Origin: a virus | Taxonomy: Duplodnaviria; Heunggongvirae; Uroviricota; Caudoviricetes | Reading direction: 5' to 3' (one strand) | DNA length: 10,819 nt | Virus record (IMG/VR): IMGVR_UViG_2778261301_000013 | Shown here: in pieces, positions 1-10,819 of the stretch | How the letters are laid out: each line of letters opens with the position of its first letter | How positions within the stretch are numbered: the stretch's first letter is position 1 | The notes under the pieces: generated by a model | What the model was told of the DNA's origin: nothing | Database searches by the model: none | Seen by the model: the letters and a program-made list of their open reading frames with translations, nothing else | Translations under genes and position numbers: made by a program

Positions 1-89
1 TTAATGGCCATTGCGGCGGCACCGGGCACCGCCGTTCTGCTGATACGGCTGAGGTTTTCAACGGCCTGCTCAAGACCCTGTATGGCCAT
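1..89 (-). CDS. Z: Tail protein Z-like, N-terminal 29 codons only (gene runs off the window start)
   Basis: Minus-strand ATG at 89..87 translates MAIQGLEQAVENLSRISRTAVPGAAAMAI, matching the N-terminus of lambda gpZ as recalled (MAIKGLEQAVENLSRISKTAVPGAAAMAIN). GGGGGA Shine-Dalgarno-like motif just upstream. Follows FII as in lambda gene order. Truncated by the window edge. Confidence 0.8.
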   Translation of the reverse strand, partial: MAIQGLEQAVENLSRISRTAVPGAAAMAI

Positions 90-100
90 ACATCCCCCTT

Positions 101-454
101 TCAGCGACGACGGCTGGCGGCAGGTGGTTGCCCCCGGTTGAGCCAGAGATAACAACTCCCTCCGTCATCCGGAGAAACACGGTCCACCCAGAACATCTCG
201 CCGTTAATGGTCAGCGTGTCACCACGCCGTACAGCACAAACCGTATCCGTAAGCACAAATAATGACGGGTTACTTCCTTCAATACGGATCCCACTACTGG
301 CAAAACCCAGCGACTCCGGATCGTCAAAAACGCCATGAACCTCGCCGCCACGCTGTGCACCGGAGGTGAACTGCGCACTGATGCCCATCACTTCAACAAT
401 CGTACTGTCCACCCCGGCAAGGGCGGCATCAAAGGCATTCTGAAAATCACGCAT
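101..454 (-). CDS. FII: Head-tail joining protein FII-like (117 aa)
   Basis: Part of six-frame ORF 101..490. Translation from the ATG at 454 (MRDFQNAFDAALAGV...GVFDDPESLGFASSGIRIEGSNPSLFV...FWVDRVSPDDGGSCYLWL) aligns along its length with lambda gpFII as recalled and gives the same length. The ATG at 454 lies 8 nt upstream of the FI stop (447), suggesting translational coupling. The longer ORF start at 490 is not supported by the lambda alignment. Confidence 0.88.
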   Translation of the reverse strand: MRDFQNAFDAALAGVDSTIVEVMGISAQFTSGAQRGGEVHGVFDDPESLGFASSGIRIEGSNPSLFVLTDTVCAVRRGDTLTINGEMFWVDRVSPDDGGSCYLWLNRGQPPAASRRR

Positions 455-821
455 AAACAGCCATTCCACCATCAACGTGTGTTTTTGCATCTGAGGACAT
501 AATCAGAATCACCCGACCAACATCCGCAAGCTCAACGGATTCCCCCGTTTCACCATCAACGCCACAGAGATGGAGGCAGGTCAGAACTCTGATGCGCGTT
601 AACGCGCCGGATGTTTCCTCACGAACATCATGAGCCGCGGTTTCCCGCTCCCGGATATCCATATTCATAACCTGTACATCATCGCCGGATGACTGCATTT
701 CCTCTTCCCATTCTGCCACCCGCTGCGCTATCTCTGCGGCACTCCCGGATATATCCGGCTCACGCCCCAGAATCAGGGCCAGTTCATCAAGCCGTTTCAG
801 ATTTTGCTCTTTCGTTGCCAT
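447..821 (-). CDS. FI: DNA packaging / head assembly protein FI-like (124 aa)
   Basis: Part of ORF 447..869. Start chosen at the ATG at 821 (MATKEQNLKRLDELALILGRE...), preceded by GGGGG about 6 nt upstream and lying after the E-FI hairpin. The N-terminal third resembles lambda gpFI as recalled; the C-terminal part is divergent. Position between E and FII matches lambda synteny. Confidence 0.7.
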   Translation of the reverse strand: MATKEQNLKRLDELALILGREPDISGSAAEIAQRVAEWEEEMQSSGDDVQVMNMDIRERETAAHDVREETSGALTRIRVLTCLHLCGVDGETGESVELADVGRVILIMSSDAKTHVDGGMAVYA

Positions 822-835
822 ATCAGCCCCCTGTG

Positions 836-864
836 AAAAAAGACACGGGGGCATTTCGCCCCCG
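836..864 (-). terminator. Intrinsic-terminator-like GC hairpin plus U-tract between E and FI
   Basis: Minus-strand RNA reads CGGGGGC-GAAAU-GCCCCCG (7 bp GC stem, 5 nt loop; plus-strand 846..864), followed after 4 nt by UUUUUU (plus-strand A-tract 836..841). It sits 9 nt after the E stop codon and about 15 nt before the FI start. Confidence 0.45.
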
Positions 865-872
865 CTCACGGA

Positions 873-1901
873 TTATTTCACCTGTACCACCACAAACTCA
901 TCCGGGTCCGGCAACACCATCAGCGGCGCGGACTGCGTCATGGTAAATTCACGGGCGGGATCCCCTACCGTCAGCCAGTGTTTCGGATAACGGGAAGAGG
1001 CCACCACACCTTCGGACAACGCCTGAGCATCCTGAATGGCACCGTAACAACGGATCCCATCTGCAGCAGTATTCCCCAGAACCAGCATGCCATCTGGAAG
1101 ATAACGTTTTTCGATACCGTCTTCTGCTATATAAGACGTTTTCGCCACCACAATGGCCAGATCGCCGTAATACCCCTTGAAGGACACCACTGCGCCCAGA
1201 TCTTTCACTGCCGTTTCGAGTTGAGAATTTGAACCGCGACGGGTATCCAGTTTTTCGCGGAACAGCTTAAAACCATTCAGAAGACGCCAGACGGTACCGT
1301 CCATAATGGCAATATTCACAAGACCGCTGGCCTGGTCGCAGTAGAGGTCAATATCATGTGTAGGATCGAACGTGTCACGATCCTGTTTTGACCACTCCTT
1401 ACCACCACCCTGAGTGATGTTATTCTTCGTCGACCTGCCAAAATCGACCTCAATTTTCTCGAACTGGTCTCCTTCCATGGTGTATTTGCCATACAACACA
1501 GCATTTACCGCCTGCATTTCTTCCACCTGGACAATCGCGTGCTCTTCCTGTTTGAGGTTATCGGTAATGATACGCAGACGGCGGTAAGCCGGATCATTCA
1601 GTTGAGATGGATCTTCACCAGGAAGGCGCTCAACCGCCTGCTGGTAATTAAATTCGTGTTTCGGCTTGACGTAGCCCGGACGCAACACGCGGGTTTCACC
1701 ACCACGATGACGCAGCACTTTTCCTTCAACAACCGGGGAGACATAGGCCGCCACCGGCGTTTTTCCGGTAATTTTGTCCAGCATCACCTCTTCGGTATGG
1801 AAATTCACCGTACGGCGGAAAAACAGCTCCAGAAACAGCGCACGAAATTTAACTTTTTGTTCGGTATAACCGAGTAACTGGCGGGTCGTAAACAATCCCA
1901 T
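873..1901 (-). CDS. E: Major capsid protein E-like (342 aa)
   Basis: ORF 873..1901 with ATG at 1901 and an AAAGGAA SD-like motif 7 nt upstream. Translation (MGLFTTRQLLGYTEQKVKF...PGYVKPKHE...AIVQVEEMQAV...KLDTRRGSNSQLETAVKDLG...TVGDPAREFTMTQSAPLMVLPDPDEFVVVQ) is collinear with lambda gpE as recalled, with many identical blocks and nearly the same length. Confidence 0.95.
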   Translation of the reverse strand: MGLFTTRQLLGYTEQKVKFRALFLELFFRRTVNFHTEEVMLDKITGKTPVAAYVSPVVEGKVLRHRGGETRVLRPGYVKPKHEFNYQQAVERLPGEDPSQLNDPAYRRLRIITDNLKQEEHAIVQVEEMQAVNAVLYGKYTMEGDQFEKIEVDFGRSTKNNITQGGGKEWSKQDRDTFDPTHDIDLYCDQASGLVNIAIMDGTVWRLLNGFKLFREKLDTRRGSNSQLETAVKDLGAVVSFKGYYGDLAIVVAKTSYIAEDGIEKRYLPDGMLVLGNTAADGIRCYGAIQDAQALSEGVVASSRYPKHWLTVGDPAREFTMTQSAPLMVLPDPDEFVVVQVK

Positions 1902-1930
1902 AAATCAGTTCCTTTCATTCAGAAATCAGT

Positions 1931-1950
1931 CAGGCCACCGCGGTGGCCTG
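1931..1950 (-). other. Perfect 20 bp palindrome (CAGGCCACCG|CGGTGGCCTG) in the D-E intergenic region; potential RNA hairpin
   Basis: Directly visible at 1931..1950 between the D stop (1959) and E start (1901). It would form a 9-10 bp GC-rich stem in the late mRNA. No clean U-tract follows (ACUGAUUUCUG), so it is not a classic intrinsic terminator. Confidence 0.4.
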
Positions 1951-1958
1951 ATAACGTG

Positions 1959-2306
1959 TTACGGCAGCGCCGCGTGACTCAGGGCACTGCCAGCAAAGGC
2001 GTTGGCCTTTTTGTGTTCATCCACACTTTCAGGCCAGTGGATTGCCTCCGTCGCAAAGGTTCCCGACTTGTAATACGTCAGCGCCGTCTCTGTGCCGTCA
2101 AGCGGCAGTACCAGTATGCCAACCGCACTACCGGCTTTCTGTCCGTCCCAGACCACCAGTTTCCCGGTGGCTTCATCCAGCATCAGGGGCGTCAGTGCCG
2201 GTGTTGGCGAGGAAATCCCGCTGCTGCCTGTGGCGGTATGAGCCGGATCATTACCGGCAAAAATACGTACTTCCGCACGCTGTTCAGTGATGGTTTTCGT
2301 CACCAT
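1959..2306 (-). CDS. D: Head decoration protein D-like (115 aa)
   Basis: ORF 1959..2306 with ATG at 2306 and AGGAGGT SD 7 nt upstream. Translation (...NDPAHTATGSSG...TPLMLDEATGKLVVWDGQKAGSAVGILV...YYKSGTF...WPE...FAG) matches lambda gpD blocks (SDPAHTATAPGG, TPLMLDTSSRKLVAWDG, FYKSGTF) as recalled. Confidence 0.92.
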   Translation of the reverse strand: MVTKTITEQRAEVRIFAGNDPAHTATGSSGISSPTPALTPLMLDEATGKLVVWDGQKAGSAVGILVLPLDGTETALTYYKSGTFATEAIHWPESVDEHKKANAFAGSALSHAALP

Positions 2307-2342
2307 ATTGTAAAAACCTCCTATTGATGGTCAGCACTGGCT

Positions 2343-2945
2343 TCATGGCATGGCCATGAGCATTTTCACGTCCGCATCACCATCTGCTGACGTCTGTGGC
2401 ACGCCACCCTGTACCGCTGCCGGTGAATGGTTCGCCATGAAATGTTCAAACATGGCGGTTGTGGATGCAGAGACCGGTTCTGCCTTACCTGATCCCGCAG
2501 CCAGCACAGCCCGGGCGCTCTCCACAGTCATTCCCGGGCAGGCAGCCAGCTGTTCAGCCTGCACCTCAGCCCCTTTTGCCTCATCCAGTGCCATGATCTG
2601 ATCACGGAGTGATGGTCCGGCATCCGCCTGCGGTGAAGCAGCCAGGATCGGGCGGGCTTTTTCCACCGTCATCTCCGGCATCGCCGCCAGTGTTGCCGCC
2701 AGTTGTTCACGACCGTTCGCTTCTTCACACGCCATAATGCGATCGGCTTCACTCTGCGTGGATGCCACCGGCTGCTGCGGTGCCGCCGCGGCCAGAATCG
2801 CCCGGGCCTGTTCAACGCTCATGCCCTGTTGTCCTGCCAGCATCGTGGCAAGCTGTTCACGTCCTTTCGCTTCCTGGCATGTCAGGATCCCCATCACTCG
2901 CTGGTTCTCCTGCGCGGCGGCTTCCGTTGCAGTTAATTGCGGCAT
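2343..2945 (-). CDS. Nu3: Nu3-like scaffolding protein from an in-frame internal start within C (200 aa)
   Basis: In-frame ATG at 2945..2943 (codon 302 of C, MPQLTATEAAAQ...) is preceded by a strong AGGAGG 4 nt upstream (minus-strand GTCAGAGGAGGCACT-ATG). In lambda, Nu3 is made from an internal in-frame start in C at the corresponding place (lambda ...GGRMTKETQ; here ...GGTMPQLTA). Inference from sequence plus lambda precedent. Confidence 0.6.
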   Translation of the reverse strand: MPQLTATEAAAQENQRVMGILTCQEAKGREQLATMLAGQQGMSVEQARAILAAAAPQQPVASTQSEADRIMACEEANGREQLAATLAAMPEMTVEKARPILAASPQADAGPSLRDQIMALDEAKGAEVQAEQLAACPGMTVESARAVLAAGSGKAEPVSASTTAMFEHFMANHSPAAVQGGVPQTSADGDADVKMLMAMP

Positions 2946-3848
2946 AGTGCCTCCTCTGACATTACTGTTCAGCGCCGTGGCCATCACACTGATGGCATCC
3001 GACGCATTGATTAATTCATCCGCCAGCCCGGCCTCAATGCCGGACTGACCTTCAAAAACGGCGGCCTCTGTTCCCGTGACTGCATCAACAGACAGACCGG
3101 TAAACATCGCCACTTTTTCGGCAAACATCCGGCGCGCCGCATCAATCCGCTGCTGCATGTCCTGGCGAACCTCTGCCGGCAACGCTTCAAACTGATTGCC
3201 ATCCACCTTGTGCGCCCCTGAGTAAATCAGCGTGATATCCACACCGGCCTGCGCCAGATGACCGGCATAGCTGACATGGCTCATCATCACGCCAATGGAA
3301 CCGATACGGGATGTCTGGGTAACCAGCCGTCGGGAGCAGGCCGACGCCAGCAGCATGGCTGCAGAACAGGCCGTGTCATTGCACAGTGCCCAGACCGGCT
3401 TCTGCTGACGGAGGCGGTAAATCATGTCAGCGCAGTCAAACGCGCCGGCGGCCTGCCCGCCCGGACTGTCAATGTCCAGCAGTACGCCCCGCACCTGGCT
3501 ATCCGCCATTGCCTGCTGAAGACAGGCGACAATACCGTCATAGCCTGTCATTCCGGAAAATGGCCGCATACCACCCAGCCGGTGCACCAGCGTGCCGGTC
3601 ACCGGCAGTACAGCAATACCGTTCACCACCCTGTAAACACGGGCAGGTCGTTTACCTCCGGCCATGTACTCGTCCGTTTCAGCCAGCATTCCGGGAGCAT
3701 CAAACTGTACCTGCTGTTGTGGTACCGAAAGACTTGCTGCCCCCATCTCGCGCCCGAGCGCGCAAAAGAAAACCCGCGCATAGGCGGGCTCCAGAAGCAG
3801 CGGTTCATTGAATGCTGCGGCAATAATGTGTGAAAGATTACGTCTCAC
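2343..3848 (-). CDS. C: Head maturation protease / minor capsid protein C-like (S49/ClpP-type protease domain with C-terminal scaffold-like region), 501 aa
   Basis: ORF 2343..3848. N-terminal two thirds are collinear with lambda gpC as recalled (AFNEPLLLEPAYARVFFCAL, NGIAVLPVTGTLV, GMTGYDGI, LLDIDSPGG, AGAFDCADMI, KPVWAL, SRRLVTQTSRIGSIGVMM, ITLIYSGAHKVDGN, TEAAVFEGQ...AGLADELIN). The start is GTG at 3848 (no in-frame ATG nearby) and overlaps the end of B by 11 nt. The start codon assignment is less certain than the gene call. Confidence 0.92.
   Translation of the reverse strand: MRRNLSHIIAAAFNEPLLLEPAYARVFFCALGREMGAASLSVPQQQVQFDAPGMLAETDEYMAGGKRPARVYRVVNGIAVLPVTGTLVHRLGGMRPFSGMTGYDGIVACLQQAMADSQVRGVLLDIDSPGGQAAGAFDCADMIYRLRQQKPVWALCNDTACSAAMLLASACSRRLVTQTSRIGSIGVMMSHVSYAGHLAQAGVDITLIYSGAHKVDGNQFEALPAEVRQDMQQRIDAARRMFAEKVAMFTGLSVDAVTGTEAAVFEGQSGIEAGLADELINASDAISVMATALNSNVRGGTMPQLTATEAAAQENQRVMGILTCQEAKGREQLATMLAGQQGMSVEQARAILAAAAPQQPVASTQSEADRIMACEEANGREQLAATLAAMPEMTVEKARPILAASPQADAGPSLRDQIMALDEAKGAEVQAEQLAACPGMTVESARAVLAAGSGKAEPVSASTTAMFEHFMANHSPAAVQGGVPQTSADGDADVKMLMAMP
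2469..2897. repeat. Three tandem in-frame copies of a roughly 47-codon module within the C/Nu3 C-terminal region
   Basis: Protein-level repeats visible in the ORF translation: (1) IL/VMGILTCQEAKGREQLATMLAGQQGMSVEQARAILAAAAPQ, (2) IMACEEANGREQLAATLAAMPEMTVEKARPILAASPQ, (3) IMALDEAKGAEVQAEQLAACPGMTVESARAVLAAGSG. Boundaries approximate. Confidence 0.7.
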
Positions 3849-5430
3849 GTGGTGTTGTCTCCTCTTCCGGCCTGCGACTCTCCGCTATCTGCTGCTGATA
3901 CGCCTGCGCTATCCACACCGGACGTGAGAGTCCGGCTTTTTGCCGCTCAGCAGATTCCCTGACCTGCTGGCGGAAAATGTCCTGATAATCCTCGCCCATC
4001 AGCGCCAGCTCTTTCTCATACGTGCTCAGTCCGGCCTCAATGCGCATCACTGATTCCTGGACTTCCTTGAGCCCGTCAATGGCCATTCTTCCGGCACCAA
4101 TCCACTCTGCCCGTGACCAGGCTGATCGCGCCTGATAAAAATCAAAACGTGCCCGTGGCGGACGAATAATCCCCCGAAGAAGTGCCTCTTCCAGCCAGCA
4201 GGAAAACATCTGCGTGGCCAGCCGGGCCGCAATAAATTTTCGCCGCCCCATAAAATAGCGCCACGACTCATTGGCGGAGGCGCGGGCACTTGAGTAACTG
4301 ACCTTCGAGTAATCACGGGACAACTGTTCGTAGGAAACGCCAAGACCGGCGGCGATATACCGCAGCAGCGCCTGTTCAAGCGCAGAAAATCCATTGTCTG
4401 AATCCTGCGCAGTCTGTAGTTTCAGATCATCACCAGGGAAAAGGTGCGGAATTTTGACACCGCCCAGTGTCACGTTATTCGTGTCATACCAGCTGGAGAA
4501 CTTCTCCAGAATATTAATAAGCGGATTATCCTTCTGCTCCTGTGGCGCGCCGGCGATATATTCAAAGGCCTTTTCGGTATCAAGTTCACTTTCAATCGTC
4601 GCTGCATACATCGCCTTCACTATGGCCGACTGAAGCTGTGTTGCCTGCAGGGAATCGAGCATCTTCAGCCGTTCCATGACGCTGTAAAACTGATTAGCCC
4701 CACGGGTCTGCCCGTCCTCCACCGGCTCGAAAATATGCAGCATGGCCGGACGCCCGGTGGGAAGTTCACGCGGGATCCGTTCCCATCGTCCACTACCAGA
4801 GAACGGAAAATCATCCTCACAGATATGGTACGCGACGGCACGGCCATATCGATCGACCTCCACACCGGCCCGCAGAAAACGGTTCCCCATACCGTGTCCA
4901 GGCGTGTCCACCCGTTTCGGACTCACGGCTTTAAAACGCGTACGGAATAACTGCGTGGTTTCCGTATCCCAGACCGGCTGCACAAAGATTTCGCCGTTAA
5001 ACGCATGAACGCCCACACCTTCACGGATAAATTCCGTGAACGTGCGTTTTCCTTCCACGTCGATCTCGCCAAACATCCCTTCGGCGTATTCCGACCAGGC
5101 CGCCTCCACCTCATCGACAAAGCTTTTTGCTGCGGTCTCCCGCATCCCCAGCCAGCGCCAGTTCGGACGGTAGCTGATCAGAAACATATGCCCGACAATG
5201 TGATCCTTATGCAGAGCCACCGCATTAGCCGCTATTCCGTTATTGCGCACCAGATCATCTGCCCGGGCATTCCCCAGACGCAACGCGGGCAGCAGGGCCG
5301 CATCGGCACTCTGCGCCGGTGGCAACCACTCAGCCATTTGCCCGCCAAATCCTGCACCGCCCCCGTTGTAGCTGAGACTCTCACGAAGCGGAACGCCGTT
5401 CACATCAATCAGGACAGGCGTTCGTTTCAT
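3838..5430 (-). CDS. B: Portal protein B-like (530 aa)
   Basis: ORF 3838..5430 with ATG at 5430, overlapping the W stop as ATGA. Translation is collinear with lambda gpB as recalled (GNARADDLVRNNG, FEPVEDGQTRGAN.FYSVME, LQSAIVKAMYAATIESELDT, LLRYIAAGLGVSYEQLSR, SARASANESW.YFMGRRKF, WIGAGRMAIDGLKEVQE, EAGLSTYEKE) with similar length. Confidence 0.95.
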   Translation of the reverse strand: MKRTPVLIDVNGVPLRESLSYNGGGAGFGGQMAEWLPPAQSADAALLPALRLGNARADDLVRNNGIAANAVALHKDHIVGHMFLISYRPNWRWLGMRETAAKSFVDEVEAAWSEYAEGMFGEIDVEGKRTFTEFIREGVGVHAFNGEIFVQPVWDTETTQLFRTRFKAVSPKRVDTPGHGMGNRFLRAGVEVDRYGRAVAYHICEDDFPFSGSGRWERIPRELPTGRPAMLHIFEPVEDGQTRGANQFYSVMERLKMLDSLQATQLQSAIVKAMYAATIESELDTEKAFEYIAGAPQEQKDNPLINILEKFSSWYDTNNVTLGGVKIPHLFPGDDLKLQTAQDSDNGFSALEQALLRYIAAGLGVSYEQLSRDYSKVSYSSARASANESWRYFMGRRKFIAARLATQMFSCWLEEALLRGIIRPPRARFDFYQARSAWSRAEWIGAGRMAIDGLKEVQESVMRIEAGLSTYEKELALMGEDYQDIFRQQVRESAERQKAGLSRPVWIAQAYQQQIAESRRPEEETTPRET

Positions 5431-5633
5431 AACCTCACTCCCAGCGGACGACGGCGACGCCGGGTTGTCCCCAGTACCGACTCCGCATCATTGATCGCCC
5501 GGTTAAGCTCATCCAGAGAAGCCGCCGTATATTCAATTCTGCGACCATCTTTCTGGACAGACACCACCCGTTTACCGGTTAATAAATCAAGGCGCGCCTG
5601 ACGCAGCGCCTGCAGTTCAGCGACTGTAACCAT
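5427..5633 (-). CDS. W: Head-tail joining / head completion protein W-like (68 aa)
   Basis: ORF 5427..5633 with ATG at 5633 and GGAGGAG SD upstream. Translation ([40 protein letters not shown]...RRRRRP) matches lambda gpW as recalled (same length; TGKRVATVQKDGRRVEFTA). Start overlaps the end of A by 17 nt. Confidence 0.93.
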   Translation of the reverse strand: MVTVAELQALRQARLDLLTGKRVVSVQKDGRRIEYTAASLDELNRAINDAESVLGTTRRRRRPLGVRL

Positions 5634-7545
5634 TCACTCCTCCGGACAGCTTCGCTGCCAGTTCTTTAAGGGTTGGCCGGGTCGTCTCTTCTTCCCGGGA
5701 TTTTGCCAGTACAGCCAGATCAAGCTGCCAGCGTTGCACGGACACACGTAATGCCGCGTAGGCATACACCAGGCAGTCCAGCGCTTCGTTACGCCGCTTT
5801 TTGTTATCCCACAGCAGACGCATCTTTCCTTTTTCCCACTTCTCCACAAGCTCTTCCGCGACCAGTTGCTGCGCCTCTGTCTGCGAAAAAATCTCCGGAT
5901 CATCAGGAAAACGGATGGCATACGACGTGGCTTCATCCACAGGCGTGGGATCGGCTTTCATACGGGCATAGAGAATTTCTTTTGCGGTGTCCGTCCCCAC
6001 TTCACACAGATACACGCCCCGCTGATTGCGGGTTTTTGGCATGGTGATCACCGGCTTGCCATAGACAGATGCGCCTTTTATCGGCAGCACCCGGAAAACA
6101 CCATGTTTTTTTGACCTCTGATAAACGATTTCGCCATCGATCCCCCCGATGTCCCAGCAGACACGAGAAATAGTCATTTCGGTTCCGTCTGCATGGCGGT
6201 ATTTTTTGTTGATCGCCGCATCCACACGTAACAGCGTCTCTTCCTCATCGGGACGCCCCATAATGATGATTTTATCCACCAGAAAGGCTTCCTCTCCCGG
6301 AGCCCATCCCCAGACATACATCTCAAAACGGTTTCGCTGCGAGTCAATGCCCGCCGTCAGATAAACCACCCGGGCAGGCACCGCCGCCGTGTAACGCACA
6401 ACCTTATCCATCAGTACCTGGTGATCGAGTTTTTCGCCCACGGCCTCTTCCCAGGTCTCGCCCAGCGTGGTGTTCACAAAGGTTTTCAGGCCGTTGGGAT
6501 CTTTCAGTGCATCCAGCCAGTCATAGACAATCTGTACCCATGTGGTGAACGGACTGTACGCCGTCCAGATATGGAAAGTGATGGAGCGCGGCGGCGGAAT
6601 TTCATCACCCCGGGCGCTGAAAAACATCAGGCCGTCACGGGTCCACATGCCCGTGTTTTCACAGATCCACCGCCCGTTACTCTGGTCAAGCTCAGACTGA
6701 TGGATCACACAGCCATGATGCTCACAAAGGTAGAAAACACTTTCTGGCTTATTCTTCTCCCACTTAAGACCGAAAGGCGAGGCATCATCGCCAAATTTCA
6801 GATACTGCTCCTCCCCACAGTGCGGACAGGGCACATAAAAACGCATGAAGTGTGCCGACTCGTTAGCGGCTTTTTCGATCTGGCAGGAGCCTTTGATTTT
6901 AGGCGTCGAGCCGCGAATGGATTTTGGCCATACAGAGCCCTCAATACGTTTATCCCCCAGCAGGGTTGGCGAACCCTCTTTTTCAACATCCGGTTCGAAC
7001 GAGGAAAGCTCGTCATAACAGACCACATCCACGGATTTTTCACGGTAGTTTTTTGCTGCCGCACCACCCAGACACCAGAACCCCACACCGGAGGAAAAAC
7101 GCTTCAGGGTGAGCGTATTATCGCGGTGTTTTCTTCCGAACCATGGAGCCAGCTCCAGCAATGCAGGAACATCCCTTATCGTTGGCTCAACATGAGATTT
7201 CATAAAATCTTCAGCAGCTGAGTCCGTGGGCTGAAAAAGAAGGCTGTTGCGTGATTTATGCTCAATAAAATAAGCCTCCACTCCCAGCAACATCTTTGTA
7301 TAACCAACACGGGCAGATTTAATCAGGTTAACCGTGCGAATCAGATCGTTGCCCATACAGTTCATGATGCCAACCTGAAACGGCAGTGTTTCCCACCGCC
7401 CCGGGGTATAAGACGACTCTTTAGGAAGGTAATAATGTTTATTGGCCCACTGAACTGTCGTCAGTGGAACAGGAATAATGAGAGATAAAAGCCCTGTAGC
7501 TATCGCACCGGCTGCATTAGCTGCCTTCTGCGCGTCTGAAATCAT
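5617..7545 (-). CDS. A: Terminase large subunit A-like (642 aa from the ATG at 7545; six-frame ORF extends to 7587)
   Basis: ORF 5617..7587. From [21 protein letters not shown] onward it is collinear with lambda gpA as recalled, including the Walker-type region, [16 protein letters not shown] and the C-terminal nuclease-domain blocks. Start preferred at the ATG at 7545 (MISDAQ...): it gives the lambda-like N-terminal length, has a GGGTGGA SD-like motif upstream, and overlaps the Nu1 3' end by 29 nt as in lambda. The ATG at 7587 has no SD. Confidence 0.95.
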
Positions 7546-8065
7546 CGATCCACCCGCCCACGTTTTCACCGGCCTTAGCTGCAACATTGGAGGCTTTCGC
7601 GATTTCAGTTTTCACCACATCAAGGTGTGATGGTGAAATGTCCGGATATTTACGCTGTAATGTCAACGGCACACGCACAAGTATCCCCGAAATCTCCTGT
7701 GCCACACGTTGCAGAATGAAGGTAAACAGTTCAGTTTCCAGCACTACTCCGTCTTCACGGGCATTTTTCAGTTCCTGCGCATCTGCCTGCGCTTTTGTGA
7801 GCCTGTAGCGTTCATAGTCAATGGTGCCGGGTTGTAAATCTGACTCCGCTGCCGCACGCAAATCGTCCAGTTCTTTGCGGAGCTTTTCGTTTTCGATATC
7901 AGTTTCCCTCTGCGCATACCACTGAATTGCCATGGCAGTATCAAATACAGATTCAATGCCCTTACTACCTTTGGAGGCGCAAGGGAGTCCCTGAGACTGC
8001 CAGCGTTCAATCGTCCGCGGGTCCACGTTGAAAATTTCGGCAAGCCTCTTTTTATTAACCTTCAT
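7517..8065 (-). CDS. Nu1: Terminase small subunit Nu1-like (182 aa)
   Basis: ORF 7517..8065 with ATG at 8065. Translation ([28 protein letters not shown]...[47 protein letters not shown]) is collinear with lambda gpNu1 as recalled (MEVNKKQLADIFGASIRTIQNWQEQGMP...). First gene downstream of cos, as in lambda. Confidence 0.93.
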
Positions 8066-8241
8066 GAAAACAACCCATTATCAAATACAAGGCCCGACAT
8101 GAAAACGCCAGAAAAAGGCATTTTCGGACACTTTCATGTCGGACCTTTACGGATGAAATATTAAAAAAAACAAAAAGTTATATTCGAGAAGTACCGACAC
8201 GATTTTCCCTGAAAAATTTTCATAAATAGTGAAAAACCGCG
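8066..8241. promoter_or_regulatory. cosB-like terminase-binding region between cosN and Nu1, with three candidate small-subunit binding sites and an A/T-rich putative IHF bend site
   Basis: The first 35 nt on the Nu1 side of cosN (minus-strand CGCGGTTTTTCACTATTTATGAAAATTTT) match the lambda left end as recalled, then the sequence diverges. CCGACA occurs at 8094..8099 and 8194..8199 (same orientation, exactly 100 bp apart) with an inverted copy TGTCGG at 8137..8142, mirroring the lambda R1/R2(inverted)/R3 layout but with a different motif. A/T-rich segment with an A8 run at 8146..8190 lies between the distal and middle sites. Confidence 0.65.
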
Positions 8242-8253
8242 AGGTCGCCGCCC
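8242..8253. other. cosN: 12-nt cohesive-end sequence (minus-strand GGGCGGCGACCT)
   Basis: Plus-strand aggtcgccgccc at 8242..8253 is the exact reverse complement of the lambda 12-nt cohesive end GGGCGGCGACCT, flanked by lambda-like sequence on both sides (minus-strand ...GGTTACG|GGGCGGCGACCT|CGCGG...). Confidence 0.85.
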
Positions 8254-8287
8254 CGTAACCTGTCGGATCGCCGGAAAGGACCCACCA
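8254..8287. other. cosQ-like region (phage right-end sequence adjacent to cosN)
   Basis: Minus-strand GGTGGGTCCTTTCCGGCGATCCGACAGGTTACG closely matches the lambda right-end sequence as recalled (GGGTCCTTTCCGGTGATCCGACAGGTTACG), which contains cosQ. Confidence 0.7.
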
Positions 8288-8378
8288 AAAATGATAATGA
8301 TTGTCAAATACGTTTATCACACTGATATTCAGAATCACTACTGAAAGACTCCCTTTGTGGTGCGCGAGGGATGCGCAT

Positions 8379-8405
8379 AAAAAAACCACCAGCAAATGCC
8401 AGTGG
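8379..8405 (-). terminator. Intrinsic terminator candidate downstream of the 134-aa ORF
   Basis: Minus-strand RNA CCACUGGC-AUUU-GCUGGUGG (8 bp stem including two G-U pairs, 4 nt loop; plus-strand 8386..8405) followed immediately by UUUUUUU (plus-strand A7 at 8379..8385). The stem pairs better in the minus-strand transcript than in the plus-strand one. Located about 60 nt after the stop at 8466. Confidence 0.5.
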
Positions 8406-8465
8406 CTAGAGATATTCATTGCGAATAACCATCACAAAACAACTTAACTCGTGAGGGTAGAAATT

Positions 8466-8870
8466 TTACTCGAGGCCAAATTTCTTCTTTAAATAGGCCT
8501 TCGTTAACTCCAGCCCAACATCTTTGATTGTACTCAAAGGGGCATCGCTCATTGACTTTAATTTCTCAAAAACCGTAGGTTCATTTAATGCCTGGGCGAA
8601 TTCTTGTCCCTGCGCAGATAGTCGCACGTCGGTACCCATATCTAGCATATGGCCACAATGGCGCATGTAGCCCAGTTTAGTTATGTCATCCGTTATTAGA
8701 TCTTTATTACTGATATAACCTTGCTCAATAAGAAGTAGATAATGAAACATCCCTTCATTCGAGCAGATATCGTACCCCGCATTAGCTAAGTCTTTTGTAG
8801 ATATAAAGGGAGTTTTCGCTTTCAAAAATACCTCAAGCATCCCCTTCATGTATTCTAAATTTTTAACCAC
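8466..8870 (-). CDS. Hypothetical protein, 134 aa, in AT-rich accessory block; no family recognised
   Basis: ORF 8466..8870. GTG start at 8870 preceded by a near-perfect SD (minus-strand TAAGGAGGTTTTT-GTG). Translation MVKNLEYMKGMLEVFLKAKTPFISTKDLANAGYDICSNEGMFHYLLLIEQGYISNKDL... The N-terminal half has a helix-turn-helix-like / winged-helix-like pattern, a weak impression only. Own candidate promoter and terminator. Confidence 0.65.
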   Translation of the reverse strand: MVKNLEYMKGMLEVFLKAKTPFISTKDLANAGYDICSNEGMFHYLLLIEQGYISNKDLITDDITKLGYMRHCGHMLDMGTDVRLSAQGQEFAQALNEPTVFEKLKSMSDAPLSTIKDVGLELTKAYLKKKFGLE

Positions 8871-8930
8871 AAAAACCTCCTTAGGATAATTGGAGGTCTA
8901 GAATACCGTTTGCAAGCACGTTGATAAATC

Positions 8931-8939
8931 ATTATCACA
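8931..8939 (-). promoter_or_regulatory. Candidate extended -10 promoter element (minus-strand TGTGATAAT) for the 134-aa ORF
   Basis: TGnGATAAT on the minus strand about 60 nt upstream of the GTG start. No good -35, which is acceptable for extended -10 promoters. Overlaps an imperfect palindrome (8936..8961). Pattern-based only. Confidence 0.3.
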
Positions 8940-9005
8940 GGCACTCAATGAATGCCTGCTGTAATTGCGTACGGTAATGAACGTAAAAAACCGCCCGAGG
9001 TATAT

Positions 9006-9230
9006 TTAGACATTAGATGGCGCTTTGTCAGTATAGACCCGGTACGCCCTGACAAACATCCCGTTACATTCAGAGTCCGCCTTGATATACGCCAATTCGT
9101 AACCCCGATGCTTTAGCTCTTCACGAGCTCTTTTCTCTTCCTTAGCCATGAAGTTAAGATCTTTAATTTCTGAGTAGGTATATGTTCCCACTATAAAATC
9201 TCTGCCTGGCCGTCCATTTATCAGCTCCAT
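9006..9230 (-). CDS. Hypothetical small protein, 74 aa (possible N-terminal extension to 9365 giving 119 aa); no family recognised
   Basis: Six-frame ORF 9006..9365 begins with GTG with no SD. The internal ATG at 9230 is preceded by GGGAGGA (minus-strand TTTTTGGGAGGACAC-ATG), so the 74-aa product MELINGRPGRDFIVGTYTYSEIKDLNFMAKEEKRAREELKHRGYELAYIKADSECNGMFVRAYRVYTDKAPSNV is preferred. The upstream in-frame region resembles sequence found after the stop of the 93-aa gene, so it may be a gene remnant. Confidence 0.5.
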   Translation of the reverse strand: MELINGRPGRDFIVGTYTYSEIKDLNFMAKEEKRAREELKHRGYELAYIKADSECNGMFVRAYRVYTDKAPSNV

Positions 9231-9247
9231 GTGTCCTCCCAAAAAGT

Positions 9248-9323
9248 TGGTAGTCAGAACATACCATGCTAAGCGAGGTGAAAGCACCTTTATCAAGCCC
9301 CCCGCAGATAGACTTTGTAATGG
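9248..9323. repeat. Diverged direct repeat, copy A (partner at 9681..9743)
   Basis: Plus-strand tggtagtcagaacatacc...ttatcaagccccccgcagatagactttgtaatgg aligns with copy B, tggtggcccagaataaattccggtttcattatcaagcccacccgtaaatgggctttgtaatgg. Shared blocks are TGGTNG..CAGAA, TTATCAAGCCC and CTTTGTAATGG; copy A carries an extra roughly 23 bp and one extra C in the C-run (9298..9303). Confidence 0.6.
9258..9266 (-). promoter_or_regulatory. Candidate extended -10 promoter element (minus-strand TGGTATGTT) for the 74-aa ORF
   Basis: TGnTATGTT on the minus strand about 28 nt upstream of the ATG at 9230, leaving room for a short leader containing the GGGAGGA SD. No convincing -35. Pattern-based only. Confidence 0.25.
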
Positions 9324-9680
9324 AGAGTCATTGAGTAGTTCTCGTAATTCTTTGATTTTCCGCACACTCGTGCAGAAGGAGTTCCCCGTCGGGCTACGGT
9401 CATGGTTAATGCGGGAATACAGCGACGATACAGCGCATGATGTGTCAGGCTTGAATACCTTTATCCGTTAAAAGGGATATCAGTTAAGTTACACCGTGTA
9501 GGGTATAAGCCATTGTCGAGACCACTCATTGAATGGCCTCTGCAATAACCGATGTCTTTCCATCAGTCCGCCACCACAAAGAATCTTTTTTGCCTTAAGG
9601 CAGGAGCTTCATCTTTCAGTGGCTGCCAGTGTTATTTCCCCACTTACTGGCTTGGGTTGTTTCGTGGTACTGCCGTTAAC

Positions 9681-9743
9681 TGGTGGCCCAGAATAAATTC
9701 CGGTTTCATTATCAAGCCCACCCGTAAATGGGCTTTGTAATGG
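9681..9743. repeat. Diverged direct repeat, copy B; begins immediately after the stop codon of the 93-aa ORF (minus-strand sense)
   Basis: See copy A. On the minus strand copy B contains a 7 bp inverted repeat AAGCCCA-TTTACGGG-TGGGCTT. Confidence 0.6.
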
Positions 9744-10025
9744 CTACTTCACTTTTGCTTTTGCTTTTGCTTTTGCTTTTGCTTCCGCTCGCTTACGCCG
9801 GCGCTCTTCTTTCCTCTCGGCTTTTGCCATGTCCATGAATGCCTGCATGATCGAGTTCCGCATCATGTAGCTAACAAAGTGATGATTGACACAGCCGTTG
9901 AGGCGCAGCTGCTCGCCAAACTCATCCACCGAGGCCAATGCTTCCATCATGCCCTTCTCGCCTTTCATGAACTCTGAGAAGTCGCGCCCCGCTCTGGAGG
10001 CGCATTCAATGACACGATCACTCAT
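9744..10025 (-). CDS. Hypothetical protein, 93 aa, with a strongly basic C-terminal tail ending in an (Ala-Lys)n repeat
   Basis: ORF 9744..10025. Its ATG at 10025 overlaps the stop of the upstream KilA-N-like ORF as ATGA (10022..10025), suggesting translational coupling. Translation MSDRVIECASRAGRDFSEFMKGEKGMMEALASVDEFGEQLRLNGCVNHHFVSYMMRNSIMQAFMDMAKAERKEERRRKRAEAKAKAKAKAKVK. No family recognised with confidence. Confidence 0.65.
   Translation of the reverse strand: MSDRVIECASRAGRDFSEFMKGEKGMMEALASVDEFGEQLRLNGCVNHHFVSYMMRNSIMQAFMDMAKAERKEERRRKRAEAKAKAKAKAKVK
9753..9782. repeat. Hexanucleotide simple sequence repeat (TTTTGC)5 on the plus strand = (GCAAAA)5 on the coding strand, encoding AKAKAKAKAK
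   Basis: Five perfect tandem hexamers visible at 9753..9782, followed by a degenerate sixth (ttccgc). Lies within the 3' end of the 93-aa ORF, in frame. Confidence 0.9.
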
Positions 10026-10519
10026 CCCGGAAGCCCGGGGATCGTAATCTGCAGCTGGTTAGCCAGGGAGTTAATCTCAGCGACCAACACTGGCTTCGTA
10101 TAGCGCCATGCTGCCAGCCCTTGTCCGCAGAAGCTCGCCATGTCTTTCTTCTGGTCAAACTCATGACATTTCATGTTGAGCTGCGCACTTAAGCTGTTGC
10201 GATGCTGAAGTTCTCCGGTGAAGTAGTCATCGAGGACTTTATAGGCCGCGTACTTGAACCCGGGGTTTAACCAAGCCGCATAATCGTAAGCAACAAACTT
10301 CCCGCCATATGTTCCACCGTGTACACCGCGCTCAGTAAAAACCACAGATTCGTGGTTTTTCTCCAGCTCGGCTAAGAACTCTTTGGTCTGCTTGTTTCGC
10401 AGGTAGTGGTAAGGCGATTCAGATTCACTTTTACCACTGGCTTTCCACATATCAGTGAGGCAGATCATGCCATCTTCACCGATACGAATTGGTTGATTGA
10501 AGAGGGTTAATGATTTCAT
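10022..10519 (-). CDS. KilA-N domain-containing protein (165 aa), putative DNA-binding
   Basis: ORF 10022..10519 with ATG at 10519. Translation MKSLTLFNQPIRIGEDGMICLTDMWKASGKSESESPYHYLRNKQTKEFLAELEKN...GVHGGTYGGKFVAYDYAAWLNPGFKYAAY shows the characteristic KilA-N/APSES-type pattern (hydrophobic run + TD..KA.GK, then TKEFL, then GT....VA.DYA.WL.P.F). Assigned from recalled family features, not a search. Confidence 0.7.
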   Translation of the reverse strand: MKSLTLFNQPIRIGEDGMICLTDMWKASGKSESESPYHYLRNKQTKEFLAELEKNHESVVFTERGVHGGTYGGKFVAYDYAAWLNPGFKYAAYKVLDDYFTGELQHRNSLSAQLNMKCHEFDQKKDMASFCGQGLAAWRYTKPVLVAEINSLANQLQITIPGLPG

Positions 10520-10634
10520 AGCGTGTACCTACTCTTTGAAATGAACCTTTGCCGCACAGGAAACCAGCCCACCGAGGCTCGCCAGCACTAACTGGTATCC
10601 TCAAAGGCCCATTCCAAAGGGGCAGGTTCGGTGT

Positions 10635-10688
10635 AAAAAACATGCGTTGCGGTACGCATTTATTGCAAAAAGCCCCGCATCGCGAGGC
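10635..10688 (-). terminator. Two tandem intrinsic terminator candidates between the Rz stop and the KilA-N-like ORF
   Basis: Distal: minus-strand RNA GCCUCGC-GAU-GCGGGGC (7 bp stem; plus-strand 10672..10688) followed by UUUUU (plus-strand 10667..10671). Proximal: AUGCGU-ACCGCA-ACGCAU (perfect 6 bp stem; plus-strand 10642..10659) followed by G then UUUUUU (plus-strand 10635..10640). Confidence 0.5.
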
Positions 10689-10720
10689 TCATTAAATGGA
10701 CTTTGTGATTTGCAAAAAAA

Positions 10721-10819
10721 TTATTTCAGGCATTGCGTCCTGATGTATTCCTGCAGGTAGTTAACCTGCGCGGTTATCTTGTCGATTCCACTTCGGAGAC
10801 GGTAATAATTGAGTTCAGC
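10721..10819 (-). CDS. Rz: Rz-like i-spanin, C-terminal 32 codons only (gene runs off the window end)
   Basis: Minus-strand frame ending at TAA (10723..10721) translates ...AELNYYRLRSGIDKITAQVNYLQEYIRTQCLK*, resembling the lambda Rz C-terminus as recalled (...RDYFTLRERLITMQKQLEGTQKYINEQCR*). Position upstream of cos on the late strand fits. Short partial sequence, so moderate confidence. Confidence 0.55.
   Translation of the reverse strand, partial: AELNYYRLRSGIDKITAQVNYLQEYIRTQCLK
10774..10818 (-). CDS. Rz1: Possible Rz1-like o-spanin C-terminus embedded in the +1 frame of Rz (last 14 codons)
   Basis: Alternate minus-strand frame reads ...LNSIITVSEVESTR* with its stop inside Rz, reminiscent of the lambda Rz1 C-terminus (...PLNGIISPSERG*) and of the embedded Rz1 arrangement. 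Very short; weak evidence. Confidence 0.3.
   Translation of the reverse strand: MNSIITVSEVESTR

Follow-up and report, generated by a model that had tools for sequence, protein, structure and literature searches.

Three copies of a conserved module in the scaffold part of a phage 21-type C/Nu3 head gene

The prohead protease gene of a lambda-like head operon contains, in its scaffold part, three consecutive in-frame copies of a module of about 45 residues. The DNA that carries it, 10,819 nucleotides from a virus of the Caudoviricetes (IMG/VR record IMGVR_UViG_2778261301_000013), was analysed over its whole length and is called the window here. On sequence comparison the gene is the phage 21-type allele of the nested C/Nu3 pair of lambda (genes 5 and 6). 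The triplication, which a preliminary description of this DNA had picked out, is a correct observation and an already known one, having been annotated in GenBank since the 1990s; what we have here is the phage 21 head operon of the textbooks, and it matters little as a discovery. Natural variants with one, two, three and four copies, found beside closely related capsid proteins, do provide a ready series on scaffold valency and length in procapsid assembly. The phage 21 identity, the evolutionary history of the copies and the predicted fold of the module together form a reading in which we have good confidence. The interaction and multivalency mechanism that we propose for the modules is offered more tentatively, at a little under an even chance.

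The head operon and its nested scaffold gene

The 501-aa protein has a full-length match to phrog_53, 'head maturation protease' (1.6e-228), and open reading frames together with Pfam matches give the lambda-type gene order Nu1-A-W-B-C/Nu3-D-E-FI-FII (Table 1). Lambda C/Nu3 has the same operon position and is about 54% identical in the S49 domain over aa 3–346. The S49 domain, the phrog_53 match and the position between the portal gene (B) and the D and E homologs therefore identify the gene as a C/Nu3 homolog, as it had been named from the sequence at the outset. Three plus-strand open reading frames (2350–2601, 2703–2936 and 2737–3048) lie antisense to this strongly supported gene and are treated as spurious.

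Table 1. Features of the head operon and of the protease-scaffold gene, in window positions
Feature	Position	Strand	Basis
FII	101–490	minus	Pfam Phage_attach
FI	447–869	minus	Pfam Packaging_FI
E homolog	873–1901	minus	comparison with lambda E
D homolog	1959–2306	minus	Pfam HDPD
Prohead protease/scaffold fusion gene (lambda C homolog, phage 21 gene 5)	2343–3848	minus	ORF, 501 aa + stop
Nested in-frame scaffold gene (lambda Nu3 homolog, phage 21 gene 6), Met302-Pro501, 200 aa	2343–2945	minus	MPQLTAT start annotated in M81255, OL657228
C-terminal tail, aa 461–501 (…AMFEHFMANHSP…DADVKMLMAMP)	2346–2468	minus	two helices predicted, low confidence
Repeat copy 3, aa 413–460 (Tri3 box core 2484–2597)	2469–2612	minus	HMM, unit alignment, unit tree, M81255 box
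Repeat copy 2, aa 366–412 (Tri box core 2628–2738)	2613–2753	minus	HMM, unit alignment, M81255 box
Repeat copy 1, aa 313–365 (Tri1 box core about 2775–2879)	2754–2912	minus	HMM, unit alignment, unit tree, M81255 box
Shine-Dalgarno GAGGAGG within the C frame, 4 nt upstream of the internal ATG	2950–2956	minus	sequence; RBS annotated in M81255, OL657228
S49 (SppA-like) peptidase domain, aa 146–293, Ser162 in CSAA motif	2970–3413	minus	Pfam PF01343, 1.5e-34
Portal (B)	3838–5430	minus	ORF
W-sized ORF	5427–5633	minus	ORF
Large terminase	5617–7587	minus	ORF
Nu1	7517–8065	minus	Pfam Phage_Nu1

The protease domain is also matched by TIGR00706 (3.5e-31, under the curated cut-off of that model) and by the SppA structures 3rst and 4kwb (about 1e-16; 1.5e-16 with phmmer against Bacillus subtilis SppA, 3rst). 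By analogy with SppA, the catalytic residues would be a Ser-Lys dyad. In the alignment to B. subtilis SppA, Ser162 falls in the column of the MAASGG serine, and the column of the 'IKSGAH' lysine is occupied by Tyr209 (3222–3224, minus strand) in the window protein and lambda C alike. Five residues downstream of this tyrosine both proteins have a conserved lysine in the motif HKVDG (Lys214; 3207–3209, minus strand). Lambda-type S49 head proteases may thus have their general base in a different place from SppA.

The scaffold gene starts at Met302, an internal ATG at 2943–2945. In M81255 and OL657228 the gene that begins with MPQLTAT is called gene 6 or 'scaffolding protein' and is given its own ribosome-binding site. 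Lambda has the equivalent arrangement before its Nu3 start, AGGAGG-N4-ATG as against GAGGAGG-N4-ATG in the window. From these sequence signals, initiation at the in-frame Met302 should yield a free 200-aa scaffold protein. Additional internal starts ahead of copies 2 and 3, which would give scaffolds of different valency, were considered and rejected, there being no Shine-Dalgarno sequence upstream of Met372 or Met419. The plus strand, in antisense to this gene, has two matches to TTGYN6TTGY (2693–2706 and 2927–2940) that OL657228 calls CII binding sites. The number of such matches equals the chance expectation (2 observed, 2.27 expected), so these annotations are probably pattern matches only.

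The relationship with phage 21 is very close. Positions 1–8253 of the window are 99.5% identical to positions 1–8253 of the complete phage 21 genome (OL657228.1), and the window protein is identical to phage 21 gp5 at 497 of 501 residues without gaps, the four differences being F249Y, A373V, V429A and P484A (window residue first). Phage 21 gp5/gp6 has the same nested gene 6 start, the same ribosome-binding site and the three boxes at the same residues. These boxes are recorded in GenBank entry M81255.1, 'Bacteriophage 21 head gene operon', which surfaced when the phage collection was searched by tblastn with a related four-copy protein. Its feature table lists, in gene 6, repeat regions named 'Tri1 box', 'Tri box' and 'Tri3 box' ('function unknown; putative'), and they translate to gp5 aa 324–358, 371–407 and 418–455, which are the three copies of the window. 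With this identity of 99% to phage 21, the Tri boxes of M81255 make the triplication correct but already known. In the open-access literature on Nu3/gpNu3, S49 scaffolds and phage 21, the original head-gene paper aside, we found no discussion of the repeats.

The identity to phage 21 stops near window position 8253, which we assume to correspond to cos, and the DNA beyond is unrelated to phage 21 except at a second place in OL657228.1. Since the window runs past the end of the phage 21 identity, this copy is probably a prophage. The approximately 1.3 kb beyond 8253 (window 8100–9500) is richer in AT, with 41–45% GC as against 50–62% in the head genes. The minus-strand open reading frames of this flank, at 8147–8419, 8466–8870 and 9006–9365, are without a Pfam match. 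Further along, a KilA-N/ORF11CD3 protein is encoded at 10022–10519, and a 93-aa open reading frame with a Lys/Ala-rich tail lies at 9744–10025.

Reality and age of the three copies

The segments that make up the repeat are VMGILTCQEAKGREQLATMLAGQQGMSVEQARAILAAA from aa 318, IMACEEANGREQLAATLAAMPEMTVEKARPILAA from aa 371 and IMALDEAKGAEVQAEQLAACPGMTVESARAVLAA from aa 418, and the span first noticed, 2469–2897, is aa 318–460 of the protein. The modules start 53 and 47 residues apart. Copy 1 has a longer first helix, QENQRVMGIL, and in copy 3 the near-invariant GRE is altered to GAE. When the three units are aligned, 16 columns are invariant, and each copy keeps the near-invariant I, E-A-x-G-R/x-E, A, A, A and L.

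Is the repeat significant? The pairwise BLOSUM62 local scores among the copies are 101, 84 and 96. Composition-preserving shuffles gave a mean of about 25 (SD about 5, maximum 54), and none of 2000 reached the observed scores (z = 12–15). Three PHROG profiles that are independent of the HMM built here and contain one module copy each (phrog_8399 'head scaffolding protein', phrog_17040 and phrog_8940) match the C-terminal part in three separate stretches apiece. The three consecutive in-frame copies read from the translation are thus borne out, and formal detection at the protein level finds them significant. An HMM made from the three copies has three matches in the window protein and three in phage D2; it has a single match in lambda C (aa 357–402, i-E 8e-18) and in phi80 (aa 365–408, i-E 1.3e-18). 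Lambda shares the module (AENSRIMGILNCEEAHGREEQARVLAETPGMTVKTARRILAAAPQ) and has a similar C-terminal tail of approximately 36–45 aa. The lambda motif as first quoted is right letter for letter, as is the count of one copy in lambda. The structural difference from this reference, three copies against one, holds, but it is not an unreported one, M81255 having marked the copies already.

The repeat looks quite different in the DNA. Tandem Repeats Finder (minimum score 30) returned no rows, and only a 12-nt word recurs in the repeat region, three times, at spacings of 153 and 150 nt. Over an ungapped core of 37 codons, the copies are 57–64% identical to one another in nucleotides, 51–57% in amino acids and 32–41% at third codon positions. 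The lack of a DNA tandem repeat and the low third-position identity argue that the repeat is old and visible mainly in the protein. As judged from these comparisons, the three copies arose by ancient in-frame duplications, their third codon positions now being near saturation, and each has been conserved as protein while its synonymous sites were nearly randomised.

Copy number among relatives and the capsid partner

DNA of the 21-type scaffold (2343–3000, at least 90% identity) is present in 1870 of 5426 complete E. coli genomes, about a third, at 2922 places. Lambda-type single-copy Nu3 DNA is present in 3222 complete E. coli genomes. A search of 1.84 billion representative proteins with the three-unit profile gave 490 matches at E<=1e-3. 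With a broader, rebuilt HMM, 143 representatives divide into 134 with one copy, 5 with two and 3 with three; among the full-length representatives (at least 380 aa) 54 of 55 have one copy and one has three. The module is found in essentially all relatives, from enterobacterial phages through to a cyanophage. A count of copies across homologs, which had been suggested as a check, therefore gives one for lambda, phi80 and nearly all full-length representatives and three for the window protein. A separate homolog search with the scaffold part returned mostly fragments and was used for copy-number variants, the full-length statistics being taken from the representative search.

Several of these variants differ from the window in copy number. 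An E. coli protein (P0027) has four copies, of which copies 2–4 are nearly identical to one another. Other variants look like versions of the three-copy scaffold that were shortened in frame: one two-copy protein (P0022) has a clean copy1/copy2 hybrid junction, and in four others (P0016, P0018, P0008 and P0011) in-frame deletions have removed all or part of copy 2. Such a hybrid junction and such deletions are the products expected from unequal recombination, which indicates that copy number shifts between one, two, three and four among these relatives by recombination between the copies. The two-copy forms are rare, with 1–3 member sequences each, and may come from defective prophages or be assembly errors. 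The gene for the four-copy protein (contig ABNWJB010000046.1, 1–6042) adjoins 21-like D, E, FI and FII genes, and these are followed by Myovirus-type baseplate genes (GPW_gp25, Baseplate_J_N) in place of lambda-type tail genes.

In a neighbour-joining tree of the units, the single unit of lambda and phi80 is joined by the first unit of each multi-copy protein, and on this tree copy 1 is the ortholog of the single copy of lambda. All extra units fall into a derived clade of their own, in which the first helix has lost three residues; there, copy 2 of the E. coli lineage is the ortholog of copy 2 of the Salmonella lineage, and the same holds for copy 3. The Salmonella side is represented by STM2605 of Gifsy-1, a lambda gpC homolog with three modules (aa 313–359, 362–406 and 409–451) that are positionally orthologous to those of the window. 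Its copy 3 keeps the canonical GRE and its tail is slightly longer than that of the window. Salmonella fragments related to Gifsy-1, and distinct from Gifsy-1 itself, share about 60% identity with the window over the scaffold part. In two distant standalone scaffold-like proteins (P0106 and P0199) the tree has the module duplicated independently. A 258-aa Gifsy-type scaffold sequence (P0164) shows systematic substitutions, Ala to Val, Thr to Ile/Met, Ser to Phe/Leu, Pro to Leu, Arg to Cys/Trp and His to Tyr, as wholesale conversion of C to T in its DNA would produce; it is probably from a converted or damaged-DNA dataset and not a real protein.

The major capsid protein E of the window is 61% identical to lambda E (over a truncated lambda E copy) and essentially equal to it in length. 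It is 99% identical to E of phage D2 and 83% identical to the E beside the four-copy scaffold. The C protein of phage D2 (OM475427.1, 1486–3003) is chimeric: residues 1–107 are identical to lambda C, and the remainder, which includes three Tri boxes, is of the 21 type, pointing to a recombination joint within the protease gene. The E of phage D2 is likewise 21-type, and its D homolog is as long as that of the window (115 aa). Its 21-type scaffold thus accompanies a 21-type E despite the lambda-type start of C, and so the scaffold portion moves together with its capsid protein. Tandem amplification, it had been suggested at the outset, could alter capsid assembly or scaffold valency. The phage records examined that carry the three-copy allele are lambda-sized (42.9–50.1 kb), and neither these genome sizes nor the length of E gives any sign of a different capsid geometry.

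Predicted fold, scaffold architecture and possible roles of the modules

An AlphaFold model of the whole 199-aa scaffold, from an alignment of 20 sequences, was poor (pLDDT 51.7) and was used solely for its secondary-structure pattern, which is the same succession of a short and two medium helices three times, followed by two tail helices. A single module, modelled with AF2 from 106 sequences, gave pLDDT 82.7 and pTM 0.60, with helices at residues 2–10, 19–26 and 33–42; the near-invariant E-A-K-G-R-E sits between helices 1 and 2. One module is therefore predicted to be a compact three-helix bundle. Among viral predicted structures the module comes closest to the C-terminal ends of other phage S49 proteases, those of Salmonella phage 37 and Synechococcus virus S-ESS1 (TM 0.77–0.83). 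A Foldseek search of the PDB with the module model found nothing significant, and a sequence search of the PDB with the Nu3 profile found no solved homolog of the module, only weak noise besides designed proteins. Pfam and NCBIfam have no model that spans the module; PHROG profiles alone do. A likeness to the three-helix bundles of staphylococcal protein A and UBA domains is generic for bundles of approximately 45 residues, with scores too low to establish homology. The Nu3 scaffold is reported to be largely disordered, and the module seems to be its only part whose fold can be predicted with confidence.

The extra modules also go with a different arrangement of the region. Comparison of 55 single-copy full-length proteins with two three-copy proteins gave, for the linker from the end of the protease to the first module, a median of 51 aa (IQR 38–66) as against 12 aa; for the tail after the last module, a median of 48 aa (IQR 43–52) as against 44–45 aa; and for the whole C-terminal extension, a median of 143 aa (range 82–278) as against 201–204 aa. 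The short linker and the conserved tail of the three-copy proteins argue that the extra modules partly replace the linker, the length of the tail being kept. In the direct comparison, lambda has one module behind a low-complexity linker of approximately 51 residues and the window has three modules behind 12 residues.

We propose that each module would fold independently as a three-helix bundle, would be the chief folded part of a scaffold that is flexible elsewhere, and would serve as a protein-protein interaction unit, either in self-association of the scaffold or in contact with the inner face of the major capsid protein. As the protease ends in the same C-terminal region as the scaffold, co-assembly through this module would also bring the protease into the procapsid. 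This co-assembly logic is generally accepted for lambda C/Nu3. Lambda Nu3 is reportedly partly disordered and helical, with cooperative unfolding and weak dimerisation, properties that would suit a chain that is mostly flexible and contains a single small folded module. In the 21-type protein, three modules with a 12-residue linker would replace the single module and disordered linker of lambda, and the scaffold would thereby become longer and multivalent, in keeping with the 21-type capsid protein, with capsid size unchanged. Two-hybrid data for lambda include Nu3-Nu3, Nu3-C and Nu3-E interactions (PMC3224144).

A comparable use of a small element is described in the scaffolds of P22 (gp8) and phi29 (gp7), where a small helix-turn-helix contacts the N-arm of the capsid protein (PMC11922011). 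The resemblance is a functional analogy only, that of a small helical element in a largely flexible scaffold, and sequence and structure searches of the PDB found no match in sequence or fold between this capsid-binding helix-turn-helix and the module. Unlike the C homolog of the window, neither scaffold is fused to a protease, and we know of no tandem copies of their capsid-binding element. Module copy number and the length of the preceding disordered linker might further be traded off against each other, tuning the reach and valency of the scaffold to the capsid-protein allele; we regard this extension as speculative and rather doubtful. If it were true, copy number would be a simple, evolvable control of scaffold-capsid avidity in phages with S49 protease-scaffolds.

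Do the modules bind, or do they fill space? The main rival explanation is that they are a structured spacer which sets the length or volume of the scaffold, with the extra copies standing in for the disordered linker of lambda. The tail would then be the true capsid-binding element, and copy number would be near-neutral and drift by unequal recombination. This possibility, which we consider real although on the unlikely side, agrees with the shortening of the linker from about 51 to 12 aa as copies go from one to three, with a total extension (201–204 aa) that falls within the single-copy range of 82–278 aa, and with the length of the tail as the most conserved feature of the region (IQR 43–52 aa). 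It also agrees with the existence of close relatives with one, two, three or four copies, the four-copy form lying beside an E 83% identical to that of the window. A pure spacer, however, would have no need of the near-invariant residues that every copy retains despite near-saturated synonymous sites. Also against it are the presence of the module in essentially all relatives, from enterobacterial phages to a cyanophage, and the rarity of the two-copy forms (1–3 member sequences), which may stem from defective prophages.

Alternatively, each module could contain a site at which the S49 protease cuts, in the EAKGRE loop or at the AAAP end for instance, and with three copies the scaffold would be broken up and leave the procapsid faster. 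According to Table 2 of PMC3224144, C probably degrades Nu3 ahead of DNA packaging, and the most conserved stretch of the module is the loop between helices 1 and 2. A folded three-helix bundle would nevertheless make a poor protease substrate, conservation covers all three helices rather than a single site, and our literature search found no cleavage-site data for the S49 protease-scaffold family; we judge this explanation quite improbable. That the copies are a chance likeness in an alanine-rich, low-complexity, disordered region (Ala/Gln/Glu-rich, 62% GC, its DNA without a detected tandem repeat, its profile matching even de novo designed helical repeat proteins) is refuted, with next to no probability left to it, by shuffles that never came near the observed scores, by independent PHROG profiles that match three times, by the position-specific orthology of the copies across genera and by the independent annotation of the repeats in M81255.

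The designed tandem-repeat proteins in question (9rar, 8s6p and others, E about 2e-6) were rejected as relatives, their likeness to the region being one of convergent helix capping and composition, through helix starts of the form 'G-V-S-L-EQA-x-x-IL-x-x-AA'.

Follow-up and report, generated by a model that had tools for sequence, protein, structure and literature searches.

We analysed a stretch of viral DNA of 10,819 nucleotides (IMG/VR record IMGVR_UViG_2778261301_000013), called the window below, and focused on positions 8066..8287. The window is inverted relative to the phage convention, which puts the head genes on the minus strand. Between 8287 and 8066 this strand carries, in this order, cosQ, cosN, I2, R3, I1, R2 (inverted) and R1, followed by gene 1. 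The features are listed below with the phage records that locate them.

8273..8284: 'R4' box annotated in M81255.1 (bp 136-147), which contains cosQ.
8277..8283, minus strand: cosQ heptamer GGGTCCT, the packaging-termination signal, read from the sequence and lying within the M81255.1 'R4' box.
8242..8253, minus strand: cosN GGGCGGCGACCT, the nicking subsite, whose staggered nicks leave a 12-nt cohesive end and give the virion DNA ends (OL657228.1 bp 1-12).
8204..8236, minus strand: I2, about bp 18-50 of the mature left end (extent from PMC4856287), an A-tract stretch that separates cosN from cosB.
8189..8204, minus strand: cosB R3 box AATCGTGTCGGTACTT, the critical site for TerS (gp1) (OL657228.1 bp 50-65; M81255.1 bp 216-231).
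8168..8182, minus strand: cosB I1, IHF binding and bending site in the A/T-rich tract (M81255.1 bp 238-252; OL657228.1 bp 74-86, which is 8180..8168).
8132..8147, plus strand: cosB R2 box TTTCATGTCGGACCTT, inverted, containing TGTCGG at 8137..8142 (OL657228.1 bp 107-122).
8088..8104, minus strand: cosB R1 box TTTCATGTCGGGCCTT(G), containing CCGACA at 8094..8099 (OL657228.1 bp 150-166; M81255.1 bp 316-331).
8068..8082, minus strand: I0, putative IHF site that overlaps the RBS of gene 1 (M81255.1 bp 338-352).
8073..8076, minus strand: gene 1 RBS (phage 21 bp 178-181; M81255.1 bp 344-347).
8065, minus strand: gene 1 start (ATG; phage 21 bp 189).
7517..8065, minus strand: gene 1, small terminase subunit TerS (gp1, 182 aa), assigned by identity to phage 21 gp1 and by Pfam Phage_Nu1.
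5617..7545, minus strand: gene 2, large terminase subunit TerL (642 aa, gpA-type), which nicks cosN and powers DNA translocation (OL657228.1 bp 709-2637).

The original prediction had drawn attention to two CCGACA hexamers, at 8094..8099 and 8194..8199 and therefore 100 bp apart, and to an inverted TGTCGG at 8137..8142. These coordinates proved exact. Searching the whole window, we found no enrichment of the bare hexamer (5 copies against 5.37 expected). The copies are strongly clustered, with four of the five falling within 173 bp, and the Poisson probability of at least three copies in the 222-bp interval is about 2e-4. Moreover, the real repeat unit measures 16 bp rather than 6 bp. The R1 box and the inverted R2 box agree at 15 of 16 positions, and the R3 box is a 12/16 variant of the same pattern. 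Allowing up to three mismatches, we observed three matches to the 16-mer R box in the window where 0.23 were expected, and none of 200 shuffles reached three. R1 and R2 are the exact-pattern matches. The third match, at 2427..2442, carries three mismatches and lies within the protease/scaffold gene, far from gene 1; we judged it a chance occurrence. The signal above chance thus comes from the clustering and the 16-bp box, not from the frequency of the hexamer.

The nicking and termination elements were also as predicted. The reverse complement of GGGCGGCGACCT was found at 8242..8253, confirming a cosN identical to that of λ, and the λ-like cosQ could be read on the minus strand at 8277..8283, with a cosQ-cosN spacer of 23 bp. 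On the Nu1 side, the first 35 nt were further said to match λ, which is nearly right: 33 of the 35 agree, with mismatches at bp 18 and 24. The A/T-rich tract noticed between the distal and middle repeats corresponds to the R3-R2 interval (8148..8188), which is 78% A+T compared with 47.7% for the whole window and contains the annotated I1. Here the plus-strand sequence AAACAAAAAGTTA at 8168..8180 is a predicted IHF site with one mismatch to the consensus WATCAANNNNTTR. The same holds for I0, where AAACAACCCATTA at 8068..8080 on the plus strand also departs from the consensus at one position.

Performing megablast searches, we found that three phage 21 records, M81255.1 (head gene operon), X02501.1 (left end, genes 1 and 2) and OL657228.1 (complete genome), are 99.2-99.7% identical to the window across cos. 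Between the cosN nick and the end of gene 1, window 7517..8253 on the minus strand differs from OL657228.1 bp 1-737 by only two mismatches. One of them, at 8156, falls in the I1-R2 spacer and the other, at 7804, is synonymous. The similarity continues from cosN into the head genes, where 8.25 kb of the window is about 99.5% identical to phage 21, and also to the isolated phages PhiR57_1, ev017, 1W and 4C10. We transferred the GenBank sub-site annotation of phage 21 to the window (window position = 8254 - OL657228 position), and the CCGACA and TGTCGG hexamers are therefore the cores of R1, R2 and R3. All three R boxes (core ATGTCGG) have exactly the sequence and position of their annotated counterparts in phage 21, and the annotation of OL657228.1 likewise notes that R2 is in the opposite orientation to R3 and R1. 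The R1/R2/R3-like geometry with a motif different from that of λ, as originally proposed, thus corresponds to R boxes annotated in both M81255.1 and OL657228.1. The I2 segment is identical to phage 21 as well, and the I2 IHF site of M81255.1 corresponds to window 8210..8224. Taken together, 8066..8287 is almost certainly an intact cos with the packaging specificity of bacteriophage 21, located in a lambdoid prophage of an E. coli chromosome, a prophage whose packaging and head module is about 99.5% identical to phage 21; no feature of the sequence speaks against this. Alignment with the λ and phage 21 cos regions had been suggested as a check, and it places the window in the phage 21 type, although phage 21 had not been recognised beforehand.

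The proteins support this assignment. The gp1 of the window is identical to phage 21 gp1 at 182 of 182 residues, shares 53% identity with λ Nu1 and matches Pfam Phage_Nu1 with E = 1.9e-81. Its residues 1-54 are identical to chain 7LWR_A of the solved structure PDB 7LWR, a match established by sequence identity. The DNA-binding domain of λ Nu1 (1J9I) is also a clear match to gp1. TerL carries the Pfam domains GpA_ATPase and GpA_nuclease. The recognition peptide spans residues 16-25 of gp1 and, as predicted, is unlike its λ counterpart, IRTIQNWQEQ.

The difference from λ has a known genetic basis. Work from the Feiss laboratory mapped the determinants of λ/21 specificity to bp 56 and 59 of R3 and to residues 20 and 24 of TerS (PMC4669245), and Glu24 of λ clashes with the G·C pair at bp 56 of phage 21 R3 (PMC4669245). 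The R3 box of the window contains CCGACA at 8194..8199, and bp 56 and 59 are window positions 8198 and 8195. Both are G in the window, compared with T and C in λ, and they are the sole window-λ differences within bp 53-60. At TerS residues 20 and 24 the window encodes E and S, where λ has Q and E. All four specificity determinants lie in the hexamer and the decapeptide that had been flagged from the sequence. λ and 21 discriminate between each other's DNA more than 1000-fold, even though their cosQ and cosN are described as identical (PMC4669245). Helper packaging yielded 1.24 prophages per cell for the cognate 21 pair; with heterologous pairs the yield was about 1e-4 to 8e-4 (PMC4669245, Table 6). 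From the sequence identity and these values, we infer that the site would be packaged by 21-specific, and not by λ-specific, terminase.

The proposal of a distinct packaging specificity with a co-varying protein and site therefore stands with respect to λ (>1000-fold, PMC4669245), but the specificity is not new: it is exactly that of phage 21. A motif and a recognition peptide that differ from those of λ could in principle have indicated a packaging specificity distinct from both phages. We give that idea virtually no chance, because the R boxes, I1 and the entire gp1 are identical to phage 21, and the lone cosB difference, at 8156, sits in a spacer that is variable among the relatives too. 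A new specificity beyond λ and 21 is thus ruled out by the identity to phage 21.

We also aligned the window, phage 21 and λ with eight diverged relatives (phage IdasGreatGrand, PhiR5_1, an O157:H7 prophage and five other E. coli prophages). Variable columns were counted against the window in seven 21-type sequences, namely phage 21 and six of the eight relatives, down to about 82% identity. The binding sites varied little, with 19% variable columns in R3, 15% in I1 and 12% in each of R2 and R1. In comparison, the spacers had drifted. The values were 32% for the cosN-R3 stretch (I2 segment), 38% for the R3-I1 gap, 43% for the I1-R2 spacer, 59% for the R2-R1 spacer and 61% for the R1-ATG stretch, so that four of the five spacers reached 38-61% while the R boxes and I1 stayed at 12-19%. 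The TerS helix of the window was kept in all seven 21-type sequences. The alignment thus provides a clean natural footprint, in agreement with the genetic data in the literature. It had been stated beforehand that motifs unconserved in the closest relatives would speak against the claim; the motifs are conserved, and so the claim is not refuted.

The more distant types among the relatives show a different picture. In PhiR5_1 the TerS helix reads IRTIDRWQTQ and the boxes are ATGTCAGTTCTT, ATGTCGTTTCTT and ATGTCGTAACTG; boxes such as ATGTCGTTTCTT are intermediate between λ and 21. The prophage of E. coli N51 has a different TerS helix and partly altered R boxes. Protein and site change together in both, and they may represent a further packaging specificity, uncharacterised to our knowledge. 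Separately, two 21-type E. coli prophages, ECL27977 and STEC719, retain both the R boxes and the helix of gp1 and have changes in the cohesive end and in the cosQ-cosN spacer. Changes at bp 7-12 are common (PMC4669245). The cosN region of STEC719 is altered more extensively and may be degenerate.

As an alternative, the repeats could be operator or promoter elements of gene 1, and a weak σ70-like match (9/12) at 8105..8077 overlaps R1. We rejected this explanation, which we regard as extremely improbable, because promoter-like matches in the region are at the background level (4 observed against 2.7 ± 1.4 expected from shuffles). Furthermore, the repeats coincide with annotated and genetically analysed gp1 binding sites. 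The head genes of λ-like phages are expressed from a late promoter upstream of cos. Two terminator-like hits in the region, at 8255..8240 and 8112..8093, overlap cosN and R1; we discarded them as by-products of the cosN symmetry and of the R1 flank. A 90-aa ORF on the minus strand (8147..8419) spans cosN and cosB, is called 'hypothetical protein' in several phage records and in part matches phrog_11159. It is most likely an annotation artefact, since virion DNA would split the ORF in two.

A fourth TGTCGG, which the original prediction overlooked, is present at 8261..8266 between cosQ and cosN. It has the orientation of R2 and matches 10 of the 16 positions of the R-box consensus. The hexamer arises from a λ-type G at 8264 and is common to λ, while phage 21 has TGTTGG. 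We consider it coincidental. Binding of a 21-type gp1 at this place, to the cosQ side of the nick, with an effect on cleavage or termination in this recombinant cos, seems very improbable.

The window also bears on the state of the DNA. A 1-kb stretch across cos gave full-length matches of 99.8-99.9% in E. coli chromosomes, for example NZ_CP076272.1 and those of the O104:H4 outbreak lineage. In the matching chromosomes the lysis genes lie upstream of cos and the head genes downstream. As the match runs end to end across cos, the uncut cos reflects the prophage state, in line with the earlier suggestion of a prophage or circular form.

Whether the prophage itself still uses this cos is a separate matter. 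The site could be a relic in a defective prophage, intact yet unused by its own phage, and serve at most as a target of a superinfecting 21-type terminase or as a substrate for recombination. Only 10.8 kb is visible and the rest of the prophage, beyond the window, could be defective; many lambdoid prophages of E. coli are cryptic. The cosB/gene 1 element is very common in E. coli: of 5426 complete E. coli genomes, 1247 carry relatives of cosB and the gene 1 start, often more than one copy each, and in 471 records the identity is 99% or higher. Packaging initiation at prophage cos sites has also been discussed (PMC4669245). On the other hand, all packaging and head ORFs in the window are full length, we saw no frameshift in either gp1 or TerL, and the window shares about 99.5% identity with the viable phage 21 and with isolated phages such as PhiR57_1, 1W and ev017. 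We therefore hold a relic to be rather unlikely, and this reading concerns the viability of the prophage, not the identity of the site. As a cos of the phage 21 type, the interval 8066..8287 can now be labelled base by base (cosQ, cosN, I2, R3, I1, R2, R1, I0), and the prophage is predicted to produce, or be mobilised by, 21-specific rather than λ-specific terminase.

The region upstream of cosQ contains accessory genes. A 134-aa ORF at 8466..8870 on the minus strand has no Pfam hit and matches phrog_585, of unknown function, with E = 3e-31. Directly downstream of this ORF and about 100 bp upstream of cosQ, we observed a terminator-like hairpin (8384..8407, minus strand) with 10 pairs and a loop of 4, followed by TTTTTTTAT, with the T-run extending to about 8374. 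The hairpin resembles the terminator of a cargo gene ('moron') that would have been inserted between the lysis genes and cos, and late phage transcription would need to read through it. The combination of the 134-aa gene and a 21-type cos is scarce: window 7900..8900 was at least 80% covered in only 25 of the 5426 E. coli genomes, the O104:H4 lineage included. Farther upstream lie a 165-aa protein with KilA-N and ORF11CD3 domains (10022..10519, minus strand) and then a 93-aa phrog_875 protein (9744..10025, minus strand). These two genes sit between the lysis genes and cos, as accessory cargo that is missing from the right end of phage 21.

The R3-I1-R2-R1 architecture and a docking model based on an IHF bend have been described (PMC9026076, PMC4856287). 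This mechanism is established for λ and 21, and by sequence identity to phage 21 we infer that the cos of the present prophage would function in the same manner. Winged helix-turn-helix dimers of gp1 (TerS) would bind the R boxes (core CATGTCGGnCCT), and a bend induced at I1 by IHF, a DNA-bending protein of the host, would allow R3 and R2 to face a single TerS dimer. TerS bound at cosB would then anchor TerL (gp2) for accurate staggered nicking of cosN, the nicks being 12 bp apart. Packaging would start toward gene 1 (rightward), and termination at the next cos would need cosQ and cosN.

Among known systems, the closest to the window is phage 21, of which cosN, I2, R3, I1, R2, R1, I0, the RBS and gp1 are all identical here, the spacer base 8156 being the sole exception. 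The cosQ side differs. Between cosQ and cosN, the window departs from phage 21 at 8271 and 8264, the latter being the λ base, and the similarity to M81255 ends at 8283, immediately after cosQ. The right-arm genes farther upstream differ, so that this arm is not the phage 21 one. Mosaicism of this kind is usual among lambdoid phages, here at a junction where the λ and 21 sequences can functionally replace each other. The packaging specificity of phage 21 cos/gp1 is long characterised, and the locus is another natural copy of it. Since the repeats are the known small-terminase binding sites of phage 21, the finding that began with them is correct but ordinary.

The cos of λ has the same cosN 12-mer and cosQ heptamer (the 7-bp cosQ is highly conserved among λ-like phages, PMC4669245) and the same R3-I1-R2(inverted)-R1 architecture and spacing, and its gpNu1 is a homologous TerS with a DNA-binding domain that is, in both, a Nu1-type winged helix-turn-helix. 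The R boxes set the two apart. The λ R-box is CGTTTCCTTTCT, and λ-consensus boxes were not found in the window, where the TGTCGG core stands against the aligned λ boxes AGGCGTTTCCGTTCTT, TGTCGTTTCCTTTCTT and TGTCGTTTCCTTTCTCT. N15 is another member of the λ-like cohesive-end family, with an R3 that is similarly placed (PMC4669245). Its simple cosB consists of one critical R3 and an accessory rR2 in the TerS gene, without I1, R2 and R1, whereas the window, with three R boxes and I1, has a complex tripartite cosB. The locus falls on the 21 side of the λ/21 pair, the classic model for the selection of viral DNA by terminase.

Follow-up and report, generated by a model that had tools for sequence, protein, structure and literature searches.

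The question raised by this locus is what kind of cargo a lambdoid phage carries between its lysis genes and cos, and whether this cargo forms a single island. In lambda, the Q-antiterminated pR′ late transcript must cross the Rz–cos interval to reach Nu1/A. In the window, i.e., the entire 10,819-nucleotide stretch of caudoviral DNA analyzed here (IMG/VR record IMGVR_UViG_2778261301_000013), the corresponding interval holds a block of small genes that the original prediction viewed as a terminator-bounded, compositionally distinct insert at a hotspot for defence, superinfection exclusion or lysogenic conversion. We instead consider it quite probable that the interval is where the late operon of this lambdoid phage has its accessory slot, with small units exchanged independently and hairpins serving both as RNA elements and as linkers. 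As for the cargo itself, our best guess is a set of DNA-binding regulators; the hairpins between the genes would act at the RNA level and double as recombination linkers.

Limits, gene content and composition of the interval

The minus strand holds every gene of the window, as well as all further features described below. The limits of the cargo interval, which are corrected here, are the Rz stop codon (10723-10721) and cosN (8253-8242). The former closes the 3′ end of the spanin gene (10721..10819), which matching records label 'lysis protein' or Rz and whose translation ends in ...QVNYLQEYIRTQCLK*; the latter (GGGCGGCGACCT, 8242..8253) is a single exact match with a chance expectation of 0.01. 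The first gene past the slot codes for a Nu1-type terminase small subunit (7517..8065) and is so annotated in the matching record. Directly past Rz lie tandem intrinsic terminators (10642..10694), two stem-loops with a U run after each: the first has a 9-bp stem and U5 (~10690-10665), the second a stem and U6 (10659-10642), and the two folded together reach -21.5 kcal/mol (z = -2.3). A further intrinsic terminator with a 10-bp stem and U7 (8384..8407; -13.9 kcal/mol, z = -3.3) lies within the limits of the AT-rich insert discussed below. Stem-loops, U runs and folding energies thereby confirm all three terminators where they had been predicted.

The four predicted ORFs are likewise present on the late-gene strand between the lysis genes and cos, at 10519..10022 (165 aa), 10025..9744 (93 aa), 9365..9006 (119 aa) and 8870..8466 (134 aa). 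The 119-aa ORF was over-called: the PHROG 6100 profile spans only its residues 46-119, a GGAGG stands 5 nt ahead of the ATG at 9230, and the homologues are all 74 aa long, so that the true gene is one of 74 aa (9230..9006). Shine-Dalgarno sequences precede all four genes, the reading frames are intact, and the 513 nt from 9743 to 9231 are non-coding. The earlier estimate of about 43% GC for 8466-9480 agrees with the computed 42.7%, whereas the 58% given for the head genes was slightly high: the latter (101-7587) have 55.0% GC, with a minimum of 50.3% over 1015-nt windows. The AT-rich part spans ~9350 through cos to ~8100.

Units of the cargo slot

Judged by genome comparison, the Rz-to-cos interval is a real, variable cargo slot, as had been surmised. 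A coverage of the block of 80% or more is reached in only five of 5,426 complete E. coli genomes, and relatives with the same flanks carry ybcV/ylcI instead, on the opposite strand. The block is not invariant, nor do its four proteins all correspond to core phage functions. By its distribution, the block consists of at least three independently assorting units rather than one insert. The notion of a terminator-bounded, distinct insert accordingly holds for a discrete, AT-rich 1.04-kb segment with its own terminator but not for the block as a whole.

The first unit comprises a predicted Bro/Rha-type DNA-binding protein and a translationally coupled partner. The 165-aa protein (10022..10519), identical to WP_000839225.1, combines the KilA-N domain recognized in the original prediction (PF04383, E = 1.3e-15, 57.6 bits, cut-off 23.8) with ORF11CD3 (PF10549, E = 2.4e-13, 50.5 bits, cut-off 25); it matches phrog_129 'transcriptional regulator' (2.7e-61), and its C-terminus matches the Rha-like phrog_518. 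Together, Pfam, PHROG and RefSeq identity place it in the Bro/Rha/antirepressor network; a Bro-network grouping of KilA-N/ORF11CD3-type Pfam domains is used in PMC10111431. Genes of the rha, KilA-N or antirepressor kind follow Rz at the same position in phi80, P22 (ORF201), HK97 (gp73 region) and HK620 (hkbK/hkbL). Unlike the Rha-type proteins, the 165-aa protein has KilA-N rather than Phage_pRha as its N-terminal domain and is coupled to a 93-aa partner. The gene of this partner (9744..10025) overlaps the KilA-N stop with its start (ATGA), and the two genes are translationally coupled. The protein bears an (Ala-Lys)n tail and belongs to phrog_875, whose 138 clusters, one HK97 protein among them, are without exception 'hypothetical' and derive from Enterobacteriaceae prophages throughout. 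The pair is common, being found in 389 of the 5,426 E. coli genomes, and of ordinary composition (50.3% GC), so that the compositional deviance does not extend to it.

The second unit is a highly conserved spacer without genes that is common to P22 and HK97 relatives. Its conserved element (9455..9700) is at least 93% identical across 66 distinct sequences, and ~0.5 kb of non-coding DNA is shared, at the same minimum of 93% identity, by P22-, HK97- and lambda-type phage loci. The variable sites of the conserved spacer display no 3-nt periodicity, and the entire 513-nt spacer folds with z = -3.7. In Rfam 15, neither the conserved spacer nor the hairpin described below had a match near the gathering score: the best scores were 16.8 bits for Proteo-phage-1 (threshold 42) and 15.1 bits for P9 (14.2 when re-run; threshold 43), and a 12-bit score for Ysr202 (threshold 315) was not reproduced.

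The third unit is a rare AT-rich insert of 1.04 kb (8307..9350; 41.7% GC) with the 74-aa gene, a hairpin, the gene of a DUF2513-type winged-helix protein that would bind DNA, and a terminator. Its edges at 9351/8306 are given by the homology to ybcV/ylcI-type prophages, which covers only 10819..9351 and 8306..8158; homology to O104:H4 begins at 9323. At a coverage of at least 80%, the insert is present in 35 of the 5,426 E. coli genomes, O104:H4 included, with 99.7-99.9% identity and in three differing upstream contexts, and its terminator (8407-8384) travels along with it. The 74-aa protein (9006..9230; phrog_6100) has no RefSeq annotation; it is an alpha+beta protein, the divergence of its gene is biased to third positions, and homologues with 82-83% identity occupy the same slot next to other neighbors, namely DUF6694 or DUF6953/DUF2158.

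The 134-aa protein (8466..8870; phrog_585), with a GTG start and AAGGAGG 5 nt upstream, itself falls below every Pfam threshold, with no PF10711 match at E <= 1. A profile built from 12 of its close relatives retrieved 218 proteins with full-length homology, and 36 of 46 aligned relatives sampled from these match PF10711 (best E = 2.6e-13), which points to a divergent relative of DUF2513, the annotation borne by a Klebsiella homologue. The family has a confident predicted fold: the H-H-H-beta-wing topology of the predicted structure superposes on solved wHTH proteins (best Foldseek E-value against the PDB 0.02) and resembles those of the MarR/PadR/HxlR/TubR type. No function is described for DUF2513 (PF10711), which has a single incidental mention in the searchable literature; as in the original prediction, the three proteins other than the KilA-N protein have no assigned function. 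A Klebsiella phage of the HK97 type, a Yersinia phage and a Pectobacterium prophage each encode a homologue of the 134-aa protein in the same slot.

A covarying hairpin at the unit boundaries

The units are parted by copies of a conserved two-stem hairpin predicted to fold on the sense strand. This element of ~40 nt, (G)CAUUA-CA-stem-loop-stem-GA-UAAUG(C), is present at the cassette boundaries in one degenerate (H3) and three clear copies (H1, H2 and H4), the latter being the matches of covariance model R1 in the window. H1 (9703..9744) starts where the 93-aa gene ends, at its stop codon (31.1 bits, E = 1.7e-6) and folds at -17.0 kcal/mol (z = -4.9), while H2 (9507..9549) lies inside the conserved spacer (63.5 bits, E = 2.5e-15; -22.6 kcal/mol, z = -5.6). 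H3 (9284..9324), on the upstream border of the rare insert, is a direct repeat of H1 (repeats D5/D13, 81-93% identity) and is no longer a good hairpin since it reaches only 6.5 bits and z = -0.4. H4 (8926..8968) lies within the insert (62.7 bits, E = 4.1e-15; -17.2 kcal/mol, z = -4.1), and phi80 and many Klebsiella phages share a 36-nt core of it at 97% identity. The preceding stop is 0-2 nt away from H1 and 37 nt from H4. In both cassettes of the rare insert, the next start codon follows ~55 nt past a hairpin. The 3′ arm of H4, TGTGATAAT, resembles an extended -10 and stands 55 nt ahead of the 134-aa gene.

The hairpin is found in at least 119 viral contigs, where it is co-oriented with the coding strand in 117 of 119 copies, flanks DUF2560-type genes and lies 0-15 nt past the stop codons of unrelated genes. 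Across the whole of phi80, the whole of P22 and 50 kb of a matching E. coli prophage, covariance-model matches occur only between Rz and terminase. A pattern-plus-complementarity scan matched real loci 192 times and shuffled ones not once; no locus had matches on both strands. Among 34 distinct 43-mers, compensatory (double) changes affect 7 of the 13 pairs; 96.4% of cells are paired as against 80.2% in shuffles, double-change cells number 70 as against 24.9, and shifting the 3′ partner by 1-3 columns reduces pairing to 49% or less. Since these variants represent perhaps 8-12 lineages, the covariation amounts to a modest number of independent events. Wobbles are asymmetric, with 50 G.T cells to 6 A.C cells, and it is from this asymmetry and the orientation that we infer an RNA-level role. 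In the minimum-free-energy fold the inner stem is extended, so that the 13 modelled base pairs become as many as 16; the hairpin has no U tract. It is absent from Rfam, and we found no earlier description of it.

In an analysis that is biased because its loci were selected for carrying the hairpin, homology breakpoints accumulate at the borders of hairpins (9742-9749/9707, 9527/9497-9502, 9322-9323/9290 and 8965/8930); clusters are also seen away from them, at 9460 (the largest, 73 HSPs), 9685 and 9351, and the hairpins are therefore not the sole exchange points. Being conserved stretches amid unrelated genes, they might act as homology linkers for cassette swaps. Comparable PeSL motifs, which combine a promoter with a stem-loop and mark cassette boundaries in the hyperplastic regions of T4-type phages, have been proposed to drive modular shuffling via homologous recombination (PMC2839356, PMC4122927). 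Like these, the boundary hairpin is a short, conserved stem-loop between variable small genes of a plastic region, forming homology islands amid unrelated sequence with breakpoints at the motif, and part of it resembles a -10 (GATAAT). However, it stems from temperate lambdoid/P22-like phages of Enterobacterales, is unrelated in sequence and lies in a late rather than an early operon, and it combines covarying stems with an internal loop and an outer stem that are conserved. REP/BIME elements of E. coli operons and T7 RNase III sites are likewise co-oriented stem-loops past stop codons in long polycistronic transcripts. T7 RNase III sites consist of two stems parted by an internal loop, as does the boundary hairpin. 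Nevertheless, the latter has no sequence relation to REP, and its mere 13 modelled pairs make it shorter than typical RNase III substrates and classical RNase III sites.

Expression, function and competing explanations

In a scan of the gene strand, none of the four genes had a sigma-70 promoter-like site above threshold upstream of it, the sole promoter candidate being the extended -10-like TGTGATAAT in H4. As no promoter site passed the scan, pR′ late read-through is at least as likely as autonomous moron-type expression. In the scenario that we favor, the Q-antiterminated pR′ late transcript would carry all four genes, and the hairpins in this late RNA would act as 3′-end, processing or stability elements between genes; the 1-kb insert may additionally be expressed from the prophage because it has its own terminator. 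The winged-helix and KilA-N cargo would then function as DNA-binding regulators rather than as enzymes or known defence effectors. No cargo protein matched a known defence, toxin or conversion family, and nothing ties these proteins to the defence, exclusion or conversion roles originally anticipated for them: PADLOC-DB 2.0 gave no match for the 74-aa or 134-aa protein, QatB only (E = 0.014) for the 93-aa protein, and for the 165-aa protein a 31-residue, domain-level KilA-N match to the candidate PDC-S22 and nothing more. Nor was an enzymatic, membrane or toxin domain found in the 74-aa and 134-aa proteins.

Alternatively, the hairpins could be selfish or passive DNA, such as miniature palindromic repeats, terminator relics or attC-/REP-like folded ssDNA recognized by a recombinase, which we deem unlikely. 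The covariation would then reflect the constraints on DNA hairpins, which tolerate G.T wobble too, and the copies do form isolated 35-40-nt homology islands, up to three of which flank single genes in the same orientation, as in a cassette array; there is also a possible degenerate copy fused to the first post-Rz terminator (8.1 bits, not significant). Yet no transposase or integrase was found in association with the slot, the hairpin is restricted to this one slot rather than spread genome-wide, and the co-orientation and proximity to stop codons fit a transcript-level role. It is very unlikely that the block is decaying, functionless filler, i.e., pseudogenes and scars of recombination left between an essential module on either side: the 513 nt without a gene, the degenerate H3 and the loss here of the DUF2560/HNH genes that follow the spacer in P22 and HK97 relatives would accord with decay, but the four intact ORFs with Shine-Dalgarno sequences, the third-position bias in the 74-aa gene, the many relatives and confident fold of the 134-aa family, and a spacer conserved above neutral DNA in such mosaic genomes all argue against it.

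It is extremely improbable that the genes of the 74-aa and 134-aa proteins constitute a toxin–antitoxin or similar obligate pair of a small protein with an HTH protein, even though these genes are small, adjacent, on the same strand and always together in the 35 E. coli genomes, and type II antitoxins are typically HTH proteins. Homologues of the 74-aa protein occur without any DUF2513 relative and DUF2513-like homologues without the 74-aa gene, so that co-occurrence breaks down; furthermore, 135 nt with a boundary hairpin separate the two genes, and IS100 lies between them in strain CT282, still a viable genome. We also doubt that the AT-rich insert, or even the block in its entirety, serves the lysogen as a moron, expressed from the prophage, for superinfection exclusion, anti-phage defence or lysogenic conversion, although several features are suggestive of one. 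The slot is the classic Rz–cos moron position of lambda bor and the ybcV-ylcI/ynfO genes of DLP12/Qin, with the same patchy presence among relatives, and the 1-kb insert, but not the KilA-N pair, shares with such morons a deviant base composition and a flanking terminator, both attributes of a moron sensu Juhala/Hendrix. The near-identity of this rare insert over unrelated E. coli lineages, including O104:H4, suggests recent spread; its strong terminator and the TGTGATAAT of H4 would be more in keeping with a moron expressed autonomously than with late read-through alone, and a winged-helix, repressor-like protein could silence an incoming phage. Against this stand the empty PADLOC, domain and promoter searches for both insert genes, as well as the derivation of the TG motif from the hairpin stem and its absence in other hairpin lineages. 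The cargo proteins are unrelated to Bor, YbcV and YlcI, and ybcV (DUF1398) and ylcI/ynfO, the alternative occupants in prophages sharing both flanks with the window, lie on the opposite strand, whereas the cargo here lies on the late strand with no promoter detected. Elsewhere, the same slot holds late-transcribed regulators such as rha.

Mosaic composition of the Rz–cos interval

The window, read from the minus strand, is a late region of lambda type and comprises the 3′ end of Rz, the four-gene block, cosN, Nu1, A, W, B, C, D, E, FI and FII. With the Rz stop codon at 10723-10721 and cosN (GGGCGGCGACCT) at 8253-8242, the interval between the two spans about 2.47 kb. Both this slot and the carriage of cargo in it are classical, being exemplified by bor in lambda and ybcV/ylcI in DLP12. 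The original prediction had described an interval with four minus-strand ORFs, terminators and an AT-rich part, and this description stands with three adjustments. Two minus-strand terminators come directly after Rz, one at about 10690-10665 and the other at 10659-10642, while a third lies after the last ORF at 8407-8384. The third predicted ORF is a gene, but one encoding 74 aa (9230..9006) rather than 119 aa: the match to PHROG 6100 is restricted to residues 46-119, the corresponding ATG has a GGAGG motif 5 nt before it, and all homologues are 74 aa long. There is no gene in 9743..9231. The proposed compositional distinctness applies to 8466-9480, with 42.7% GC as compared to 55.0% in the head genes (minimum for a 1015-nt window there, 50.3%), but not to the KilA-N pair, i.e., the 165-aa and 93-aa genes, with 50.3% GC.

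Comparison with related prophages indicates how the block was put together. Prophages whose opposite strand carries ybcV (DUF1398) and ylcI/ynfO have 10819..9351 in common with the window at 98.6% identity, and beyond it only 8306..8158 around cos. As their homology is limited to these two stretches, 9350..8307 is a discrete replacement of 1,044 nt with 41.7% GC, hereinafter the 1-kb insert, which holds the 74-aa gene, a copy of the hairpin discussed below, the 134-aa gene and a terminator. At a coverage of at least 80%, 35 of 5,426 complete E. coli genomes have it, with an identity of 99.7-99.9%, and O104:H4 outbreak strains are among them; in every case it adjoins cos/Nu1, while its upstream contexts are of three different kinds. 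The KilA-N gene and its 93-aa partner are found together in 389 of the same genomes and the entire block in just five. Thus, the reading of the region as a cargo hotspot is supported by its variable content among related prophages, whereas the notion of a single terminator-bounded insert gives way to that of a mosaic: the slot is occupied by small units exchanged independently of one another.

Two further features lie on the cos side of the block. A promoter-like site is seen on the minus strand at 8320-8291, between the cargo terminator and cosN, and a 27-nt inverted repeat (8089-8147; 81% complementary, with a 5-nt spacer), which presumably belongs to cosB or the terminase-binding region, lies between cosN and the start of Nu1.

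A strand-specific hairpin between the units

The units are separated by a two-stem hairpin of about 40 nt with the form (G)CAUUA-CA-stem-loop-stem-GA-UAAUG(C). Upstream of the 134-aa gene lies a 36-nt piece of it that recurs with 97% identity in phi80, 5 nt past rha, and in many Klebsiella phages, 3 nt past a DUF2560 gene. The copy in the gene-free spacer downstream of the KilA-N pair aligns with this piece without gaps, the apical sequence being identical and three inner-stem pairs being changed on both sides. When IMG/VR was scanned with a pattern, at least 119 loci were recovered, which reduce to 34 distinct 43-mers, and on these we tested a model with a 6-bp outer stem, a 2x2 internal loop (CA/GA) and a 7-bp inner stem. 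Paired cells amount to 96.4% against 80.2% in shuffles, with none of 500 shuffles attaining the observed value. Double changes affect 7 of the 13 pairs, with 70 double-change cells as opposed to 24.9 expected, and shifting the 3′ partner by 1-3 columns leaves pairing at only 26-49%.

The gene strand is evidently the folded one, as G.T combinations outnumber those of A.C by 50 to 6; folding of the opposite strand would give 86.4% pairing. Of 119 copies, 117 share the orientation of the local coding strand. An operator acting as double-stranded DNA was weighed as an alternative reading of the element and rejected, since the stems covary and loops are between 8 and 17 nt long, which shifts the spacing of the half-sites.

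Four minus-strand copies are found in the window. Against R1, the covariance model of the hairpin, H2 (9549..9507) scores 63.5 bits (-22.6 kcal/mol, z = -5.6) and H4 (8968..8926) 62.7 bits (-17.2 kcal/mol, z = -4.1). H1 (9744..9703) differs in its loop, begins at the 93-aa gene's stop codon and scores 31.1 bits (E = 1.7e-6; -17.0 kcal/mol, z = -4.9), and H3 (9324..9284), at the edge of the 1-kb insert, directly repeats H1 in degenerate form. Just 3′ of the Rz stop, AATCACAAAGTCCATTTAA...GCAATAAATG (10715-10752 and 10696-10712, minus) resemble the outer 5′ and 3′ parts of the hairpin, with the stem of the first terminator in place of the inner stem; with a non-significant R1 score of 8.1 bits, this sequence may be a degenerate copy or hint at a kinship between hairpin and terminator. 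In E. coli CT282 (L013), an IS100 element of the IS21 family (2113-3914) lies precisely between H4 and the 134-aa gene; from the start codon of this gene on, the locus is again homologous to the window, and the gene is annotated there as 10 codons shorter.

Beyond the window, hairpin matches in the whole genomes of phi80 and P22 and in 50 kb of the matching E. coli prophage are confined to the interval between Rz and the terminase gene. A scan combining a regular expression with complementarity yielded 192 matches in real loci as against zero in shuffles, with no locus matching on both strands. The hairpins lie 0-15 nt past the stop codons of unrelated genes, such as those for Rha, a spanin, a 65-aa acidic protein and small membrane proteins, as well as 17-21 nt before an HNH gene in some loci. 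In several hosts, the 74-aa or the 134-aa gene starts 53-57 nt after a copy. Two copies are present in 58 loci, with spacing classes of 160-162, 212-219, 275-277 and 546 nt. A type-B variant is found in Yokenella, Buttiauxella, Pectobacterium and another Enterobacteriaceae genome. When the window is compared to other loci, homology breakpoints cluster at the hairpin edges and also at 9460, 9685 and 9351. In the genomes scanned, what lies between the exchanged units is a hairpin under structural constraint, specific to one strand and confined to the slot. The clearest arrangement of a gene with its hairpins is offered by DUF2560-type genes (78-81 aa; relatives of P22 ORF80), which have a co-oriented copy on each side, about 275-310 nt apart (loci L079, L136, L040, L048, L036, L005, L038, L045 and L075).

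Possible roles of the hairpin and of the conserved spacer

In lambda, the Q-modified, terminator-resistant transcript from pR′ spans S, R, Rz and cos and runs into Nu1. As such a transcript crosses cos, the co-oriented genes of the block would all be on the late message despite the terminators. The hairpins would fold in this message and might act between genes in 3′-end protection, processing or insulation. At the DNA level, as islands of near-identity of 35-40 nt between unrelated genes, they could provide crossover points for Red/RecET-type recombination, keeping the slot plastic across lambda-type, HK97/HNH-type and P22-type packaging modules. Expression of the 1-kb insert from the prophage, as a true moron, is also possible, given its own terminator and the TGTGATAAT that H4 carries 55 nt before the 134-aa gene; a promoter scan of the gene strand upstream of each of the four genes found none.

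A broader interpretation, which we put forward tentatively and consider rather unlikely as it stands, is that the hairpin is a dedicated, hitherto undescribed cassette-boundary element of temperate Enterobacterales phages with a dual role in mRNA and crossover, and the slot a gene-cassette array. Every small accessory gene would then bring along a hairpin shaping its own mRNA (3′-end formation, stability or translational insulation), which would double as the crossover for cassette swaps among phages of the P22, HK97, phi80 and lambda types. A large pool of exchangeable cassettes would then include the 74-aa and DUF2513-like genes, and the ultra-conserved 240-nt spacer could be an RNA gene of the system. 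The closest analogues of the hairpin are the PeSL promoter/stem-loop motifs that bound shuffled cassettes in hyperplastic regions of T4-type phages (PMC2839356, PMC4122927). The boundary hairpins differ from these in phage group, in their late-operon setting and in their covarying two-stem architecture; REP elements and the RNase III hairpins of T7 are mechanistic analogues. The lysis–packaging interval is home to much of the unexplained, fast-turnover cargo of lambdoid phages, including those of pathogens, as with the 1-kb insert in the O104:H4 outbreak lineage. If its cargo is arranged as small cassettes punctuated by a single conserved hairpin under structural constraint, this would offer a concrete mechanism for the plasticity of the hotspot across unrelated packaging machinery and a sequence handle to find and catalogue the cassette pool in prophages and metagenomes, and would open to experiment both a new structured RNA/DNA motif and a 74-aa gene family that lacks annotation.

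For the spacer itself, an RNA gene and a regulatory region are both conceivable. Its conserved non-coding part, 9700..9455 (about 240 nt, minus), has at least 93% identity to 66 distinct sequences, which come from HK97, mEp234, P22, Sf6-like phages and many IMG/VR contigs; a multi-stem fold is predicted, with z = -3.7 for the whole 513-nt spacer. A hidden gene in 9743..9231 was considered and rejected, for variable sites of the spacer display no codon periodicity and a 21-codon ORF is frame-shifted in relatives; the plus-strand ORFs annotated in this stretch of phage Chlobot are likewise unsupported. Rfam 15 at permissive thresholds gave no hairpin family and nothing usable (an echo of the Ysr202 3′ end at 12 bits was gone on a narrower window), and a literature search on the hairpin sequence and the stem-loops of P22-like late operons retrieved no description. 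Both the hairpin and the ultra-conserved spacer look undescribed.

Cargo proteins

The 165-aa protein, a member of a known domain family, combines KilA-N and ORF11CD3 domains (phrog_129, "transcriptional regulator"), with further matches of its C-terminus to Rha-like and antirepressor PHROGs; its gene sits after Rz, where phi80 and P22 have rha. The protein belongs to the domain-swapping Bro network (PMC10111431). The 93-, 74- and 134-aa proteins have no significant family in Pfam, NCBIfam or PADLOC. The 134-aa protein belongs among the divergent relatives of DUF2513, an uncharacterised family; a sequence search of the PDB gave no match, and Foldseek against the PDB returned weak wHTH matches alone (E >= 0.02). 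A literature search on DUF2513, DUF2560 and the protein accessions found no functional description. A good Shine-Dalgarno sequence precedes the 74-aa gene, which matches PHROG 6100 and shows divergence biased to third positions. Its family comprises only five protein clusters among 5.8 billion sequences, and it is left unannotated by RefSeq/PGAP in all three records examined (L001, L011 and L012).

The original prediction had pointed to the block as a usual site for genes of lysogenic conversion, superinfection exclusion or anti-phage defence, and for a single insert with a probable role in defence or conversion no positive evidence emerged: the cargo, made up of new members of known but uncharacterised families, presents no evidence for a defence system and amounts to two predicted DNA-binding proteins and two small proteins without an assigned role. 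A toxin-antitoxin pair formed by the 74-aa and 134-aa proteins was rejected, as each gene is found without the other. Given that the recognisable folds, KilA-N and wHTH, are DNA-binding, the proteins bearing them most likely act by regulation or interference at the DNA level.

The 93-aa protein (phrog_875), whose start overlaps the KilA-N stop (ATGA), has 138 clusters, every one hypothetical and from Enterobacteriaceae prophages. A (GCAAAA)n hexanucleotide repeat at 9752-9789 (minus-strand coding) encodes its (Ala-Lys)n tail; with homologues ranging over 85-93 aa, this suggests that slippage drives length variation of the tail.

What the first reader, a model, noticed from the sequence alone, without database searches (positions are those of the whole stretch)
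8466..9365. AT-rich two-gene module (74-aa and 134-aa proteins) with its own candidate promoters, strong SDs and terminator
Both ORFs have strong SD motifs (GGGAGGA-ATG at 9230; AAGGAGG-5nt-GTG at 8870). Each has a candidate extended -10 element upstream (TGGTATGTT at 9258..9266; TGTGATAAT at 8931..8939), and a terminator follows at 8379..8405. This looks like an autonomously expressed cassette that could be active in the lysogen rather than only on late read-through. A small protein followed by a slightly larger one with an HTH-like N-terminus fits a toxin-antitoxin, superinfection-exclusion or small defence/anti-defence pair, but I cannot place either protein in a known family. Function is purely hypothetical.
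Basis: inference. Interest (0 to 1): 0.6.

Follow-up and report, generated by a model that had tools for sequence, protein, structure and literature searches.

The report
Two stacked prophage cargo gene cassettes
The two small genes are real, but they are two unrelated single-gene cargo cassettes lying side by side in the accessory slot of a lambda-like E. coli prophage, not a toxin-antitoxin or defence pair; each follows a copy of a widespread hairpin element I could not find described, and that element is the most interesting thing here.

Summary
The window is a lambdoid E. coli prophage read on the minus strand: KilA-N gene, 93-aa gene, 74-aa gene, 134-aa gene, terminator, cos, Nu1, gpA, portal.

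The 74-aa ORF is a real gene (dN/dS about 0.1) that RefSeq does not annotate. It belongs to a tiny orphan family.

The 134-aa protein is a divergent DUF2513 (PF10711) winged-helix protein (hhalign 99.6%, AF2 pLDDT 95.6).

They are not a co-evolving pair. Across 62 related loci they occur together only in near-identical (at least 98.5%) copies of this one module. Every more distant homologue of either gene lacks the other. DUF2513 genes are normally single genes between the lysis cassette and the small terminase.

The window holds four copies, all in late-operon sense, one ahead of each cassette. The family occurs in hundreds of phage contigs, and one of its two main sequence types is in about 25% of complete E. 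coli genomes. It sits in the lysis-to-packaging gap (its only site in two whole phage genomes scanned), shows strand-specific covariation, and marks mosaic breakpoints.

The functions of both proteins and of the hairpin remain untested.

The parts
9703..9746 (-). Hairpin copy 1 (E2 type). It starts on the stop codon of the upstream 93-aa gene.
   Evidence: Covariance model R1, 53.8 bits, E 1e-12.
9507..9551 (-). Hairpin copy 2, a third sequence variant in which all model pairs are standard.
   Evidence: R1, 31.8 bits, E 9e-7. Homology blocks shared with thousands of E. coli genomes end at about 9527, in the middle of this hairpin.
9284..9326 (-). Hairpin copy 3, a degenerate E2 type, 53 nt upstream of the 74-aa start codon. 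It marks the 5' edge of the mobile unit.
   Evidence: R1, 31.8 bits. Identity with the O104:H4 prophage and with L006/L009 begins at CCATTACAAAG. Homologues of the 74-aa gene in L006 and L061 also have a hairpin about 55-60 nt upstream.
9258..9266 (-).
   Evidence: Present, but it reads TGGTAATGT in the homologous L006/L009 leaders and was not found by the promoter scan. Weak candidate.
9006..9230 (-). Gene for the 74-aa protein (phrog_6100), with SD GGGAGGA at 9234-9240.
   Evidence: PHROG E 5e-55. dN/dS about 0.1. Five family representatives among 1.84 billion proteins. AF2 pLDDT 78, beta-beta-alpha-beta-beta. No informative fold match. Unannotated in all 36 RefSeq genomes that carry it.
8926..8970 (-). 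Hairpin copy 4 (E1 type). It lies 55 nt upstream of the 134-aa start codon.
   Evidence: R1, 56.5 bits, E 2e-13. Inner 10-bp stem, -17.3 kcal/mol, z -3.7. The same element precedes DUF2513 genes that are only about 30% identical and dozens of unrelated genes.
8873..8899 (-). Leader hairpin that pairs an anti-SD (AGACCUCC) with the SD (GGAGGUUU) of the 134-aa gene.
   Evidence: Predicted 8-bp stem. Pairing is kept through G.U changes in L031 (alignment). Function untested.
8466..8870 (-). Gene for the 134-aa divergent DUF2513 winged-helix protein (WP_000240372.1, phrog_585), GTG start, SD AAGGAGG at 8876-8882.
8377..8407 (-). Intrinsic terminator that closes the 134-aa cassette, just before the cos region.
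   Evidence: Conserved with the gene in L030 and L031, while sequence beyond it diverges.

Best explanation
The region holds two independent single-gene cargo cassettes stacked head to tail in the accessory slot of the late operon of a lambdoid E. coli prophage, between the lysis genes and cos/Nu1.

Cassette layout. Each cassette consists of a conserved boundary hairpin of about 40 nt, a leader of about 55 nt with a strong ribosome-binding site, and one ORF. The last cassette ends in an intrinsic terminator.
- Cassette 1 encodes a 74-aa orphan alpha/beta protein.
- Cassette 2 encodes a stand-alone DUF2513 winged-helix protein.

Shown here. The genes are real. They do not co-evolve. Each occurs without the other in the same slot of other phages. 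The hairpins sit in the intergenic positions around the cassettes. Mosaic breakpoints between phages fall at or inside the hairpins.

Inferred.
- Both genes are transcribed with the Q-antiterminated late operon. They are co-oriented and lie inside that transcription unit, by analogy with lambda and phi80.
- The hairpin acts in the sense RNA, in processing or stabilisation. Its sequence, which is near-identical between phages, also supplies the short homology at which cassettes are swapped.
- The GATAAT in its 3' arm may additionally give low-level expression in the lysogen.
- The proteins most likely act singly in phage-host or phage-phage conflict, as other cargo of this slot does. The DUF2513 protein would act by binding nucleic acid or a partner protein through its winged helix.
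For: Context: the Nu1, gpA, portal and KilA-N assignments and the RefSeq annotation of identical prophages.

The genes are real.

No pairing:
- Both genes are in the same 36 of 5426 E. coli genomes, all at least 99% identical, so this is one lineage.
- tblastn over 62 loci finds them together only at 98.5% identity or more. The 96%, 86% and 45-66% homologues of the 134-aa protein lack the 74-aa gene. The 83% and 69% homologues of the 74-aa protein lack DUF2513 (contexts).
- Small genes next to other DUF2513 genes are unrelated to the 74-aa protein.
- In 8 of 20 representative loci the DUF2513 gene directly follows the Rz/Rz1 spanin genes.
- A DUF2513 gene stands alone between dprA and a Sua5/YciO/YrdC-family gene in an Oceanobacter chromosome.

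Slot: DUF2513 precedes at least four small-terminase types, and its neighbours are variable cargo including Acb2/Tad1-hairpin, DUF2560 and MT-A70 genes.

Hairpin:
- Four copies in the window, all in late-operon sense.
- It begins 0-3 nt after the upstream stop codon in most copies.
- It is followed by 50 unrelated ORF clusters among 71.
- It is found only in the lysis-to-terminase gap of two whole phage genomes.
- 92.9% of cells are paired against 35-44% when the partners are slid, and 10 of 17 pairs show double changes.
- G.U outnumbers A.C 118 to 15, so the pairing is strand-specific.

Breakpoints at hairpins.
Against: - No expression data were available, so late-operon transcription, an RNA role for the hairpin and lysogenic expression are all inferred.
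- The five innermost pairs of the hairpin's basal stem are almost invariant in sequence. Pairing alone does not explain that, so a protein-binding or -10 function is possible.
- Most covariation is between two sequence types, E1 and E2, and so represents few independent events.
- Variants with a flipped centre exist. These fit a DNA palindrome as well as an RNA hairpin.
- E1 lies directly upstream of DUF2513 genes from very distant subfamilies, which leaves room for a specific DUF2513-hairpin relationship.
- The DUF2513 family is acidic (median pI 5.2) and its 'recognition' helix is hydrophobic, so DNA binding is not assured.
- Co-residence of the two genes in one successful lineage cannot exclude a recently evolved cooperation.
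Confidence: 0.75

Rival explanations
1. The two genes form a functional pair, such as toxin-antitoxin or a defence gene with a self-immunity gene like phi80 Tai/Ati. The pair was assembled recently in this lineage.
For: They are adjacent and co-oriented, and they move as one block into two different upstream contexts. The same slot in phi80 holds a defence and counter-defence pair whose counter-defence protein is 76 aa (PMC11364771).
Against: - The pairing is absent from every diverged relative.
- A 135-nt spacer with a boundary hairpin separates the genes.
- IS100 lies between them in CT282.
- There is no similarity to TaiEcA or AtiEcA.
- There are no TA or defence model hits.
- DUF2513 is a solitary gene elsewhere.
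Confidence: 0.08
2. An anti-defence operon of the acr-aca type. A variable small effector gene (here the 74-aa protein) lies upstream of a conserved winged-helix regulator (DUF2513). The regulator binds the palindromic element overlapping TGTGATAAT as double-stranded DNA and controls a real promoter there.
For: - Several DUF2513 genes have unrelated small ORFs just upstream, of 50, 58, 64 and 71 aa.
- The E1 palindrome abuts the start of DUF2513 genes that are only about 30% identical.
- Winged-helix dimers commonly bind palindromes.
- The basal stem is constrained in sequence and includes a GATAAT.
- Flipped-centre variants exist.
Against: - Only 3 of 71 genes downstream of E1 are DUF2513.
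- phi80 has the element, but no DUF2513 was found in it.
- Many DUF2513 genes follow Rz directly, with no small gene and no hairpin.
- In the most frequent downstream genes (HNH) the start codon is only 17-23 nt after GATAAT. A transcript starting there would lose its SD.
- The G.U to A.C asymmetry points to a single-strand fold.
- The family is acidic.
Confidence: 0.12
3. The region is decaying filler. One or both ORFs are non-functional remnants, and the motifs are chance.
For: RefSeq does not annotate the 74-aa ORF. Hairpin copy 3 ahead of it is degenerate. The promoter-like motifs are not more frequent than chance.
Against: Strong purifying selection on the 74-aa ORF. Full-length conservation and a confident fold for the 134-aa protein. 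Conserved SD, start codon and terminator.
Confidence: 0.03

Closest known systems
Morons / accessory cargo of lambdoid late operons (HK97/HK022 morons as defined by Hendrix and colleagues; lambda bor; the phi80 orf62-66 region)
   Same: Extra genes with deviant G+C sit between the lysis genes and the packaging genes. They are absent from related phages that keep the flanks. A terminator lies at the 3' end, and the genes are co-oriented with the late operon.
   Different: Classical morons are defined by their own sigma-70 promoter plus a terminator. Here the only conserved 'promoter' motif is one arm of a structured hairpin that recurs in the gaps between cassettes, and the first cassette has no terminator.
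DUF2513 (Pfam PF10711), an uncharacterised winged-helix family
   Same: Full-length profile-profile match (99.6%), the same length, the invariant FH...L...G...RLT..G..F signature, and the same genomic slot.
   Different: The window protein itself gives no Pfam hit at E<=1. Its closest relatives score 16-19 bits against a cut-off of 29.6. It therefore belongs to a divergent enterobacterial subfamily. No member has a known function or a solved structure.
Tai/Ati tail-assembly-inhibition defence and counter-defence of phage phi80 (PMC11364771)
   Same: Same slot upstream of the packaging module. The phi80 locus carries one copy of the same hairpin, between rha and taiEcA. Ati is a protein of about 75 aa encoded in late-operon sense.
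   Different: No sequence similarity to either protein. tai is transcribed divergently, whereas both genes here are in late-operon sense. No evidence of interaction.
Intercistronic RNA hairpins: RNase III sites of T7 polycistronic mRNAs and REP stabiliser stem-loops (from my own knowledge)
   Same: A stable stem-loop with a small internal loop, placed between cistrons of a long phage mRNA. It is strand-specific, and the apical stem is constrained in shape rather than in sequence.
   Different: No sequence relationship, no Rfam family, and no cleavage or stability data. The basal stem is invariant in sequence, and the element is confined to one slot of the genome.
Integron attC cassette boundaries (from my own knowledge)
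   Same: Single promoterless-looking ORFs, each bounded by an imperfect palindrome with conserved ends and a variable centre. The element is folded on one strand and lies at cassette junctions where mosaic breakpoints fall.
   Different: Much shorter (about 40 nt). No GTTRRRY core. No integron integrase is encoded in the window. Exchange, if it happens at these sites, is more likely homologous recombination than site-specific recombination.

Membership tests
DUF2513 (PF10711) | Match to the Pfam HMM at or above the gathering score (29.6 bits) | tested here: not met
   No hit at E<=1 for the window protein. Relatives at 49-66% identity score 15.8-19.3 bits.
DUF2513 (PF10711) | Full-length homology to proteins that do pass the Pfam threshold | tested here: met
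   A profile search retrieves PF10711-annotated proteins at E 1e-39 to 1e-28 with 93% coverage. hhalign of A1 against A10 gives 99.6%, E 5.8e-24, 128 columns.
DUF2513 (PF10711) | Winged helix-turn-helix fold of about 95 residues followed by C-terminal helices | tested here: met
Type II toxin-antitoxin pair | The two genes co-occur across diverged homologues | tested here: not met
   Together only at 98.5% identity or more. Apart in all 30 or more diverged loci.
Type II toxin-antitoxin pair | Tightly coupled bicistronic operon (overlap or a gap of a few nt) | tested here: not met
   135-nt gap containing a boundary hairpin and a separate SD. IS100 lies between the genes in CT282.
Type II toxin-antitoxin pair | A recognisable toxin or antitoxin domain | tested here: not met
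   No hits in Pfam, NCBIfam or PADLOC. Fold searches give a generic winged helix and a generic alpha/beta fold.
Tai/Ati (phi80) | Sequence similarity to TaiEcA (orf63) or AtiEcA (orf64) | tested here: not met
   BLASTP finds no alignment at E<=100 for either comparison.
Tai/Ati (phi80) | Defence gene divergent to the late operon (non-contiguous operon) | tested here: not met
   Both genes are on the late-operon strand.
Moron (Hendrix definition) | Extra gene(s) between flanks that are adjacent, or differently filled, in related phages, with deviant composition | tested here: met
   The flanking block 9351-9500 is in 3833 of 5426 genomes but the genes are in 36. mEp460 and PhiR70_1 carry other genes in this position. 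G+C is 0.39-0.43 against about 0.51.
Moron (Hendrix definition) | Own sigma-70 promoter | tested here: inconclusive
   TGTGATAAT has no -35, and such motifs are not enriched. It is conserved only as a hairpin arm. There are no transcript data.
Moron (Hendrix definition) | Own factor-independent terminator | tested here: met
   Met for the 134-aa cassette. The 74-aa cassette has none (-5.4 kcal/mol, z -1.4).
acr-aca anti-CRISPR operon | The HTH protein belongs to a described Aca family and represses a promoter through inverted repeats | not tested
   No Aca profile library was available. The palindrome upstream is not specific to DUF2513 genes.
Integron cassette / attC | R''/R' core sites (GTTRRRY) and an adjacent IntI integrase | tested here: not met
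   The element's ends are CATTA...TAATG. No recombinase ORF is in the window.
Any Rfam RNA family | Covariance-model match | tested here: not met
   cmscan of 7900-10819 at E<=1 gives only one chance-level snoRNA hit elsewhere in the stretch.

The most novel reading that the evidence does not exclude
The hairpin (basal stem GCAUUA/UAAUGC, a 2x2 CA/GA internal loop, and a variable 9-10-bp apical stem) may be a dedicated 'punctuation' element of a cargo-cassette array in the late operons of enterobacterial temperate phages. In this reading it would do two things. It would define the RNA ends or stability of each cassette. It would also provide the roughly 40-nt portable homology, or a protein-recognised site, through which single-gene cassettes such as the 74-aa and DUF2513 genes are swapped between phages. 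That would make it a recombinase-light analogue of an integron array. The DUF2513 protein and the 74-aa protein would then be two of many interchangeable conflict genes carried by this system.
Probability: 0.35. Interest if true: 0.75.

Novelty: new variant of a known kind. Interest (0 to 1): 0.5.

Why it matters
The pair itself is ordinary. It consists of one more DUF2513 gene and one orphan gene in a prophage accessory slot, so it should not be pursued as a toxin-antitoxin or two-gene defence system.

The organisation of that slot is worth pursuing. A conserved, strand-specific hairpin recurs in the gaps between cargo cassettes and coincides with recombination joints. One of its two main sequence types is in about a quarter of complete E. 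coli genomes. I found no Rfam family, no GenBank or RefSeq annotation among the matches listed, and no paper containing its sequence.

If the hairpin governs cassette exchange or expression, it would explain how lambdoid phages shuffle defence and counter-defence cargo upstream of the packaging genes. It would also give a simple sequence handle, the covariance model, for harvesting such cargo genes systematically. Separately, the analysis flags a real 74-aa gene that RefSeq does not annotate.

Tried and rejected
- Pfam, NCBIfam and PADLOC on both proteins gave nothing usable.
- A PDB sequence search with the DUF2513 profile gave only a marginal match to the MarR wing.
- An exhaustive HMMER search for the 74-aa family found 5 representatives. 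One is a repeat-protein hit that I judge spurious.
- The search for related loci with the 71-sequence alignment failed. The genome-contig scan returned only 3 loci.
- tblastn of the 74-aa protein against GenBank phages gave no match.
- Tai/Ati homology was rejected.
- A Fur-box reading of GATAATGAT... was rejected by eye. Only 9 of 19 positions match, and the motif is explained by the hairpin.
- The K-12 prophages DLP12 and Qin have no hairpin copy, so K-12 transcription-start data cannot be used.
- Literature searches for DUF2513, PF10711, the PHROG ids, the protein accession and four substrings of each hairpin type returned nothing relevant.
- A Nature 2026 paper on a prophage abortive-infection protein concerns a HEPN protein in a different slot.
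- The intergenic stretch after the 74-aa gene was tested as a terminator and is not one.
Full report
CONTEXT. The window is a lambda-like E. coli prophage whose late genes run on the minus strand.
- Gene order is: KilA-N/ORF11CD3 protein (10519-10022), a 93-aa protein (10025-9744), the two ORFs of the finding, the cos region, Nu1 (8065-7517), gpA, W, portal, protease, and the decoration and capsid proteins.
- Prophages more than 99% identical over the locus occur in RefSeq genomes. There the upstream genes are the lysis cassette, and the 134-aa ORF is WP_000240372.1, 'hypothetical protein'.
- The finding therefore lies in the gap between the lysis genes and the packaging genes.

OBSERVATION.
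- The terminator at 8407-8384 is a 10-bp G+C-rich stem followed by seven U (-14.6 kcal/mol, z -2.9).
- G+C falls to 0.39-0.43, against about 0.51 in the terminase genes.
- The promoter motifs are weaker evidence. TGNTATAAT-like strings are no more frequent than in shuffled sequence (5 against 5.7). Neither motif has a -35. TGGTATGTT is not kept in homologous leaders.

THE 74-aa GENE.
- It matches phrog_6100 over exactly 74 residues.
- Homologues at 83% identity differ at 66% of synonymous sites but only 14% of non-synonymous sites, giving dN/dS of about 0.1. It is therefore a real gene.
- None of the 36 RefSeq genomes that carry it annotates it.
- The 119-aa extension from GTG 9365 is not supported.
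- The family is tiny: 5 proteins in the word-indexed search, and 5 representatives among 1.84 billion sequences.
- The AF2 model is of moderate confidence (pLDDT 78) with a beta-beta-alpha-beta-beta layout.

THE 134-aa GENE.
- Pfam gives no hit for the window protein itself.
- Its relatives score just below threshold on DUF2513 across their full length.
- A Klebsiella phage homologue (30% identity) passes the threshold at E 2e-12.
- A profile search recovers 283 proteins, many of them annotated PF10711.
- Profile-profile comparison with PF10711-positive proteins gives 99.6%, E 6e-24.
- AF2 is confident (pLDDT 95.6). The fold is a winged helix like TubR, MarR, PadR and HxlR, followed by three C-terminal helices.
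- The family is acidic (median pI 5.2). No member has a solved structure or a published function.

PAIR OR NOT.
- In E. coli both genes occur in the same 36 of 5426 complete genomes, always at 99% identity or more. That is one recent lineage and says nothing about functional coupling.
- I collected 62 loci that carry a homologue of either gene, from IMG/VR, GTDB genomes, GenBank phages and metagenomes. The two genes are together only when both are at least 98.5% identical to the window.
- The Citrobacter (96%) and L031 (86%) homologues, and all homologues at 45-66%, of the 134-aa protein lack the 74-aa gene. The 83% and 69% homologues of the 74-aa protein lack DUF2513 (contexts).
- Small ORFs next to other DUF2513 genes are unrelated to the 74-aa protein.
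- In 8 of 20 representative loci the DUF2513 gene directly follows the spanin genes.
- A DUF2513 gene also stands alone in an Oceanobacter chromosome.
- In strain CT282 an IS100 element separates the two genes.
- Only the slot is constant. It lies between the lysis genes and small terminases of at least four types, next to variable cargo such as Acb2/Tad1-hairpin, DUF2560, GvpU-like, MT-A70 and ParB-like genes.

THE HAIRPIN.
- Discovery. When I lined up the sequences upstream of distant DUF2513 genes, a 37-nt stretch stood out: CATTACAGCAGGCATTC-ACT-GAGTGCCTGTGATAATG. It is far better conserved than the proteins.
- Occurrence. It is in 47 GenBank phages, including phi80, ZF40, mEp390, phiP27, ST64B and Fels-1.
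- Position. It starts within a few nt of the stop codon of diverse upstream genes. It precedes 50 unrelated ORF clusters among 71, including HNH endonucleases, small terminases, lipoproteins and membrane proteins.
- Second type. The leader of the 74-aa gene begins with a second type, consensus CCATTACAAAGCTCATCTGCGGGTGGGCTTGATAATGG, found in 109 contigs ahead of 38 ORF clusters.
- Shape. Both types fold into the same shape: a basal stem GCAUUA/UAAUGC, a 2x2 CA/GA internal loop, a 9-10-bp apical stem of unrelated sequence, and a 3-4-nt loop. The energy is about -25 kcal/mol, with z of -5.8 for the E1 consensus.
- Covariation. On a joint alignment 92.9% of cells pair, against 35-44% when the partners are slid, and 10 of 17 pairs carry changes on both sides. 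Within type 1, one pair reads G.U 26, G-C 20, A-U 12. G.U outnumbers A.C 118 to 15, so the fold is specific to the late-operon sense strand.
- Copies in the window. Covariance model R1 finds four copies, all on the minus strand: 9746-9703, 9551-9507, 9326-9284 and 8970-8926.
- Copies elsewhere. There are up to four in the same gap of Klebsiella prophages, in successive gaps between cargo genes. phi80 has exactly one and a 50-kb Klebsiella phage has two, all in this gap and nowhere else in those genomes.
- Prevalence in E. coli. The two types occur in 404 and 1356 of 5426 E. coli genomes.
- Breakpoints. Homology breakpoints fall at or inside hairpins: at copy 3 against O104:H4, at or within copy 4 against L030 and L031, and at copies 1 and 2 against thousands of genomes.
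- Prior description. Rfam has no such family, and no paper in the library contains the sequence.

MECHANISM. Shown:
- There are two real genes, and they are evolutionarily independent.
- Each lies downstream of a boundary hairpin.
- The second gene ends in a terminator that is conserved with it.
- Mosaic joints coincide with the hairpins.

Inferred from lambda and phi80 biology (PMC11364771): both genes lie inside the Q-antiterminated late transcription unit and are made late in infection.

Inferred for the hairpin: it works in the sense RNA.
- The G.U bias supports this.
- In the commonest downstream genes the start codon is only 17-23 nt after GATAAT. A transcript starting at that '-10' would lack its Shine-Dalgarno site.
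- Plausible roles are a processing site or an exonuclease barrier.

A further role in cassette exchange is possible. The element is near-identical between phages and spans about 40 nt, which is in the range used by Red/RecT-type recombinases (my own knowledge). This would make it the natural crossover point for cassette exchange.

The innermost basal-stem pairs are invariant in sequence. This leaves room for a protein-binding or weak promoter function, so expression in the lysogen is not excluded.

The protein functions are unknown. I think the most likely role is a single-gene function in phage-host or phage-phage conflict, as for other cargo of this slot.

COMPARISON WITH KNOWN SYSTEMS.
- The locus fits the moron or accessory-cargo concept, apart from the promoter criterion.
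- The larger protein is a divergent DUF2513.
- The pair is not a TA system. Co-occurrence, coupling and domain criteria were all tested and not met.
- It is not Tai/Ati.
- The hairpin resembles T7 RNase III sites, REP stabilisers and integron attC sites in logic. It shares no defining sequence feature with any of them.

VERDICT.
- The 'pair' interpretation is not supported.
- The genes themselves are ordinary cargo of unknown function.
- The recurring hairpin between cassettes is the feature that deserves follow-up.

Noticed in passing
window 9746-9703, 9551-9507, 9326-9284, 8970-8926 (minus strand); also L012, L063-L067, L072 (phi80 44298-44337) and more than 200 IMG/VR loci: A family of conserved hairpins of about 40 nt lies between cargo genes in the lysis-to-packaging gap of enterobacterial temperate phages. 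It shows strand-specific covariation, sits at mosaic breakpoints, and is absent from Rfam, from the annotations of the matches listed, and from the searched literature.
   Followed up: yes
window 9351-9527: A non-coding block of about 177 nt between hairpin copies 2 and 3 is present at 90-95% identity in about 3890 of 5426 complete E. coli genomes, with up to 7 places per genome. Among the matches listed it is mostly unannotated. It ends in the middle of hairpin copy 2. Its function is unknown.
   Followed up: partly
window 8873-8899 (minus strand): The leader of the 134-aa gene can fold so that an anti-SD (AGACCUCC) pairs with the Shine-Dalgarno sequence. The pairing is kept through C-to-U (G.U) changes in L031. 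This could be translational control.
   Followed up: partly
window 9006-9230 (minus strand): The 74-aa gene is under purifying selection, yet it is not annotated in any of the 36 RefSeq E. coli genomes that carry it.
   Followed up: yes
protein P0017 and P0127: Two database proteins fuse unrelated N-termini (one resembles a Cro/YdaS-type HTH) to the C-terminal 30-36 residues of the 74-aa protein. This suggests recombination joints inside the gene.
   Followed up: no
L297 (E. coli CT282, NZ_CP095798.1 3275051-3276852): An IS100 (IS21 family) element is inserted between the 74-aa and 134-aa genes. RefSeq annotates a shortened 124-aa version of the DUF2513 gene there.
   Followed up: partly
window 10022-10519 (minus strand): The KilA-N + ORF11CD3 protein upstream gives a weak match to the PADLOC candidate defence model PDC-S22 (E 1.2e-8, two short stretches).
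   Followed up: no
window 9744-10025 (minus strand): The 93-aa protein (phrog_875) has a Lys/Ala/Glu-rich C-terminal tail and no known function. Its stop codon is the first base triplet of hairpin copy 1.
   Followed up: no
L065 1499-1783 and L067 1747-2040 (Klebsiella prophages): Genes with the Acb2/Tad1 hairpin domain (anti-CBASS/anti-Thoeris sponge family) lie in the same lysis-to-terminase gap, a few cassettes upstream of DUF2513. This shows that the slot carries counter-defence cargo.
   Followed up: no
window 8957-8965 (plus strand): Because the element is palindromic, the opposite strand also carries an extended -10-like TGCTGTAAT facing away from the 134-aa gene. An antisense transcript cannot be excluded.
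   Followed up: no

What the first reader, a model, noticed from the sequence alone, without database searches (positions are those of the whole stretch)
9231..9743. 513 bp ORF-poor spacer flanked by diverged direct repeats; sequence after the 93-aa gene stop stays open in frame and resembles the 5' extension of the 74-aa gene
No minus-strand ORF with a credible start lies between the 93-aa gene stop (9744) and the ATG at 9230. A roughly 65-75 bp sequence occurs twice in direct orientation (9248..9323 and 9681..9743), diverged with indels. Copy B begins on the codon after the TAG of the 93-aa ORF and stays open in frame for 44 codons (PLQSPFTGGLDNETGIYSGPPVNGSTTKQPKPVSGEITLAATER*). Copy A, in the frame of ORF 9006..9365, encodes ...NDSPLQSLSAGGLIKV..., the same PLQS..GGL motif, then the two diverge, with a one-nucleotide difference in a G-run (minus-strand sense, GGGGGG against GGG). 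Possible readings: (a) remnants of a duplicated or recombined gene, meaning a nonsense or frameshift-decayed paralog or a module-exchange junction; (b) the TAG is a recent nonsense mutation or is read through; (c) the spacer carries a non-coding RNA or regulatory region. Any of these would be worth knowing for a cargo module.
Basis: seen in the sequence. Interest (0 to 1): 0.55.

Follow-up and report, generated by a model that had tools for sequence, protein, structure and literature searches.

The report
Conserved RNA hairpins ending phage cistrons
The "spacer with direct repeats" is a patchwork, non-coding stretch of a lambda-like prophage. Its repeats are two of four local copies of a 37-base RNA hairpin found right after the stop codons of small accessory genes in prophages across the Enterobacterales, which is absent from Rfam 15 and from the papers I could search, and at which gene modules get swapped.

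Summary
The spacer is real and non-coding. The repeat is real but only about 35 nt long (9743-9709 and 9323-9290), not 65-75 nt. Readthrough and decayed-paralog readings fail. The 93-aa and 74-aa proteins match their PHROG families end to end. Homologues of the 93-aa protein stop at the same codon. The 44-codon open frame is broken by 1-nt indels in relatives.

The repeats belong to a family of about 37-nt hairpins on the late-operon sense strand, with the form CAUUACA, variable stem, apex, complementary stem, GAUAAUG. The window has four: 9742-9707, 9547-9511, 9322-9288 (decayed) and 8966-8930.

A pattern search that left the middle stem free gave 37 stem combinations, 26 fully complementary, with 31 G·U pairs against 4 A·C mismatches. 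Hits came from about 25 genera of Enterobacterales. The hairpin usually starts 0-3 nt after a stop codon, follows at least 39 unrelated genes, has no U-tract, and matches no Rfam 15 family.

Deletions, chimeras and similarity break points sit at the hairpins. The spacer is therefore a chain of modules joined at them.

Function is inferred, not shown: a cistron-end RNA element for stability, processing or termination coupling, with recombination as a side effect. The 138-nt conserved core between two hairpins remains unexplained.

The parts
9744..10025 (-). 93-aa gene (hkbL-like, phrog_875). Its stop TAG is at 9746-9744. Its 3' end carries a GCAAAA repeat (9752-9789) that encodes a (KA)n tail.
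   Evidence: matches phrog_875 positions 1-85 of 85, E 4e-54; homologues are 83-93 aa; repeat families D2 and D4.
9707..9742 (-). It starts 1 nt after the TAG.
   Evidence: 47.9 bits, E 8e-13.: -17.0 kcal/mol, z -3.7; inverted repeat I3.
9548..9706 (-). Non-coding linker (9706-9686) plus a widely shared conserved core (9685-9548). The function is unknown. There is no coding or structural signal.
   Evidence: present in more than 100 viral contigs with variable flanks on both sides; 93-97% identical to the window, against 61-89% for the adjacent gene; no covariation, z -0.86; frameshifting indels.
9511..9547 (-). Hairpin X1: UAUUGCAGAGGCCAUUCAAUGAGUGGUCUCGACAAUG.
   Evidence: 52.5 bits.: -21.4 kcal/mol sense (z -5.45) against -10.2 antisense; aligns with the 8966-8930 copy and with the phi80, Klebsiella phage and ZF40 copies.
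9460..9510 (-). Segment C. In HK97, HK620 and Dewey it is the leader that runs into the ribosome-binding site and ATG of the next gene (hkbM, DUF2560).
   Evidence: alignment. annotation.
9351..9459 (-). Segment D, a separate mosaic piece shared with phage 2851 and Stx phages, with phage 434 and lambda-like phages, and with many E. coli prophages, where it lies 3' of a convergent DUF1398 gene.
9288..9359 (-). It is followed by the decayed hairpin H2 (9322-9288), which has a 1-nt deletion and a GAUAAAG 3' arm.
   Evidence: 82-86% identical to L070, L084, L090, L096 and L098; 12.9 bits, E 0.09.: -8.0 kcal/mol, z -0.66.
9231..9287 (-). 5' leader with the ribosome-binding site (GGGAGGACAC-ATG) of the 74-aa gene.
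   Evidence: Read directly from the sequence. One search places the family start at the ATG at 9230.
9006..9230 (-). 74-aa gene (phrog_6100, function unknown). The 119-aa upstream extension is not part of the family.
   Evidence: positions 1-74 of 74, E 1e-55. In the 119-aa ORF only residues 46-119 match.
8930..8966 (-). Hairpin X2: AAUUACAGCAGGCAUUCAUUGAGUGCCUGUGAUAAUG. Near-identical copies occur in phi80, Klebsiella phages and Pectobacterium phage ZF40.
   Evidence: 94-97% identity over 36-42 nt in unrelated phages; 55.2 bits.: -17.2 kcal/mol, z -4.55.

Best explanation
SHOWN.
- The window is the right end of a lambda-like prophage, transcribed leftward: Rz, KilA-N gene, 93-aa gene, spacer, 74-aa gene, 134-aa gene, cosN, then the terminase genes.
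- The 513-bp spacer is non-coding. It is a chain of independently distributed modules: hairpin H1, a conserved core, hairpin X1, the leader of a gene that is absent here, segment D, a relic leader with the decayed hairpin H2, and the 74-aa gene's own leader.
- They belong to a family of about 37-nt hairpins on the late-operon sense strand. The lower stem CAUUA/UAAUG is nearly invariant. Above it is an invariant 2x2 internal loop (5'-CA / 5'-GA). Then comes a 5-7 bp middle stem that varies freely but stays complementary. The apex is usually CAUUC-NNN-GAGUG with a conserved U·G pair.
- The hairpins lie only in the accessory region between the lysis genes and cos or terminase. They usually start 0-3 nt after the stop codon of a small gene. 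They occur singly or in arrays of 2-4 spaced about 200-350 nt apart.
- Module junctions, deletions and chimeras fall inside or at the edges of the hairpins.

INFERRED.
- The hairpin works as RNA in the Q-antiterminated late transcript, as a cistron-end element. Most likely it is a barrier or processing signal that sets the stability or yield of the upstream cistron, in the manner of REP sequences or the T7 RNase III sites.
- Because it abuts the stop codon, it may also couple to translation termination.
- Its conserved arms give unrelated cassettes 20-37 nt of shared sequence. Homologous recombination between copies therefore shuffles, deletes and inserts whole 'gene plus hairpin' units without damaging ORFs. 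That process would have produced this spacer and left H2 as a scar.
For: Structure and covariation:
- A viral contigs pattern fixed only the arms and apex. It gave 26 different middle-stem pairs, 21 fully complementary and 5 with 4 of 5 pairs. The chance of 5 of 5 is 0.7%.
- With the genome-contig hits added, there are 37 stem combinations, 26 fully paired. Cells count as Watson-Crick 143, G·U 31, A·C 4, other 7.
- In alignment A4, 98.2% of cells pair against 85.7% in shuffles, 9 of 15 pairs change on both sides, and no shuffle of 500 reaches the observed value. Slid registers pair at 34-48%.

Strand specificity:
- Mean folding energy is -16.5 kcal/mol sense against -11.3 antisense.
- The covariance model scores 59.7 bits sense against 16.7 antisense on one copy.
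- The U·G pair is invariant in A4, partly because the search pattern fixed it in 26 of the 33 rows.

Position:
- A stop codon lies 0-3 nt upstream in 177 of 272 unique contexts, with consensus UA(A)GG|CAUUACA.
- At least 39 unrelated upstream protein clusters precede the hairpins.
- In whole genomes, phi80 has 1 copy and KPP5665-2 has 2, all after the lysis genes and on the late strand. Lambda has none. The window has 4 copies within 8930-9742 and none elsewhere.

Not a terminator, not a start site:
- Only 8 of 297 contexts have at least 6 T in the next 10 nt. The terminal AUG opens a median of 12 codons.

Recombination:
- Phage 2851 joins H1 directly to the sequence that follows X1.
- L117 is a chimera of the 5' half of a Y-type hairpin and the 3' half of X1.
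- In L011 a 'gene plus hairpin' cassette replaces X1 exactly.
- L154 shares window 9527-7712, with the junction inside the hairpin.
- 29% of 4764 similarity end points fall between -10 and +59 of the hairpin start, which is 7% of the span examined.
- In L309 the whole 'spacer' is one hairpin between the hkbL homologue and the small terminase gene.
Against: - There is no transcript, processing or stability data for any copy. The RNA-level function rests on strand asymmetry, covariation and position only.
- G·T wobble asymmetry would also fit a hairpin in one strand of single-stranded DNA.
- Strong sequence conservation in the stems (lower stem, internal loop, apex) suggests a specific binding partner that I could not identify.
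- The 0-3 nt spacing from stop codons is not explained by a simple stability element.
- The break-point histogram counts related loci many times. A coarser linkage test was inconclusive.
- The alignments used for the covariance model were partly chosen for pairing. Only the pattern searches were unbiased.
- The literature I could search lacks most subscription journals, so an earlier description cannot be excluded.
Confidence: 0.55

Rival explanations
1. The hairpins are DNA-level recombination sites, comparable to integron attC sites. A folded single strand would be recognised by a recombinase that inserts and excises 'gene plus hairpin' cassettes at the end of the late operon.
For: - The layout resembles cassettes: same-orientation arrays of small ORFs, each followed at once by an imperfect hairpin with conserved base sequences, a variable centre and conserved unpaired bases.
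- A cassette replaces a hairpin exactly in L011.
- The strand asymmetry would also fit a single-stranded DNA substrate.
Against: - Crossovers lie at different places in different recombinants: the apex in L117, the 3' edge in phage 2851 and L154. This fits homologous exchange, not a fixed cleavage point.
- The arms are CATTACA/GATAATG, not the attC boxes RYYYAAC/GTTRRRY, and the element is 37 nt rather than 57-141 nt.
- No integron-type integrase appears in the annotated neighbourhoods.
- A survey of 10,705 phage genomes with IntegronFinder reported only 17 attC clusters. None of the four examples shown in that paper's Figure 2 is an enterobacterial lambdoid phage; I did not inspect the full list in its supplementary table (PMC9892861).
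Confidence: 0.1
2. The repeats are inert leftovers of old gene ends or terminators. They look conserved only because lambdoid modules are exchanged often and recently. The spacer is junk between modules.
For: - H2 is clearly decaying (12.9 bits, -8 kcal/mol), so copies can be lost.
- Lambda and the K-12 cryptic prophages have none, so the element is dispensable.
- The core shows neither structure nor coding.
Against: - 37 different middle stems stay complementary while the sequence changes on both sides, across about 25 genera.
- The pronounced strand bias and the fixed distance from stop codons of at least 39 unrelated genes are not expected from neutral relics.
Confidence: 0.12
3. The sequence after the TAG would be a read-through or recently truncated C-terminal extension, and the two copies would be remains of duplicated coding sequence.
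For: - The frame is open for 44 codons after the TAG.
- The peptide motif PLQS..GGL appears in both copies.
- A few database proteins do run on past the usual stop.
Against: - Both flanking proteins match their PHROG profiles end to end.
- Clusters with hundreds of members stop at the same codon.
- The run-on variants are singletons. They are either frameshifted in the GCAAAA repeat and read the hairpin in a different frame (HYKAHLRVGLIM...), or fused to unrelated C-terminal sequence (P0003, P0005).
- Relatives carry 1-nt indels in the 44-codon stretch.
- The 44-aa peptide has no PHROG or Pfam match.
Confidence: 0.03
4. The functional part of the spacer is the conserved 138-nt core (9685-9548), as a small RNA, a processing site in the late transcript or a protein-binding DNA site. 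The hairpins would merely flank it.
For: - The core is 93-97% identical across phages whose adjacent coding sequence is 61-89% identical.
- Its flanks vary on both sides, so it behaves as a module of its own.
- It follows either hkbL plus H1, or rha directly.
Against: - Folding is no better than shuffles: z -0.86 sense and -1.47 antisense.
- No covariation; the rare changes break the predicted pairs.
- No promoter-like site.
- No ncRNA is listed there in the gene table for BTP1 lysogens.
- The only Rfam hint is Proteo-phage-1 at 16.8 bits against a threshold of 42.
- The core is absent where the same gene and hairpin abut the terminase gene.
Confidence: 0.2

Closest known systems
REP (repetitive extragenic palindromic) sequences of E. 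coli and Salmonella
   Same: Both are imperfect palindromes of about 35-40 nt with a conserved asymmetric mismatch. Both are multi-copy and intergenic inside operons, often just after a stop codon. REPs are known, from my own knowledge, to protect upstream mRNA from 3' exonucleases and, when close to a stop codon, to lower expression of the upstream gene.
   Different: The sequence is unrelated. These hairpins are found only in prophages and phages, and only in one region. All copies face the same way relative to transcription. No RAYT-type transposase is nearby. No RNA effect has been measured for this family.
RNase III processing hairpins between phage T7 cistrons, and the lambda sib retroregulator
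   Same: Both are conserved intercistronic phage hairpins with an internal loop that act on the RNA of a long polycistronic transcript and set the fate of the upstream message.
   Different: The stems here total only 15-16 bp, shorter than typical RNase III substrates. Cleavage was not tested. There is no sequence similarity.
PeSL regulatory cassettes (early promoter plus stem-loop) of T4-type phages
   Same: Both are short conserved non-coding elements that flank small accessory genes in a plastic region and act as shared homology for shuffling modules.
   Different: PeSLs include an early promoter and lie upstream of genes. These hairpins have no promoter and lie just after stop codons in a late operon of temperate phages.
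Integron attC sites and gene cassettes
   Same: Both show same-orientation arrays of small ORFs, each followed by a strand-specific imperfect hairpin with conserved ends and a variable centre.
   Different: There are no RYYYAAC/GTTRRRY boxes. The element is 37 nt rather than 57-141 nt. There is no integron integrase. Crossover points vary.
Intrinsic (Rho-independent) terminators that bound phage morons
   Same: Both are stable hairpins at the 3' end of accessory genes in lambdoid phages.
   Different: There is no U-tract (8 of 297 contexts). In L154 a canonical terminator sits directly beside the hairpin. The base of the stem is A/U-rich and its sequence is conserved.

Membership tests
Any Rfam 15 family | Score at or above the family's gathering threshold | tested here: not met
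   No hit in the window or in 18 related loci totalling 123 kb. At E up to 10, nothing matches the hairpins.
Proteo-phage-1 RNA (RF03044) | Two internal hairpins between the conserved flanks, and a score of at least 42 bits | tested here: not met
   16.8 bits, E 3.2, at 9621-9656. Both hairpins are replaced by 6 nt each.
Intrinsic terminator | G+C-rich hairpin followed directly by a U-tract | tested here: not met
   Mean T fraction is 0.25 in the 10 nt after the hairpin. Only 8 of 297 contexts have at least 6 T. The terminator scan does not call any of the four window copies.
Integron attC site | R''/R' boxes RYYYAAC and GTTRRRY at the ends | tested here: not met
   The arms are CATTACA and GATAATG in 272 unique contexts.
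Integron attC site | Integron integrase gene nearby, or a recognised attC cluster | tested here: not met
   No such gene in the annotated neighbourhoods. None of the attC-cluster examples shown in the published phage survey is a lambdoid enterobacterial phage; its supplementary list was not inspected.
REP element | REP consensus sequence and an associated RAYT transposase | tested here: not met
   The motif shares no sequence with the REP consensus as I recall it. No transposase lies next to the arrays.
REP element | Stabilises or modulates the upstream mRNA | not testable with these tools
   Needs RNA half-life or reporter assays.
RNase III processing site | Cleavage by RNase III in vivo or in vitro | not testable with these tools
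   Only the fold is known: 15-16 bp with a 2x2 internal loop.
Protein-coding extension or readthrough of the 93-aa gene | Homologues that contain the post-stop peptide as coding sequence, with the frame preserved | tested here: not met
   (protein lengths and sequences). (frameshifting indels).
tRNA or tmRNA | ARAGORN call | tested here: not met
   None in the window.
Structured RNA motif (general criterion) | Compensatory changes that keep the pairing across independent sequences | tested here: met
   with the shuffle and slide controls.

The most novel reading that the evidence does not exclude
The hairpins mark a dedicated cassette system at the end of the late operon of Enterobacterales temperate phages. 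A specific host or phage factor would recognise the invariant lower stem, the CA/GA internal loop and the apex. Through that recognition, each accessory gene's expression would be tied to the termination of its own translation, or whole 'gene plus hairpin' units would be moved. This would be a phage counterpart of integron cassettes or REP/RAYT systems.
Probability: 0.12. Interest if true: 0.85.

Novelty: new variant of a known kind. Interest (0 to 1): 0.6.

Why it matters
The region between the lysis genes and the packaging genes is where lambdoid and related prophages carry small accessory genes, including virulence and defence-related cargo. A shared, structurally constrained hairpin at the end of these cistrons offers three things:
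- A concrete signal for finding cassette boundaries in prophage annotation. NCBI's PGAP annotation leaves about 870 bp unannotated at this site in the closest E. coli genome.
- A mechanistic handle on how mosaic junctions form without damaging genes.
- A testable candidate for post-transcriptional control of cargo genes in late transcripts.

It would also add a widespread motif, found in about 25 genera, to the catalogue of structured phage RNAs.

Tried and rejected
- Rfam at gathering and at permissive thresholds gave nothing usable.
- tRNA and tmRNA search: none.
- Plus-strand ORFs of 80, 62 and 55 aa in the spacer have no PHROG or Pfam match and are broken by indels in relatives. One of them is nevertheless annotated as a CDS in phage Chlobot.
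- A 28-aa ORF in the core (MNLLPYGKKDSLWWRTDGKTSVIAEAIQ in most relatives) is truncated by TAT to TAA in the window and frameshifted in the A7 variants. Its variable sites are non-synonymous, so I rejected it.
- I tested whether the core belongs to the P22 pid moron. It does not: pid has its own mapped promoter and terminator, and the core lies beyond them.
- BTP1 transcriptome supplementary gene table: no ncRNA is listed between rha and pid.
- Pas sRNAs lie in a different location, near Q and the holin gene.
- The K-12 cryptic prophages DLP12 and Qin have no copies, so no K-12 data can be borrowed.
- Covariation in the core: there is too little variation, and the few changes break the predicted pairs.
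- A flank-linkage test for break points was confounded by the short cassette length. I replaced it with an end-point histogram.
- Literature searches by topic and by the motif's own sequence found no description.
- IHF and Chi resemblances were checked by eye only and do not fit the consensus.
Full report
**Context.** The window is the right arm and the start of the left arm of a lambda-like prophage, with its genes on the minus strand. In order they are the end of Rz; a KilA-N/ORF11CD3 protein (10519-10022); a 93-aa protein (10025-9744, phrog_875, the HK620 hkbL type); the spacer; a 74-aa protein (9230-9006, phrog_6100); and a 134-aa protein (8870-8466, phrog_585). Then come the lambda cohesive-end sequence GGGCGGCGACCT at 8253-8242, a Nu1-like small terminase gene, and the large terminase, W and portal genes. 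The finding therefore lies in the accessory region between the lysis genes and cos, inside the late operon. The exact arrangement is rare: 5 of 5426 complete E. coli genomes carry it, at 97.8-98.7% identity. Parts of it occur in 3914 genomes. In the closest genome, NCBI's PGAP pipeline annotates nothing for about 870 bp here, not even the 74-aa gene.

**Checking the observation.**
- The spacer has no credible minus-strand ORF.
- A direct repeat exists. The best local alignment between the two regions is 30 of 35 matches with one 1-nt gap, score 43. In 2000 shuffles the mean was 13.1, sd 2.0 and the maximum 23. The repeat finder reports it as D3 plus D7.
- Its true extent is 9743-9709 and 9323-9290, about 35 nt, not 65-75 nt.
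- Each copy is itself an inverted repeat (I3).

**Coding readings fail.**
- The 93-aa protein matches phrog_875 over positions 1-85 of 85. The 74-aa protein matches phrog_6100 over 1-74 of 74. In the 119-aa extended ORF only residues 46-119 match.
- I searched the read-through product (93 + 44 aa) against 5.8 billion proteins. Most of the 120 listed homologues are 83-93 aa, including clusters of 800 and 248 members, and cover only the first part of the query.
- The few longer proteins are singletons. Some are frameshifted in the GCAAAA repeat at the gene's 3' end and read the hairpin in a different frame (…HYKAHLRVGLIMKPEF…). Others (P0003, P0005) are fused to unrelated C-terminal sequence.
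- In relatives the 44-codon stretch carries 1-nt indels, such as GTTAACGG against GTTACGG and A6 against A7, which destroy every frame on both strands.
- The post-stop peptide and the plus-strand ORFs have no PHROG or Pfam match.

**The spacer is a mosaic.** I aligned the window with HK97, Dewey, HK620 and phage 2851 and compared it with about 110 viral contigs that share a 21-mer of the spacer. The pieces separate as follows.
- Hairpin H1: 9742-9707.
- Linker and conserved core: 9706-9548. The core follows either hkbL plus H1, or the rha gene directly, as in P22/BTP1 and POCJ13.
- Hairpin X1: 9547-9511.
- Segment C: 9510-9460. In HK97 and HK620 it runs straight into the ribosome-binding site and ATG of the next gene.
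- Segment D: 9459-9351. It is shared with phage 2851 and Stx phages, with phage 434 and lambda-like phages, and with many E. coli prophages, where a convergent DUF1398 gene follows.
- A 36-nt leader plus the decayed hairpin H2: 9359-9288. It is 82-86% identical to the sequence that precedes H1-type hairpins in another class of phages.
- The 74-aa gene's own leader.

In BTP1 the pid moron, whose promoter and terminator have been mapped experimentally (PMC8835761), is inserted just after X1. The core is therefore backbone sequence, not part of pid.

**The repeats belong to a hairpin family.** A BLAST search with the 74-aa gene region showed that 36-42 nt at 8965-8925/8930 are 90-97% identical in phi80, several Klebsiella phages, Pectobacterium phage ZF40 and others. 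In each case the element lies in an intergenic gap after the lysis genes. Aligning these with 9547-9511 and with H1 revealed one architecture:
- (C/U)AUUACA, then a variable stem;
- an apex, usually CAUUC-NNN-GAGUG, or a UACG tetraloop in the H1 type;
- the complementary stem, then GAUAAUG.

The lower stem CAUUA/UAAUG and a 2x2 internal loop (5'-CA, 5'-GA) are nearly invariant. X1 keeps the loop while changing the neighbouring pair from A-U to G-C. Predicted stabilities in the window are:

| Copy | Coordinates | Energy (kcal/mol) | z-score |
|---|---|---|---|
| H1 | 9742-9707 | -17.0 | -3.7 |
| X1 | 9547-9511 | -21.4 | -5.45 |
| X2 | 8966-8930 | -17.2 | -4.55 |
| H2 (decayed) | 9322-9288 | -8.0 | -0.66 |

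**Covariation, tested without bias.** My first collections required pairing, so I then scanned IMG/VR with a pattern that fixes only the arms and apex and leaves five positions free on each side of the middle stem.
- It returned 26 different stem pairs, 21 fully complementary and 5 with 4 of 5 pairs. The chance of 5 of 5 is 0.7%.
- The same pattern on one genome per species (185,579 species) gave 58 loci. All but two were in Enterobacterales, across about 25 genera including Serratia, Pectobacterium, Yersinia, Klebsiella, Citrobacter, Erwinia, Rahnella and Pragia. These gave 23 stem pairs, 16 fully paired.
- Pooled, there are 37 combinations, 26 fully paired. Cells count as 143 Watson-Crick, 31 G·U, 4 A·C and 7 other.
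- On a 33-sequence alignment, 98.2% of cells pair against 85.7% in shuffles. Nine of 15 pairs change on both sides, and none of 500 shuffles reaches the observed value. Slid registers pair at 34-48%.
- As a control, arm matches without the pairing requirement split into two groups: a chance-level group with 5 or fewer of 7 pairs, and 38 distinct sequences with 6-7 of 7.

**Strand and position.**
- G·U pairs are common and A·C mismatches are rare. One U·G pair is invariant in the alignment, although the search pattern fixed those bases in 26 of the 33 rows.
- Sense folds average -16.5 kcal/mol against -11.3 antisense.
- The covariance model scores the sense strand far higher, for example 59.7 against 16.7 bits.
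- Copies face the same way as the late genes. Only 6 of 240 loci have copies on both strands. In 216 of 238 contexts a sense ORF of at least 50 aa ends within 200 nt upstream.
- In 177 of 272 unique contexts a stop codon lies 0-3 nt before the hairpin, with consensus UA(A)GG|CAUUACA.
- The upstream genes fall into at least 39 unrelated clusters. These include Rz spanins, Rha, KilA-N partners, Gp49-like proteins and many small proteins of unknown function.
- There is no U-tract after the hairpin (8 of 297 contexts). The terminal AUG is not a gene start (median 12 codons). The next gene with a ribosome-binding site begins a median of 62 nt downstream.
- Hairpins occur singly or in arrays of 2-4 with a median spacing of 309 nt.
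- In whole genomes they occur only after the lysis genes: one in phi80, two in KPP5665-2, none in lambda or in K-12 DLP12 and Qin.
- In the window the model finds exactly the four copies, and nothing in the structural genes.
- No Rfam 15 family matches them. Topic and sequence-string searches of the available literature found no description.

**Recombination at the hairpins.**
- Phage 2851 has H1 joined directly to the sequence that follows X1. This is a deletion between the two 3' arms.
- L117 carries a chimera of the 5' half of one hairpin type and the 3' half of X1.
- In L011 a 'leader, 125-aa gene, hairpin' cassette replaces X1 exactly, with the same downstream sequence.
- L154 shares window 9527-7712 but has Rz, a terminator and a different hairpin upstream. 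The junction lies inside the hairpin.
- In an Enterobacter prophage, the hkbL homologue is followed by one hairpin and then the terminase gene. In another locus two hairpins sit 50 nt apart.
- 29% of 4764 similarity end points fall between -10 and +59 of the hairpin start, which is 7% of the span examined. These counts repeat related loci, and a coarser linkage test was inconclusive.
- Crossover positions differ between recombinants. This fits homologous exchange on the shared arms rather than a site-specific cut.

**What the spacer is.** It is the sum of such exchanges. The block [hkbL, H1, core, X1, C, D] is joined to the block [relic leader, H2, 74-aa gene, X2, 134-aa gene]. H2 is left non-functional by a 1-nt deletion and a changed 3' arm.

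**The core.** The core (9685-9548) remains unexplained.
- It is 93-97% identical to the window across phages whose adjacent hkbL sequence is 61-89% identical.
- It behaves as a module with variable flanks.
- It shows no covariation and folds no better than shuffles.
- It has no promoter-like site and no conserved ORF.
- It is absent from some otherwise equivalent loci.

**Mechanism.**
- *Shown:* a structurally constrained, sense-specific hairpin family at cistron ends, and module junctions at its copies.
- *Inferred:* it acts in the late transcript as a cistron-end RNA element for stability, processing or termination coupling, by analogy with REP sequences, the T7 RNase III sites and lambda sib. 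Recombination would then be a consequence of the shared sequence.
- *Open points:* the invariant stem sequences and the fixed distance from stop codons suggest a specific partner or a coupling to terminating ribosomes, which I could not identify. A single-stranded-DNA role cannot be excluded from sequence alone.

**Verdict.** The coding interpretations are refuted. The junction and non-coding-RNA interpretations are supported in a sharper form. The hairpin family appears undescribed in Rfam 15 and in the literature I could search. I rate it a new variant of a known kind of element (intercistronic, REP-like phage hairpins), of moderate to good interest.

Noticed in passing
window 9548-9685: A conserved non-coding core of about 138 nt. 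It is 93-97% identical across HK97, HK022, HK620, P22/BTP1, Sf6 and more than 100 viral contigs. Its flanks vary on both sides. It shows no coding, structural or promoter signal.
   Followed up: partly
window 9752-9789: A GCAAAA hexanucleotide repeat at the 3' end of the 93-aa gene encodes a (KA)n tail. Homologues vary from 83 to 93 aa. Rare database variants are frameshifted here and run on through the hairpin (P0001, P0008, P0062, P0066).
   Followed up: partly
window 8242-8253: The lambda cohesive-end sequence GGGCGGCGACCT (cosN) lies on the minus strand, about 190 nt upstream of the Nu1-like gene. The 90-aa ORF at 8147-8419 spans it and matches phrog_11159 only partially, so it is probably not a real gene. 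The spacer thus lies about 1-1.5 kb from the right end of the virion DNA.
   Followed up: partly
window 9006-9230; L005 2491-3365: The 74-aa ORF matches phrog_6100 end to end. Yet NCBI's PGAP pipeline does not annotate it in the closest E. coli genome (TA8571), which leaves an 874-bp gap in the annotation.
   Followed up: partly
window 10640-10700: Canonical terminator-like hairpins with U-tracts lie just after Rz, for example AGCCUCGCGAUGCGGGGCUUUUUGC and AUGCGUACCGCAACGCAU-GUUUUUU. In L154 a similar terminator sits directly against a family hairpin.
   Followed up: no
window 9621-9656: A weak match to Rfam Proteo-phage-1 (16.8 bits against a threshold of 42, E 3.2). Only the single-stranded flanks align (CCCAAG … GAAAUAACACUGGCAGCC). 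It is probably chance.
   Followed up: partly
window 9587-9606 (+ strand): A palindrome GCCTTAAGGC in the core forms a weak terminator-like site on the plus strand (UUUUUGCC-UUAA-GGCAGGAG followed by a U-rich tail). It could stop antisense transcripts coming from convergent morons.
   Followed up: no
L306 2501-2767 (Rouxiella sp. WC2420): An hkbL homologue sits in a different setting (Arc, Bro-N/antirepressor, Rha-ANT, then tailspike) with no hairpin after it. Gene and hairpin are therefore separable.
   Followed up: no
L070, L084, L090, L096, L098 (viral contigs): In phages that lack hkbL, a 31-codon ORF (MANAKLRYRKNQSITRTEQRLSITKPIYGWA) overlaps the upstream gene's stop codon (TGATG). It runs through the H1-type hairpin and ends at the TGA-TAA-TGA in the hairpin's 3' arm. 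Whether it is translated is unknown.
   Followed up: no
L259 (Advenella MAG) and L294 (Sphingomonas sp.): These two of the 58 strict-pattern hits are outside Enterobacterales. They may reflect contamination or mis-binning, or a real wider host range.
   Followed up: no

What the first reader, a model, noticed from the sequence alone, without database searches (positions are those of the whole stretch)
9753..9782. In-frame hexanucleotide repeat (GCAAAA)5 encoding an (Ala-Lys)n tail, a potential length-variable basic C-terminus
Five perfect tandem 6-nt units at the 3' end of the 93-aa ORF encode AKAKAKAKAK directly after an arginine/lysine-rich stretch (RKEERRRKRAEAK...). A 6-nt unit keeps the reading frame, so slipped-strand changes would vary tail length without destroying the protein. 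Such contingency-like repeats are unusual inside phage cargo genes, and the basic tail suggests nucleic-acid or membrane interaction.
Basis: seen in the sequence. Interest (0 to 1): 0.45.

Follow-up and report, generated by a model that had tools for sequence, protein, structure and literature searches.

The report
Variable Ala-Lys repeat in phage protein tail
A perfect 6-base repeat at the end of a small, uncharacterised lambdoid-prophage gene really does change copy number (1 to 9) between otherwise identical prophages, lengthening a basic protein tail, but it behaves like an ordinary in-frame microsatellite rather than a genetic switch.

Summary
On the minus strand, (GCAAAA)5 lies at 9753-9782, followed by GTG AAG TAG, at the end of a 93-aa ORF (9744-10025). 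The ORF is a real, conserved gene: the HK620 HkbL / PHROG 875 family, of unknown function. It always follows a KilA-N/ORF11CD3 gene with an ATGA overlap, between the lysis genes and the terminase.

The predicted length variability is confirmed.
- Related prophages carry 1, 2, 3, 4, 5, 6 or 9 units.
- Prophages identical over 2.8-5.5 kb differ only in this tract (5, 6 or 9 units).
- A second lineage, from an Enterobacter-type prophage context, expanded the same unit independently.
- Every unit uses the same codons, which points to DNA slippage rather than selection for a peptide repeat.

This is not a contingency switch. All alleles stay in frame, the tract sits at the extreme C-terminus, and sets of like-named E. 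coli genomes share one copy number. Short alleles dominate.

The RRRKR basic motif upstream of the tract is conserved across the family. The Ala-Lys extension is lineage-specific and adds to a predicted long C-terminal helix.

The protein's function is unknown: there is no Pfam, NCBIfam, PDB or fold match.

Verdict: a real, ordinary in-frame VNTR and a new example of a known kind. Interest is low to moderate.

The parts
9753..9782 (-). Perfect hexanucleotide array (GCAAAA)5 encoding (Ala-Lys)5; the polymorphic tract
   Evidence: Copy number is 1-9 in relatives.
9744..9752 (-). GTG AAG TAG (Val-Lys-stop). The GTG marks the expanded lineage; one-unit alleles have GCG AAG TAG.
   Evidence: all 47 alleles with at least 2 units end GTGAAGTAG, and about 91 one-unit alleles end GCGAAG.
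9783..9821 (-). Codons for residues 69-81 (AERKEERRRKRAE), the family-conserved basic motif just upstream of the repeat
   Evidence: Alignment A1: E73, R75, K78, R79 and K83 are nearly invariant. AF2 places these residues in helix 48-92.
9744..10025 (-). 93-aa ORF, HK620 HkbL / PHROG 875 family. The predicted fold is three helices with a long basic C-terminal helix.
10022..10519 (-). Upstream partner gene, KilA-N + ORF11CD3 (165 aa). Its TGA stop overlaps the ATG of the 93-aa ORF (ATGA).
   Evidence: Pfam E = 1e-15 and 2e-13. Adjacent in 128 of 146 loci and.
9707..9743 (-). Conserved stem-loop directly after the stop codon (CCATTACAAAGCCCATTTACGGGTGGGCTTGATAATG). Mosaic divergence starts right after it.
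   Evidence: 13 predicted pairs, 5 of them with changes on both sides that keep the pair.

Best explanation
The tract is an in-frame coding microsatellite (VNTR) produced and varied by slipped-strand mispairing during DNA replication.

How it arose and behaves:
- The ancestral gene end, GAA GCA AAA GCG AAG TAG (AKAK*, as in HK620 hkbL), is already an imperfect two-unit repeat.
- In one E. coli prophage lineage, marked by GTG in the last unit, GCAAAA was duplicated. Once two or more perfect units existed, the tract began to gain and lose whole units.
- Each unit adds Ala-Lys: +1 charge, and about 3 A if helical. It is added to the far end of a long, basic C-terminal helix of a small three-helix protein.
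- The unit is 6 nt and lies after the folded core and after the conserved RRRKR motif. Changes therefore never break the frame or the fold and are tolerated, so the variation is mostly neutral or nearly neutral. It is not an on/off switch.

The protein itself (inferred, not shown) is most likely a small partner of the KilA-N/ORF11CD3 DNA-binding protein, to which it appears to be translationally coupled. It would be expressed from the late operon, with the basic tail contacting nucleic acid or another polyanion non-specifically.
For: Shown:
- The repeat is exact and in frame.
- Copy numbers in IMG/VR and metagenome loci are 1 (about 91 loci), 2 (16), 3 (18), 4 (7), 5 (4), 6 (1) and 9 (1).
- Among the 60 listed best hits in E. 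coli complete genomes, record spans imply 6 units x1, 4 x4, 3 about x33 and 2 about x21.
- Loci L106, L060 and L119 carry 5, 6 and 9 units. They differ by 0-2 substitutions over 2.8-5.5 kb, apart from a single gap of 6, 18 or 24 nt at the tract. Fifteen pairs with at most 2 differences in 2 kb of flank differ in copy number.
- All units are the identical codon pair GCA AAA with no synonymous variants. Imperfect versions (GCAAAAGCGAAG; ACAAAAGCAAAGGCGAAG) showed no length variants among the loci examined.
- An independent expansion, GTAAAA(GCAAAA)3GCGAAA, occurs in a different lineage (P0004/L146).
- The folded core and RRRKR are conserved, but the extreme C-terminus varies across the family.
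- AF2 gives pLDDT 92 with helix 48-92 running through the tail.
- The ATGA overlap and adjacency to the KilA-N gene hold in 128/146 loci.
Against: - No reads were available, so variation within one population, and the actual mutation rate, are unknown.
- Neutrality is inferred only from the allele spectrum and from the lack of conservation of the extension.
- Recurrent independent expansion could also reflect selection.
- The protein has no detectable homologue of known function.
- Partnership with the KilA-N protein and polyanion binding rest on gene order and composition alone.
Confidence: 0.7

Rival explanations
1. Adaptive 'tuning knob'. Tail length is under diversifying or fluctuating selection because it tunes the protein's affinity for a nucleic acid or a host or phage target. 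The repeat is kept because it generates useful variants quickly.
For: The same unit expanded independently in two lineages. The tract is the fastest-changing site in kilobases of identical sequence. The basic motif next to it is conserved, so the C-terminal region matters.
Against: Frequencies fall steadily with length, and one-unit non-repeat alleles dominate. Sets of like-named genomes share a copy number: the 8 listed OkiPb01701-01710 genomes all have 3, and the ETEC1732/1734, MLI023K1/K2, Z1323CEC and TUM pairs are identical. Other family members end in unrelated short K-rich tails. Identical codons in all units fit mutation pressure alone.
Confidence: 0.15
2. A DNA-level element. The tract or the gene end acts as a recombination joint between mosaic modules, or as part of a regulatory or terminator region, and the encoded peptide is incidental.
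For: Many BLAST alignments start or stop at the gene's 3' end: query positions 143-178 of window 9600-10200. Phage L lacks the KilA-N/hkbL module but keeps the last 21 nt (GCGGAAGCAAAAGCGAAGTAG) right after Rz. A conserved hairpin follows the stop codon.
Against: The joints exist in one-unit alleles, so they do not need the expanded array. BLAST's low-complexity filter itself truncates alignments at repeats. The tract is always in frame within a conserved ORF. A 6-bp period is out of helical phase. There is no Rfam match, and no T-run follows the hairpin on the gene strand.
Confidence: 0.05
3. An assembly or sequencing artefact of a low-complexity tract.
For: Short repeats can be mis-assembled. 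Some database proteins of this family are frameshifted at or near the tract (P0002, P0008, P0013, P0065, P0067, P0113).
Against: A 30-nt tract is far shorter than a read. The exact 93-aa protein is on record on 92 contigs from several sources. Discrete alleles recur in complete genomes and cultured phages: HK620 has 1 unit, and ECP1 (L122) has 3.
Confidence: 0.01

Closest known systems
HK620 HkbL (AAK28887.1) / PHROG 875; HK97p61
   Same: It is the same protein, identical over residues 1-83, in the same position after a KilA-N gene between Rz and the terminase genes.
   Different: HK620 has one GCAAAA unit and ends AKAK* (85 aa). The window has five units and ends ...AKVK* (93 aa). The HK97 record is frameshifted by an extra G. 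No function is known for any member.
Hexanucleotide VNTR loci of enterobacteria used for MLVA typing (e.g. Salmonella Typhimurium STTR5, STTR6 and STTR10; PMC5183578)
   Same: The unit is 6 bp in a perfect tandem array. The published loci change mostly by single units (PMC5183578). Here the steps seen between near-identical flanks are 1, 3 and 4 units.
   Different: The MLVA loci have longer arrays (typically 6-14 units) and measurable in vitro mutation. This array is short (2-9 units) and looks stable within sets of like-named genomes. No paper describing this locus was found.
Simple-sequence contingency loci (phase-variable genes of Haemophilus, Neisseria, Campylobacter; from general knowledge)
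   Same: Slipped-strand mispairing in a repeat inside a coding region generates heritable, reversible variants.
   Different: Contingency loci use units not divisible by 3, or promoter repeats, to switch expression on and off at high frequency. Here every allele is in frame, at the extreme C-terminus, with no switching.
Ala/Lys-rich basic tails of DNA-binding proteins (histone H1 C-terminal domain, chlamydial Hc1, mycobacterial HU/Hlp, AlgP) and arginine-rich motifs such as the lambda N N-terminus (recalled from memory; leads only)
   Same: The composition is similar: a low-complexity A/K-rich stretch next to an RRRKR-type patch, predicted helical, with net charge +9 over the last 25 residues.
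   Different: No sequence or fold homology was detected, and binding is untested. The tail is much shorter than H1-type tails.

Membership tests
In-frame coding microsatellite / VNTR | Perfect head-to-tail copies of a short unit | tested here: met
   TRF: period 6, 5.5 copies, 100% matches; sequence.
In-frame coding microsatellite / VNTR | Copy number differs among related sequences in whole units, with conserved flanks | tested here: met
   1-9 units. Spans in E. coli genomes differ by multiples of 6. Flanks are identical over kilobases.
In-frame coding microsatellite / VNTR | Unit length divisible by 3, so the reading frame is kept | tested here: met
   All alleles translate to (AK)n + VK/AK + stop.
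Simple-sequence contingency (phase-variable) locus | A change in repeat number switches expression on or off, by frameshift or promoter spacing | tested here: not met
   The 6-nt unit sits at the 3' end of the ORF, and no allele with a whole number of units truncates the protein.
Simple-sequence contingency (phase-variable) locus | High-frequency variation within a clonal population | not testable with these tools
   No read data were available. Indirectly, sets of like-named genomes (assumed clonal) share one copy number, while near-identical prophages from different isolates differ.
HK620 HkbL / PHROG 875 protein family | Full-length sequence match to the family profile | tested here: met
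   phrog_875, E = 4.2e-54, residues 1-85 against profile positions 1-85 of 85. Identical to HK620 HkbL over residues 1-83.
HK620 HkbL / PHROG 875 protein family | Synteny: immediately downstream of a KilA-N gene, between the lysis cassette and the packaging genes | tested here: met
   (128/146 adjacent).
H1/Hc1-like basic DNA-binding tail, or arginine-rich RNA-binding motif | Demonstrated nucleic-acid binding mediated by the tail | not testable with these tools
   Only composition (+9 net charge in residues 69-93) and the predicted helix are available.
H1/Hc1-like basic DNA-binding tail, or arginine-rich RNA-binding motif | Detectable homology to a known member | tested here: not met
   No Pfam or NCBIfam hit. 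The best PDB sequence hit has E = 0.13. No Foldseek hit at E <= 0.001 in PDB or BFVD.

The most novel reading that the evidence does not exclude
The Ala-Lys tract is a phage-borne evolutionary 'tuning knob'. The small protein works with the KilA-N/ORF11CD3 protein, to which it appears to be translationally coupled. Its arginine-rich, ARM-like C-terminal helix binds a nucleic acid, possibly the conserved stem-loop that directly follows its own stop codon. Slippage-driven changes in tail length would then adjust that interaction, giving prophage lineages rapidly evolvable control of a late-operon accessory function such as regulation, exclusion or counter-defence.
Probability: 0.08. Interest if true: 0.5.

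Novelty: new member of a known kind. Interest (0 to 1): 0.22.

Why it matters
As it stands, this is a clean, verified example of a coding microsatellite inside a widespread lambdoid-prophage accessory gene.

- **Practical use:** it is a possible typing marker for closely related prophages, because it varies where kilobases of flank do not.
- **Biological value:** it shows that the extreme C-terminus of the HkbL-family protein tolerates 2 to 18 extra residues, which helps delimit the functional core and the conserved RRRKR motif.

It would matter more only if tail length proved to affect a phenotype of the unstudied KilA-N/HkbL two-gene module, which is present in about a quarter of complete E. 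coli genomes (1474 of 5426 had a match).

Tried and rejected
- **Function by homology.** Pfam and NCBIfam gave nothing for the 93-aa protein. PADLOC gave nothing for it, only a weak KilA-N-type hit of the neighbouring gene to candidate PDC-S22. The best PDB sequence hit had E = 0.13, to ribosomal protein S6, and I treat it as a compositional match. An exhaustive HMMER search found only 21 representatives at 50% identity, all in the same narrow family or fragments of it.
- **Function by fold.** The AF2 model is confident (pLDDT 92). Foldseek against PDB and BFVD gave only generic helical-bundle matches, none at E <= 0.001.
- **RNA element.** There is no Rfam family anywhere in the window.
- **Longer alleles in metagenomes.** A scan for the anchor plus at least 5 units found nothing. 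A second scan with the 2-unit end pattern found 11 contigs with 2-4 units.
- **Species breadth.** The genome-contig scan gave 3 hits. One is an enterobacterial prophage fragment binned into a Nanosynbacter MAG. The other two are unrelated to the window and are probably chance 21-mers.
- **Literature.** Nothing was found on hkbL or on this repeat as an MLVA or VNTR locus. The ORF11CD3 papers were not relevant.
- **Rejected ideas.** A phase-variation switch (the frame is always kept), an artefact (recurs in independent complete genomes), and an intrinsic terminator formed by the tract (no suitable hairpin plus T-run on the gene strand).

Full report
**1. The observation**

The + strand of the window reads TTTTGC five times at 9753-9782. 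On the minus strand this is GCA AAA x5, preceded by GAA and followed by GTG AAG TAG (stop at 9744-9746). Tandem Repeats Finder reports 9752-9784, period 6, 5.5 copies, 100% matches. It is the only perfect array in the 10.8-kb window.

The ORF 9744..10025 (-) is 93 aa and ends ...MAKAERKEERRRKRAEAKAKAKAKAKVK.

Chance does not explain it. Only 1 of 2000 shuffles of the window contained even three perfect copies of any hexamer.

**2. The gene and its setting**

The window is the late region of a lambda-like prophage, read on the minus strand. Nu1 lies at 7517-8065 (Pfam Phage_Nu1, E = 2e-81). Large ORFs downstream look like the terminase large subunit, portal, protease/scaffold, decoration and major capsid genes. 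I identified these from the ORF translations and from my own knowledge of lambda; they were not searched.

The 93-aa ORF matches PHROG 875 (unknown function) over its full length, E = 4e-54. It has no Pfam, NCBIfam or PADLOC match.

- It is the same protein as HK620 HkbL (AAK28887.1, 85 aa), identical over residues 1-83.
- The exact 93-aa sequence is on record as 'MULTISPECIES: hypothetical protein [Escherichia]' on 92 contigs.
- It is a real gene. Homologues occur in Escherichia, Salmonella, Enterobacter, Klebsiella, Citrobacter and Rouxiella. Variable sites fall 17/9/37 on codon positions 1/2/3.
- The family is narrow: an exhaustive HMMER search found only 21 representatives at 50% identity.

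The gene always sits directly after a 165-aa KilA-N + ORF11CD3 gene (10022-10519; Pfam E = 1e-15 and 2e-13). The two genes overlap by ATGA. They are adjacent in 128 of 146 loci that carry the small gene, and in every Enterobacter-type context examined. The pair lies between the Rz/spanin gene and the packaging genes, whatever those packaging genes are.

The pair is accessory. Phage L lacks it but retains its last 21 nt (GCGGAAGCAAAAGCGAAGTAG) right after Rz. In the HK97 record the gene is frameshifted by one extra G.

**3. Is the tract length-variable? Yes.**

The tracts were:

| Units | Loci | Allele end |
|---|---|---|
| 1 | 92 | GCAAAA GCGAAG TAG (or close variants) |
| 2 | 9 | GTGAAG TAG |
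| 3 | 11 | GTGAAG TAG |
| 4 | 5 | GTGAAG TAG |
| 5 | 2 | GTGAAG TAG |
| 6 | 1 | GTGAAG TAG |
| 9 | 1 | GTGAAG TAG |

Every allele with at least 2 units ends GTG AAG TAG, whereas one-unit alleles end GCG AAG TAG. The expanded alleles therefore form one lineage.

A second scan for the expanded end pattern, plus a metagenome scan, brought the expanded set to 47 sequences: 2 units x16, 3 x18, 4 x7, 5 x4, 6 x1 and 9 x1.

In 5,426 complete E. coli genomes, a synthetic 12-unit query returned record spans that differ by multiples of 6. Among the 60 best rows listed, these imply 6 units in one genome, 4 in four, 3 in about 33 and 2 in about 21 (see also the 595/589/583/577-bp spans).

Among cultured phages, HK620 and Dewey have 1 unit (both 85 aa). 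ECP1 (L122) has 3.

**4. How fast it changes, and by what mechanism**

The tract is the fastest-changing site in its neighbourhood.

- L106, L060 and L119 carry 5, 6 and 9 units.
- Over 2.8-5.5 kb of overlap they differ by 0-2 substitutions plus one gap of 6, 18 or 24 nt at the tract.
- Fifteen pairs of loci with at most 2 differences in 2 kb of flank differ in copy number.

All units in all 47 expanded alleles are the identical codon pair GCA AAA. A peptide repeat maintained by selection would be expected to accumulate synonymous differences, so this homogeneity is the signature of DNA slippage (inference).

Imperfect versions of the same tail showed no length variants among the loci examined. 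These are GCAAAAGCGAAG and the ACAAAAGCAAAGGCGAAG allele from Enterobacter-named records.

A different lineage (P0004/L146), with different flanking codons, has independently expanded the same unit: GTAAAA(GCAAAA)3GCGAAA.

On the other side, sets of like-named genomes share one copy number, and I take these to be clonal from their names and matching coordinates. All 8 listed OkiPb01701-01710 genomes have 3 units. The ETEC1732/1734, MLI023K1/K2, Z1323CEC0001/9/16 and TUM18530/18780 sets are each uniform. Allele frequency also falls with length. This is the behaviour of a short VNTR, not of a hypermutable phase-variation tract.

**5. What the variation does to the protein**

AlphaFold2, run with a 30-sequence alignment, gives a confident model (mean pLDDT 92). 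It has helices at 3-20, 26-42 and 48-92. The third helix runs out of the small bundle through the basic motif and the Ala-Lys tract. pLDDT falls to about 72 in the last block.

In the family alignment the core and the motif KEERRRKR are nearly invariant. The residues after it are K-rich but differ between lineages: AKAK, AKTK, AKKK, KKKG, EEKKK, TKAKAK.

The last 25 residues carry net charge +9 and the core carries -2. Going from 1 to 5 units raises the protein's net charge from +3 to +7.

Each unit therefore lengthens a solvent-exposed basic helix by two residues without touching the fold or the conserved motif. That explains why all lengths are tolerated. It does not show that length matters.

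**6. Function**

Function is unknown. The best PDB sequence hit has E = 0.13. Foldseek against PDB and BFVD gives only generic helical bundles, with no hit at E <= 0.001. Literature searches for hkbL, for the repeat unit together with MLVA, and for ORF11CD3 found nothing relevant.

The model I commit to is inference, based on gene order, the ATGA overlap and composition. The protein is a small partner of the KilA-N/ORF11CD3 DNA-binding protein in a mobile two-gene accessory module of the late operon. Its basic C-terminal helix contacts nucleic acid or another polyanion.

The similarity of RRRKRAEAK to arginine-rich RNA-binding motifs, and of the Ala-Lys tail to H1/Hc1-type tails, is recalled from memory. 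It is a lead only.

**7. Comparison with what is known**

Mechanistically this is a hexanucleotide VNTR. It resembles the 6-bp MLVA loci of Salmonella Typhimurium, which mutate mostly by single units (PMC5183578).

It shares the slippage mechanism of contingency loci but fails their defining feature, since no allele switches expression. I therefore do not file it as a contingency locus.

It is a member of the HkbL / PHROG 875 family by sequence and by synteny.

**8. Verdict**

- The 'contingency-like' framing and the functional suggestions are not supported or are untested.
- It is a new example of a known kind of feature, of low to moderate interest.

Noticed in passing
window 9707-9743 (- strand), directly after the stop codon: A conserved stem-loop, CCATTACAAAGCCCATTTACGGGTGGGCTTGATAATG, follows the gene in every lineage. 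RNAalifold predicts 13 pairs, 5 of them with changes on both sides that keep the pair. There is no T-run on the gene strand. Its function is unknown.
   Followed up: partly
window about 9700-9707, and 9551; loci: Mosaic breakpoints are sharp. Sequences diverge into at least three unrelated continuations immediately after ...GGGCTTGATAATG. A second break lies at about 9551.
   Followed up: partly
L131 (Salmonella phage L, MW013502.1), about locus 1305-1330: Phage L lacks the KilA-N/HkbL module but keeps the last 21 nt of the gene (GCGGAAGCAAAAGCGAAGTAG), plus the downstream hairpin, right after Rz. This is a deletion or insertion scar inside the gene's tail.
   Followed up: partly
L130 (HK97, NC_002167.1), locus 1097-1330: HK97p61 is the same gene with one extra G (TACATGGATGCGG against TACATGATGCGG). 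This shifts the frame and removes the basic tail, and is either a pseudogene or an old sequencing error. Its upstream neighbour is a different, 242-aa KilA-N protein.
   Followed up: partly
proteins P0002, P0008, P0013, P0065, P0067, P0113: Several database proteins read ...AEAKRSSHYKA... They are frameshifted within or near the A-runs of the tract and read through into the downstream hairpin region. Most come from Logan or ENA assemblies. Whether they are real variants or errors was not resolved.
   Followed up: no
L133 (JARKOR010000234.1, 'Candidatus Nanosynbacter' MAG): This 4-kb contig is 98.4% identical to window 9551-10819 and carries the 3-unit allele. It is almost certainly an enterobacterial prophage fragment mis-binned into the MAG. 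L132 and L134 share only the 21-mer.
   Followed up: partly
window 8466-8870 (-) and 9006-9365 (-): Two further conserved phage ORFs of unknown function (PHROG 585 and PHROG 6100) lie between the HkbL gene and Nu1. They have no Pfam, NCBIfam or PADLOC hit.
   Followed up: no
window 10022-10519 (-): The KilA-N/ORF11CD3 protein gives a weak partial hit (E = 1e-8, residues 60-90) to the PADLOC candidate defence protein PDC-S22. This is probably only shared KilA-N similarity.
   Followed up: no
L043, position 620: This is the only other perfect hexanucleotide array with at least 4 copies in 1.29 Mb of related prophage DNA: (AGAGCC-type unit) x5. It was not examined.
   Followed up: no
window 9587-9606 (+ strand): A terminator-like hairpin, TTTTTGCCTTAAGGCAGGAG, followed by a T-rich tail. 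A terminator is annotated on that strand just upstream of the matched segment in the phage L record, at roughly the equivalent position.
   Followed up: no

What the first reader, a model, noticed from the sequence alone, without database searches (positions are those of the whole stretch)
9744..10519. KilA-N domain protein translationally coupled (ATGA overlap) to the basic-tailed 93-aa protein
The stop of the KilA-N-like ORF and the start of the 93-aa ORF overlap as ATGA at 10022..10025, which implies a co-expressed two-protein unit. KilA-N domains are DNA-binding modules usually fused to other domains; here the domain appears stand-alone and paired with a small, highly charged partner. The pair sits directly downstream of tandem terminators with no obvious sigma-70 promoter, so it may be expressed only by antiterminated late transcription.
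Basis: partly seen in the sequence, partly recalled or inferred. Interest (0 to 1): 0.45.

Follow-up and report, generated by a model that had tools for sequence, protein, structure and literature searches.

The report
Phage KilA-N gene pair, RNA-gated
The two overlapping genes are a real, common prophage accessory pair of unknown role, and the noteworthy part is an apparently undescribed folded RNA leader just upstream that hides the first gene's ribosome-binding site and recurs in front of many related phage genes.

Summary
A 165-aa ORF (10519→10022) and a 93-aa ORF (10025→9744) overlap as ATGA. They lie between the Rz lysis gene and terminase Nu1 of a lambdoid E. coli prophage.

The first protein is not a stand-alone KilA-N. 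It is KilA-N plus ORF11CD3, the same domain pair as phage D3 Orf11, which Pfam's ORF11CD3 is evidently named after.

The 93-aa protein is a three-helix protein with a basic tail of variable (KA)n length. All 134 copies examined follow a KilA-N gene directly. Its N-terminal domain also occurs fused to T5orf172/MUG113 domains.

The pair is ordinary. It is annotated in HK620 (hkbK/hkbL), Stx phages and HK97, and part of it is present in 988 of 5,426 complete E. coli genomes.

What is new lies upstream (10690→10520):
- Two terminator-like hairpins, then a ~110-nt structured leader.
- The leader's base pairs the Shine-Dalgarno sequence with an anti-SD.
- Covariation is strong (96–99% paired, 13–15 compensatory pairs, 0/500 shuffles).
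- A second covarying helix (A–A′) crosses the main stem.
- No Rfam family matches.

The same leader precedes Rha (including P22 rha), KilA-N, ANT, P22_AR_N, T5orf172 and HNH genes, mostly just after lysis genes. Late-only, translation-gated expression is likely. Protein function remains inferred.

The parts
10721..10819 (-). 3' end of the Rz-like spanin gene (stop TAA at 10721-10723). The late lysis cassette lies upstream.
   Evidence: Sequence. Alignment to the HK97, mEp234 and PhiR49_1 Rz ends. Annotations.
10665..10690 (-). Hairpin H1, GAGCCUCGC-GAU-GCGGGGCUU followed by U5 (terminator-like). It forms the conserved 5' edge of the mobile cassette.
   Evidence: Fold. Eight pairs conserved in 12 diverse leaders. 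The same hairpin sequence is upstream in 99 of 120 loci. The listed exceptions mostly show a different hairpin + T-run in its place.
10635..10659 (-). Hairpin H2, AUGCGU-ACCGCA-ACGCAU followed by U6. This is the second terminator-like element. In other leader types it is a GCGCA..UGCGC hairpin without a U-run.
   Evidence: Terminator scan. Fold. Alignments A1 and A3.
10525..10634 (-). Structured leader RNA: a long imperfect hairpin (helices H3-H5) whose base pairs the anti-SD with the SD of the KilA-N gene.
   Evidence: Covariance-model hit, 54.5 bits, E=2e-12. RNAalifold and pair counts: 96% paired, 15 of 32 pairs compensatory, 0/500 shuffles. 99% paired and 13 of 20 compensatory on 48 distinct sequences. 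Window MFE -69.3 kcal/mol, z=-3.5. No Rfam match.
10628..10633 (-). Segment A (CACCGA), the 5' arm of the extra helix A-A'.
   Evidence: Complementary A/A' arms sit at the same relative positions in 60 distinct leaders with 17 distinct A/A' sequence pairs. 53 of the 60 are individually P<=0.05.
10570..10575 (-). Segment A' (UCGGUG), inside the apical part of the long hairpin. A-A' crosses H3-H5, so it is either a pseudoknot or an alternative fold.
   Evidence: The nascent RNA up to A' folds with A-A' formed.
10619..10627 (-). Anti-Shine-Dalgarno strand (ACCUGCC..C).
   Evidence: Pairs with 10527-10534 (10533 is a bulge) in the MFE structure and in the ensemble. It corresponds to CCUUU pairing with AAAGG in other leader types, with compensatory changes (helix 3).
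10527..10534 (-). Shine-Dalgarno region (GAGUAGGU) of the KilA-N gene, 8 nt before the ATG.
   Evidence: P(unpaired) <= 0.05 at every SD base except the bulged A at 10533.
10022..10519 (-). Gene for the 165-aa KilA-N-ORF11CD3 protein. KilA-N domain is nt 10217-10495. ORF11CD3 domain is nt 10037-10195.
10026..10040 (-). GC hairpin CCCGG-GCUU-CCGGG ending directly at the small gene's ATG. No well-spaced SD is present.
   Evidence: Read from the sequence. The role in translational coupling is inferred.
10022..10025 (-). ATGA stop/start overlap.
   Evidence: Conserved in 122 of 134 loci.
9744..10025 (-). Gene for the 93-aa partner. Helical domain is residues 1-66 (nt 9828-10025). Basic tail is residues 67-93 (nt 9747-9827).
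   Evidence: phrog_875. AlphaFold model pLDDT 91.6, three helices. The family is narrow: 19 representative clusters among 1.84 billion proteins. The domain is homologous to the N-terminus of T5orf172/MUG113 proteins (hhalign 94%, E=1.2e-7; Pfam).
9752..9784 (-). CTTTTG hexanucleotide repeat encoding (KA)n. Its length is polymorphic and stays in frame.
   Evidence: Tandem Repeats Finder. Protein lengths of 85, 87, 89, 91, 93, 95 and 101 aa among relatives.

Best explanation
This is a mobile accessory cassette of the Bro/KilA-N/Rha domain-shuffling network. It sits in the late operon of a lambdoid prophage, between the lysis genes and the terminase genes.

SHOWN BY SEQUENCE AND COMPARISON
- The cassette consists of, in order: a terminator-like hairpin (two in this variant), a ~110-nt structured leader, the KilA-N-ORF11CD3 gene, and a 93-aa gene overlapping it by ATGA.

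INFERRED
1. Transcripts reach the genes only when Q-modified RNA polymerase reads through the terminators, so the cassette is silent in the lysogen.
2. The finished leader folds into a long hairpin that pairs the Shine-Dalgarno sequence, which keeps translation low.
3. An earlier-forming helix (A-A') ties up the anti-SD region in the nascent RNA. It may give a short translation window, or it may be the handle for a trans-acting factor.
4. Ribosomes finishing the KilA-N gene restart at the overlapping ATG, which has no usable SD of its own. The two proteins would then be made together.
5. The KilA-N (APSES-like) domain binds DNA and the ORF11CD3 helical hairpin mediates self- or partner-association.
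6. The small protein works with the KilA-N domain as a nucleic-acid-binding accessory subunit through its long basic helix.

The biological target of the proteins is not known. Candidates are a repressor, host DNA, or competing elements.
For: CONTEXT
- The cassette lies between Rz and Nu1, on the same strand as the head genes.

DOMAINS
-.

PAIRING OF THE TWO GENES
- 134 of 134 small genes follow a KilA-N gene. The upstream partners are 129 KilA-N-ORF11CD3 and 5 KilA-N-P63C proteins of two kinds.
- 34 of 35 window-type loci with this KilA-N type carry the small gene with the 4-nt overlap.
- The same pair, with a related leader (the HK97 type), occurs between tail genes in Klebsiella and Raoultella phages. 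The unit therefore moves as a whole.

LEADER RNA
- Covariation statistics.
- The A-A' helix.
- SD pairing probability above 0.95.
- The sense strand scores 54-97 bits against at most 27 bits for the antisense strand.
- G-U pairs occur on the sense strand.
- The nascent-RNA fold contains A-A'. The final fold is 10-18 kcal/mol more stable than the fold with A-A' enforced.

TERMINATOR AND PROMOTER
- The upstream terminator is conserved or replaced by another one.
- No promoter-like site is found.
- 170 of 201 leader copies with enough upstream sequence lie within 1.6 kb downstream of a spanin/lysis gene on the same strand.

ESTABLISHED KNOWLEDGE
- Lambdoid late operons are transcribed from pR' by Q-modified, terminator-resistant polymerase through the lysis genes into the head genes.
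Against: - There is no expression data of any kind. A weak or activator-dependent promoter between the hairpins and the leader cannot be excluded.
- Terminator activity and SD occlusion are predictions only.
- A physical interaction between the two proteins was not tested.
- Nearly identical small proteins follow KilA-N proteins that share only about 23% identity. This argues against a tightly co-evolved interface.
- Most leader-driven Bro-network genes have no small partner.
- More distant KilA-N-ORF11CD3 orthologues carry unrelated small ORFs, or none that was called.
- The fold search for the small protein returned only generic helical bundles.
- The loci analysed are phylogenetically close (Enterobacterales), and many are near-identical.
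Confidence: 0.5

Rival explanations
1. The two genes are merely adjacent, co-transcribed modules with separate functions. The ATGA overlap reflects genome compaction and co-expression, not a two-subunit complex. On this reading the small protein is a free-standing copy of an N-terminal targeting module that elsewhere works fused to a T5orf172 nuclease-like domain.
For: - The homologous domain is fused to T5orf172/MUG113 and is driven directly by its own leader, with no KilA-N present.
- Nearly identical small proteins sit behind very different KilA-N proteins.
- 4-nt overlaps are common, including gpW/portal in this same window.
Against: - All 134 small genes sit immediately after a KilA-N gene, with three different KilA-N protein types and two different C-terminal domains.
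- The small gene is never seen alone, and never behind Rha, ANT or P22_AR_N genes that carry the same leader.
Confidence: 0.27
2. A kil-type toxic protein plus a neutralising or modulating partner, resembling a toxin-antitoxin pair. The tight transcriptional and translational gating would exist because KilA-N-ORF11CD3 is harmful to the cell, and the coupled small protein would temper it.
For: - Double gating by terminators plus SD sequestration is typical of toxic genes.
- From my own knowledge: P1 KilA is lethal when expressed, and Rha proteins inhibit phage growth in IHF-deficient hosts.
- The Gifsy-1 anrP locus shows a comparable silent-mRNA design linked to growth arrest (PMC4825925).
Against: - No toxin or antitoxin family hit appears in Pfam, NCBIfam or PADLOC.
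- Most leader-driven Bro-network genes lack any partner.
- Frameshifted KilA-N genes with an intact small gene exist (7 of 134). The reverse would be expected if the small gene were an indispensable antidote.
Confidence: 0.1
3. A lysogen-expressed moron with its own promoter that protects the host against other phages, in the manner of the KilA-N-containing BstA abortive-infection protein.
For: - There is a weak PADLOC match to the defence candidate PDC-S22 (E=1.2e-8 over a ~30-residue stretch).
- From my own knowledge: BstA carries an N-terminal KilA-N domain.
- The slot between the lysis and terminase genes often holds morons.
Against: - No promoter-like site is found.
- Terminators lie directly upstream.
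- The SD is sequestered.
- No BstA or other defence-system model hit was obtained.
- The protein is about half the size I recall for BstA.
Confidence: 0.08
4. The conserved upstream region acts at the DNA level, as a recombination joint between shuffled cassettes or as a protein operator. On this reading the apparent RNA structure is incidental.
For: - The leader marks mosaic boundaries. A truncated small gene is fused to the next leader in Salmonella locus L092.
- The same leader type is joined to many different genes.
Against: - Compensatory changes keep pairing in 13-15 pairs while the sequence varies.
- G-U pairs occur only on the sense strand, and the covariance model scores far higher on the sense strand.
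- The structure involves the SD in every leader type.
Confidence: 0.05

Closest known systems
Pseudomonas phage D3 Orf11 and the Bro/KilA-N domain-shuffling network (Iyer, Koonin & Aravind 2002, from my own knowledge; 'Bro network' in PMC10111431)
   Same: Same two-domain architecture, KilA-N + ORF11CD3. tblastn matches D3 orf11 at 27% identity over 92% of the query. Both domains score above Pfam's cut-offs.
   Different: This protein is a distant relative of D3 Orf11. Here it is coupled to a small partner gene and preceded by a structured leader.
HK620 hkbK/hkbL, HK97 p60/p61, and the Stx-phage 'KilA-N domain-containing protein + hypothetical protein' pairs
   Same: The same gene pair in the same slot after Rz, with 95-100% protein identity (HK620, Stx phages, PhiR49_1, ECP1). 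In HK97 and mEp234 the small gene follows a KilA-N-P63C protein instead.
   Different: These are annotated only as hypothetical or KilA-N proteins. No function, leader or coupling is noted in the records seen here.
P22 rha (ORF201)
   Same: It carries the window-type leader with both upstream hairpins, in the same slot after gene 15/Rz (54.6 bits; sequence). Its C-terminal domain is ORF11CD3.
   Different: Its N-terminal domain is Phage_pRha, not KilA-N, and no small partner was seen after the Rha-ORF11CD3 genes of this group in related loci. The annotated rha start (39575) lies inside the leader. The likely start is the ATG at 39645.
Gifsy-1 isrK-orf45-anrP locus (PMC4825925)
   Same: The design is similar. 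A terminator is followed by a readthrough mRNA that is translationally inactive through alternative RNA structures. That mRNA encodes an antirepressor-like protein by AUGA-coupled translation.
   Different: It is not homologous at detectable level. The covariance model finds nothing in Gifsy-1, and no Rfam family (which I recall includes isrK) matches the window region. The Gifsy-1 locus sits just after Q rather than after the lysis genes. Activation there is by the short sRNA acting in trans, for which there is no evidence here.
Kinetically controlled leaders such as hok mRNA and the MS2 maturation-gene leader (from my own knowledge)
   Same: The stable fold sequesters the SD, and an earlier-forming alternative pairing exists in the nascent chain.
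   Different: No sequence relation. The kinetic behaviour here is a prediction only.
BstA (KilA-N-containing prophage abortive-infection protein, from my own knowledge)
   Same: An N-terminal KilA-N domain in a protein encoded by an enterobacterial prophage.
   Different: No PADLOC BstA hit was obtained. By my recollection of BstA, its size, C-terminal part and genome position also differ.

Membership tests
KilA-N domain (PF04383) | Profile match above Pfam's gathering score | tested here: met
   57.6 bits against 23.8, residues 9-101.
KilA-N domain (PF04383) | APSES-like alpha/beta DNA-binding fold | tested here: met
KilA-N domain (PF04383) | DNA binding | not testable with these tools
   Needs EMSA or ChIP.
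   ORF11CD3 at residues 109-161, 50.5 bits against a cut-off of 25.
ORF11CD3 (PF10549) | Profile match above Pfam's gathering score | tested here: met
   A helical hairpin at residues 86-156 in the model.
Translationally coupled gene pair | Stop/start overlap conserved among relatives | tested here: met
   ATGA at 10022-10025. 122 of 134 loci have the 4-nt overlap and 5 have a 2-nt gap.
Translationally coupled gene pair | Downstream gene lacks an independent, accessible SD | tested here: inconclusive
   Only GGG lies directly next to the ATG, inside a CCCGG/CCGGG hairpin. No functional test was possible.
Translationally coupled gene pair | Downstream translation depends on upstream translation | not testable with these tools
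   Needs a premature-stop reporter experiment.
Moron (autonomous promoter-gene-terminator unit expressed from the prophage) | Own promoter directly upstream | tested here: not met
   No sigma-70-like site on the minus strand in 10520-10819. The scan is a consensus scan only.
Intrinsic terminators upstream of the pair | GC-rich hairpin followed by a U-run | tested here: met
   10642-10659 was flagged by the scan. Both hairpins appear in the fold. The feature is conserved or replaced across loci. Termination activity was not tested.
Cis-regulatory structured RNA leader | Base pairs maintained by compensatory changes beyond controls | tested here: met
   96% paired, 15 of 32 pairs compensatory, 0/500 shuffles, slid controls 34-52% paired. 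99% paired and 13 of 20 compensatory on 48 distinct sequences.
Cis-regulatory structured RNA leader | Structure involves the ribosome-binding site | tested here: met
   Helix 3 pairs CCUUU with AAAGG. In the window, SD bases have P(unpaired) <= 0.05.
Cis-regulatory structured RNA leader | Measurable effect on expression | not testable with these tools
   Needs reporter fusions and structure probing.
Any Rfam 15 family (which I recall includes isrK and isrJ) | Covariance-model match | tested here: not met
   No match in the leader at E<=1 in the window, nor at E<=10 in six other loci.
IsrK-orf45-anrP type locus | Sequence or structure homology of the leader | tested here: not met
   Model R1 finds nothing in Gifsy-1. 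The resemblance is in design only.
Known anti-phage defence or toxin-antitoxin systems | Match to PADLOC, Pfam or NCBIfam models of such systems | tested here: not met
   Only a weak local match to the candidate PDC-S22 (E=1.2e-8) and to QatB (E=0.014). Nothing in NCBIfam.

The most novel reading that the evidence does not exclude
The ~110-nt leader, together with its obligatory upstream terminator hairpin, may be an undescribed class of riboregulator. It could act as a kinetic translational timer, or as a switch set by a protein, a small RNA or a ligand. It would govern expression of the whole Bro-network gene set (Rha, KilA-N, ANT, P22_AR_N, T5orf172, HNH) in temperate phages of Enterobacterales, including Stx2a phages and P22. 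The 93-aa basic protein could be one of its trans-acting partners.
Probability: 0.3. Interest if true: 0.72.

Novelty: new variant of a known kind. Interest (0 to 1): 0.5.

Why it matters
The protein pair by itself is routine annotation.

The leader matters because Bro-network genes (Rha, KilA-N, antirepressor-like proteins) are among the most widespread and least understood accessory genes of temperate phages. A shared, covariation-supported RNA gate would do three things:
- It would explain how potentially harmful regulators are kept silent in lysogens.
- It would give a concrete handle (compensatory mutants) for testing when and why they are made.
- It would correct gene starts. P22 rha is annotated as starting inside the leader.

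The element is present in clinically relevant Stx2a phages and may bear on the old observation that Rha blocks phage growth in IHF-deficient hosts.

The analysis also defines the 93-aa protein's domain as a new module of this network, one that is sometimes fused to T5orf172 nuclease-like domains.

Tried and rejected
- **Solved structures.** No PDB sequence relatives exist for either protein.
- **Zinc-site idea.** C8, C45, H48 and H49 looked like a possible metal site. I dropped this because C8 is not conserved in the distant homologues P0122 and P0133.
- **LexA box or promoter upstream.** None was seen by eye, and none was found by the scan.
- **Homology of the leader to Gifsy-1 isrK/orf45.** Rejected.
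- **GEBRO motif.** I recalled that Weinberg's GEBRO motif was Bro-associated. This was wrong: the name stands for "GC-Enriched, Between Replication Origins".
- **Henthorn & Friedman 1995 (rha and IHF).** The paper could not be retrieved, and the papers that cite it add nothing.
- **One-genome-per-species scan.** It gave only 7 loci, which confirms a narrow host range rather than adding diversity.
- **Third protein search.** A profile of the helical domain returned essentially the same family.
- **A-A' helix in a fixed-column alignment.** The MAFFT and covariance-model alignments are out of register by 1 nt between leader types. The helix was therefore tested per sequence against shuffles instead.
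- **Degenerate metagenome pattern scan.** Not run, because by my estimate chance matches would swamp it.
Full report
**1. Observation**

The two ORFs are on the minus strand. One is a 165-aa ORF at 10022..10519 and the other a 93-aa ORF at 9744..10025. The + strand reads tcat at 10022-10025, which is ATGA on the coding strand, so the stop of the first ORF overlaps the start of the second.

A 4-nt overlap is common. By the ORF coordinates, the gpW-like and portal ORFs of this same window overlap by 4 nt at 5427-5430.

The window is the late region of a lambdoid E. coli prophage. On the minus strand the gene order is:
- the Rz end,
- the pair,
- two unknown ORFs (9365-9006 and 8870-8466),
- Nu1 (8065-7517; Phage_Nu1, E=2e-81),
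- terminase A, gpW, portal, protease and capsid genes.

**2. The first protein**

Pfam gives KilA-N at residues 9-101 (E=1.3e-15) and ORF11CD3 at residues 109-161 (E=2.4e-13). Both are above their curated cut-offs. The "stand-alone KilA-N" reading is therefore wrong.

The same two-domain architecture is found in Pseudomonas phage D3 orf11, which Pfam's ORF11CD3 is evidently named after.

**3. The second protein**

It belongs to phrog_875, of unknown function. The AlphaFold model (pLDDT 91.6) shows three helices. The third runs from residue 48 to 92 and carries the basic tail.

The tail is partly encoded by a perfect CTTTTG x5.5 repeat at 9752-9784. The repeat number varies in frame among relatives, giving proteins of 85 to 101 aa.

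The family is very narrow. It has 138 clusters in the 5.8-billion-protein search and only 19 representative clusters among 1.84 billion proteins. All named sources are Enterobacterales.

Fold search and PDB sequence searches are uninformative.

The N-terminal ~56 residues carry the motifs ECASRAGRDFSEF and GCVNHHF. They are homologous to the N-terminus of ~160-aa proteins whose C-terminus is a T5orf172/MUG113 domain (hhalign probability 94%, E=1.2e-7; Pfam; also P0133). The small protein is thus a free-standing copy of an unnamed module of the same shuffling network.

**4. Is the pair conserved?**

  - 129 follow KilA-N-ORF11CD3. Of these, 122 have the 4-nt overlap and 7 follow a frameshifted upstream gene.
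  - 5 follow one of two kinds of KilA-N-P63C protein, with a 2-nt gap (Pfam).
- The KilA-N types share only about 23% identity, confined to the KilA-N domain. The association is therefore with that domain.
- From the KilA-N side: 34 of 35 window-type loci with this KilA-N type carry the small gene.
- Orthologues at 51-64% identity carry other small ORFs (some also overlapping by 4 nt) or none that was called. The Salmonella Kottbus locus carries a truncated remnant of the small gene. The other loci are from Cronobacter, Erwinia and Yersinia.
- The pair is usually found after Rz. In Klebsiella phage RAH1 and a Raoultella contig it lies between tail genes, together with its upstream region. It therefore moves as a unit.
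- It is common. There are 57 phage records with the small gene. Of 5,426 complete E. coli genomes, 988 hold part of the cassette and 352 hold at least 80% of it.
- The loci are mostly close relatives, so these counts overstate independence.

**5. The upstream region**

Aligning the upstream region of diverse loci showed that conservation starts at a hairpin, not at the Rz gene.

The full architecture, on the window's minus strand, is:
- H1: GAGCCUCGC-loop-GCGGGGCUU + U-run (10690-10665).
- H2: 10659-10635. In this variant it also carries a U6 run, which gives the "tandem terminators".
- A ~110-nt region, 10634-10525.

RNAalifold on 12 diverse leaders predicts a long imperfect hairpin. Pair counting supports it:

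| Alignment | Cells paired | Compensatory pairs | Shuffles reaching the observed value | Slid controls |
|---|---|---|---|---|
| 12 diverse leaders | 96% | 15 of 32 | 0 of 500 | 34-52% paired |
| 48 distinct sequences, model-based alignment | 99% | 13 of 20 | 0 of 500 | 39-67% paired |

The basal helix pairs CCUUU with the AAAGG Shine-Dalgarno sequence. In the window it pairs ACCUGCC..C (10627-10619) with GAGUAGGU (10534-10527), and the SD bases have P(unpaired) <= 0.05.

The window leader folds to -69.3 kcal/mol, z=-3.5.

Sense-strand hits to the covariance model score 54-97 bits against at most 27 bits for the antisense strand. G-U pairs occur on the sense strand. The structure is therefore RNA on the coding strand.

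No Rfam 15 family matches the leader. The text searches I ran found no description of it. Much of the literature is not searchable here.

**6. A second helix**

A 6-8-nt segment just 5' of the anti-SD (A) is complementary to a segment inside the apical part (A').

| Locus | A | A' |
|---|---|---|
| window | CACCGA | UCGGUG |
| HK97 | CCAAGAGC | GCUCUUGG |
| L089 | CACAGAA | UUCUGUG |
| L090 | UCCCAGAG | CUCUGGGA |

Among 60 distinct leaders there are 17 distinct A/A' sequence pairs, and 53 leaders are individually significant against shuffles.

A-A' crosses helices H3-H5, so it is either a pseudoknot or an alternative fold. ViennaRNA predicts that the nascent RNA up to A' folds with A-A' formed. 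The completed leader prefers the SD-pairing hairpin by 10-18 kcal/mol over the fold with A-A' enforced.

I infer a metastable early fold that relaxes into a stable "off" fold. This is a prediction only. A compact pseudoknot, made possible by a kink at the conserved 3'-side bulge GYGMGA, is not excluded.

**7. The leader is not specific to this pair**

They found the leader in front of genes for:
- Rha-ORF11CD3 and Rha,
- several KilA-N types,
- P22_AR_N-ORF11CD3,
- ANT,
- T5orf172/MUG113,
- HNH_3(-AP2) proteins

.

P22 carries the window-type leader directly before rha (54.6 bits). The annotated rha start at 39575 lies inside the leader, and the likely start is the ATG at 39645.

A terminator-like hairpin precedes the leader in 99 of 120 loci with the same sequence. 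The listed exceptions mostly show a different hairpin + T-run in its place.

Of 201 leader copies with enough upstream sequence, 170 lie within 1.6 kb downstream of a spanin/lysis gene on the same strand.

A blastn search finds the HK620-type leader in 154 phage records. These include 73 Stx2a-converting phages, and phages of Salmonella, Klebsiella, Enterobacter, Hafnia, Citrobacter and Edwardsiella. In the rows shown the region is mostly unannotated.

**8. How it most likely works**

Shown:
- the anatomy of the cassette,
- its conservation and mobility,
- the RNA covariation,
- the predicted SD pairing.

Established knowledge: lambdoid late operons are read from pR' by Q-modified, terminator-resistant polymerase through the lysis genes into the head genes.

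Inferred:
- The cassette is silent in lysogens, because of the terminators and the absence of a promoter-like site.
- It is transcribed only late.
- Its first gene is translated at a limited rate set by the leader.
- The 93-aa gene is translated by termination-reinitiation. Its ATG abuts a CCCGG/CCGGG hairpin and has no well-spaced SD.

The protein function is the weakest part. I commit to a KilA-N DNA-binding regulator of the antirepressor-like Bro network, with the small basic-helix protein as an accessory subunit associated with the KilA-N domain. My confidence in that step is about 0.35.

The closest functional precedent in design is Gifsy-1 isrK-orf45-anrP. There, terminator readthrough yields a translationally silent mRNA with alternative structures and AUGA coupling (PMC4825925). 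It is not homologous to this leader.

**9. Rivals**

- The two genes are adjacent but functionally independent modules.
- A kil-type toxic protein with a moderating partner.
- A lysogen-expressed defence moron.
- A DNA-level role for the conserved upstream region.

The evidence for and against each is given in the rival section. None is excluded by experiment.

**10. Novelty and verdict**

One of its claims, the stand-alone KilA-N, is wrong.

The part worth attention is the terminator-plus-leader element. It is a well-supported, apparently uncatalogued structured RNA shared by the Bro-network genes of enterobacterial temperate phages.

Interest 0.5. Novelty: new variant of a known kind (a translational-control leader), with a 0.3 chance that it is a genuinely new riboregulator class.

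Noticed in passing
window 10525-10690 (minus strand): A conserved terminator hairpin plus a ~110-nt structured leader that pairs the SD, with an extra covarying helix A-A'. It is shared by many Bro-network genes and is not in Rfam.
   Followed up: yes
window 9752-9784: A perfect CTTTTG x5.5 repeat encodes the (KA)n tail. The copy number varies in frame among relatives (proteins of 85-101 aa), as expected from replication slippage.
   Followed up: partly
L220 (phage P22, NC_002371) 39535-39645: The annotated start of rha (39575, ORF201) lies inside the structured leader. The SD and an ATG at 39645 (MNELIANHDF...) fit the leader and match the Rha-ORF11CD3 proteins of other phages. The start is probably misannotated.
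   Followed up: partly
L092/L093 (Salmonella Kottbus contigs) 1636-3534: A tandem array of three leader-Bro cassettes: P22_AR_N-ORF11CD3, KilA-N-ORF11CD3 and KilA-N. A small gene truncated after 14 codons runs straight into the next leader, which suggests recombination at the leaders.
   Followed up: partly
L088 1573-2229; several IMG/VR loci: HNH_3(-AP2) homing-endonuclease-like genes sit directly behind a leader. In L088 the gene is inserted between Rz and the KilA-N-P63C gene.
   Followed up: partly
window 9006-9365 and 8466-8870 (minus strand): Two further ORFs of unknown function (phrog_6100 and phrog_585) lie between the pair and Nu1. The first is not called in the RefSeq annotation of a 99% identical E. 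coli genome.
   Followed up: no
window 9714-9735: Hairpin AAGCCCA-N8-UGGGCUU 9 nt after the small gene's stop codon, without a clear U-run. It may be a weak or bidirectional terminator.
   Followed up: no
L085 (MAG 'Candidatus Nanosynbacter' contig) and Actinobacillus phage vB_Apl-pPE4 (PP818812): Both records carry this E. coli-type cassette at 96-98% protein identity. Contamination, misbinning or a mislabelled host is likely.
   Followed up: no
window 10022-10519 protein, residues 60-90: A weak PADLOC match to the defence candidate PDC-S22 (E=1.2e-8). It probably reflects a shared KilA-N-like stretch.
   Followed up: no
L004 (Klebsiella phage RAH1) 1392-2255; L089 (Raoultella) 2162-3258: The whole unit (terminator, leader, KilA-N gene, small gene) is inserted between tail genes rather than after the lysis genes. 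The small proteins are nearly identical even though the KilA-N partners have different C-terminal domains.
   Followed up: partly
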